From the human T2T-CHM13v2.0 reference genome, Homo sapiens: a stretch of 64,000 nucleotides of DNA. The translations under genes were made by a program, and so were the position numbers. Numbering within the stretch: position 1 is the stretch's first letter; every line of letters begins with the position of its first letter. Of the stretch, positions 1-64,000 are shown one piece after another. The notes beneath the pieces are model-generated. The model searched no databases and was not told where the DNA came from. It saw nothing but the letters and a program-made list of their open reading frames with translations. The DNA is taken from NCBI RefSeq assembly GCF_009914755.1, contig NC_060932.1. The stretch is one strand, 5' to 3'.

Positions 1-645
1 GGTCACTCACACATTGCTGATGGGAATGTAAAATGGTGCAGCTACTCTGGGAGCCAGTTTGGAAGTTTCTTTAAAAAACTAAACAGGCAACAACCATTTG
101 ATCCAGCTATCAATTGCACTCTCCTAGACAATTATCCCTGAGAAATGAAAACTTATGTTCATACAAAAGTCTTTGCATGAATGTTTATAGCAGTTTTATT
201 CAAAATAGCTCCAAACTGGAAACATTCCAGATATCTTTCAATGAGTAAACAGTTAAAGAAACAAAACTATTGATACAGGCAACAACCTTTATGAATCTAC
301 AGAGGATGATGCTGAGTTTAAAAAAAAAAAGCCAGTCCCGAAAGGCGACTTATTATATGACTCCATGAAATGCAAAATAAAAGGAATGGAGAACAGATTA
401 AAGATTACCACAGGTTAAGGAAGGAGAATGGAAGGAGGTGGGTGTGGCTACCTAAGGAGGGATCCTTCAATGGTGGAAATGTTCTTGACTATATCAACAT
501 CAATCTCCTGGTTTTAATATTGTACTAGAATTTTACAAGGTGTTATCCTTGGGGAAAACTGGGTAAATTGTACACATAATCTCTCTGTATTCTTACAATT
601 GCACATGAATCCACAATTGCTTGGGAAAGAAGTTTAATTAAAAAA
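1..645 (+). mobile_element. Old L1M-type LINE 3' fragment
   Basis: ACATTGCTGATGGGAATGTAAAATGGTGCAGC..., AATGTTTATAGCAG, CCAAACTGGAAAC and an A-rich end at ~640 resemble the L1M ORF2 end and 3'UTR. Confidence 0.7.
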
Positions 646-1069
646 AAAAAAATCCTTCAGCAGCCTGGGCCATTGAATTCTGACCTCCTTGGTTGCTTTC
701 TAGCTTTCTCCACCTGAGTCCTCTTGCACCACTTCTCATGCCCATAAAAACCACAGGATTATTAAAAGTCACCTAATTCAGACGTTTTTCAAACTTTGCA
801 CAGTTAAGTCCTAAGGATTTTCAAAGGTGCTTGAGGTTCAGGCAGCATAGGGGGCTGGGGAAGAAGGTGCACTGTTATATTCTGTTAATACAGAGCAAGT
901 CCACTCTTGTCTGTGATAAATACTGGGATTCCACTCAGTCAGGCTTTACTGCACTATAACCTTTGAAAGTTGCTCATTCCATAAAATCTGATATTTATTT
1001 TGATTTTAGAACGTCTTTGACATGTTGCTATCCCTGATTTTCCTGATCCCAACCAAGTAATTGTGAAAG

Positions 1070-1255
1070 TTAAATTCAAATCCTGTCACCTTGGGTAAGT
1101 CACATCAGCTTGCTAAGACCCATTTCCTAATGTCTAAAAAGAACATCAGAATCATATGCTCACAATACAGCTGCTCTGAGCTTTAAGTGAGATAAGGTAT
1201 ATAAAGCATTTCACACACTGCCTCCCACAAAGTAGGACTCACTGTGTACTAGCTA
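1070..1255 (+). mobile_element. MIR fragment
   Basis: TTCAAATCCTG...ACCTTGGGTAAGTCAC...TTAAGTGAGATAA...TAAAGCATTT...CACAAAGTAGG, a degraded MIR core. Confidence 0.55.
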
Positions 1256-1687
1256 ATTTCAGAAATACTACCTCTCAGCACCACTTTATTCTACACAACT
1301 CTAGTAGAAATTTCCTTCTTTACATAGGGCCAAAAATCTATTACCTGACAATACTGACGAGTTCAACCTTCCCTAATTTCTTTCGTCCCCTTTTGTATGA
1401 CCCAGTTTTAAATGCTGCTCTCGCATCACTCAGTGTTCTCTGGTTTCCAGCGTTTCTCACAAATCACGATGCCCAAGCCTGAGCACAGTGCTCCCAATGT
1501 TACCATGCCAGTCTACAGGATGCCAGTTCCCTCTCCTTCTGCATCCGCATGCTCTACTGCACTCGTGTAACTCACATGGCACTGTCATTGACAGCCACGC
1601 GCCACTTGCTGATTCATGGCAGGAATGCTCTTCTTGAAAGTCCCTGAGCCTGTTTCCCACATCTCACTGTCAAGACACATCAGCCCA

Positions 1688-1964
1688 CGTCTATAATCCT
1701 AGCACTTTGGGATGCCAATGGGGGGTCGATTACCTGAGGGCAGGAGCTCAAGACCAGCCTGGCCAAGATGGTGAAACCCCATCTCTACTGAAAATACAAA
1801 AAAACTAGCCAGGAGTGTTGGCAGGCAACTGTAATCCCAGCTACTCGGGAGGCTGAGGCAGGAGAATCGCTTGAACCCAGGAGATGGAGGTTGCAAGTGA
1901 GCCGAGATCGCGCCATTGCACTCCAGTCTGGGCAACAAGAGCAAAACTTTGTCTCAAAAAAAAA
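1688..1964 (+). mobile_element. Alu (S-type, slightly 5'-truncated)
   Basis: Alu dimer with A tail; 16-bp TSD AAGACACATCAGCCCA at 1672-1687 and 1963-1978. Confidence 0.95.
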
Positions 1965-3268
1965 GACACATCAGCCCAGTTATTTAAGTTGCTGGGAATT
2001 CTTGGACTATGAGTCTCAGGTGAGGGCCACAGTTGAATGTAGAAAACAAAGTCCACTCCACACACTTACCTCTCCAGCCTCATCTTACATGTCCCCCAGT
2101 CCACCTCACCTCTTAGGAAGCTTGCATTATTTGTTCCTCACACAAATAGGGCTGTTTCTTGACTCCAGGCCCTTACACAATAATGCGCTCTCAGGCAACA
2201 AGAGTCCTCACACCCTCTCTCCTCTCCTCTTGGCTGGTGAATCTCTGCTCATGCATTAAGGTTCAGGTCTGGGATCATGCTTTAAAAAGCCTTCCCTGAG
2301 CCCTAGTCTAGGTTAGGGGTCCCATTTCTGTTCTCCCGTTGTAGGTATTCTTACTGTAGGTATCTTTGAGGGCCCTGATAAATGACATTCCTTTCCCTAA
2401 CAGATACTGAACCCATTGAAAATAAGGCCAAAAATCATCTTTATTACTAATGAAGCTGTTGTTGGAGGCTTTGAGCAAGAAGTTTCACAATTCCAAACTC
2501 CAGAACTTGGCGGGCTCATCCCCAGTCACGGCTGTGATAAGCCAACTCCTCCCAACACGGGCAACTTCCCTGCACCCAGCTTCCTCCAGTTAATTGGAAA
2601 GGAAGGACCTGAGATCCACATGGCAAGTTTCTCCTCCCAAATTCACTGTTAGCTAAATCACTCCCTCTCTCCTGGGTGAAGTGAGTGAAGGGCCCAAGAG
2701 AGGCCAGGTGACTTATCACTTGGAAGAAGTACCTTGCTTGTTTTCCTCTTAGAAAAACTAGTGTAAATTTTCATCTAAAGCTGACTCTTCTCAATGGACT
2801 GTAAGCTACTGAAAGACAGTGTCCATTGTCTATGCAGGCTACACACAGGGAAGTTGCCCAATAAGGGTTTACCGAGCTAAACAGGGCGGGATTCCCTCCC
2901 ACTGAGATTTGTCTCCATACCCTCTGCTCACTGATACAGATCAGGGATTCTCCAGGTGAGCCTACCCCATCCTCAAGGAGAGAAGGCTTGCCACCTAAGA
3001 GATCCCTTCTTGGAAGGGCTTGTGTCCACTTTGAAAAGGGTAACAAAGTAAATAGATATTTATATGTGATGGTGACAGTTAAATTATCTGGTGATAAATA
3101 ATGTGAATCATCATTGTAGGGCAGGCAAATAACGTTGAGGTAGGATTCTACATGCATGACAATTCCAATGGTCATTGAGGTCCTACTCCCTGCTTAATCC
3201 AGTTTGTCAAAAAATAAAGCCACACTGAAATGCAACCTCTGTACATGTGTTCATTGTGTTCTAGATCA

Positions 3269-3762
<494 letters not shown>

Positions 3763-4007
3763 TTAAAAATCACAAACTGATTTCAACATTTAATGACAAT
3801 TCAAACATTTCCTTTGTAATACTCTGCATTAAAGGATGAAAGTATATTGACGACAACACTATCTTGGGCCAAGACCATATCTGAAGTCCATACATATGAA
3901 AGTGTCTAGACCATCTCTCCTTCCAATGCTCAAGATTTCAGATGTCAAGTGTCCCTCTTTTTCATCTGTTTACCATCTTCTAAGTCTCCAGAGGGAAAGT
4001 TAGGAGC

Positions 4008-4421
4008 TGCTGTGGTTTGAATGTATGTGTTTCCTCCAAAATGCATGTGTTAGAACCTAAACTCTAAGGTAACAGTATTAAGAGTTGTTAGTATTAAGTA
4101 ACTAATAGTATCAAGAGGTGGAGACTTTAGGAAGTGATTAAGCCCTGAGGGTAGCACCCTCACAAATGAGATTAGCACCCTTATGAAAAGGTTCAACTAA
4201 CGAGGCCCCTTTTGCCCTTCCATCTCTGCTGCTGTGTGAGGACACAGTGTTCCGGCAACAAGGCTCCATCCTGGAAGCAGAGACCAAGCCCTCACCAGAC
4301 TCCAATGCCAGTGCCTGGTCTTGGACTTCTAGCCTCCAGAGCTGTGAGAAATCAATCTCTCTTCTCCATAAATGACTCCATCTCTGGTATTCTGTAATAG
4401 CAGCATTAATGGACTAAGATA
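4008..4421 (+). mobile_element. MaLR solo LTR (MST/MLT1A-like)
   Basis: TGCTGTGGTTTGAATG...GGACTTCTAGCCTCCAGAGCTGTGAGAAAT...GGACTAAGATA; 5-bp TSD-like GGAGC/GGAAC. Confidence 0.85.
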
Positions 4422-4559
4422 GGAACCAATGTAGGAACATAAGCTCCGGGCCTAGCCTTTGAGGTGCTGAGAGGGAAAAAGGCATGCAGAGGAGGGGCCG
4501 TGGTGCCTGTGGTCAGAGGAAAATAAGTAGACTTTAAGTACTCACTCAGAAATGTGATG

Positions 4560-4930
4560 GTTTCAGGTTTCACATTCAGGTCAATAATTTAGCTTGAGTT
4601 TACTTTTTAAAAAATGAATATCCAATTGCTCCAGCAATATTTGTTAAAAAGATTGTCATGTCTCCACTGAATTGCCTTTGCACTTTGACAAATAATTGCC
4701 ATATCTGTGTGGGTCTGTCTCTGGACTCTCCCTAAGAATAGAGATTTTTAAATCTCTATTGCATTGATTTCTATACTTATTCTTATGCCAATACCTTCCT
4801 GATCAATTGCTGTATCTTTAAAATAAGTCCCTACATCAGGTACTGTAAGTCTCCAACTTTGTTCTTCCTTCCCAAAATTGTTTTGGCTGCTCTAGGTCCT
4901 TTGCATTTCCTTATAAATTTTAGCATCAGG
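4560..4930 (-). mobile_element. Old L1M ORF2 fragment
   Basis: TCTCCAACTTTGTTCTTC...TTGTTTTGGCT...TAGGTCCTTTGCATTTCC...ATAAATTTTAG, an antisense L1 ORF2 signature. Confidence 0.7.
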
Positions 4931-5639
4931 TAGTCATGAGTTCACTCTAACTTTTTCCTAACTTAATATATTTTGTTTCCCAAACCCTGCCTTTCATATA
5001 GCATGTGTGTCATTGATTGCTAAGACTTTAACATGAGTTTCATTGATAGCTAAGGCTTTGGCATGAGGAATATCAAGGAACTTTTGAGTCCATGGTACTA
5101 TGCAAAAGGCTGTGTAAGTACCATATTAATCTTTTTGATAACGTGTATTCAAAATCCAACTAACCTAGCATTTATTATCTCTTCCATGCCAGGTATTTTG
5201 CATGTATGATCTACTTCAACCCTCAGAACAGTCATAAGCAGCTATCATGGTGGCACTGCTTATCAAAGGTGATGCCACAAACCCACCAGCAGTAAGTCTG
5301 TGTCTTGCAAAGCTGGACCCAACAACTCAGGCTAGGGGATTCCGAAGGTGGAAATGAACCTGTACAGAGGCAGTGGACAGCTTTCAGCCATCATCCCCCT
5401 GCTCTTCTGCCTGTCCTCTGGCTGCTGCAGACAGGTTGGCCTTCATCAGGATGGTGCCCGTGACCCTGGCCACACAGGCAGCATATCTCACCTTGTGTCC
5501 CTGAACCTCTCATAATCATAATTATCTAGGAAGCTTCTGGAAAAATAAAATTAAAAAAAAAAAAAACGGATTCCTGGGCCTCAGACCAAATCTATTAAGT
5601 GTGAATTTCTGAGGATGGAATACCCAATCATAATCTAAC

Positions 5640-6010
5640 TCCGGTACTGAAGGGGAAATATTGCTATAAGGGATATTAAGTCAAACTAAAAAACTTAGAT
5701 ACGGACAGTAAATCAGATAAAAGTAAATACAGACTTATTTAGTTGATCATTGTACTGTGGTTACGTAAGAGAACAGTTCTATTCTTAGGAAATACACATT
5801 GTAATATTTAGGGCTAAAAGGTCACCATTAAATGGTTTAGGAAAAAAAAATTCGTGTGGAGGGAAGGAGAGAGAGAAGAGACAGAATGTGCAAATAATAA
5901 TTAAGCAAATGGAGTAAAATATTTTTAAAAGGTGAATCTATGTATAAAGGTTCTTTGTACTGTTTTTGTTTTTTGCAAACTTGAAATTATTTCCAAACAA
6001 TTTTTTAAAT
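5640..6010 (+). mobile_element. Ancient L1M 3'UTR fragment
   Basis: TTGATCATTGTACTGTGGTTACGTAAGAGAA...TTCTTAGGAAATACACA...GGTGAATCTA...GTTCTTTGTACT. Confidence 0.5.
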
Positions 6011-6359
6011 TAATTTCATGTTAATTTTTAACACCCCTTTGCATCAGTCAAGCTCTTCACTCTGAATAAACTCAGAATCCCTGGGAAATGTTCTCCATCC
6101 TAAAGGAATTAAACGGAACCACAAGTTCCTGTGCAATACACTTGTATAAATAGAACAGTGTGAGGTTACTAAGCAACTCAAGGCACCTTGCACTCACTCT
6201 ATTTAAAGGCTAAGTCAGGTTTTCCTTTTTAAAACCTATTTAAATAGAAACCCAACTGTTTTGTGCACTTCGACTCTTTTTTCTTATTTCCAAATCCTCC
6301 AGAATCCTTCCCGAGGGCTGATTTGCAGATACACATCTCATAAAAACCACCAATATTTA

Positions 6360-6730
6360 CTAAGCGACTACTGCGTGTAGGATCGTGCGAGGCCTGGAAA
6401 TACGAGGCCTCTCAACAGTCCGGCGTGCACACTCTGTGAGGAGACCTGCTCGGAGGGCCTGCCCGCCCGCCTGGACAGTCAGGCCTGGAGGACAGGGACA
6501 GGCGTGCAGACACACACACGCACACACACACACCATCGGAGAGTAAACTTGTGCAAGGCTCAGAGGATCAGCACTCTCCTTCATTTACTAGAAAATCCTG
6601 GAAGGGCCTTGGCAGCTCAGGAAGGAGCCCAGCAGAGAGCACCGCAGGGGGGGCCCGGAGAAGCGGCCAAGGACCAGCGCTCCCTGCGCATGCGCCAGGC
6701 TCTGAGCTAACTCCTCCTGCCTGGCCGTCA
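6360..6730. promoter_or_regulatory. CpG-enriched segment with NRF1-type motif (candidate promoter/enhancer)
   Basis: Local cluster of CpGs in non-repeat DNA; TGCGCATGCGC at 6685-6695; (CA)n at ~6510-6533. Confidence 0.4.
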
Positions 6731-7006
6731 CCAGCCCTGTCTTATTGGAACACGTTGTGGGGACCAGGTCTCAAAGCTGATGGGCGGGGGAGCTGGAATT
6801 TCAGCTTCTCTCTATCTGACCTCGACAGTCATGGCTTGGTTTTCTCTTATTTTTATTTTAAGAATTACCCTAAATATGTCACCATGAATATTTAACATAA
6901 AACTCAAAAGTTAAGCAACATTTATTTCCTCCTTCCAAGCAAAGTGAGGACCTTAGAACACAAAGTCAGAACACAATTCTTGAAAACTGATCTATGATTG
7001 TCTGAA

Positions 7007-7608
<602 letters not shown>

Positions 7609-8488
7609 TTTGTTTTTGTTTTATTATACTTTAAGTTCTAGGGTACATGTGCACAACGTGAGGTTTGTTACATATGTATACATGTGCCATGTTGGTGTGC
7701 TGCACCCGTTAACTTGTCATTTACCTTAGGTATATCTCCTAATGCTATCCCTCCCCCCTCCCCCGACCCCACAAGAGGCCCCAGTGTGTGATGTTCCCCA
7801 CCCTGTGTCCAAGTGTTCTCATTGTTCAATTCCCACCTATGAGTGAGAACATGCGATGTTTGGTTTTCTGACCTTGCGATAGTTTGCTGAGAATGATGGT
7901 TTCCAGCTTCATGCATGTCCCTACAAAGGACATGAACTCATCATTTTTTATGGCTGCATGGTATTCCATGGTGTATATGTGCCACATTTTCTTAATCCAG
8001 TCTATCATTGTTGGACATCTGGGTTGGTTCCAAGTCTTTGCTATTGTGAATAGTGCCGCAATAAACATACATGTGCATGTGTCTTTATAGCAGCTTGATT
8101 TATAATCCACTGGGTATGTACCCAGTAATGGGATGGCTGGGTCAAACGGTATTTCTAGTTCTAGATCTTGAAGGAATCACCACACTGTCTTCCACAATGG
8201 TTGAACTAGTTTACAGTCCCACCAACAGTGTAAAAGTGTTCCTATTTCTCCACATCCTCTCCAGCACCTGTTGTTTCCTGACTTTTTAATGATCGCCATT
8301 CTAACTGGTCTGAGATGGTATCTCATTGTGGTTTTGATTTGCATTTCTCTGATGGCCAGTGATGATAAGCATTTTTTCATATGTCTGTTGGCTGCATAAA
8401 TGTCTTCTTTTCAGAAGTGTCTGTTCATATGCTTGGCCTACTTTTTGATGGGGTTGTTTGACTTTTTCTTGTAAATTTGTTTAAGTTC

Positions 8489-8491
<3 letters not shown>
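7609..8491 (-). mobile_element. 3' end (3'UTR + ORF2 C-terminus) of the older L1PA4/5-like element
   Basis: TTATTATACTTTAAGTTCTAGGGTACATGTGCACAACGTG...; ORFs 7826-8110 and 8177-8380 match the L1 ORF2p C-terminus; ends abruptly at ...TTTGTTTAAGTTCTTT. Confidence 0.92.
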
Positions 8492-14549
<6,058 letters not shown>

Positions 14550-15453
14550 AAGGGTTTTTATAATGAGTTTTATCAAATGCTTTTTCAGCATCAACTGAAA
14601 TGATCATATAGTTTTTGTCCTTCATTCTGTTAGTACAATGTATCACACTGATTGATTTGTGTATGTTGAACCATTCCTGCATTTCTGGGATAAATCCCAC
14701 TTGGTCATGATGAATGAACTTATTAATGTGTTGTTGATTCAGTTTGCTGGGATTTTTTTGAGGACTTTTATATCAATTTTCATTAGGGATATTGGCTTGT
14801 AATTCCATTTTTTTGTTTTGCTTTTTTGTTTGTTTTTTGTCATTGTTTTTGTTTTTTGATGTGTCTTTGTCTGGTTTTGTTATCAGGGTAATACTGGCCT
14901 CCGAGAGTGAGTTTAGAAATATTCTCTCCTCCTCTGTTTTTTGGAATAGTTTGCAGAAAATTGGTATTAGTTCTTCTTTAAATGTTTGGTAAAATTTGGC
15001 AATGAAGCCATCAGGTCCCAGGCCTTTCTTTGCTGAGAGACTTTTTATTATGGCTCCAATCTCATTACTTGTTATTGGTCTGTTCAAGTTTTAAATTTCT
15101 TCTTGATTCAGTCTTGAAGATTGTATGTGTCTAGGAGTTTATCCATTTTTCCAGGTTTTCCAATGTATTGGCATATAGTTGCTCATAGTAGTCTCTGATG
15201 ATCCTTTGAATTTCTGTGGCATCCATTGTAATGTCTCATTTTTCATGTCTGATTTCATTTGGGTATTCTCTCTTTTTTTCTTGGTCTGGCTAAAGGTTTG
15301 TCCATTTTATCTTTTCAAAAAAACAACTTTTCATTTTATTCATCTTTTGGGTTTATTTCATTTCAATTTCATTTATTTCTATTCTCGTCTTTACTATTTC
15401 TTTTTTTCCACTAATTTTGGGTTTAATTTGCTCTTGCTTTTCTAATTCTTTAA

Positions 15454-16092
<639 letters not shown>

Positions 16093-16182
16093 TGACATGT
16101 GGTCTGTCATTGAGAATGGTCCATATGCTCAGGAGAAGAATGTGTATTCTGCAGTTATTGGATGAAATGTTCTGTAAATATC

Positions 16183-16268
16183 TATTAGGTCCATCTGGTC
16201 TATAGTGCAGAATAAGAAACAGCATCTGATGTTTTTTCATCTGCACTATAGACCAAATGGACCTAATA
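16183..16268. repeat. 29-bp inverted repeat (1 mismatch) with 28-nt loop
   Basis: TATTAGGTCCATCTGGTCTATAGTGCAGA (16183-16211) and TCTGCACTATAGACCAAATGGACCTAATA (16240-16268). Confidence 0.9.
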
Positions 16269-17523
16269 TTGCATATTAAGAAGCTGATGCTTCTTTGTCA
16301 AATTTCTGTATTTGCAATCTGTCTAATGCTGAAAGTGGGGTGTTGAAGTCTCCAGATATTATTGTACCAGGGTCTATCTCTCTCTTTATCTCTAATAATA
16401 TTTGCCTCCATCTGGTGTCCCCTCTTTCCCCATGCTGTGCTCACAGTGGTGCGAAATGAGCATTCTAGAATGGAATCCAGGCCAGTGATGGGGGGATTGT
16501 CCTTGAGGAAGCCACTGGAGTCACACCTGCCAAGGACAGTATGTGTCCTCTTTGCAGAAAAGAATGTTAAGAGCCTAGTCCAGTGAAACATTTAACATTG
16601 ATGGGTTATATTCCTCTAGCCTGAAATGTACCACTGAGTTGCTTCCCAGAAACCTGGGAACCGATTTTCCTCATTTAAGTGCATTTTGTAAAAGACTTCA
16701 AAAGTTCAGACTAGCATTTTAAAAAACAAAGCCTCCAGCCTGGAGACACGCAGCCCCCGCCCAGCAGGGGCATTCAAGGAGCACCCTTCTTGGGGCCGCC
16801 TGTTTGTGACAGGCTTAGGAAAAGCAGGCAGGGCCTATGGAATCTGCTTCTAGGGCACCAACATCAGCTTCTGACTGTGCTCACAAAGGGACTCAGTCTT
16901 CCAAGGCCCAGGGCAGGTGCAGTCATCTTCAGGGTGAGCTGATATGCTGGACCCATGCCCATTGCAGGGCTCTCCTTCCAGAGCACCTTCCTCCTGGACA
17001 CCCACACATCACTCTCCTAACCCCTGGCTCCCCAACAAGCCACCCCGACAGAGAAACAGAGGAGGTACTTTAGGGGAGCCCAACAGAGCCAAACAGGCAG
17101 ACTCACACTGAAAATCCCATGGGATTTCTTGCCCGAGATGAATACAGCATGTACTGAATGATAATAAGCATCTCTACAGAATAGCGATTTCATCTGACTT
17201 GCTGCCAACATAGGCTTGCTGGAGAAGGGCTGGAGAGCACAATGGCATTCCCTTTAAGTAGGGATTGTTTTGGTGCTTTTCTTACACTGGCAATGGTGTA
17301 CATCCCAATCCAGGCCTCATGCAGAACCCTGACAGAGGCTCCGGTTCCTTCCAGTCCTCCAAGGTCTCTGGGAGGTTGCCCTCTGCGCCACCCCAGAGTC
17401 AGAGGGGCTTCTGGATCCAGCTCTGCTGCCTTGGGATTCTTTGCCGGTGGAACCCTGCTACGTTCAGACACCTCTGCTCCTCCACCTGCTTCAGAGGAAG
17501 GTGGTGCTTGACCAGATCCTGAC

Positions 17524-17942
17524 TGATATGGTTTGAATGTGTGTCCCCCTCAAATCTCACGTTGAAATGTGATCCCCAGTGTTAGAGGTGGGCCCGGTGG
17601 AAGGTGTCTGGGTCGGGGGGACGATGGGTCCCTCAGGAATGGGATGGTGCTGTCCTCTTGGTAATAAGTGAGTTCTTGCTCTATTAGTTACCACGAGGGC
17701 TGATTGTTAAAAGGAGTCTGACACCTCCTCTTCTCTCTCTTGCCATGTGACACACCTGGTCCCTGTTTGCCTTCCACCAAGAGTAAAAGCTTCCTGAGGC
17801 CTCACCAAAAGCCAAGATGATGCTGGTGCCTGCAGAATTTGCCTGTACAGACTGCAGAACTCAGAGTCAAACAAAACTCTTCTCTTTATAAATTACCCAG
17901 CCTCAGATATTACTTGATGGTAACACAAAACAGACTAACCCA
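17524..17942 (+). mobile_element. MaLR solo LTR (MSTB-like)
   Basis: TGATATGGTTTGAATGTGTGTCCCC...AAATTACCCAGCCTCAG...CAGACTAACCCA; flanks CTGAC/CCAAC fit a CpG-decayed CCGAC TSD. Confidence 0.9.
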
Positions 17943-18528
17943 CCAACTGTAAAAGTGTGCAAGGCCTTCCTATTTAACCTCACTGCCCTGCCATTGACTG
18001 TGCACTGCTTTCCACCCATGAGAAGCAAGTGGTTTCCTGTAGGGACCTGTAGATAAAAGACATGGAGAGAGGCTGAAATCTGGTGTCTGGGCCAGAGGGG
18101 AGTTGGCTGCAGCACGCAGTCACAGGGCTGTGGGCCCAACTGAGAGTCCAGAGACTGACATACCTGGGCTTCTTGTAGGGGACTCAGGTATTGTCTTTAA
18201 GTTATTTTCAGTCAAGTTTCCTACTGCTTGCAACCAAAAGTATCTTAAAGGATACACTTTTGTAAGACTTAGAGGACTAGACCTCATCACTCAACACTAA
18301 ATACTCTGCAGGCCAAAGCTGTTATAACAAACCCCAAATTCCGATTCTGTTTACTATAGCCTTACCAATAATGAATTGTACAATAAAAAGTGAGATGAAT
18401 CATAGAATTGAAGTTCTAACCTGAATATTTGGGTTCCCTTCATCTATTTATATGTTCATGGTCTGGTATTTTAATCAACTACTTGGATAAGGACATAAAA
18501 GTTATAGTTATTAAGTACAATGCAGATT

Positions 18529-18841
18529 GGCCAGGTGCAGTGATTCACGCCTGTAACCCCAGTGCTTTGGGAGGCTGTGGAAGGAGGATAGCTTGAGGCC
18601 AGGAGTTTGAGACTAGCCTGGGCAATACAGCAAGACCCTATTTCTACAACAAAATTTTTAAAAATTAGCCAGGCATGGTGGTACACACCTGTCATCCTAG
18701 CTACTCAGAAAGCTGAGGCAGGAGGATTGCATGAGCCCAGGAGTTTGAAACTGTGGTGAGCTATGATTGTGCCACTGCACTCCAGCCTTGGCAGCAGAGC
18801 AAGACCATGTCTCAAAAGAGTAAAACATAAAATAAAATAAA
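18529..18841 (+). mobile_element. AluJ-type
   Basis: GGAGGATAGCTTGAGGCCAGGAGTTTGAG and GAGCCCAGGAG...GAGCTATGATTG are J-subfamily features. Confidence 0.92.
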
Positions 18842-18899
18842 TGGGCAAGTGGCCAAAGCTGAGAGGCATTGACAATAAACTAATCATAGATTAAGGATT

Positions 18900-20150
18900 T
18901 GAAAATATGAACAGAATTTATTTGTATATTATAATAATAATTTTCCATGAGCAAATATAATTTATTCAACAATTGTAAAGGTATCTTAGTATTAGGAAAC
19001 TCATAGATTAATTTGGAGGTCACCTTAGGAGATTACATCGATAAGTCAAATATGAACGTCTACAGAATTATTTCAATAGATGCCACAAGGGCATGGAGAT
19101 AATTCAACATCTATCACTGATGGGGAGAAAACTCAACTCAAAGTAGACCAGGAGCAGCTGTATCTCTCCTTCACATAAATATCTCAGACCGACAGTTGTA
19201 TCTTGCATAAGAGTGAAACACCACGGGCATCACCTTTAAAATTAAGCGCCACAAAAGATGCCCCACTAAGCAGCAATGTCCTGTGAATTCAGACCAATAC
19301 GATAACTAATAAGGAACATTTTAAGTGCTTGTTATTTATGTACAGAGTGTTCCTTAACCTTCACAACTCTATGACATAGGTACTGTCATTTTTCTATTTT
19401 ACAGTCAATGAAGCTGAAGTCTAAACAAATCTGATAATATCGAATTCACAGTATGAGGCAGAGCTTACTGAGCCTAGATCTCTCTGTTACTAACATAAAA
19501 CAGAAGTGAATTGCATTCCTATTGGAAAGGAAATGAAACTGTCATTACTTATAGAATATGTAATTGTATACCCAGAAAAAAAAAGACTAAAAACTGTTAA
19601 AGTTAATAATAATATGGAAAAATGACTAGATACAGGATAACTATTTATATATAATTATAAATAATGTTCCTATATGCTAGCAATAGTGGTTAGAAAATAT
19701 ATTGAAAACTCCTTTCACAACGACAAAAAAATTAAAATACAAGTAGAAATCACTTTAACAAGAATTCATGGAATTTATATGCTGAAACTCCAATAACTTC
19801 AGACACATTGACTAAATGAAGACACATTCAATTTTTTTGGATGGGAAAAGTTGGTACTATAAAAATCTTCCCAAATTAATGTACAGATTAAAATAAATCG
19901 CATCAAAATCTCAATGGAATCTTTTAAGACCTGAAAAAATAATTCAAATCTCATCTAGAAAAAGGAACCGACAAAAAATAAAAATTCTAAAAAGTGTTAA
20001 GGGGAAAAAAGTTATCAGAGATGGGCCTACCAGATCTTACAAGTTATCATAAAACATCAGCAATAAAGCCAGCATGGGCCCAAGGGGAGGCACACGGGAG
20101 CTCTTCTTACTCTTCTTGCTACTTTTCTGCATGTGTGAAATTACATCAAA
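18900..20150 (+). mobile_element. Highly degraded ancient L1 fragments (with MIR-like insert ~19320-19480)
   Basis: ATTGGAAAGGAAATGAAACTGTCATTA...ATGTAATTGTATACCCAGAAAA; AAATGAAGACACATTC...TTGGATGGGAA; ORF2-like remnants. Confidence 0.5.
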
Positions 20151-20211
20151 ATAAGGAATGACATTGTATCAAAGTCAATATGGGTGCCCACAGCACCTGA
20201 GTCTATTACAC

Positions 20212-20725
20212 CAGGGGTCCCCACCCCCGCCTCCACCACGGACCGTGGCCTGTTAGGAACCAGGTTGCACCGCAGGAGGTGAGCAGTGAGTGAGCAAAGC
20301 TTCATCTGTATTTACAAGCACTTCCCATTGCTCACATTACTGCCTGAGCCTCACCTCCTCTCAGCTCAGTGGCAGCATTAGATTCTCACAGGAGCGCAAA
20401 CCCTATTGTGAACTGTATGTGAGGGATGCAGGTTGCATGCTCCTTATGAGAATCTAATGCCTGATGATCTGTCACTATCTCCCATCACCCCCAGATGAGA
20501 CCATCTAGTTTCAGGAAAACAAGCTCAGGGCTCCCACTGATTCTACATTATGGTGAGTTGTGTAATTATTTCATTATGTATTATGAGGTAAAAACAATGG
20601 AAATAAAGTGTACAATAAATGTAATGTGCTTGAATCGTCCCAAACCATCCCCCTCCTGGCCAGTTCATGGAAAAATTGTCTTCCACAAAACCAGTCCCTG
20701 GTGCCAAAAAGGTTGGGGACCGCTG
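20212..20725 (+). mobile_element. MER1A-like hAT-Charlie DNA transposon
   Basis: TIRs CAGGGGTCCCC / GGGGACCGCTG; 8-bp TSD TATTACAC (20204-20211) / TATTACAG (20726-20733); orientation assigned from recalled consensus. Confidence 0.9.
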
Positions 20726-22388
20726 TATTACAGCACAGAGACTTATATCTCTGAATAGATCCCAACTGCAAGTCCCTGGAAGAGGGTCCACTGAGGCCCG
20801 GTCACCTCTGGGCAGGGTGGCAGGCTCTGGGAGGCCAGGGTTTCTGTCTCAGGTGGGGAGAGCTCCTGGAGAGAGGGACCTGGAAGTCAGTTCAACCAGG
20901 CAAGGCTGACTGGACACTCACTGGGATAAAGCACTGTATTCAGGAGTTAGGTCAGAAAGTCCACCTTTTAATCAGCCTAAGAAGACTGGAGACCAACAAG
21001 TTCATCTTCACAATCACTGAAATGTCTCTGAAGCACTGAGGTCTCAGTAGCAATAAAACAGAACTATGATAAGATGATGCAGGGGAAGGATGAGTGAATG
21101 GACAGATGGACGGGCAGATGGGCCTGTAGAAAGAAGGGTGGATTGACAAGGGAATAAACCTACCTGGATGGCCAGGAAGGATTTGGAACTCTTTCTACTC
21201 TGACCTTGCATACTTCACTCTCCTTCATAACTGGCCTGACCCTTCCATTTACAAATACCAAAAATGTTTTTCCCAGACAAGCTTGTCTCTTCTTTCATCA
21301 TGCAAGCTTCACTGCAGCACCTTCTCCTCTGCCAGTGGGAATTAACTCCATACAAAATGCACTCTGTGTGCATCTTTCAGCAGGCCACCCGAGACGACAG
21401 TCAGCATCTCCTGTTTGCTGCCTGTGGGTCAGGCCCTGCCTGTGGGTCATGCCCTGTTTGATACCTGTGGGTCAGGATCCAGCCAGCAGTGCTGGCACGG
21501 AGGGTCACAGAGCAACCTGGGTGACAGCGCCACACAAAGCCCAGCCAAGCCCACTCCTTCAAGGGCAATGAAGGGCATGGCTGCCCCCCAGAGGGCTGGC
21601 CCTCAGAGGGTCAAGTCCAGCACACACAGACGTTGTGTTGTATGATCGTTTTGCAGCAACCAGCCAACTCAAAACCTCACTTGTGTGATCGTTTCTCCAA
21701 ACACTTCAGGAGGCGGGTCACAGCCACATGGTCTGATTGACATCACATGACACACATTTGCCTCACCTCCTTATGCCAAAATAAGGCATATTCAGTTTTA
21801 TCTCCACTAATGGCTCTTTAGCTTTACCTTGTAATTGCAGTTTATTGTTTCATGGTTGCTGTAGATAATTAAATATGCAACCTTAACCTAAAATGTGACC
21901 TAAAATATTTAGCATTGAAATAGAAATATTTTACATGACAAAAATTAACAATTATGGTTTTAGAATAAACATTTTTAAAAGTAGACTGTTAAATTTAACC
22001 TTGTTCTATATTCCAAAGGTAGGATTTGGCTCAAATATTGAAAATTACCAGAAAGTGATGCTGGTTCAAAATGAGAAACATTCTAACTGGACAGGTTGCC
22101 TGTTGCTGGCATCAATCAAGTAGAAGCAGGATATTCACCTGCTACATGAAATTATCATATTAAACTACGTATAATTGTTACAAATTGTTTGTAATCCTCA
22201 ACTCACACTAATTTTAATTCTCACAACTGCAGATGCTAAGCATTGTTGGAATGAATGGCCTTTATAATCTTTTCAACTGCGAGTCCATATACTCTGGTAC
22301 ATCTGCCCCCCCTTATTCCCAAATTTAATCTATGCTTATTCTAATATGGACCTTATACATCAACAATGATTAAAAATACCACCTTATA

Positions 22389-22727
<339 letters not shown>

Positions 22728-23034
22728 CTAAATACACATATTCATTTCTGCTTCCTCTGCAACCCCACTTGAAAGGCTAGAAGGGATTTTTTAAAAAAGG
22801 TTGGGTGGGACAAACAAAAGAAAAACAGAAGGAATGAGCCCATGAGGACAAAGAAAACAAGATGACAGCAAATGCTCTCAGGAAAATTTTGGTAGCAGGA
22901 GAGTTGGTGAACAAATGATAACAGGTTTCTGCTTTTTCCACTCTATTAGCAGCCTGTGAAGAGCTGGGTGTTTGGGAGTGGTGACAGAAATAAGCCATGT
23001 AGCACGCCAGAAAACGTCCTCTCCACAAATCTGA

Positions 23035-23559
<525 letters not shown>

Positions 23560-25864
23560 TAATCAAGTATTCTTTGTATTCAATTTTATCTCCATCAGTG
23601 GCTCTTTAGCTAGCTATACCTTGCAATTTCAGTTTGTTTATCATTTCAGTGGTTGCTCTAGGGAATTAAATACATATCCTTATCACAGTCTACTTCATAT
23701 TCCTGTTATATCACTTCCTATCTAATGTAATCTGCTGTCTTAACAAGAGCAGAAGTTCGTTGCCTCACCATGCAACCTTTGTGCTATTGTTTCAAATATT
23801 TTATTTCTACATGTTACAAACATTATTATTTGGTGTTCTTTGTAGATTGGTTCTTTCAACCGACTTCCTGGATATATTTTTTCCTCCTTTGTAAAGGGAA
23901 AAAGACACAGGTCTACATAGTACTGAAAGATAAAAGCATCTCAGACTAGTATTCCTTCAATCACGGAAGTGTTTCTTCCACTTTTATCCTATTTTTGGAA
24001 GAGTAATCAACACTCTAAGAACTAAAAGAGAAGGGAACTCGTGTCAGATGTGCATACAATGCTAAAGGAATTTAAAATTATTTACAGCTCCTTCTTCTTT
24101 CCAACTGACTTTTTCATTGGAAATTTGTTCACAAAGTTAAAGGCACATCTCTTAACCAGAACAGAACATTTTGTACAGCAAAACAAGAGAGAAATTTCAA
24201 ACCAAAAAGAGATTTCATCACAAGGTTCGTATTTGGGAAGTAACTTTGCCATCTACCAACTTTGAGTGGTTTCAAAATTTAGTCTAAAATATTCTCATTT
24301 TCAAAGGCAAAGAATGAGAACAGAGAACTTTTAATTTTCAGATAAATCAAATGCATCAAAATTTGGATCTGTGCTTTCCAAGATTTAAGAGCTAGAGGTT
24401 AGAAATTATTTAAATTTTAATTATATGAAAATTAACACCAATTACTCTGATGCGGCTAAATAGAAAGTAGAAAAAAATTTTAACTGGAGACATTCTGTAA
24501 ATTTACTATTTGTGCCTGGCTAGGAACGATGTGTGGGAATGAGCTTCACCTGCCAACGGGAGGTGCATCTTTTTAAAACATGCATCTTTTTAAAAATTAG
24601 AGTCAACAAGACCCAAAATAAGAGTTTTCTAAGAAAGCAAGATATAATTTCATTCTCCCTTTTATGAGAATGTCTGTATGCTTCTCAAAATCTAAAAATC
24701 AAAAGTTTTCTTTTTAAAAGGTACTATGTATACCTGCTGAGACTGGATATTTTAGCAATTGGTTTATTTAGTTTGGTTACTGGTAAACTTTGTATAACCT
24801 ATTATGCCGTCAACAAAAAAAAGCCAATAAAACAATACCTCAACTCTACATTGTTTTTTTTCCCAGTGTATTTTTAGTGACATTATTCCTGACAAATTGA
24901 GAACAGAGGGTCAATGAGACACAATAGGATTTTAAGACAGAAAGGGAAGAAATTGCCTCCTATTGGAGAAGGCATACAATACTTAACTCAGGGTTTTATA
25001 TGTCACTGAGATGAGCAATATCCAACAACTTAGAAAGCTCCCTCATATACCGGCTTGCAAAAAAGAGACACGTAGGTGACGGATTCAAACCCAGTCGAAG
25101 AGCATGGACTTTTAACTCAACTGACAAAAAAAATAAAAAATAAAAAAATAAAGCGGGCGCAGGTGGAGACTGACCACAAAAAGAAATGTACCCCACCAGC
25201 ATCTGGATTGTCACACCCAGGTCCTAAGACTGCCAGTCTCAAGGTTTGTTGTTTAGCCCCTGTGAAAGCCTCACACGGTCACCACAAAGTGTCACCTCAG
25301 TTCTGTGATCCATAGCAGTTTTACTCCATTAACCGTGGCTGGCCTGAAATGCCCGGTCCTGGTCTTGCTTAGATGAGGACTTATGAAACCAAGGAAAATG
25401 TCAAAATAAGTATAGAGAAAATGAAACTCAACAATCCTATACTGATCACATTGTGTAAATTGTGTTTACACAGGTGTAATAACACATTTTGTAATAACTG
25501 GGCTCTTTGTTTAGGCTGATTTAAAGATGCTTAAAAATGCTTAACAGTATTTTTACTACCTGTATCCCTAGGTCGAGTTACCTGCATTTGACTCATAAGC
25601 AATTTCTAAGATTTGGTTTGTCATATTATAAGTCTGCTCCATTAGGTGTCTGCAGTTTAATTGAACATGTAGGTGGTATTATAGTTTAAGGAGGGTTTAA
25701 GCATTGAATGTTAATCAAAAACATTGATAAGCAAAGGAAAAATGAAAGTGACTCCTTTCATGACTGTTGTATGCTCTGTAAGTTGGGTGTAAAGGTTTAA
25801 GGTGGAAAAAACGTACCTCGAGGGAATTAATTTTAATATACGAGATAATAATTAAAGCATGATT

Positions 25865-27889
25865 GGCCGGGGCGCAGAGCAGCAGGTCCGCTTTGTCTCC
25901 CCGGGGCGCCGCGCGGTGCAGTTGGGGCGGCGCGGCGAGCGGGGCGCCCGGGCGCGGGTGCGGGGTGTCGGGGCGCGCGCGCCTGTTGGCCGCTCGCCGA
26001 TTCCTGCCGAGTGTAGAGAGGAGAGGGAGTGAACAGGGAGCGGGGCTTTTGTCTGTTGGTCTCTCTGGACTGAAAACAGGGAGAATAGAAGCCCAAGACT
26101 AAGCTTCTCAAAATGGTTTACTACCCAGAACTCTTTGGGTCAGTCAAGAACCATTTCCAAACAAGGACATGGAGGGAAGGTTTCCTAAGGGAAGACTTCC
26201 TGTCCCAAAGAAAGTGAACCGCAAGAAGAACAATGAGACAAACGCTGCCTCCCTGACTCCAATGGGCAGCAGTGAACTCCGCTCCCCAAGAATCAGTTAC
26301 CTCTACTTTTTTTAATCGTAACACCTCCATTTGTATTACATATGGTGTATGGGTATTGATGAGGTCATGGTATTATATATGGGATTTTTTTCTGTGTAAA
26401 TCATTAAGTATAAGAAGAAACTATGTGACTCTGAGCCTTGCTTTAGAGAATTTACAGTGGACAAATAGGTATCATCAAACCAGTTTTTAATCATTCTGAC
26501 TCAAGTGAAAATGCTCAGAATTTCACACCGTGAATCCACGTTTACAACCCTTACAGGTGGGCCTTCAGGCCTGGTTCGCTACAACGTCTTCCACAACTCA
26601 AACTCCCACCGTGCTCACACAACTGGTCCACTCCTGAGTCCCCCCTTTTTTTTTCATTTAGAATGTAACAAACCTAGTAGTTTATGCAATTGTCTGTATA
26701 TCTCTATATTTTATCCATGTACTCTTTTGATGTATAGAAGTAGTTTGAAACTCATTGTTTCCTTGTGGTAACTGACCGAGATGCTGCCACAGGACCTGAG
26801 ACACTGATGAATGGTGCTATTTTGGACTTTCAACATGCTCCTTGGCGAGGTAGCTCTGATGGAGTTATTTTTTATTTCCATGTTCTAAGAAGGTGTTGGT
26901 ACTCTGTTTCCCTGAATGTTGTTCTCTAGACTGGATTGACTTGTTTTCCTTGTGTCTTCAGTGTGGCTTTCTTCCTCAGTGTTGTAGGTTGAGTGAATGC
27001 TACCAGAGTGTGAGAGACGATTGTCTCGTCGGCTGGCACCCACAGACATGCAGTCACGGTAGTGGGAGCAATCACAAAACTGTAATTTACTTACCAAATC
27101 TCTTCCTTTCCGTTGCCTCGCCTGCCTGACTTAGAGAAAGAAAAGCAATAATTTTACAGGCATTTTGAGGTGTCTCTTTGGGTTCTTTCTGTTTGAAACG
27201 GTATTTGTGGAAAAAAAGAGCAAAACCTTTTTAAATAAATTCCCCCTGAAAAAAACCCAAAACACTGGCATCTGAGTAGGAATATGAAAATGACACCTTT
27301 TCCAAATATTAAATTGGAAAACAATGTCTACAAAATCATGGTACTTTTTTAAAAGGCAGAGCATTCTTTTTTGGCAATTTTGATAAGCAAGGTGTAGATT
27401 TACATCTTTGTCCTTGCTCCCAACGAAATGGATAAACAAAAATAAATTACCATCTACTCATGGAATGTTGTTGTGTTAGCCAGTCTGAAAGCCCACCTTA
27501 ATTTTTATATAACTGTCTTTTAGCTCTTCTTTTGACAGGGCAGGCCTTGTTCTGAACTGTTTCGCTTCTGACTGTTAAACACCGATGACGCATGCACTGC
27601 ACTTCTTTGTTTTCTTCTTGCTCCCCCATTGGCCTGAGTTTCTTGTGCATTACTCCTCTCCCTCCTTTGTTAGAATAGGTATATCAGCTGTGTAAATAGA
27701 GCAAGAAAACAGTATTCTGCATCTGTGGCATTTATGTAGAGTTGCAGCTGTATACTGCTGAAAATGCAGGCTTTTGTAACAGTGTGATCTTTACCGATGC
27801 ACTCATGACAAGTACCCAATGTATTTTAGCTATTTTAGTAGTATTTGTTCAATAAATATGCAAGCTGTAAGGTAAAAAAAAAAAAAAAA
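25865..27889 (+). pseudogene. NREP: Processed (retrotransposed) copy of NREP/P311 mRNA; CDS remnant 26113-26315 frameshifted by a 4-bp deletion
   Basis: Intronless MVYYPELF / VSQEPFPNKDMEGRFPKGRLPVPKKVNRKKNNETNAASLTPMGSSELRSPRISYLYFF* matches the 68-aa P311 protein; CDS span 203 = 207-4 nt; AATAAA 27851-27856; poly(A) 27874-27889; 15-bp TSD AATTAAAGCATGATT at 25850-25864 and 27888-27902. Confidence 0.93.
26800..26819 (+). promoter_or_regulatory. Extended miR-29b complementary site (NREP TDMD-trigger type)
   Basis: GACACTGATGAATGGTGCTA pairs with miR-29b-3p UAGCACCAUUUGAAAUCAGUGUU at nt 1-11 and 15-23, with a 3-nt miRNA bulge. Confidence 0.88.
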
Positions 27890-28959
27890 TTAAAGCATGA
27901 TTACATGGGAGTGTTGCTTCCCATGTACAAAAGCACTTCTTAGGAACTAAAGCACTAATACTTTCTGCAAGAACAATTGTCACTGATTTCTACTTTAGAA
28001 CTATAGGGCTGTGCAAAATGAAACTAAAATCAGAAACTATGACACCAAACAATCCATGTATTCTTACGAAATTCAGAAGATGGCCGTGTCTCTGGTTACT
28101 AGGACTTCTAGAAATTGAGTGCCTTAAAATCCTAAAAATTTTACAGACCATTAATATATTAACATGAAACCTGATCTTCTGCTAATGTAGTATCTGTAAT
28201 TACTATGAGAAACGTTCTATTTAATGATTTTCCATGTTTCTAAAAGTAAACTACACATAAGCAATTTTTAAACTTTTAGTAAAAGAAAAAATTGGTTTGA
28301 TCACACTACCTCTATTCTGGCAAACATGAACCCCTTTAAGGAAAATCATTCAAGTCATATGAACCCATTGACTAATTTATGCATCATTTTAACTAATTTC
28401 TTCCATAGGATTTCTATGTTGAAAATGAAACAATCTTCGATTCTTAAACAGGAGATGGATTCTACGAGTGGCTTTCTATAGGAGAAAAAACTTACTAGAA
28501 TAAATGTTTTATTAGCTTTAGCACATCTACTCAACATTCATAGAACTGCTAGGAATAAAAAGTGAAAAAACATGAAAATGAATGAAAAATGAGACTCAGA
28601 GAGATTAGCTGACGTGGTTCAAAAACAAAAGCCTCAGAGGAGGCCTGCATGCCATGTATGTACTGCTAAAGGGATGTGGTTCTAGAAACGAAAGGGGAGA
28701 GAATAAAATATATATTGGCAATGCTTAAACCAAAATGTATTAAGACAAAACAAACTTAAGGCACTAAAAACCAAGGATAAAAGTACTGAAAATAAATCTA
28801 ATGCTAAAACTTCTCACTGAACTCCAAAAGCAAATCTTTTGAACCACAGTATCATGTTAAAAACTAAGATTTTACAGCTGTGCTACTACTAATAGTGTCT
28901 GTGTGTGTAGATACACAGATGATATATAGATGAACAGAGAGCTGCATAGAGACATAGAT

Positions 28960-29379
28960 TGATAGAGCGATAGATTTTAAAACATTTATTTGCCATTCAC
29001 TACTTTGCAACAATTCTCCCAATTTGGTTTGAAAAGAGACAACAGTTGACTTTTGTTCAAAGTCCAAGTAAAGAGAGAGGCCATGTTTGGAGTGAGAATC
29101 CTTTAATAACTATATTTATTTCCAGAGAACAATAAATACAGAAATTGCAAGCAGTATATGTAACAGTAATATTTTCTTTAAATACAGAATCACCTACTTT
29201 TATACAACTTAACAGGCAAACATGTTATTTTGTTGTTGTTGTTTGGAAATTAGCATTGGGAAAAGCTATATAACAGAGGAAATTCCAAGTAAAATCAAAC
29301 AGTGTTCACTCTTAACTCTAAACACAGTGCTCCCACTACTGGTTCTGCATTGAGGCGGAGGGGAAGGCCAGAGGCAGGC
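28960..29379 (-). other. ATP6V1H: ATP6V1H 3'UTR with tandem poly(A) signals (distal end approximate)
   Basis: Follows the TAA stop; AATAAA on minus at 29115-29120 and 28985-28990; ATTAAA at 29102-29107. Confidence 0.7.
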
Positions 29380-29440
29380 TTAGCTTCGGGCGGCAGCGGT
29401 CTGGGGCTGCTCGGACTGGAGCTGCTTGCCAAGGTATTCC
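29380..29440 (-). CDS. ATP6V1H: V-type proton ATPase subunit H, terminal coding exon
   Basis: Polypyrimidine tract + CAG acceptor (29441-29443), then (W)EYLGKQLQSEQPQTAAARS*; phase matches the upstream exon ending ...CACAACTG. Confidence 0.95.
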
Positions 29441-31799
29441 CTGAAAAAAAAGAATGAAGTAAGGAGAATGAGAATTTCAATAGCAAAGAATCACTTCCAA
29501 AATTGAAACACATTATGCACTGTCATATATACTTACTTTAACATCCAAAAATAACTAAAAAGTCCTAGAAAATTAAACTTTTCCAAATTTCCAAAGTACT
29601 TGTGCTGTATGAATTCTACTTCATGTATCATACACAAACAAGTTATGACAAAGACAAACTAGTCATTCTCCTATTTTTATGAATAACTTGTAAAGTTATT
29701 ACGATTACACAAACAGGTGATTACAAGGAAATGTAATTACTTCCTGGGGAAAGACTACTTTCCTGTTCAGATAAAGGTCTTGTTTACTGCTACTGCCATT
29801 TCTGCAATCTAAGAAGTTCAACATCACCTCAATTACGATTCTGAATGACCTCATAAATGAAAAACAAATGTCCTGCTATTAGAGAATATGTGTATCTTCA
29901 CCCTGGGATGACACAAGAGTACGTGAAAATAAATCACCAAAAGTAGCATTGGGAGTCCCCACACCATCAGGAGCTACTGGTCTGGGGCACTCACTCTGCA
30001 CCAGCACAGTCTAAAGCCCACACAGAGACGGTCAGCCCAGAACCACAGAACAATCCCAGGAGCTGAGTAGCAGCACTCACTCCACAGATGGGGCAATGGG
30101 GCTCAGAGCAGTGGTCCCCAATCCTTTTAGAGCACTCTCATTCAGAAAATAAGCATGTGCCCACAGTATGTGCATATTTAGCTCTAAAGTACATACAGAC
30201 ACCACTGTGAATTCCAGGACAGAAAACAATCTTGTCCCTATTTTCCTTTGAGGCACTTGCCGAAACTTTTGTTTTAGAACCAATTAGGAAGAAGAAAAAG
30301 AGGCTTTTTAAGAAAAAACTATTTAAAAGTTTTCCTCTTATAAAAAAGCATGAGTTTTGGAATAGAGACGTGGGTTTACGTTCCAGCTCCATGACCTCCT
30401 GGGTATTCCCATGGGGGCTCTAGGAGGCACTGGGTATGGAGGCCCTGGCTGGGCTGCAAGCATCAGGTACACTGTCAATACCATCGTCTCTTGCCTATCG
30501 CCTATCAACTGTGTGAGCATCGCCAAGAAACCACCTTTGGGGGCCACCGATGTACACAGGTAAATATGACTCCGCCTCTCTCCACAGTGGTCCAGAAGAG
30601 GGCAAGCATTTCACCTGAGCTGCTCTCCCCCTGCTACTGCCGCCTAGGCCAAAGCAGCAAAGATTTTAAGACAGAAAAGACAGAAGCACTGGGAATGAGG
30701 ACAAGAAGGAAATGTCACGCAGTGGCGGAGCAGCAGGGAGGAGGAACTGGTGGCCCAGAGCATGTGAAGTGTCACGCACCACTCCCCCCAATCCAAAGGC
30801 TGTTCATTTTTTAATACCATGAGACTGAATGAAGCATCCCAGGACATGAAAATGGGTTATGATCTTTTCCATCCTTCAAGGAAAGTTCTTATAACTGACT
30901 CATTAATTTTGGATGTCACATTAAAGTGTTTAATATTCTTGTGCTACCAGGAACTACGCTGACATAATTTAGACAATGGGATCTTATTTCCAACCAGAAG
31001 TTAAGTTCACGCAAAGGCTGAAAGGGAAGCCATCCTATCATCTTTGTTAGACAGGAAAAACAAGAGTTTACAGTCACTATCAATGCTGCTCCTCTGGGAA
31101 TGCCTGCAACTTGGGAGCATTTGTGGTCACACAGATTTGTTTTCTTGGTGGTGGAGGTAATAATATTTATGGCAAATTTCCAGAACTTATAAATATATTT
31201 TTCCTACATATATGTGAGAAATCAAGCCTGAAGTTAGATATGCTTCATTTTAAGGAGGTCTTCAAATATTTCAATTTTAGACTCTTTAGTGTGGAGCCTT
31301 AGAAAACATTTTAAAAGTGTACTCAAAGACACTGTGCCACTCTCCAATGACAGTAAGACGTGGTTCTCTCCCTAAAGCACCAATGTCAAGGACCAACTTC
31401 TAAATGTAAGTTTCCAAAAATGACTAATAAGAATGTATGGGAAAGCCTCCAGGAGCTCAGGCAGGGAACTGGTAAGTTATCACAAAGGGTCCTGTGCGTC
31501 TGGTCACAGACAGGCTCCCACCTGCTCCATCCCTTCCAGAGGCCTGAGGGTAGTTCATTCCCCATATCAGACTTCACTAATACTTAGCAGACAACAAGTG
31601 GTGAAGATAATTGATTTCTTCACAAAAGAAACACTCTTGAAGTGGGGCCAAAGTAGGACAGTAAAACCTAGCACAGGTGCGCTGTTCCAGCAGAGAACGT
31701 AAAGACACATGCAGCCACAGCTTCCACCCTACCATCTTCCATTCATTTTTTTCTTCCTGGTCAAAGATATAAATTACAGGTAACATCCTCTCCTACACA

Positions 31800-32104
31800 A
31801 TTTTTTTTTTTTTTTTTTTTTTGAGACAGGGTTTTGCTCCATTGCCCAGGCTGGAGTGCAGTGGTGCAGTCACAGCTCACTGCAGCCTTGACCTCCCTGG
31901 GTTCAAGCCATCCTCCCACCCCAGCCTCTTGAGAAGCTGGAACTACAGGTGCTCACCACCATGCCTGGCTAATTTTTGTATATTTTGTACAGACAGGGTT
32001 TCGTCATGTTGTCCAGGCTGGACGCTAACTCCTGGGCTTTAGTGATATGCCTGCCTCAGCCCCTAAAGTGCTGGGGTTACAGGCGTGAGCCACCATACCC
32101 GGCC
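31800..32104 (-). mobile_element. AluJ-type
   Basis: Poly-T + CACAGCTCACTGCAGCCTTGACCTCC...AACTCCTGGGCT. Confidence 0.92.
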
Positions 32105-32574
32105 AGGCTCACTCTCGTTTATTCGTACATACAAGGTAGCCCGGAGGCATCTACTTCTTCCTGACCTAAGTACGTGACACATAGAAAAATCAGCACCTCC
32201 TTTCTTCTGCCTAGTTGACAGTTCATGTAATTTGGATTTGGGGGAAGAACAAGGACTCATATAGATGAAAAAGGGTCCAACTAAGAACCTGCACATCAGG
32301 GGCCCCAGGTGGAACTTTGTGAGCCTGGTTTGAGTATTGTAGGTCAAAATGCCAAAAGCCCAGCAAGAGAAGAGCCCAGACAGGATTCATGGAAAGAAGA
32401 ATACAATTTCCTCCTCAAGCTTTCTTGAAATTGTTGTTTGTTATGGCATGTGGGGTGTTAGATGGCTTTCTAACATACCAGGAGGAACTGAACTGTGGCT
32501 CCACTGAAAAGGGTATTAAAAACACCTAACCTATACGAACTTTGGGGAAAATCCACTCCTTCGAACTTGGCTTT

Positions 32575-32871
<297 letters not shown>

Positions 32872-35800
32872 AGCTTATAAAATACTATAGCTTGCTCCCC
32901 TGAATGTCGAATGACATTATGTAGTCAATGAAAACATTCCCAAGACTGGGGGACACAAGCCTGCCTCTGAATCCTCTGTGCCAGGCACAGGGGGTCCTGC
33001 CATCGAGGGCCTGAAGCTGGGAACACAGGATGGCTGTTGCCATCTGGACCGCGTTCCGAGCCACCATGGAAGCTTTATCACAGGTATGCCCACACATTCT
33101 CCCCTCTCATTTTAGAGCACCCTGTGAGCTGGGTATTATTAATATCTTCTCCCTTTTACAAAAGAGGAAACAGGGCCTCAGAAAACTTCATTAACTTGCC
33201 CAAGAGCTAAGTGAGCAAAGCGCCTACTCAGGGCTCTGGTCCTATTCTATTCCAGAGCTGCCTGGCTTCCAGTAAGAGCTCAGAAAGGTGCAGAAGGCAG
33301 ACACTTCCTTTTTCATAAATTAGAAAACAACAAGTGGGTGTGAAAAATTTCTTCAGGTTAAAATTACACTACTGTCAGGCAAAAGCAAAAACTAGTATAG
33401 ATTTTACCTCAGGGGATAATAATATATCTAGAACAAAGGATGCAAGGAGATCTTTTGTGAATTAATCTGGGTATTGAGTCATCCTCAATACATGAAGATC
33501 AATACAATAAAATTTCAACTTATAATTCAGTCAAAAGGTGCCTGACTTATACAAGCAATCTATAGGAATGTGACATTAAATCTTTGCTTCTGCCACCTAA
33601 GATGCAAAATTTGTGAGGTGCAATATTTTTCTTCTCTTTAACTTCATCCACACCTGAAATCTCCTGGGATCTCAACATCTCTGAAACTGAAAAAAGGGCA
33701 GTCTGAAAACCTACTCCCCTTTTTAAAAACCCAAGTACATAAACGGCTCACAAAAGAGATCATACTGCTGCAAAAGAGTTTACATCTGATGAAGAAACAC
33801 TGAAAAACTGACTTCCACTTCCCACAAGGCACAAGGTGCCTGAGGCTTGACAGGGGCATTCTGAAGGTGACTGACTATCTAGCTTCTATTCTGCTAGGAG
33901 CTAGGGCACCAGGAAGCACTTACTTAGCTATAGTAACTCTTCAAACAACAGGAAGACCATTACCCATTCTAATCAAATGCCTTACCTTCACAGTGTATTT
34001 AGTTGCTTAAAGACTCAAACATTACAAATGTTTCTTTAAAACTATAATTGAAGACACTGACTATAATAGTGTTTCAACATGCTAACTTTACCTATATAAC
34101 TTGACACATGGTAACTTCAGCTGTGTAACTTAGTGATAGGAAAAAAGTGATTTTCTACTGACAAATATATTAATCAATGAAAACTACTAAGTCTCTTTTA
34201 TTTTCCTTTTTTGGCCTTGCCTGTCCACAAAGCCAAGTAGAAAACCCACTGTTAGCAGCATTTTTGTACTGTTTTCTCTAGTCTTCCTTTAGTGTGCAAA
34301 TTTTTCATAACTAAAATCATAATGTTCTTGGAATTCTATAGCCTACTTCTGTGGGTTTGTCATAACGATCATTAAAACTACAACTGAGTCATAATTACGT
34401 TTCTTAATCTTTACCTATCCTGTTGTGGAAAACAAGCTGGTATAATGTAAATCATTAACAAACTATTCTTTTCTAAATATATAAACACAATTTATCTTAG
34501 AAAATATAAACTTTATAGTTGTTTATAATACAGATTTATATTTGGTAAAGGGGAAAAATAAATCATCAATAATTTTACATAGCTCTGCTTTCTTTAATGC
34601 TAACTCACTATAGTTTAGTTATAAATTTAGCGATTCCTCTGGCTTTTATCATGATTTTGAACTCAAAGCAAACTTTGTTTTTATGAACTGAAAAAAAACA
34701 AATTTTGTTTTTCCTACATAACAGCTGAACCATATAAAAACCACAGTGCCCTCTCTCATCTGTATCTAATTTACAAAAACATTTAAATTCCAAGAGTAAG
34801 TACTATATAGTCCAACTCTTTCTACAGTATTTTTATGTCAGCCTAGGAAAAACAGTATTTAACATCACAATATGTACCATTTTTTAGTGCCTGCTAGTTA
34901 CTAAGCACTGCACTAGCTGCTTGACATACATTTTCTTATGTACTCTTCACAAGAATACCCATAAAGGTACAGATGAGCCCAATTTATAGATACGTAACTC
35001 GAGTTTAGCAATGATAACTGACATGTTGTAAGGTTAGGACAACTAGATTAGTGGGGAGTGTACTGGTACCAAGTCTAATTTCAAAATTCATAGTTTTAAC
35101 GACTAATAGTACTACCTCATGGTACATTATTCTACCTCTCACTGGGTGGAGACATATTATTGTACAGCTGGGAGAATAAAAAAGATTAAGAACATCACAG
35201 TGCAAATCCTCAATTTATTTTCTCAAACATATTTTCATAATCACTAGACACTTCACCTTCTAACAGCATCTGAATTCAAAGACTAATAGATTAGCAGTCT
35301 CCCTAAAGAGGTGATCCATGAAATTAAAAAGGAAAAAGAGATCAGTGATTCTAAAAGTCTATTCGAGTCTATTTATAGGAGTTGTAGTCCTAAGAAACAA
35401 AAATGTACATTTTAAAAGAAATTGCGTTAAAGAGTGTATTCTAAAAGCAATTTATGTAAAATTTGCAATAACAAAGTTATTTTTTCCTACAGGAATTCCA
35501 CTAATCAAATCTTTTCCTTTTTAACAAGCTGTAAAATCTAAATGCCACTAAACAAAGTGTGCGTTTCTTTATCTCTGGCTATGCTCAAGAGTTGTCCTCT
35601 TCCCCTGCTACTACCAGCCCTGTCACAGATCGGCAGCATCTTCTGTGCTTCATGGCTTTTCCAACGTGTGGTTATGATGGGCAGGCAACGCACTGAGCCA
35701 CTCAAAGCATTGGAGTTGGCAGCAAACACTCCTTTACCTTTTAAATGCTGGTTCCTGATCAGCAAGTGGTTATAATCAAAAGCAGCCTGCACAACACAGG

Positions 35801-37799
35801 GCATGACCCTAGCCAACTGCACTACATACAGATCCAGTTATGCAACGTGCAGTGTGGGAGAAATGCCTGTGCAGTTATGAGGACTTCTAATAAGAACGTT
35901 TATTTTCTATTTATTACAAAGATAGCACGTAAGCAAAGTCCACATTTAAGACTTATTGCAGACCTCTTTTTCTTGAATTATATTTAGAAAGACTGAGAGC
36001 GTATGACAGTGGAGATGGTGTCCCATTTATATCACCTTCCACTTTTCAGATCAGTTCCTGGTATAAACTAAGAAATCGATGATTGTTGAATAAACGGTAG
36101 TTGAAGAGTCCTACAGGAGAGTTAGACCTGGAAAAGGATGCATCTTTCTCCTAAAGGAAAATGTGCTGCAACAGCAGTAGAGACAAAGTCTTCAGCAGTT
36201 AAACCTACCAACTACTCCATAATCTAACTGCGGAATTGCTCAAACAAAATTTAAAGTTATTTTTCATTAGAATCTGCGTATAACATAAGAAAGCTCAACT
36301 AAATCCACAGTGAAGAAACAATATTTTAGAAGACTAGTTCAATGTTTTAATGATATGTAGTAGAAAGTGAATTAAATCAGCTTTATAATTATACTTGAAG
36401 AATCTCCTAGCCTACAAAATTATTCTTTAGAGAATCCATTTTCCCACAAGATATGCAAAAACTAAAACAAACCACAACACGTGGGCCAGATGTTTCTTCA
36501 ATATGAATTATAATCACCTGAAATGAGTCTCAGAGCTACTTAAAAGAATAAAGCAGATTATACAACTTTGGCACACTACATAGAAGGTGACAGAGGTTTT
36601 TAATTTGTGTGTGTGATTTTGTTTGGTAACTAAGAATGTCAAGGATAAACCTGGGAAGTTGTTGGCCTCCTCCCTCTGATTTCTCCTCCACATCCAACTG
36701 GTATACAAGTCTCACAGATCCTCTCTCCTCCATATACTGAATCTCTCCCACCCTCCTCACCCCTGATCCCACCTCTCACCATGGCTGGATTGGATCTGCA
36801 GCCTCCTTACTGGTCTTTTCCCTCTAGTCTTTTACAATCCAAAATCCAGTACCCTCCCCACAACCACTGTCTCTAAAATGGCCTTGCTAAAATGACACTG
36901 TTATTTTACCCCTCGGTGGTTTTCCACAGCCTTCAGGAAAGAATTCAGAACATCAAGGCAAAGATGGTTTATCGTGATGTGGCCACTATGCATGTCTCCA
37001 ACTTTATTTTGGCTTCATAACAGACTCCAGCTGTCTGGTAATTCCCCTGCTGGGTGAGGATCTCCCTACCTGGATGTGTTTGCATGCACAGCTCTCCCCC
37101 ACACTTCCTCCTTCTGTTCACAGTCCCCATCTCCTCTCTGCCCAGAACCCTCCTAGGCCTAAGCCTGCTCTCCACGTGGTCACGTGGCCGTTGAGTCCTT
37201 CCCATGGGGTCACAACGCAGTATGTGCTTGCTGCCTCACCGTGGGATGAACCATCTAGCTCTAGCTTTACTCAAAACAGTAAACAGAAAAGTTAGACTTG
37301 TTTAAATTTGTAAATCCAATATAAACTTTACAAGTAGGTGATGAATGGACCTACTATCACCAACCCCCTCTGTCAAAAACCAGTTTTTAAATTAAATTAA
37401 ATTTCATTTAAATGCAATCTACAATTTACTATTTTCTAAGTAAGCTAACAAAAGTAGTATAACTACTTCAGTTGTTTCATTTTCTTAAACATTTCAAACA
37501 TTAAAACAAAAATCCTGGGCAATGCCTATGCCATCCGAATTATCAAATATTAACTTTCAAAAACCTACAAACAAGGGATTACAAGACTTTTCTCAAACTC
37601 TGAAAGGAAGAAGGGCATTAAAAGGTCCGGAAACCCAAGCACAACCACAGCATTCTGAATTATCTGCCAGTGGGGTAGGTCATATGGCCCCCCAAAACCT
37701 AAGAATTAAAATCAAAGCAATTATTTATAATGTAGTACAGATGAGTATAGATTTATAACTCCTGGGGAAGAGATTGCTAATGTTCCCTAATATCCTTTT

Positions 37800-38200
37800 T
37801 CTCTCCTTCTTCCTCAATAACAGAACCCTTTCATCTTAGTATGCCACATAGCCTATCAGAGGAAAGATTTCATTTCCCAGTTCCTTTGCAGCTACATATG
37901 GCCAGAAGACTGAGTAAGGGCCATACGATATAAGATGGAAGTGTTGAGAGGCAACTTCCAGGAGCCTCCCCACGGCCTGGAACACCCCTCCCTCCTCCCC
38001 CCTCCCCCTCCTCCCCGCCCCACCCCGACAGCCAAGAGGACGAGGCCACGCCCCAGGGACGGCAGTGCGCTGAGCTGAAGAAGCCTGGATCTCTGCGCAT
38101 GTCTAGTTCTGGTCTGCCCAGCCCACCCCTGGATGTAAGATAAAAACAAATCTCTCTCTCATTTAAGTCATGGTATTTGGGGTTTCTGTTACATCATTAG
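37800..38200 (+). mobile_element. Old MLT1-like MaLR LTR
   Basis: TTTCCCAGTTCCTTTGCAGCTA...GAAGCCTGGATCTCTG...CTCATTTAAGTCATGGTATTTGGGGTTTCTGTTACA. Confidence 0.55.
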
Positions 38201-38460
38201 ATGAACCTATCCTTCCGATTACTGTTCTCTTGAACAAAAATAACTATCCTTGAGACATAACCTTGTCTGCAAGAAAAAAAAAAAAATAACAGCACCTATA
38301 CTAGATATACTTGCATTAAAGCCAGTGTATATGTGACTAGATCAGTCAACCTGGATTTAAAATATATTTAGGTAACAGCTTACCTACAAACTTAAATAAA
38401 TCTAGACATATGACAATAGAACTAATATTTTTTCCCAAATATTGGAATTCTGAAACTTTC

Positions 38461-38883
38461 TGCTATGGTTTGAGTATCTGTCCCCTTCAAACCTCATGTT
38501 GAAATTTAATCCCCAATGTGGGAGTATTGAGAGGAGGGGCCTTAAAGAGGTGACTGGGTCATGAGAGCTCTGCCCTCATGATCGGATTAATCCATTCATG
38601 AATTAATAGATTAACGAGTTATCATGAGAGTGGGACTGTGGCTTTATTAGAAGAGGAAGAGAGACCTGAGCTAGCATGAGCGGGCACTCAGCCCCCTGGC
38701 CATGTGACGCCTGTGCCACCGTGGGACTCTACAGAGTCCTCACCAACAAGAAGGCCCTCAACAGATGCAGCCCCTCAACCTTGACTTCTCAAACTCCATA
38801 ACTGTAAGAAATAAATTCCATTTCTTTAGACATTACCCAGTTTCAGGTATTCTATTACAAGCATCAGAAAATAAACAAAGACA
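38461..38883 (+). mobile_element. MaLR solo LTR (MST-like)
   Basis: TGCTATGGTTTGAG...TTACCCAGTTTCAGGTATTCT...ACAAAGACA; TSD-like CTTTC/CTTTG. Confidence 0.9.
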
Positions 38884-40549
38884 CTTTGCTCAGTGGTTTG
38901 TCTGTGGTTTGTCTAAGCACGCAGCAGTCTTGACTCAATTTCCACCTGACAGCTAATCTGTCATCTAGGATGCCCCATCTAATTCCCTTACACAAAGATG
39001 AGTGGAAAGGCAGATTGTGATATCAGGCCAGAACCAACAAAATAAAGTTTAACAACATATGACAGAGAAAATCTTGAGTGCCCAAAAAGACAGTCAGCAA
39101 GGTTAAAATACATTAGGACCACATAATACTATCATCTACCCCAACTGGGAGATTAGCACAATTTAAACAAAGAGAAGGAAGAAAGGAGAGGGAGACAGAC
39201 AAAAACAGCTGGGAGAAAAATGCCAGAGTATGATGACTTGCTTGTATGTTCTCCTTTATAAAGAGCTCTAAGTTTCAAACTGCATGTTAATGATGTTCCT
39301 AAAAGCATAATATATGAACAATTTGGTCTGAAGGGCGCTGACCGTTGACAAGAAATCATTTAGTGGGAAAAAACTAGGCAAAATTTTTAATTAGCAAAAT
39401 GTAAAATAAATCAAAACTCTGTTTTAAACATTTTAGACCACAACTTATACTCAAAACCATCCAAAGATTATTCCATTAAAAACATTAATACAAGCCACAT
39501 AATACAAGTTGCCTATTCTTTGAAAAAGTTGTTACTCTTTCTAGTGCTATGCCACAAATAAGAACACTTTCAACAACAGTAAACTGCTGTATAGACATCC
39601 CTTAACATCTACTTTTATATTTAATAATCAACCTTGATTATATACCCATACTTTATATTTGCTCTCATTTAACATGACATAATGGCAAAATAATTTCTAA
39701 CAATTTTTTCCAAATTGGAAGCTTTTTTCCCTTAAAGCTTCAAATTAAAAATTTATTTCAGGAAACTAACTGGTCCTTAGCTGCCACATTATGAAAAGAC
39801 TATTCTTATACAGTAACAATTTTTTTAAGTATATAATATTTTAAATCTAAGGTACTTAAAATTTTTGATTTTGACAGAGATTTCAACAAGGTTTCAACAA
39901 GATTAAAGTAAATCATGACTATCAAGTTCTGAATAGATACTATTCTACCCTGCTACCCAGAGGAACTTCAGAACATTATTTGAAGAACAGAGATTCAAAC
40001 AACAAATGCATTCTATCACCGCCAAGTTAGTTCTGTATATTTGAAACCCTAAGGCATAAAAAAGAGAAGTATCTCTAAACAGGAGAACATCTACCCATCT
40101 ACTGTAGAGATGTGTAAAGATTCAAAAGATAACATCCCTTGTTAGTGCCTCAATAATGCTAATTCTCTTCCCTCCATCATCTGAAATAGGACTGTCTCCC
40201 TCCGCTCCCTCCTGCTATCTGTGGCACACAAGATCATGGAGAAAGACCAGGGAATACTCTGACCATGTTTAAAGAATGGCTCTGCTTCGTCCCCACTATC
40301 TAGCCCCACTTCCACTCCCAAATCACAAGTTTGGACCATAACAAGTCAAATCTTTAGTTATGAGGAAAACACTTATTCGGCATGAATTGGACACCTCACC
40401 CCACCTCTGAATTAGCAATTCCTTTCAATAAACATGTATTTGCTAAGTTAGTTGATCTGAGCTAGTCTGGACAGATGTTTTAGTCTCACTAGTAGAAGGA
40501 GTATCGGCAGGAAAGTTTTCCACGCTTTTAATGGTAGACAGTCCCACCT

Positions 40550-42430
40550 GGTTACTTTCCCTAAGTAACCATCCCATCCTGGCTCTTCAGGGCCTTGCCT
40601 CCATCAATTACCTGGCCCAGGTGGCCAATGGCCTTCTCGCTGCTGCACCCACTGCATACTTTTCAGTCCTTCCTTCCTCATCCTCTCGGCTTATTTTACA
40701 CTGCTCACCACTACTCCATCCTTCCTGAAATATACTTGTTTTCCTTTCCTTCCCTAACAGCACATGTTCCTGGTTTTCACCTAATTTTCCAGCCAGTTCT
40801 CCCTAGAGTTAAGCAGTTAAGGTCTTAACTGCTACCACCCCACCCTCCCTGGGTAAAATCTACTCCTCTTCTGTCAGCCCATTCCATGTTTTGTCAGAGT
40901 CCATGGCAGCAGGTGGTTCTCAGCCTTTCTTGGATCACACAGCTCTTTGAGACTCCTGTGGAAAGCATGCGCTCTTCTCCTACTGCATACAATTGCAGGG
41001 AGTTAATCCAAAACCTCCCCAGTGAAGAGCTCCTGTTCTACACACATTTTTTCAGGTAATCTCATCCCCTTCCACGACTTCCACTCTCACTCCACTGATT
41101 ACTTTAAATATGTCGCTCTAGCTTACATCTTACTCCTGAACTCCAAACCTATATTTCCAGCTTTTGAATTTCTCCTTGGCTAGAACGCAGAAACATAAAA
41201 TTCAATGTGTCTAAAAAATGAACTCCTCAGTGCCACCCCAATCCTGTTCCTCCATCTACATTCCTGTGTGAGTCAATGGAACACATCCAGCTGCAGTTCG
41301 GAAGCCAGACTGCCAATCTTGATGTGACTCATTCGCCACCAGCTCCATGCAATCATTAAGTCCTGTCACTTCCATATTTTTAATAACTAAAAAAACTGGT
41401 CTTCTTTCCTCTGTCCTTGCTATCACCATTATTACCTAGGGAACAACTGCCTCATCTCTAGAGTGATCTAAGAGTTCCCACCTGGTTTCCTTGCCTTTGA
41501 ACTTGCCACGCAGCAGGCAGGGTGACGTCAAACACAAGCCTTCTCACGGTAGCCGCCTGTTCAGTCCTCTAATTGCTTCCATTATTCCGGGAAAATGTCC
41601 TCACTCCTTAATGTGACAAGGAAGGTTCCCCTACCTCAGCAGCCACATCTCTCCCAACTCACCCCTTCAGCCTCCATCCTCAGCCTTACAGGGGCCAAGA
41701 GCCACTCGGCATGGGTGGCTACTGAGCCCCAGGAAGGGGGCACATGCAGACTCAGCTGTGCTGAGTGTGAAACACTTGCCAGATTTTTCAGACTCAGTGT
41801 GAAAAAAATGGAAAATATCTCATTAGAAAATTTTACACTGATTACTCGTTGAAATAATGTAGAAATATTGGGTGAAATAAAATATTATTAAAATTAACTC
41901 CACTTTTTTTAACTTTTCAAAATATGGCTACTTGAAATTTTTACATTTCTCCTGTGTTGCTCGCATTACAATTTCACTGGGCTGTGCTCCTCTAGGCAAC
42001 AGAATTCCATGCAGATCCCCTGCTTTGTCCCTTCTGGCAACGCCATCCACTCGACGGCATTTGTTAGGTGCTACCTTGAGGTGGGCAACAAATGTGAGCT
42101 AACAGAAGGCCAGCAAAGCACAAAGCCCTGCCTTCCTCCTCCTCATCACATGGGTCAGCTCCTGCTTAAGGCCTCAGCACAGGCCGCCTGCCTCCAGGAA
42201 GACAGTCCTGATTTCACCACAACCAAGATAAACACTTCACTCATCTTTCCCCAACGGATGCAGAGCTCGGTCCTATCTAAGCATGCAACACACTGTGCTG
42301 TCATTTTCTGTACTTGTTGGTCCTCCCACTAACAGATTCTAGCTCCATGAGGGCAGAAACGTACATCACCATAGCCTAGAACAGGACTGGACACAAAACA
42401 AATGCTCAATAAACCTTTAATGAACAAATT
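40550..42430 (+). mobile_element. Degraded L2 LINE, interrupted by DNA-transposon relics
   Basis: Pyrimidine-rich L2-like motifs (CTCCTGAACTCCAAACCTATATTTCCA; CTAGCTCCATGAGGGCAG) ending AATGCTCAATAAA...AATGAA. Confidence 0.5.
41700..41990. mobile_element. MER33/MER3-like hAT element
   Basis: AAAATATCTCATTA...TGATTACTCGTTGAAATAAT...ATATTGGGTGAAATAAAATATTATTAAAATTAA. Confidence 0.6.
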
Positions 42431-42730
42431 AATAATTAATACAATTAGTCTTGTTGTTCCAGTTCCGCTCTTGGCTGATGACCGACAGCTGGAGATTCGA
42501 GGGCAGAGGCTGAAAACCTTTGGGCCAGAGCAGCTGCCCTCCTCAAACCTCCCCACAACAAACATAAGAGACTAGCACCACATGTTTTTTTTGGCCAGCC
42601 CAGTTTTTGTTGTTTTTTTTTAAGTTATACTTTTTGTCTTTAAAATTAGGATGACCAGACCAGAAAAAAGTGAAGTTGATATTTTGGAAGAGAGGAAGAA
42701 GAAAATATGAAACAGGTTCACTGTGCACTG

Positions 42731-43180
42731 GTTACCAACTTGGCTGAATTTGGAGAAACAGAACACCCACACCCAAGAGGCTATATGAAGCAGATTTATT
42801 ACTTACAGATAGGAAGCAAGGGACAACAGAGGCCTGGGATCCATGGCAAGCCAGTCCCCCAACGTGCAAGAAAGCAGCCCAGGGCAGATGAAGTCTCATC
42901 TGTGCATGCCTCACTTCCAAGGCAGCTGAAGGACCCCAGGAAGTAGCCCACCCTGAGTTTTACACCCTGGGGGCCACATGATGTGCTGGGCTAATGTGCT
43001 GAAGCTCACCCTGCTGTGGGGAGGAAGGGAGTGTGGAATGGAGCCCAGGCTATTCCAGGCTGTCCTTCCCTATCTGGGGATATTACATTCCCGGCATATC
43101 CACAGTTATTCTTGTAAACTACAAGTGAGAAAGGAGACAGAATTGGGTCTGTCCAAGGCTACCAGGAGAACTGCCCCGCA
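42731..43180 (-). mobile_element. ERVL-class solo LTR (LTR47-like)
   Basis: Minus strand starts TGCGGGGCAGTTCTCCTGGTAGCCTTGGACAGACCC..., has AATAAA (plus TTTATT ~42795) and ends near ...GGTAAC. Confidence 0.55.
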
Positions 43181-44699
43181 GACAGGGCAGAAAGTCCAGC
43201 CGCAGCTCTGTGGAAGTCCTTCAAAGTCCTCTGAGGAATGGGCCTCAGGTACTGTACTAGCCCAGGTCATCCTCCCACTCTGGCTTCACTCAGCAGGTAA
43301 AGGAGAGACAACTGGCCAATGAACAGGCCAGGCAGGAAGCAAGGGAGCTTCCTGCACCCAGGAATTTGGAAGGGCATACCCAAACCATGTCAGCTGATGC
43401 GGAAAGCTGAGCTAGAACATCATGATGACACAGCTCAGCCTATGCCTCTAGAGCAATCATGACAGGGTCTTGGGCAGGAAAAGCAGTCTACAGAGAAGAA
43501 GTGAACAGCCTGGCTATGAATGTAGAAACCACGCAAGAATGGGAGGTGGAAAACACTACTGCCTGGCTCACTTCCCACCAGCTTTCTGGTCTCCAGTTTC
43601 AGTGGACTGTGTGACTTCACTTAACTTAGATTCTGTGAGCCACCTGATATCCTTGTCACATGTCTCCTTATATTTAAGCTAACTTCGGTAGGTATTTGTT
43701 TCTTGTAAACAAACTATTCTTGGAGAAGAACAAGAAAAACATGTCTAGACTTCGTTCAACTAAGATATTCTCACTAGCAGTATCAATTACATTCCTGTTT
43801 TGTTCTGATGGATCTTCTAGTGGCTAACTTGTTTCTATAATAGATCATTTACATTATTTCTTAAGGTATAGCTTCTTGAATTTATTAAAATATTGCAAAG
43901 TTTTTTTAGATTATCATTTAAGAATCAATTTTACCAAAACCATGAGTCTGAGTACGCACTATATATTGCATCAATGGACCTCAGTTACGTAAGAGAACAT
44001 CCTACCTCTGAGGAGATCTGTGCCCACGTATTCAGGGCTGCAGGGTCATAATGTCTGCCACTTATTCTCAAGCAGCTCAGAAAGAGAGAGAAAGAGAACA
44101 CATACAAATGCAGCATAATGTCAAAGCTGGTGACTACAGATGAAAGCAGCTTTTCAGTAGTTAAAATTCTTTCCAATTAAAAAACTCAAAAACAAAGACT
44201 CATGAGAACATTTTTTCTTTCCACTCTTCCCTTTTCCACCTCAACCAGGAGGACAAAAGCACCATACTGTGGGAAGGGGAGCAGTAGGATGAAGGGCTCT
44301 GGCTCTTTCATGATTTTGTTAGGCTCTGGACTCACCGACATCCACAGTCCACATGACATGAGAAAGATAAACCCCTTACTTATTAAAATAAAAATCCAAA
44401 AAGAAGTAAAATTAACATTCAGGTGACTGTAATCTTCTTAAGCCTCCACGCGACTTCAAAGGATGCCTTCTGGTGTTAGTTCCGCTACTGCTAGAATCCC
44501 AGTTCCACTTCTGACAACACTGCTGTGACTCCCGACACGCAGCAGGCTCACAGGGTGCCTTTGCCTGAAGTCCTCCTGGTACCCCAGCCACATCTCCACC
44601 AACTCACTCCTTAACCCTTAACACCTCTAGCACTGCCTGATCCCGCCTGTTCCCAAGCTCCTGTGACACCTACATACACTTCTGTCACAGCTCTCACGA

Positions 44700-45157
44700 T
44701 AAGGAAGGAGACCACCTCTCTTATTGTCTCATACCTCAGAAAAAGAAAGAGGAAGTAAAAGCTAAAGAAAGGCAAAAATGAGATCAATAGTCAGACAGCC
44801 CAGCGCCACACCCCAGGCCTGGTCTGGTAGTTAAAAATCAACCCCTGACCTAACCACTGTATTATCTACAGATTCCAGGCATTGTATAAGGAAGCATTGT
44901 GAAGCTTTCTGTTCTGTTCTGTTCTGTCTTGATTGCTGATACATGCAGCCCCAGCCACGTACCCCATGCTTGCTCAATTGATCATGACCCTTTCACATGG
45001 ACCCCCTTAGAGCTGTAAGCCCTTAAAAGGGCAGGCATTTCTCTCTCGGGGAGCTCGGTTTTGGGACGCAAGTCTGCTGAAGCTCCTGGCCAAATAAAGC
45101 CACTTCCTTCTTTAACCTGGTGTCAGAGGGGTTTTGTCTGCAGCTCGTCCTGCTACA
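44700..45157 (+). repeat. 5' LTR
   Basis: TAAGGAAGGAGACCACC...AATAAA...CTCGTCCTGCTACA; direct repeat of 50190-50642. Confidence 0.95.
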
Positions 45158-45162
45158 TTTCT

Positions 45163-45180
45163 TGGTTCCCTGACCGGGAA
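45163..45180 (+). promoter_or_regulatory. Primer-binding site, tRNA-Glu
   Basis: TGGTTCCCTGACCGGGAA is complementary to the tRNA-Glu 3' end ...TTCCCGGTCAGGGAACCA. Confidence 0.9.
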
Positions 45181-45679
45181 GCGAGGTAATTAACAGATGG
45201 TAGAGGTAGCCCCTTAGGTGGCTTAGGCCTGCCCTCTGGAGCATCCCTGGGGGGGACTCCAGCCAGCTTGAGCGACGCAGATCCTGAGAGCGCTCCGGGG
45301 TAGGCATTTGTCCTGGTGGAACACCTCATCAGAGCGGTGCATGGCAGTCCCCCACGGAGGATCAATGCAGTGGCTGAACACTGCGAAGGAACTGACGCTT
45401 GGAGTTGGACATCTGGAATATGGTAAGACTGGTCTTAGGAACTTGCCCACTCCATCTGAGTGGAAGCGTGGCCTGATCACCCACAGTGTGCCTTTATTGG
45501 CACTTTGGTTTTGGTTTTGATTTTGACTTGGCTTGAATTGCTTGATGAACAGGCGTGCCTTTATCGACACTTGCTTTGGTTTTAATTTTGATTTAGTGTG
45601 AATTAGACAAGTGAGTGACCTTTTACCCTTTCCTTCTTGTAGTGTGAGTGTTGTTTTGTCTCAAAAAATAAAAATAAAA

Positions 45680-46608
45680 AATAAGTTAGACAGAAAGTAA
45701 GCCCACCCTGCTAGGAACTATGTTAAAAAATATACATATACAAAAAAATAAGAAAAAAGTCATCAAAACATCCAAAATTTACTCTATTAAAGTGCACGTT
45801 ACAGAACCTTAAAAAAGGTTGTGCAGGGGATTACAGAGTTAAGCTAACCCCTCACAGGTGAGAACTCTCTGTGAATGTAAATTAGAATTGCCCTCTTTTG
45901 GTGTTGGATGGCCAACAGAAATAACTACAGACAGGGAACAATTGGCCATGTATTTCAGGTGGTGACAGGGGTCAGAGCCAGTGTACCCAGACCAAATTCC
46001 TTTAGAGTGACTCATAGTTAAACATAATATAGACAAAACCAGCATAGATCCAGCCCTGTTTAACAGCTTATTGCAAAAAAAAAAAAAGAAAAAAAAAAGT
46101 AACAGTAAGAGCAGCTTCGCCAGCAGACAGAATTAAAAGAAGAAATCCCAGAAACAACAAGAGAAACCAGTTTTGCAGGAGCCGCCAGAGGTAACAGAAA
46201 TTCTCCCTCCATATGTCCCAGCCTACCCCCGCTTTACAGAGGCCAGCAGCCCCCCAGGAACCAGGTTCAGGAGCTAACATGCTCCAGGTCTCACCTCAAA
46301 GGGGAGGATCAGAGCCGCGAGAGGCCAGGGAAGGAAGTCAAGATAGTCAAGCAGGCAGTCTCAAATCTGGCCGTGCTCGAGCTATGCAAATGCCCCTGAC
46401 GGAGCAGTGATATACTGGGGTAGACAAGGACGGGCATATGGTAGAAAGGTGTGCCTTTGTGTATCAACCCTTCACCTCTGCTGATCTCCTCAACTGAAAG
46501 AATACCCCAGCTTATACTAAAAAGCCTCAAGCCTTAATTAATTTGCTCTAAACTATTATCCAGACTCATAACCCTACTTAGGCTGACTGCCGCCAGCTGC
46601 TCATGTAC
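45680..46608 (+). pseudogene. ERV gag remnant (MA to start of CA)
   Basis: PSFGVGWP, HPDQ-like, PPY late-domain-like and YQPFTSADLLN*KN...THNPT*ADCRQLLM motifs. Confidence 0.8.
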
Positions 46609-49380
46609 TGAGGACAGCTGGTTCACCCGCCTGGACTTGAAGGACGCTTTCTTTAGCATCAGACTAGCTCCTGAGAGCCAGAAATTGTCTGCTTTCCAGT
46701 GGGAAGATCCGGGGTCAGGTGTCACCACTCAGTACACTTGGACCTGGCTTCCCCAAAGGTTCAAGAACTCCCCCACTATCTTCAGGGAGGCCCTGGCTCA
46801 AGACCTGCAAAAGTTTCCCGCCAGAGACCCAGGCTGTGTGTTGCTCCAGTGTGTCGACGACCTCCTGCTGGGACACCCCACAGCAACTGGGTGCGTCAAA
46901 GGAACAGATGGCCTGCTCCGGCACCTGGAGGACTGTGGGTATAAGGTGTCCAAAAAGAAAGCTCAGATCTGCAGACAGCAGGTACACTACCTAGGATTTA
47001 CTATCCGACAGGGGGAGCGCAGCCTAGGATCAGAAAGAAAGCAGGTCATTTGCAACCTACCGGAGCCTAAGACCAGACAGCAGGTGAGAAAATTCTTAGG
47101 AGCTGTGGGGTTCTGCAGGTTATGGATCCCAAACTTGGCAGTACTGGCCAAACCTCTGTACCAAGTCACAAAGGGAGGCGACCACGAACCTTTTGAATAG
47201 GGGTCTCAACAGCAGCAAGCCTTCTGTGAGTTGAAAGAAAAACTCATGTCAGCCCCAGCCCTGGGTCTGCCTGACCTGACAAAGCCATTTACACTATATG
47301 CATCAGAGAGAGAAAAAATGGCAGTTGAGGTTTTGACCCAGACTGTGGGACCCTGGCCGAGGCTGGTGGCCTACCTCTCTAAACAACTAGACGGGGTTTC
47401 TAAAGGTTGCCCCCCATGTTTGAGGGCCTTAACAGCAACTGCCCTGCTAGAACAAAAAGCAGATAAACTGACTCTTGGGCAAAACCTGAACATAAAAGCC
47501 CCCCAATGCTGTGGTGACTTTAATGAATACCAAAGGACATCATTGGCTAACGAATGCTAGACTAACCAAGTACAAAGGCTTGCTCTGTGAAAATCCCCAC
47601 ATAACCATTGAAGTTTGTAACACCCTGAACCCCAACACCTTGCTCTCAGTATCAGAAAGCCCTGTCGAGCATAACTGTGTAGAGGTGCTAGACTCAGTTT
47701 ACTCTAGCAGACCTGACCTCTGGGACCAGCCTTAGGCATCAGTGGACTGGGAGCTGTATGTGGATGGGAGCAGCTTCATCAACCCACAAGGAGAAAAATA
47801 TGCAGGATATTGAGTGGTAACCCTGGATACTGTCATTGAAGCCCAATCATTGCCCCAGGGTACTTCAGCCCAGAAGGATGAACTCATTGCTTTAATTCAG
47901 GCTTTAGAACTAAGTGTAGGTAAGACTGTGAACATCTACACTGACTCTCAGTATGCCTTCTTAACCCTCCAAGTACATGGGGCATTATACAAGGAAAAAG
48001 GCTTGTTAAACTCCAGAGGAAAAAACATAAAACATCAGCAAGAAATCCTGCAACTATTAGAAGCAGCGTAGAGGCCCCAAAAGGTGGCAGTCATGCACTG
48101 CAGGGAACACCAGCGAGCTCCCACTACAGTTGCTTTAGGGAACTCCTGGGCTGACTCAGAGGCTCGGAAAGCTGCATCCACCCGCTACCGGGCGTCAGTC
48201 ACAGCCCTCCTTCTCCCTCAAGCACCTGACCTTGTACCTACTTATTCTAATGAAAAAAAAAAGGACTTTTGCCAGACAGAAGGAGGACAAATAATAGAAG
48301 AAGGATAGATCCAGTTACTGGATAAAAGGATAGCTGTGCCACAACTGCGAGGAGCCACAGTTGTACTGGCTGTGCATGAGATCACCCACCTAGGCCAAGA
48401 GTCACTTAAAAAGTTGTTAGGCCAGTTATTCTACATCTCACATTTATCAGCCCTTGCCAAAACAGTGGCACAGCAATGTATTACCTGCCAGCAGCACAAT
48501 GCGAGGCAAGGTCCAGCCGTTCTGCCCGGCATACTAGCTTATGGAACAGCCCCCTTTGAAGATCTCCAGGTGGACTTCACAGAAATGCCAAAATGTGGAG
48601 GTAACAAGTATTTACTAGTTCTTGTGTGTACCTACTCTGGGTGGGTGGAGGCTTATCCAATACAAACTGAAAAAGCTCGTAAAGTAACCCATGTGCTTCT
48701 CCGAGATCTTATTCCTAGCTTTGGACCACCCTTACGAATCGCCTCAGATAACGGGCTGGCGTCTGTAGCTGACTTGGTACAGAAAACAGCAAAGTTATTA
48801 AAGATCACATGAAAACTACATGCTGCCTACCAGCCACAAAGTTCAGAAAAAGGTAAAACACATAAACTGGCACTCAAGCAGCTACTGAAGAAATATTGCC
48901 AGGAAATTCATTTAAAATAAAATCAAGTTTTTGCCTATGCTCCTCCTCCAAGTCAGGTGCACCCCCACCAAACAAACTAGGTAGTTGCCCTATAAGATTT
49001 TGTTCAGTCGGCCACCCCGCAAATCATAAGTCCCCCAAATTAAAAGTAACCTCCAGGAACTAGGGGAATTAACCTTAAAAAAAGCAAATGCAGGCTTCAG
49101 GAATAGCCATACAAAGTGTTCATAATTAAGCACACAAAAATGCCTATAAGCCTGACACTCCTTTAAATCTGGTGACTCTGTTTCGGTTAAAAAGTAAAAT
49201 CTAATTTCTCTAGGATCCATATAAGATAGGCCCTATACTGTAATCTTGTCCACTCCCACTGCTGCTAAAGTTGCAGGTGTTGTTTCTTGGATCCACCACA
49301 GTCGGCTAACACCGGCATCTCAGGACAAGTGAACCAGCCAGTAGGACTCAGATCATCCAACCCAGCTAATCCTAAGATGA
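46609..49380 (+). pseudogene. ERV pol remnant (RT, RNase H, integrase)
   Basis: LDLKDAFF, LPQRFKNSP, LLQCVDDLLL (RT); YVDGSS, NIYTDSQYAF (RNase H); HEITHLG..CITC, LQVDFTEM, SDNG (IN); many stops. Confidence 0.92.
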
Positions 49381-49479
49381 GACTGCGCTGCTGAGGAAAC
49401 AACAAGCCCTGCTCTAGTCACACACCAGAAGCTGACTAGTCTACCCACGGCCGAAGCTTTAGGACTCGTCAAACAAGTA

Positions 49480-50164
49480 ATATAGTTAGAAATTTTAGGC
49501 CTAGTAGTATTCTTGTATACTGTTTTACTATTGTTCTGTCACTGTACTCAATCTTTTTCCCAGGTAAGGACCTCTTTTGTCCTTGCTAGCACTTATATAT
49601 AAGTGTCCCCACTGTACACATACTACTTAGTCAAAGAACCCAGACCCGTCTGGCCCAGCAGCATTTCCAAGTCTTTAAATCATTCTTTAAGCATATAAAC
49701 CAAAAGTTACCAGAGCCTCCTCCCTTAGCCGAAAACATTGCCGGCAGCCTAGGCCATGTTATGTTTGTGGAAAGACTAACATAGGAGACCAATGGCCTTA
49801 GGAAGCAAAAAAGTTAATGCCTCAAAATAACTATACTCTGACTAATTCTTTCCCCGAACAGACGCCCACAAGTTCAAGCTTCTAGCTGTTAAAAACTTCC
49901 ATTATTAAAAACCAAACCCCCATCTACATGCTCAATCAAATCATACAGTTGAAATAATCATACAGTTAGAAATAATCACTAATAAAACTGGCAGAGCTTA
50001 ACTTGCTTGCTGCTGTATTACCCTTATTCCTTCAAATAATAAAAAGTTTTGTTGCTAGCTTAGTTCATCAGAAAACCTCGGCACAAATGTATTACATGAA
50101 TCATTATCCATCTGTCTTGCAGGAAGACCTAAGTAGTGAAAATGAGAATGAGAACTCCCACTAA
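49480..50164 (+). pseudogene. ERV env remnant, heavily deleted
   Basis: LAENIAGSL, CYVCG..GDQWP, TPIYMLNQII, LEIITN and cytoplasmic tail ...VHQKTSAQMYYMNHY...ENENSH*. Confidence 0.75.
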
Positions 50165-50189
50165 TAAGTGAGATTCTCACAGGGGGGAA

Positions 50190-50642
50190 TAAGGAAGGAG
50201 ACCACCTCTCTTATTGTCTCATACCTCAGAAAAAGAAAGAGGAAGTAAAAGTTAAAGAAAGGCAAAAATGAAATCAATAGTCAGACAGCCCAGCGCCACA
50301 CCCCAGGCCTGGTCTGGTAGTTAAAAATCAACCCCTGACGTAACCGCTTGTATTATCTATAGATTCCAGGCATTGTATAAGGAAGCATTGTGAAACTTTC
50401 TGTTCTGTTCTGTCTTGATTACTGATGCATGCAGCCCCAGCCACATATCCCTTGCTTGCTCAATTGATCACAATCCTTTCACATGGACCCCCTTAGAGCT
50501 GTAAGCCCTTAAAAGGGCAGGCATTTCTCTCTCAGGGAGCTTGGTTTTCGGGACACAAGTCTGCCAAAGCTCCCAGCCGAATACAGCCACTTCCTTCTTT
50601 AACCTAGTATCTAAGGGGTTTTGTCTGCGGCTCGTCCTGCTA
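50190..50642 (+). repeat. 3' LTR
   Basis: Direct repeat of the 5' LTR following the PPT; poly(A) signal reads AATACA. Confidence 0.95.
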
Positions 50643-51489
50643 TGACAGTGCACTGAAATTGTGTGCTACGCCTTTATTTTCTACTTTGTATTTCTCTACT
50701 TTAGCACAAATTGAATTTTCTAACAAGTATTCCTGTCTGTAATTAGAGACAATTACAGAGATAAAAGTAAACACTCCCATAACTCTCTTAACTGAGAAAA
50801 GAGCTGGATACAAATGGAACAGCATAGTGTTCAAACCAGACACTGAAATGTTTTCTCAGAATACATTTCTGGGATATTTAGCAAGGCAGGAAAAACTCAT
50901 CCAAGAGACTGTTTTCATTTCAGGCTTCTAAATGCCTAACCCTTAAGGAAAATAAGGCAAGAAGAGCACAGCTCCTACCAGTGTGAGAGGTGCCTCTAGG
51001 AGAATGCAGTACAGATCTGATACCGTGTGGTGGGAGAAATCTGGTCTTTTAGGAAAACCTCTGGCCCTGTACTAACACTTTGGCACCTTTATGCTGAATT
51101 CCTTTTTTAAAATGTAAGTAAAAACAGATGATAAACTTCATCTAATTCATCTAAGAGGATTTAGATTTAAAAATGTAACTGCTGCACTGCTGCACAATTC
51201 TTTTAAAATTTAAATGGAATAAAAATTCAATTAAAGAATATTTACATCAAAAGGTACCTTTCTTAAGACAATAGGCTGATACTCTTCCTCCTCTTTTTGG
51301 TCAATTCCTCAGGTTTTTACTACTGACAAAAACCTGTCAATTCATTTCCATTAGCTATAAAACATTTTTTCCCCCATCATGACTTAACATCTGGGTGACA
51401 TACATAAAGGGAAACTGAGAAAATAATTCAAAAACTTAAATATCTTAGAGAGTGAATATAAAGTTTGCTTTATCTTAATTAAATTTTTA

Positions 51490-51891
<402 letters not shown>

Positions 51892-52455
51892 CTACACTTT
51901 ATTGATCCTTTAAATCCCACTTTAGGTACCTGTTTGTCTACAAAGCCAATCGTAAGCAAACAAAACCAAAACATGAACTAGATCCACAGATCCCCACACT
52001 TAGTCATGTGCACCTATGTGTGAAACCTGTAATTGATTTTATGTTTAATTATAAAGTCCACAGACTACATTATCCATCAGGGGTTTTCTTTACTGTCAAA
52101 ATGCTTATTTTCCAACTCTTCTGAATATTTATTTAGGCTGATACTTTGCAACAATCTGAGGTTTATGTTATGCCGGCATTTGCAATTCAACTGTAATTCA
52201 GTGGTGCATACTGTCCAGAAAAGTTAATACAGTCTTAGGAAACATTTCTAACTTGCAAAGAAGCAGCAACCTTCGATTGGGAGGCTGAATTACCAGTTGA
52301 TAGTGAGATAACAGCTGTAAAAAATTCCTCTTTACCTGGAATGGGTTTTCATATTTTTAAAAATCCAGTTATATTTGTTTTTTTCAAATACAGAAAACAT
52401 ATGACATTAAAGACATTTTCAAATGTTCCTCCACTAAAAATGTCATAATAATGTG

Positions 52456-52532
52456 GAAAATTCCAGGTACCCAGAAACAGACCAGGTACCCAGAAAATTT
52501 CAGGTACCTAGAAAATTCCAGAGACCCAGAAA
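52456..52532. repeat. Minisatellite, ~18-bp unit x4
   Basis: GAAAATTCCAGGTACCCA / GAAACAGACCAGGTACCCA / GAAAATTTCAGGTACCTA / GAAAATTCCAGAGACCCA. Confidence 0.85.
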
Positions 52533-55219
52533 GAGAATCTAGAAATTAATTTAGAAATTAGAATTCTAATTTAGAAATTAGAAATTAGTTCTGGAAAACG
52601 TTAAATCTAGAAATGTTATGTTTATTAAAAATCATGTGGAATGTTTTGGTAACTTGATTATTATCCTAAAAATTAGCTAAAACACATAAGAGGTTTTTTT
52701 TTCTTTAGTTCATAAGTAACTATTTTAATCACTGTATTTATGGCTCTGCACTTACAGAATAACTAAAATATGCAAAGCAGATAGAAACACCAGAGAACAA
52801 AGTAATATCCATACCCTTGGCCTGGTGAGTTTTTCTGTTATATTAATTTACCTAAGCATAAAAAATCTAGATGGTAACACTCTTATAACTTATTATGCTG
52901 CTTAAGAAAGGGCTGAACAAGAATCTAGAGACAAAAATGAAAAATTCTACGTGAGATCCTCTACCTACAAAAGTCAGTGTTTCTTTCCTGAAGTCCTGAG
53001 CTGTCCATATGCACATATCGTTGCTTCTGCATTAGAGGCTGATTACATTTAAAATCATTCTGTAGGAGAAAAACGATGACATCTTATGATGTGAAACGGA
53101 TGAATTAGGTGTATATACACAAGTTCTCTTAGTTGTCACTGTTTATATATTCTGCCAAATTTATGAATATAAAAATCCAGCACTGCACAAAAGAACAAAG
53201 GGCACACCAGGAATGCCATGGTGGGCACAAAAAGATAAGAGCTGCAGAGGCCCGCGAGTAGGACTGGCCTGCTCAGGCCTCCCAGCTGAGGGCGCCCAGT
53301 GGGTGCCACTGTCCCCTCCCTCCCCAGCAACTCTATTCCTCCTCCACCGCTCCTCACCCACTCTCAGTCAGGGTTATTTATAATCCATTGTTCCACAGAA
53401 ATACAGATGTGATGTGGAAGGGGAGAAACGCTGGTATTCTAACACCTACAATTCAAGGATACAGTTTTGAAATCAATCATAAAATAAATAAGTATTTTCC
53501 CATTATATAACTCCATACTCCATATGATATAAACTCAAATGTATCTCTACATTATCAAGAAACTTAATATTTAACTCCTTATAACAGAATCAAAATCAAA
53601 ATCCAAATCCATATCTGACCCAGTTCCATGATTTCATAAGTAACATAAATTACACTTAAAATGTAATTTTGAAATTATACCTAAAATTTTTTAAATTCAT
53701 GGCAGAAAGTAATAAATGTTAATTTTATTGTATCCAAAGTTACAATTTAATCTGATAAACAAAAACTTCAGGAATAATGCAATATCAAAAACCTAAAAAT
53801 CCTTTAGGGCAGAAAAACCCAGGGATGCAGGCAAAGTGCCGCTGCTGCTGCCTGTCACGCAGACCTTCATGCTTTCATCTGTGCTTGCATTTTAATTATG
53901 TTAAAATAATTATTTCACTATGGAGGGCTAAAATACACCATTTATAATAACTCGTTTCCATTTAAATCGAGCCAATGCTAAAAGAAAAACTCCACTGTAT
54001 TTTCAAGTTTTCACTTGGTAGAAAAGAAAACAATTTAGAGAAATTTACAAGATTCTTTAGAACACCAGCAGCATATTTTAGGTTAAAAAGCCCCTATTTT
54101 AGGCAGGTAGAAAGGTAGTCTTTATGAGTTTAGTATAGACAACTAGGTTACCTGAAAAAAGGTATTGATCCAAACTTCTTTTACATTTGGGGATATACTT
54201 TGCAAAAGATTACTTTCCAAATGGTATTCTATTTAGTCTCAAATTAAACTGGTATTGTAATAAATTATTACTTGAGCAACTTTCATTCTCTGGCACAGGG
54301 AGCCACAGAAATTTATAAGTCACAATCAAATACAGAGATCACAGGTGAATTTTAATCTTCCTTCATACAAAAATTTCTCTATGAAGGAAGTGTGGGAAAA
54401 TACTAAGCTTCTCCATTAAATGCAAAGGAGATAATCGTAGTTAAAACATTAAAATTTAAAAAGTTTGCCATATAATTAGAAAGAGAGAGGAAAAAAGAAT
54501 ACTCTCTCATAAAGAGCAAATAAACCAGTATTTCCCTGTAAAGACAGAATACACTTCCTCTTATAATCACACACAGAAAAATGTACTATGAGACTACATC
54601 AAGTTCCTAAATTCAAGAAAAAAGTCAAATTTAAAAATTTCATCTTCAATACATGATCATCTGAACAACAAAAATTCTCAACTAAAAAATTTCCTCCACT
54701 GGCAAAGGGAAAAGGTCAACATCCTATTTCACACACATCTTGCCTTTCATATTAGGAATATACATTTTTTAAAACAAGAAAACCACTAACCCAACAAGAA
54801 AGACTTCAAGAGAAATACGCTAATAAAATAATAACTGTATTTCAATAGCCCTAATTTCAACACAATGGGAAAATAAAACTTTGACTTTCACAGAAACTTT
54901 AGAAAAACATCTGGCAACTATAAGCTCATTGGTTGCAATGGCCTGAAATTCTATTAAATGCCAACATCCTTTAAATTAAATTCCTGAAAGAGATATAAAC
55001 AAACCATAAGATATGAAATTACTAAATAAATGATTTATGTTGAAAAATCTGGCTTGGGGTAAAGTGAAGTAAGGAGAGAAATCCTGTGATGTATCCTATG
55101 TTTTACTGACAGACCTGAAGTTTTTCCTCCTGCTAAACTGATAAAAACCATTCTGGGGTTTTCACCTTCTGTTTTGATCCCATTCTTCTTGCACTGAAGT
55201 TATGGAAAAAAGTAAAAAA

Positions 55220-56040
55220 CATTTTCAGCCCATCAAGTGCTGTCCACACTAGCTCTGAATCTACCCCAAGTCCATCTACTTCTTATCTCAATGTTTATCA
55301 TCTAGGCCAAGCCACCAACTACCTCAGCCCCAGACTACCATGAAAACCAGCTCAAATGCTCTTCATGCTTTCTCACTTACCCTTGCACAACCCGTTCTCC
55401 AGGGAGTAGCCAAAGTGACCCTTTCAAAACATAAACCACATCTTGTCATTCCCCTATTTAATATCCTTGCAATGGTTTTCAACTCATCTTACAGGAGTCA
55501 AATTATAGCCTACAAGGCCCTACACGATCAGGTCTCTGCCTACCTCTCCTGAACCATGTTTTTCCCCTCGTACCATCCTTCATGTCAGAGTTTGCCCTTG
55601 ACCATCCTTCATATCAGAGTTGCCCAACATTGGCACTCACATATACTTCTTTAATTCTAGGGACTGCCTGCATTACAGGATATTACCAGCACTCCAGCTG
55701 TCTATCCACTAGGTGCCAGTAGCACCTCCACCCCTGAGTGTCACAACCACATAATTCCCTGTACATTGCTTTAAACAAGCCAAGTTCGTTACTACTTCAC
55801 AGCCTTTTCACCTCTCATTCCCTCCACCTAAAATGCTTATTCACTCCAGTAATAGAGCTGTATGGCTGGTTACTTATCATTATTGTCAACTTAGCTATGT
55901 GGCCTACTCAGGGAGGCTTTCTCTAATCATCCTATGTAAAGTTGCACCCACTTTCATCATACCTAACATCATTTAACTTATCAGGGTACAGATTTGTACA
56001 CTTATCAGGGTACAAAGCTAGCACTCAAAAAGCACTTGTA
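55220..56040 (+). mobile_element. L2 fragment with embedded MER5-like piece
   Basis: GTGACCCTTTCAAAACATAAA...GCCTACAAGGCCCTACACGATC (L2); TATCCACTAGGTGCCAGTAGCACC (MER5-like, ~55630-55760). Confidence 0.55.
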
Positions 56041-56992
56041 AGAATTTACATAAATGTCATTATTTATGATAAAAGTGTTAAGTGGCAGGAACGTAATATG
56101 TAACACATGATACCACAGCAGTACTCCTGGATATTCTCCTACACTGTATGTGCCTGCATCTTCAAACGCACTCATGCTAGTGCATCACTAACCCTCTCCT
56201 TTGGAAGTGCTGGTAGCATTACTGTCAGTTACAAGCAATGTATATTTGTTCCTGATGCCTTAACAAAAAAACAGAGCATCCTTCCAGAGGCTGGGGAATG
56301 GAGAGGCATTTGAACTGTTTAGGATACTGCTGAAGGCACTGAACACCCAACCTACAGCTAAAAGCAGCTATGTCAAGGGGAATCTTCATTTCTTCTATTA
56401 TGTACACAAAGGGCTCACCATGTCTAAGTAGTTACTCTTTAATTGATCTTGTTTTAAGTGGGTACAAAAAAGTCACTAATTTTTATTTTAAAAATAAAAA
56501 CAGGCAATAAAGAAGCATAACTTTAGTTACTTCAAAAGCAAAAACTATAGTGAATGAAATGTGAGAGCTGAATCTAAGTTGATTTATCAGCTTTTAGTGT
56601 TTTTATGTGAATTGGTAAAATTCATCCAGTTTACCATATGCTGAATAGGTAAGCCTTGCAAAATTGTGGCGTCTCTAAAGGAATCAGTAGTCCAACTGCA
56701 TTCAGCTCCAAAAAGGACTGACTGACTTATGTCACAGGGTCCTTTTAGTTACTTCTGGAGTCGTTTTTGAAATTATTATTTTGAATATACACTCCTTGAG
56801 ACCTTTAGTGCAGTCCGTCTTTATAAAACTAATGTGTCATTGCTCTGAATTACTAAAATATATTTCTAAATTTTGAATCAAAATAACTAATTTTAAAAAT
56901 GATCATTCAAAGCATTTGCATAAGAACTTTTAGAATGGCAAGTGAGAGTTTGCAGACTAATGTACAAGTGTGAGCAAAAAGCCGTGGCATAC

Positions 56993-57106
56993 CAGTTGTG
57001 CACCATGAGCTTCTGCACGGCCAGCAGAGCATTATAGCGGACCTGCTGGTCTTCATGATGCATGTGGTTCATGACCAGCTGCTTCCCACCGAGCTGCTCG
57101 ATGACC
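56993..57106 (-). CDS. ATP6V1H: V-type proton ATPase subunit H, penultimate coding exon (114 bp)
   Basis: TTTGCAG acceptor (57107+), (R)[37 protein letters not shown](W), GTATGC donor (56992-56987); recognisable V-ATPase H C-terminal domain. Confidence 0.97.
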
Positions 57107-58528
57107 CTGCAAACGGGAGAGACGTGGTGAGGAAGATGCAATTACTCTCAAATTCACAGTTTGTAAGCAGGCAGCTCAAATACCAACACGCTAAAAAGGA
57201 AAGTAACAATGTACGTAAATAAACCAAACGTGTCTTTTTTTACATCATTTTCCCTGAACCATAGATTTACAGTATTCAAATACTTTCGTTTTTGAATTCC
57301 TAATGATAAATCCAACAGTTGTTCTCATTTCTCATCTCTAATCCAGAAACATATGATCTGCCTAGATACCACCCAGGCACTAGTATTTTAGATCATTGTT
57401 TTCTAAGTGGCTGAGTATTAACGTTTTTATTATCAGTATTTCTTGCTTGTTTAATATCAGTATTGAACACCATCTAATTTTCATAACAACATACAATCAA
57501 TATCAAGCCCACCAGTGACCGTGCTGCGTGAAGATAGGGGCTTAGATGTAGATAGCAGGGAACAGGGGGTTAAAGAGCACCCATGCTAATTTCCTGGAAA
57601 AGACTACTGATTTTAAGATATCCACCCCTTTGTAATAACAATGGGATATGCCATGTGACTTGGGCAGTGAGACGAAGGAGAACATTCATATCTTCGAGAC
57701 CACCGAGATGACTGACAACCGACACTGCTTTCTATCACCACACTTCCGACATCCTGAAAATCCACTTATTACAAACACAAAGGAAAGTAAAAATGGCTAT
57801 TTCTTCATGCATAGAAATTGGTCCTCTGTTTCTTTGCAAAGGTGTGGTTACAGACAGAGCTGTGGAGTCTCAGCTTCCACACAACAGTGTGGACTGCCCT
57901 GTCCATTCTTCAGCCACCAGTCCTGTCTAGTGGAGGATACCTACAATATAGTCAGTGACAAGCGGCACCTTAATGCAGTACAGTGTTTGGTGGTTTAAGA
58001 CAATCTCACAGATCAGTAATGTTTCTGGGGTCAGGAAGAAATAAGTAGATGGGGGTCGGAGTGAGAGGGAAGCTTTTATCTGCATACCTTTTCATATTTT
58101 ATTCTTTAAAGCATGGTTTTAAAAAAAATGCACTGAACTGAGGGGAAAAAAAAGAACATAATGTAACTATCATCAAACATTAACTGAGTGCTTACTGCAG
58201 GCCAGGCACTGTACTTTAAAACATTATCTAATATATCAGCTCAGCCATTTATCAAACATGTTAATTAGACAAGTCCTTTACCTGGTAAATTCCTCCCTGA
58301 CAAATAGGGAAGACAAGGACATCTTCACAGCGTTGCTGTGATGATTAAAGGACATAAAGCCTATGTCCCTGCAGGACACTAAGCCCAGCTGTGCAGCGAT
58401 GATGATACAGGCTGCTCTCCCGCCTCCCATTCTCACTGTAGTCAAAGGAATCTTGGCAAAACTCTGCATATGATTTTTACTACTTAAAACAATTCAGTGG
58501 CTTCTACTTGTCTTAACAAAAGGACCCA

Positions 58529-58840
58529 GGCCAGGCACAGTGGCTCATGCCTGTAATCCCAGCACTTTGAGAGACCAAGCTGGGACAACTGCTTGAGCCC
58601 AGGAGTTCGAGACTAGCCTGGACAACACAATGAGATACTGTCCCCACAAAAAAATTAAAATAAAAAATTAGCCAGGCATGGTGGTGTGTACCTGTAGAAC
58701 CAGCTACTTGAGAGGCTGAGGTGGGAAGATTGCTTGAGCCCAGTTCAAGGTTACAGTGAGCTATGATTGCACCACTGCACTCCAGCTGGAGCAACAGGGT
58801 AAGACCCTGTTTCTTAAAAAAAAACAAATAAAAATAAAAC
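58529..58840 (+). mobile_element. AluJ-type
   Basis: Dimer with J features; TSD-like ACAAAAGGACCCA / ACAAAGGACCCA. Confidence 0.92.
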
Positions 58841-58989
58841 AAAGGACCCAAATCCTTAAAATAGCTGACAAGGTCCTTTCACAGTCAGCTTTGGAGCCCC
58901 ACTGAGCTTCACAGAGCACGGTCACAGGCTGCTTGTTCTCTAGACTGCCTCTGAGGCCTGAGCTAGCAGCCAACAGCACCATAGCTCCT

Positions 58990-59410
58990 GGCTGAAGGAA
59001 CCTTCTCTAACACACGAGTTTTCTCCATAGGCACGTAACAGCCCCTTCTTGTGCTTAGGAACATTACACAGCACTCCAGAAGGTTTGGGGGCCATTTTAA
59101 ACAGGAAAATCACCACACACACACACACAAAAACCCCACAAAAATGCAAAAAAAAAAAAATATGGTACTAAACAGACCACGTAAAGGACGCTTGTTTCTA
59201 GCGTAAGAGACAACATGGGATGGCAGAACGCTGCCTTGTTCCCCCACAGCTGGGGATGTGTCCATTAGCGACTCCAATTATTCACCACTCTACACATGTC
59301 CATGGATAACTACAAAAGCGCCTCTAGTATTGACACAGCTGTTGAAAATAAACTTTTTAGTAGGTGGGCAAATTCACAATTCTGGAACCTGTGAATAATG
59401 AGGACCAAAT
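58990..59410. mobile_element. MER82-like TcMar-Tigger relic
   Basis: TTCTTGTGCTTAGGAACA...GGGGGCCATTTTAAACAG...AAGGACGCTTGTTT...GTGAATAATGAGGA. Confidence 0.7.
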
Positions 59411-59665
59411 ACAATCTCAGAAAACTGCCATGTTGTGAGCAAAATAGGACTGATTAAAAACATACAGCTCACACACCACTTACAGTAATATCAAATGTGA
59501 GCACTTTCCCCCACGTTGGGCACTGTGCTAAATGTTCATATTTTTCATCTCATGTAATTCTCACAACAAATAATACTGCCTAGCAAAAGCAGTGTTTTTG
59601 ACATTCTAAACCCTTGTTCTTATTATCACCAGCCAATAAAATTTTGAAAAGCTTTTAATGATTGA

Positions 59666-59996
<331 letters not shown>

Positions 59997-60920
59997 TAAG
60001 CATTTAGTAAACTACATTTTATTACTCTCCACCCCAGAGCCCAGTGGGTCTCATACCAAGTGGATGATCTCGCCCCACTGAAACTCACAGTGCTATTGAA
60101 ATAAACAGACATTTCTCATCTTCTCAAGATGCAATTGAAGCACCAATTATTTTCAGATTATACAAATGCCCAATATCATGAATGCTTGAAAAAAAGGTGA
60201 GAAAAGAATCTTTCCAGCTGGTGGATTACAAAATATCATTAAAAAGACAAGATATTTGATGATTTTTTAGAACTAGAGTCAAGTACTTCATTTATGAGCT
60301 ATTGTCTAATAGGGGTAATCTTGCTAACCATATTTCAAAACAAGTTAAGTCAATAGCATGTTAAGCTTTAAGAACTTGGAATATTCTGAAATATGATTAA
60401 CAAGTTCAGCACTGGTACATACATTTAAAGAATGCAGCAGCTGATGAAACCAAAAAATGTAATTTGAGAGTAAACTTTTAAATATTCTAAAACATACAGA
60501 ACTATTTTTGTTTGTTCTAAAGGTCTTTTTCTATCTTAATATAAATAATTCAGATGAGTTTACATAAAATATCCTCATAAGAATTCTATTTGTTTAGTAT
60601 TCTAAACATGGCTGTTTAGAAGCTAATAAAATGATATCACACTATAACATATTATGATTCCACTCATATTGCTAAAAATGGTTAAGTTGCACAATGCTAC
60701 TTATATGAAAGTCAATATTTTTTAATCTGTGTAGCAATATACCCTCTAGAGTTATAAATTCAATGAGCACAGAAACCATGCCTATTTTCGTTTCCTTAAT
60801 TAGGAAGGTCATTACCGTTTTTAAAAATAAAAAGATAATTTTGGAGAATATTTATCAGATTTCTAAGTGAGGAAGCTCACTCTTCTCACTCTTTTTTATT
60901 TTTTTTACTTACCTGACTAA

Positions 60921-61267
<347 letters not shown>

Positions 61268-61289
61268 TAAGCACAGAAGTGGTGGGAGA

Positions 61290-61657
<368 letters not shown>

Positions 61658-61699
61658 CTACGGATCATGTAAGTGATTAAAATATAAACTAAAAGCACC

Positions 61700-62230
61700 A
61701 GATGCCATAAAGAGGTAATGATAGTATTCAGTGCTGCTGAAAAGGTGGTGTAAATGGTATTCCTATATACTGCCAGGGGGACTCTGAATTAGTCTATATT
61801 CAATAATGTTTATTAAAATCTCAAAAGTACTCATATCATCTCATTAAATCTATTTGAAGGGGCCAGCAAATAACCAGAAATGTTCACACAGATGTTAATT
61901 CTGTTTTCTTAATAATGAAAATTTGGAAACTAATTGCATGCCCAGTAGTAAGATTTGAGTGAACTAGAGCATGTGTACCTATACATAGCATTAAACCATA
62001 TTTTTAAAACTCTGTAGATGGAAAATACCCATGATAAATGAGGAAATGCAGGAGATAAAATAGGAGATGTCACATATCACAGTTTCAGAAGAAAAAATAC
62101 ATACTATATATGCATGGGGAAAAAACTAAAAAATCATTTTTATCTCATACTTTGTAGTATTAAGGGTGTTGCTTTTTCCTCTTTATTCTTTTCTGTATTT
62201 TTCAAGTTTTCTATAATGAGAGTTTGTTAC
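61700..62230 (+). mobile_element. Ancient L1M 3' fragment
   Basis: AATGAAAATTTGGAAACTAA...TTTTCTGTATTTTTCAAGTTTTCTATAATGAG...TTACTTTT. Confidence 0.5.
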
Positions 62231-63826
62231 TTTTCATGATGACTATAAGTTAAAATAGAAAAATTAAACCAGTTTGGTCAATAAAAGGTTTGTGCCACTA
62301 TCAACACAATTTAATTTGTATTTACACATGCTGTGCTAGGCTTTGAACAAAGGAACACAGAGATATTTACCAGATAAAAAAGTCTGTATTTTAACAGAAC
62401 AAACATGATTCTTTTGGTAGCTCTTTCCTTCAGCAAGTATTATGCCCTACTGTGTGGTGAACACTATGTCTAGTCAGATACAGGTGGCTCTTTTGAGAAG
62501 TTCACAGTCTAGTGAGATAAACAGACTTCATCACATTATCACTGTACAAAGTGAAAAGTGTTACATAATGGAAGCATTAATATATTCAGAATCCTGTGGG
62601 AGCACAGAAAATTGGACATTTGTATTTAGATTCAAAGGCAGTACAGTTTGTCAGATTAAACAGAGAAGAATCTCTTATATCAGTGAATATGTTTAGTTAC
62701 AAGTAACAAAAACTTTACCCTGCCTGATAATTCTCCAGCAAAATAATTTATTGAAAGGTAACTGCATATGGCTTGGAAGACTGGACAATTGTACTCGAGG
62801 GCTGGCCAGGCTGAATCACCATCAAAATCAAGTAGTTCAGTGAGGGTGCTGTTTCAGCTCGGCCCTTGACCCCACAGCTTACTTTGTTCACACCCAGCTA
62901 CCCAGAGCTGCCACCTCTTCTCCTCCTCATGGAGCTGGCTATCCCTGCTTCCCCAGTCTCTCGTTCCTGCTGGAGGTCTGGGGTAGCTACATCGGCTTAT
63001 AACTGAGCTTTTAGGCCACGGGCAGGTGGCTAAATGTAAGGGAGAAGAGCAAAGTGAATTTGTGGCATTTTTAATCTTCTATAATGGGAGGGATTACAAG
63101 CCTTGTAAAATGGGGAATTCCTGGAATATAGAAAGGTGGTTTAGATGCCAGACTCCTTTAAAAAAAAAAAAAAAAGTGTAGCTGTACAAGCCATGTAAGA
63201 GAGTCTGATAGAGCTTTGATATTGTCACAATGTTTTAATTATTAGAACAACATTCATTATGCCAGACTTGTGCTATTAAGTCATACATGCAGAGGGAGCA
63301 CATTCCCTAAGGTGAGTGTCAGGCATTAATCATCAGGGTGTGATTTCTGGACTTCTATCAGGGGCCACAGGTGTTTTGTGCCTCCTGAAGAAAAAGCAAT
63401 GGAACAGTTTTATTCCTGAACATCATGTATTTTTGAAAAGTAAGATTAATGCTAAATTGTGTTTGATTCTCAGAATCATGTTACCATATTAAAGGTTACA
63501 AGTCCATTAAAAGAACTCAACTGGCCAGTACAGTTGATAAGGTAAATTCGTTTTATTTTTGTGTCATTGCATTTATTGAGGACAAGTATTAAATTTGCAA
63601 CTGGGGGGCAATTAACTGTCACGTTATGCTCTCCACCCAATCTTACGAAAACAAGTAATTGGATCAAAAGTGTTTCTTAAAACTACAAAAGCAGTCATGA
63701 AAATAACACACATGTAAAACAAGAGTGAAAAGGGTTCCACGTTAAAAACTAGATGTAAACATGCACACTGAGAAAAACCTGATAGTGATCAAAGAAAAGG
63801 ATGGATAGGAAATGTGATATTCAGTA

Positions 63827-63978
63827 CACTAAATCCTCACTTAACATCAATAGGTTCTTGGAAACTGACTTCAAGCAAAACGACATAAAACAAGCAAAGG
63901 ACATTATTCGAGGACCTGCTGTCACTTAAAGTCTCAGTTTCCAAGAACGTATGGATGATGTTAAGTGAGGGCTTACTG
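63827..63978. mobile_element. MER6-like (TcMar-Tigger) short element with long TIRs
   Basis: TCCTCACTTAACATC-AATAGGTTCTTGGAAACTGA ... TCAGTTTCCAAGAACGTATGGATGATGTTAAGTGAGG are inverted termini; TA flanks. Confidence 0.75.
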
Positions 63979-64000
63979 TATCTAAAAATGTATCAGTGGA

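What the first reader, a model, noticed from the sequence alone, without database searches (positions are those of the whole stretch)
25865..27889. Non-coding NREP retrocopy that retains an intact miR-29b degradation (TDMD) trigger
Seen: a full-length processed NREP copy (TSD, poly-A, AATAAA). Its CDS is broken by a 4-bp deletion after codon 8, yet its 3'UTR carries GACACTGATGAATGGTGCTA (26800-26819). This pairs with miR-29b-3p at nt 1-11 (one G:U), leaves a 3-nt miRNA bulge, then pairs at nt 15-23. Established: this architecture in the mouse Nrep 3'UTR and its zebrafish non-coding counterpart libra triggers target-directed degradation of miR-29b (ZSWIM8 pathway), independent of the P311 protein. 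Inference: if transcribed, this locus would be a primate-restricted, protein-independent miR-29b-destroying RNA under different regulatory control from NREP. That would amount to retrotransposition re-creating a libra-like lncRNA. Retention of the site alone may only reflect the copy's young age.
Basis: partly seen in the sequence, partly recalled or inferred. Interest (0 to 1): 0.85.

Follow-up and report, generated by a model that had tools for sequence, protein, structure and literature searches.

The report
Dead NREP retrocopy keeping miR-29b site
This is an ordinary, already annotated dead copy of the NREP gene that still carries the parent's miR-29b-destroying site simply because it is too young to have lost it, and nothing seen here shows that it is used.

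Summary
Window 25865-27889 (+) is a full-length processed NREP retrocopy (RefSeq NREPP2). It has five parental exons joined, a 13-15-nt target-site duplication, an A-tail, AATAAA, and a 4-bp deletion after codon 8.

The functional inference has no support from anything testable here.
- The 20-mer is identical in the parent and in two other retrocopies (chr5:158.53 Mb and chr7:23.62 Mb), so this copy is not special.
- The chr8 lineage carries 33 private changes in 1687 nt of the last exon. A given 20-nt window escapes them with P = 0.68, so retention is the neutral expectation.
- The coding part shows 5 non-synonymous to 1 synonymous changes.
- The copy lies in AT-rich DNA, tail-to-tail 1.07 kb beyond the ATP6V1H poly(A) site. 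No transcript, promoter or enhancer is annotated there.
- Published human data assign "most, if not all" miR-29b TDMD to NREP itself in two cell lines.

Two weak leads remain. The 146-nt CpG-island fragment at the copy's 5' end kept 26 of 27 CpGs, against 17 of 30 in the last exon. The site also sits in the copy's longest unchanged run (221 nt, post hoc P = 0.05).

Verdict: ordinary pseudogene, low interest.

The parts
25850..25864 (+). 5' copy of the target-site duplication (AATTAAAGCATGATT; 13-15 nt)
   Evidence: family D3
25865..26010 (+). NREP exon-1 fragment: a 146-nt mini CpG island (GC 0.815, CpG observed/expected 1.15). It has a 19-nt internal deletion and keeps 26 of 27 parental CpGs.
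26011..26189 (+). NREP exons 2, 3 and 4 joined without introns (26011-26056, 26057-26115, 26116-26189)
26113..26315 (+). Remnant of the P311/NREP coding sequence (203 nt). A 4-bp deletion between 26136 and 26137 breaks the frame after codon 8. There are 5 non-synonymous changes and 1 synonymous change. RefSeq NREPP2 spans only 26113-26312.
   Evidence: hub annotation
26190..27874 (+). Last NREP exon (end of the CDS plus the 3'UTR). In the chr8 lineage it carries 28 private substitutions and 5 private indels, including a 50-nt deletion at about 26639.
26800..26819 (+). 20-nt miR-29b-3p TDMD-type site, identical to the parent's. It lies inside a 221-nt run (26773-26993) with no chr8-private change.
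27851..27856 (+). Parental polyadenylation signal AATAAA
27874..27889 (+). A-run (retroposed poly(A) tail; the first two A's are templated in the parent)
27888..27902 (+). 3' copy of the target-site duplication
   Evidence: family D3

Best explanation
This is a neutrally decaying, L1-mediated processed pseudogene of NREP (NREPP2). It probably inserted some 12-24 million years ago in an ape or catarrhine ancestor. That date is an inference from 1.2-1.6% private substitutions combined with recalled primate neutral rates. The miR-29b TDMD site is intact because too little time has passed for a 20-nt stretch to be hit, and selection need not be invoked. As RNA the site would very probably be competent, but the locus has no evident promoter apart from a 146-nt CpG-island fragment carried in with exon 1. 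It therefore most likely contributes nothing measurable to miR-29b turnover.
For: Shown:
- All hallmarks of a processed pseudogene are present.
- The CDS is dead: a 4-bp frameshift plus 5 non-synonymous to 1 synonymous changes.
- There are 33 chr8-private events in 1687 nt, which gives P = 0.68 that the site is untouched. For the chr7 copy the figure is 0.58.
- The exact site also survives in 2 of the 3 other retrocopies.
- Methylation-type CpG decay is seen in the last exon: 13 of 30 parental CpGs are lost.
- The flanks are 31-34% GC with CpG observed/expected of 0.24-0.32.
- The copy is convergent with ATP6V1H, whose AATAAA on the minus strand lies about 1.07 kb away (and hub annotation).
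- No Rfam family matches in 24000-30000.

From print:
- NREP CRISPRi raised miR-29b to an extent 'similar to ZSWIM8 KD', so NREP accounts for 'most, if not all' of the TDMD in SUM159PT and BT-549 cells (PMC13631368, section 10).
- No paper in the library names NREPP2 or an NREP pseudogene.
Against: - The exon-1 fragment kept 26 of 27 parental CpGs, against 17 of 30 in the last exon (Fisher p = 0.0005). With only the 19 CpGs shared by the parent and the chr7 copy, 12 were kept (p = 0.0055). Non-CpG changes there are not reduced (3 in 137 nt). This looks like germline hypomethylation, that is, CpG-island behaviour that often goes with transcription.
- The site lies in the longest chr8-unchanged run (221 nt; P = 0.053, post hoc).
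- No expression, methylation or orthologue data could be consulted, so silence is inferred and not shown.
- The breast-cancer result covers two cell lines only. Its sgRNA sequences were not checked against the 96%-identical exon-1 fragment of this copy.
Confidence: 0.86

Rival explanations
1. The copy is transcribed on the + strand, for example from its inherited mini CpG island. It then acts as an ape- or primate-specific, protein-independent trigger of ZSWIM8-dependent miR-29b degradation, under regulation different from NREP.
For: - The site is identical to the validated parental site and is specific for miR-29b in duplex energy.
- It is flanked by 221 nt identical to the parent, and it lies far downstream of any ORF that starts at the first ATG.
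- AATAAA is retained.
- The 5' CpG-rich fragment escaped CpG decay.
- The site lies in the longest unchanged run (P = 0.053).
- Reviews state that the Nrep/libra site works independently of the protein.
Against: - Retention is expected by chance (P = 0.68), and two other retrocopies share it.
- No transcript or regulatory element is annotated at the locus (hub annotation).
- A 50-nt and a 5-nt deletion lie 161 and 114 nt upstream of the site. Predicted accessibility of the site with 200-nt flanks is lower than in the parent (0.17 against 0.29).
- NREP alone explains the ZSWIM8 effect on miR-29b in two human lines.
- TDMD triggers need substantial abundance (general knowledge, recalled).
Confidence: 0.05
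2. The RNA is irrelevant. Instead, the carried-in 146-nt CpG-island fragment survives as an orphan, unmethylated CpG island with some DNA-level role, such as a weak promoter or protein-binding site near the 3' end of ATP6V1H.
For: - 26 of 27 CpGs are kept, against 17 of 30 in the rest of the copy.
- GC is 0.815 and CpG observed/expected is 1.15, in a 32%-GC neighbourhood.
- There is one GC-box core, at 25925-25930.
Against: - RefSeq lists no functional element there (hub annotation).
- The fragment is shorter than usual CpG-island definitions (recalled).
- Slow CpG decay in very GC-rich DNA could explain part of the retention without hypomethylation (recalled).
- No other NREP copy carries exon 1, so there is no control.
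- GGGCGG is not enriched in the window (8 found, 4 expected).
Confidence: 0.05

Closest known systems
Human/mouse NREP (Nrep, P311) 3'UTR miR-29b TDMD element
   Same: The 20-nt site is identical, and so is the surrounding 221 nt. The pairing architecture is the same: seed, 3-nt central bulge, extensive 3' pairing (architecture described in PMC6175985).
   Different: The parent has a promoter, introns and an intact 68-aa ORF, and it has experimental proof as a trigger. This copy has none of these. It also carries 33 private changes in the last exon, including a 50-nt deletion 161 nt upstream of the site.
Zebrafish libra lncRNA
   Same: It would be a non-coding RNA carrying the miR-29b site, as libra is described.
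   Different: libra is the expressed homologue of Nrep, with a shown behavioural function. This is a retroposed copy at an unrelated locus with no evidence of expression or constraint.
Processed pseudogenes proposed as miRNA decoys (PTENP1 type; recalled, not checked here)
   Same: A retrocopy that keeps the parental 3'UTR miRNA sites.
   Different: Those pseudogenes are transcribed and are proposed to sequester miRNAs. Here the idea is catalytic destruction of the miRNA, and transcription is not shown. A library search for TDMD + pseudogene + trigger (20 papers held the terms; 15 listed by title and abstract start, one probed by passage) turned up no retrocopy trigger.
The other NREP retrocopies of the same genome (chr5:158529320-158531260, chr7:23617069-23618993, chr4:37.77 Mb)
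   Same: All are processed copies of the same mRNA. The chr5 and chr7 copies keep the identical site.
   Different: Only the chr8 copy carries exon 1, the CpG-island fragment. The chr5 copy is 100% identical to the parent's exons, with a 76-nt A-tail and an intact ORF. The chr7 copy starts in intron 1 and sits inside an Alu. The chr4 copy is older (81-89% identity) and has lost the part that held the site.

Membership tests
L1-mediated processed pseudogene | Parental exons joined exactly at the splice junctions, with no introns | tested here: met
   Five exons of chr5 NREP are joined. Exon 1 ends at the parental GTAAGC donor.
L1-mediated processed pseudogene | Poly(A) tail at the parental cleavage site, downstream of AATAAA | tested here: met
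   AATAAA is at 27851-27856 and the A-run at 27874-27889. The parent diverges after GGTAA.
L1-mediated processed pseudogene | Target-site duplication flanking the insert | tested here: met
   13-15 nt, identical at 25850-25864 and 27888-27902.
L1-mediated processed pseudogene | Loss of coding constraint | tested here: met
   A 4-bp frameshift after codon 8, and 5 non-synonymous to 1 synonymous changes.
ZSWIM8-dependent TDMD trigger RNA | Seed pairing, a central bulge and extensive 3' pairing to the miRNA | tested here: met
   nt 1-11, a 3-nt bulge, nt 15-23, with two G:U pairs. Energy is -26.9 kcal/mol, against -18.6 (miR-29a) and -20.9 (miR-29c).
ZSWIM8-dependent TDMD trigger RNA | Site lies outside a translated region | tested here: met
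   The ORF from the first ATG ends at 26217, and the P311-frame remnant ends at 26315. The site is at 26800. That translation suppresses TDMD comes from an abstract seen in a search listing only (PMC12144122).
ZSWIM8-dependent TDMD trigger RNA | Transcribed at sufficient level in cells that express the miRNA | not testable with these tools
   No expression data are available here. RefSeq gives no exons or transcript (hub annotation). No paper names the locus.
ZSWIM8-dependent TDMD trigger RNA | Loss of the site or the RNA raises the miRNA, in a ZSWIM8-dependent way | not testable with these tools
   This needs an experiment. Indirectly, the parent alone accounts for 'most, if not all' of the effect in two cell lines.
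ZSWIM8-dependent TDMD trigger RNA | Site conserved beyond the neutral rate | tested here: inconclusive
   P(site untouched) = 0.68. The 221-nt unchanged run has a post hoc P of 0.053, and a second 201-nt run exists elsewhere in the copy. No orthologues were available.

The most novel reading that the evidence does not exclude
The chr8 copy is the only NREP retrocopy that brought along the exon-1 CpG-island fragment. That fragment has stayed unmethylated in the germline. It drives sense transcription in some tissue, for example germline or early embryo, which would make NREPP2 an ape-specific, protein-free miR-29b TDMD trigger under regulation of its own.
Probability: 0.04. Interest if true: 0.7.

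Novelty: already known. Interest (0 to 1): 0.2.

Why it matters
If the copy were expressed, it would be the first retrocopy-born TDMD trigger. It would also be a lineage-specific way to lower miR-29b, a miRNA with roles in brain, fibrosis and cancer. As things stand, the value is practical. The human genome used here holds four identical copies of the validated NREP miR-29b site. The nearest variants that tell the chr8 copy from the parent are 28 nt upstream (26772) and 175 nt downstream (26994) of the site. Short RNA-seq, CLIP or CLASH reads over the site therefore cannot be assigned to a locus. At least one CLASH pipeline discards pseudogenes outright (PMC13369745, passage).

Tried and rejected
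- Earlier findings of this scan were not open to the session.
- The string NREPP2 gave 2 papers, both false hits on 'Nrep^P2A' reporter names.
- NREPP1, NREPP3, NREPP4, C5orf13P, 'NREP pseudogene' and 'P311 pseudogene' gave 0 papers.
- The TDMDfinder paper (PMC8887481) has no 'pseudogene' or 'lncRNA' in its main text. Its one supplementary file could not be read because of a time-out, so a pseudogene prediction there cannot be excluded.
- EMBO J 2026 supplements. 'NREPP2' was absent from the 12 of 17 files that the search fetched. No table row had a chr8 coordinate beginning 53711-53714 (16 of 17 files searched, file 13 unread). The hg38 place of the locus was recalled, not computed, and multi-mapping reads may have been dropped upstream. 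This is a weak negative.
- An Rfam scan of 24000-30000 found nothing.
- Counting GGGCGG found one at 25925-25930. The motif is not enriched in the window (8 found, about 4 expected), so it is not evidence of a promoter.
- I noted a TATA-like AATATA about 25 nt upstream of the copy's first base. I rejected it as what AT-rich flanks give by chance, and did not test it.
- The bacterial promoter and terminator scan was not used because it does not apply to human DNA.
- Predicted site accessibility is equal to the parent's with 100-nt flanks and lower with 200-nt flanks. This is too model-dependent to weigh.

Full report
**What is there**

The window is CHM13 chr8:54064001-54128000. Positions 25865-27889 on the + strand match the NREP gene on chr5 (112.24-112.27 Mb, minus strand) exon by exon. 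BLAST against the fetched parental exons shows five exons joined at the splice junctions:

| Exon | Window span | Note |
|---|---|---|
| 1 | 25865-26010 | ends at the parental donor GTAAGC; has lost 19 nt between two GCCGA repeats |
| 2 | 26011-26056 | |
| 3 | 26057-26115 | |
| 4 | 26116-26189 | |
| last | 26190-27874 | |

The insert is flanked by AATTAAAGCATGATT at 25850-25864 and 27888-27902. It ends with AATAAA (27851-27856) and an A-run (27874-27889) where the parent continues with unrelated sequence. The coding remnant (26113-26315) lacks 4 bp after codon 8, relative to the parent and to all three other copies. It also differs by five non-synonymous changes and one synonymous change. RefSeq names the locus NREPP2 but spans only 26113-26312. 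The real copy is 2,025 nt long.

**The site**

GACACTGATGAATGGTGCTA is at 26800-26819. I found the four mir-29 hairpins of the same genome with Rfam RF00074 and read the mature miR-29b-3p letters from the two 29b hairpins. The 23-nt length is recalled. Pairing is nt 1-11 (G:U at nt 11), a 3-nt miRNA bulge, and nt 15-23 (G:U at nt 23). Duplex energy is -26.9 kcal/mol, against -18.6 for miR-29a and -20.9 for miR-29c.

Reviews describe the validated Nrep site as a perfectly conserved 20-nt element with a central 3-nt mismatch. It is specific for miR-29b, and scrambling it reproduces the knockout behaviour without affecting the mRNA (PMC6175985, passages; PMC10899785, passages). The observation and the background are therefore both sound.

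**Is retention informative?**

It is not.
- The exact 20-mer occurs four times in the genome: in the parent, in this copy, and in retrocopies at chr5:158529320-158531260 and chr7:23617069-23618993. A fourth, older copy on chr4 (81-89% identity) has lost the segment that contained the site.
- I aligned the last exon of the parent and the three site-bearing copies and assigned changes by parsimony. The chr8 copy has 28 private substitutions, 8 of them at parental CpGs, and 5 private indels in 1687 nt. The chr7 copy has 43 private substitutions. Eleven sites separate chr8 + chr7 from parent + chr5 copy; these are parental-lineage changes or parallel CpG decay.
- When 33 events are placed at random, the site stays untouched in 68% of trials. 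For the chr7 copy the analytic figure is 0.58.
- The site does lie in the longest chr8-unchanged run, 221 nt (26773-26993). The probability of that is 0.053, but the test is post hoc, and a 201-nt run occurs elsewhere in the copy. The chr7 copy shows no such block.

With 1.2% private non-CpG substitutions (1.6% overall) and recalled primate neutral rates, the insertion is roughly 12-24 million years old. That fits 'primate-restricted' but could not be checked against other primates.

**Could it be transcribed?**

Nothing here shows that it is.
- The flanks are 31-34% GC with CpG observed/expected of 0.24-0.32.
- The hub annotation lists no transcript, promoter or enhancer at the locus, and no gene within 100 kb on the upstream side.
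- The copy is convergent with ATP6V1H. That gene's minus-strand AATAAA lies near 28985-28990 and its annotated end at 28959. Read-through from ATP6V1H would therefore give antisense RNA.
- Rfam finds nothing in 24000-30000.

One positive lead exists. This is the only NREP copy that carries exon 1, a 146-nt fragment of the parental CpG island (GC 0.815, CpG observed/expected 1.15). That fragment kept 26 of 27 parental CpGs, while the last exon kept 17 of 30 (Fisher p = 0.0005). Using only the 19 CpGs also present in the chr7 copy, 12 were kept (p = 0.0055). Non-CpG changes are not reduced in the fragment (3 in 137 nt). That pattern suggests germline hypomethylation, although slower CpG decay in very GC-rich DNA (recalled) could contribute, and there is no control copy.

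**Published human data**

In SUM159PT and BT-549 cells, CRISPRi of NREP raised miR-29b about as much as ZSWIM8 knock-down. [quoted passage not shown] This leaves little room for a retrocopy in those cells. It covers only two cell lines, and I could not check whether the guides also match this copy's exon-1 fragment (Dataset EV6 not read).

The paper's supplements hold no 'NREPP2' string in the 12 of 17 files fetched, and no chr8 row near the recalled hg38 position. Both are weak negatives.

No paper in the library names NREPP2 or an NREP pseudogene. A search for TDMD + pseudogene + trigger gave no retrocopy trigger (titles and abstract starts only, plus one passage).

**Competence if expressed**

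The site is 485 nt downstream of the last stop of the P311 frame. The 221 nt around it are identical to the parent. A 50-nt deletion and a 5-nt deletion lie 161 and 114 nt upstream of it. Predicted unpaired probability of the site equals the parent's with 100-nt flanks (0.31) and is lower with 200-nt flanks (0.17 against 0.29). I give this little weight.

**Verdict**

This is an ordinary, annotated processed pseudogene. The intact miR-29b site is passive inheritance. The useful by-products are a mapping caveat, since four identical site copies exist, and the very young chr5 copy noted below.

Noticed in passing
L002:1497-3517 (G000 chr5:158529320-158531260 plus the A-tail): This is a second NREP retrocopy that is 100% identical to the parental exons: 0 differences in 1746 nt of the last exon, and exons 2-4 identical up to the junctions. 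It has an intact 68-aa ORF, the intact miR-29b site, a 76-nt pure A-tail and the target-site duplication GAATGTCATTAAA. It must be extremely recent. A preprint lists NREP among 38 parent genes with polymorphic inserted retrocopies relative to GRCh38 (10.1101/2020.06.07.139212, passages), which fits, but the place is not given there.
   Followed up: partly
L003:1420-3440 (G000 chr7:23617069-23618993): The third NREP retrocopy, with 43 private substitutions, keeps the exact site. Its 5' end continues into at least 60 nt of parental intron 1 upstream of exon 2. It therefore came from a transcript that started in, or retained, intron 1. It sits inside an Alu element.
   Followed up: partly
L005/L006/L008 (G000 chr4:37773981-37776102): This is the oldest NREP retrocopy (81-89% identity). 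It has lost the part corresponding to positions 314-1003 of the chr8 copy, which includes the miR-29b site. It also carries an insertion of about 870 nt between the parts matching 1003-1715 and 1715-2025.
   Followed up: no
window 26113-26312 versus 25865-27889: The RefSeq NREPP2 span covers only the 200-nt CDS-like part. The retrocopy, with both UTRs, the A-tail and the target-site duplication, is ten times longer. The TDMD-type site therefore lies outside the annotated pseudogene.
   Followed up: yes
window 26169-26315: Downstream of the frameshift, an ATG that corresponds to Met21 of P311 opens a 48-codon frame that runs to the parental stop. Given the 5:1 ratio of non-synonymous to synonymous changes, it is probably meaningless.
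   Followed up: partly
window 25925-25930: The only GGGCGG in the copy arose from an A-to-G difference from the parent, which reads GGGGACGG there. This is a curiosity and not evidence of a promoter.
   Followed up: partly
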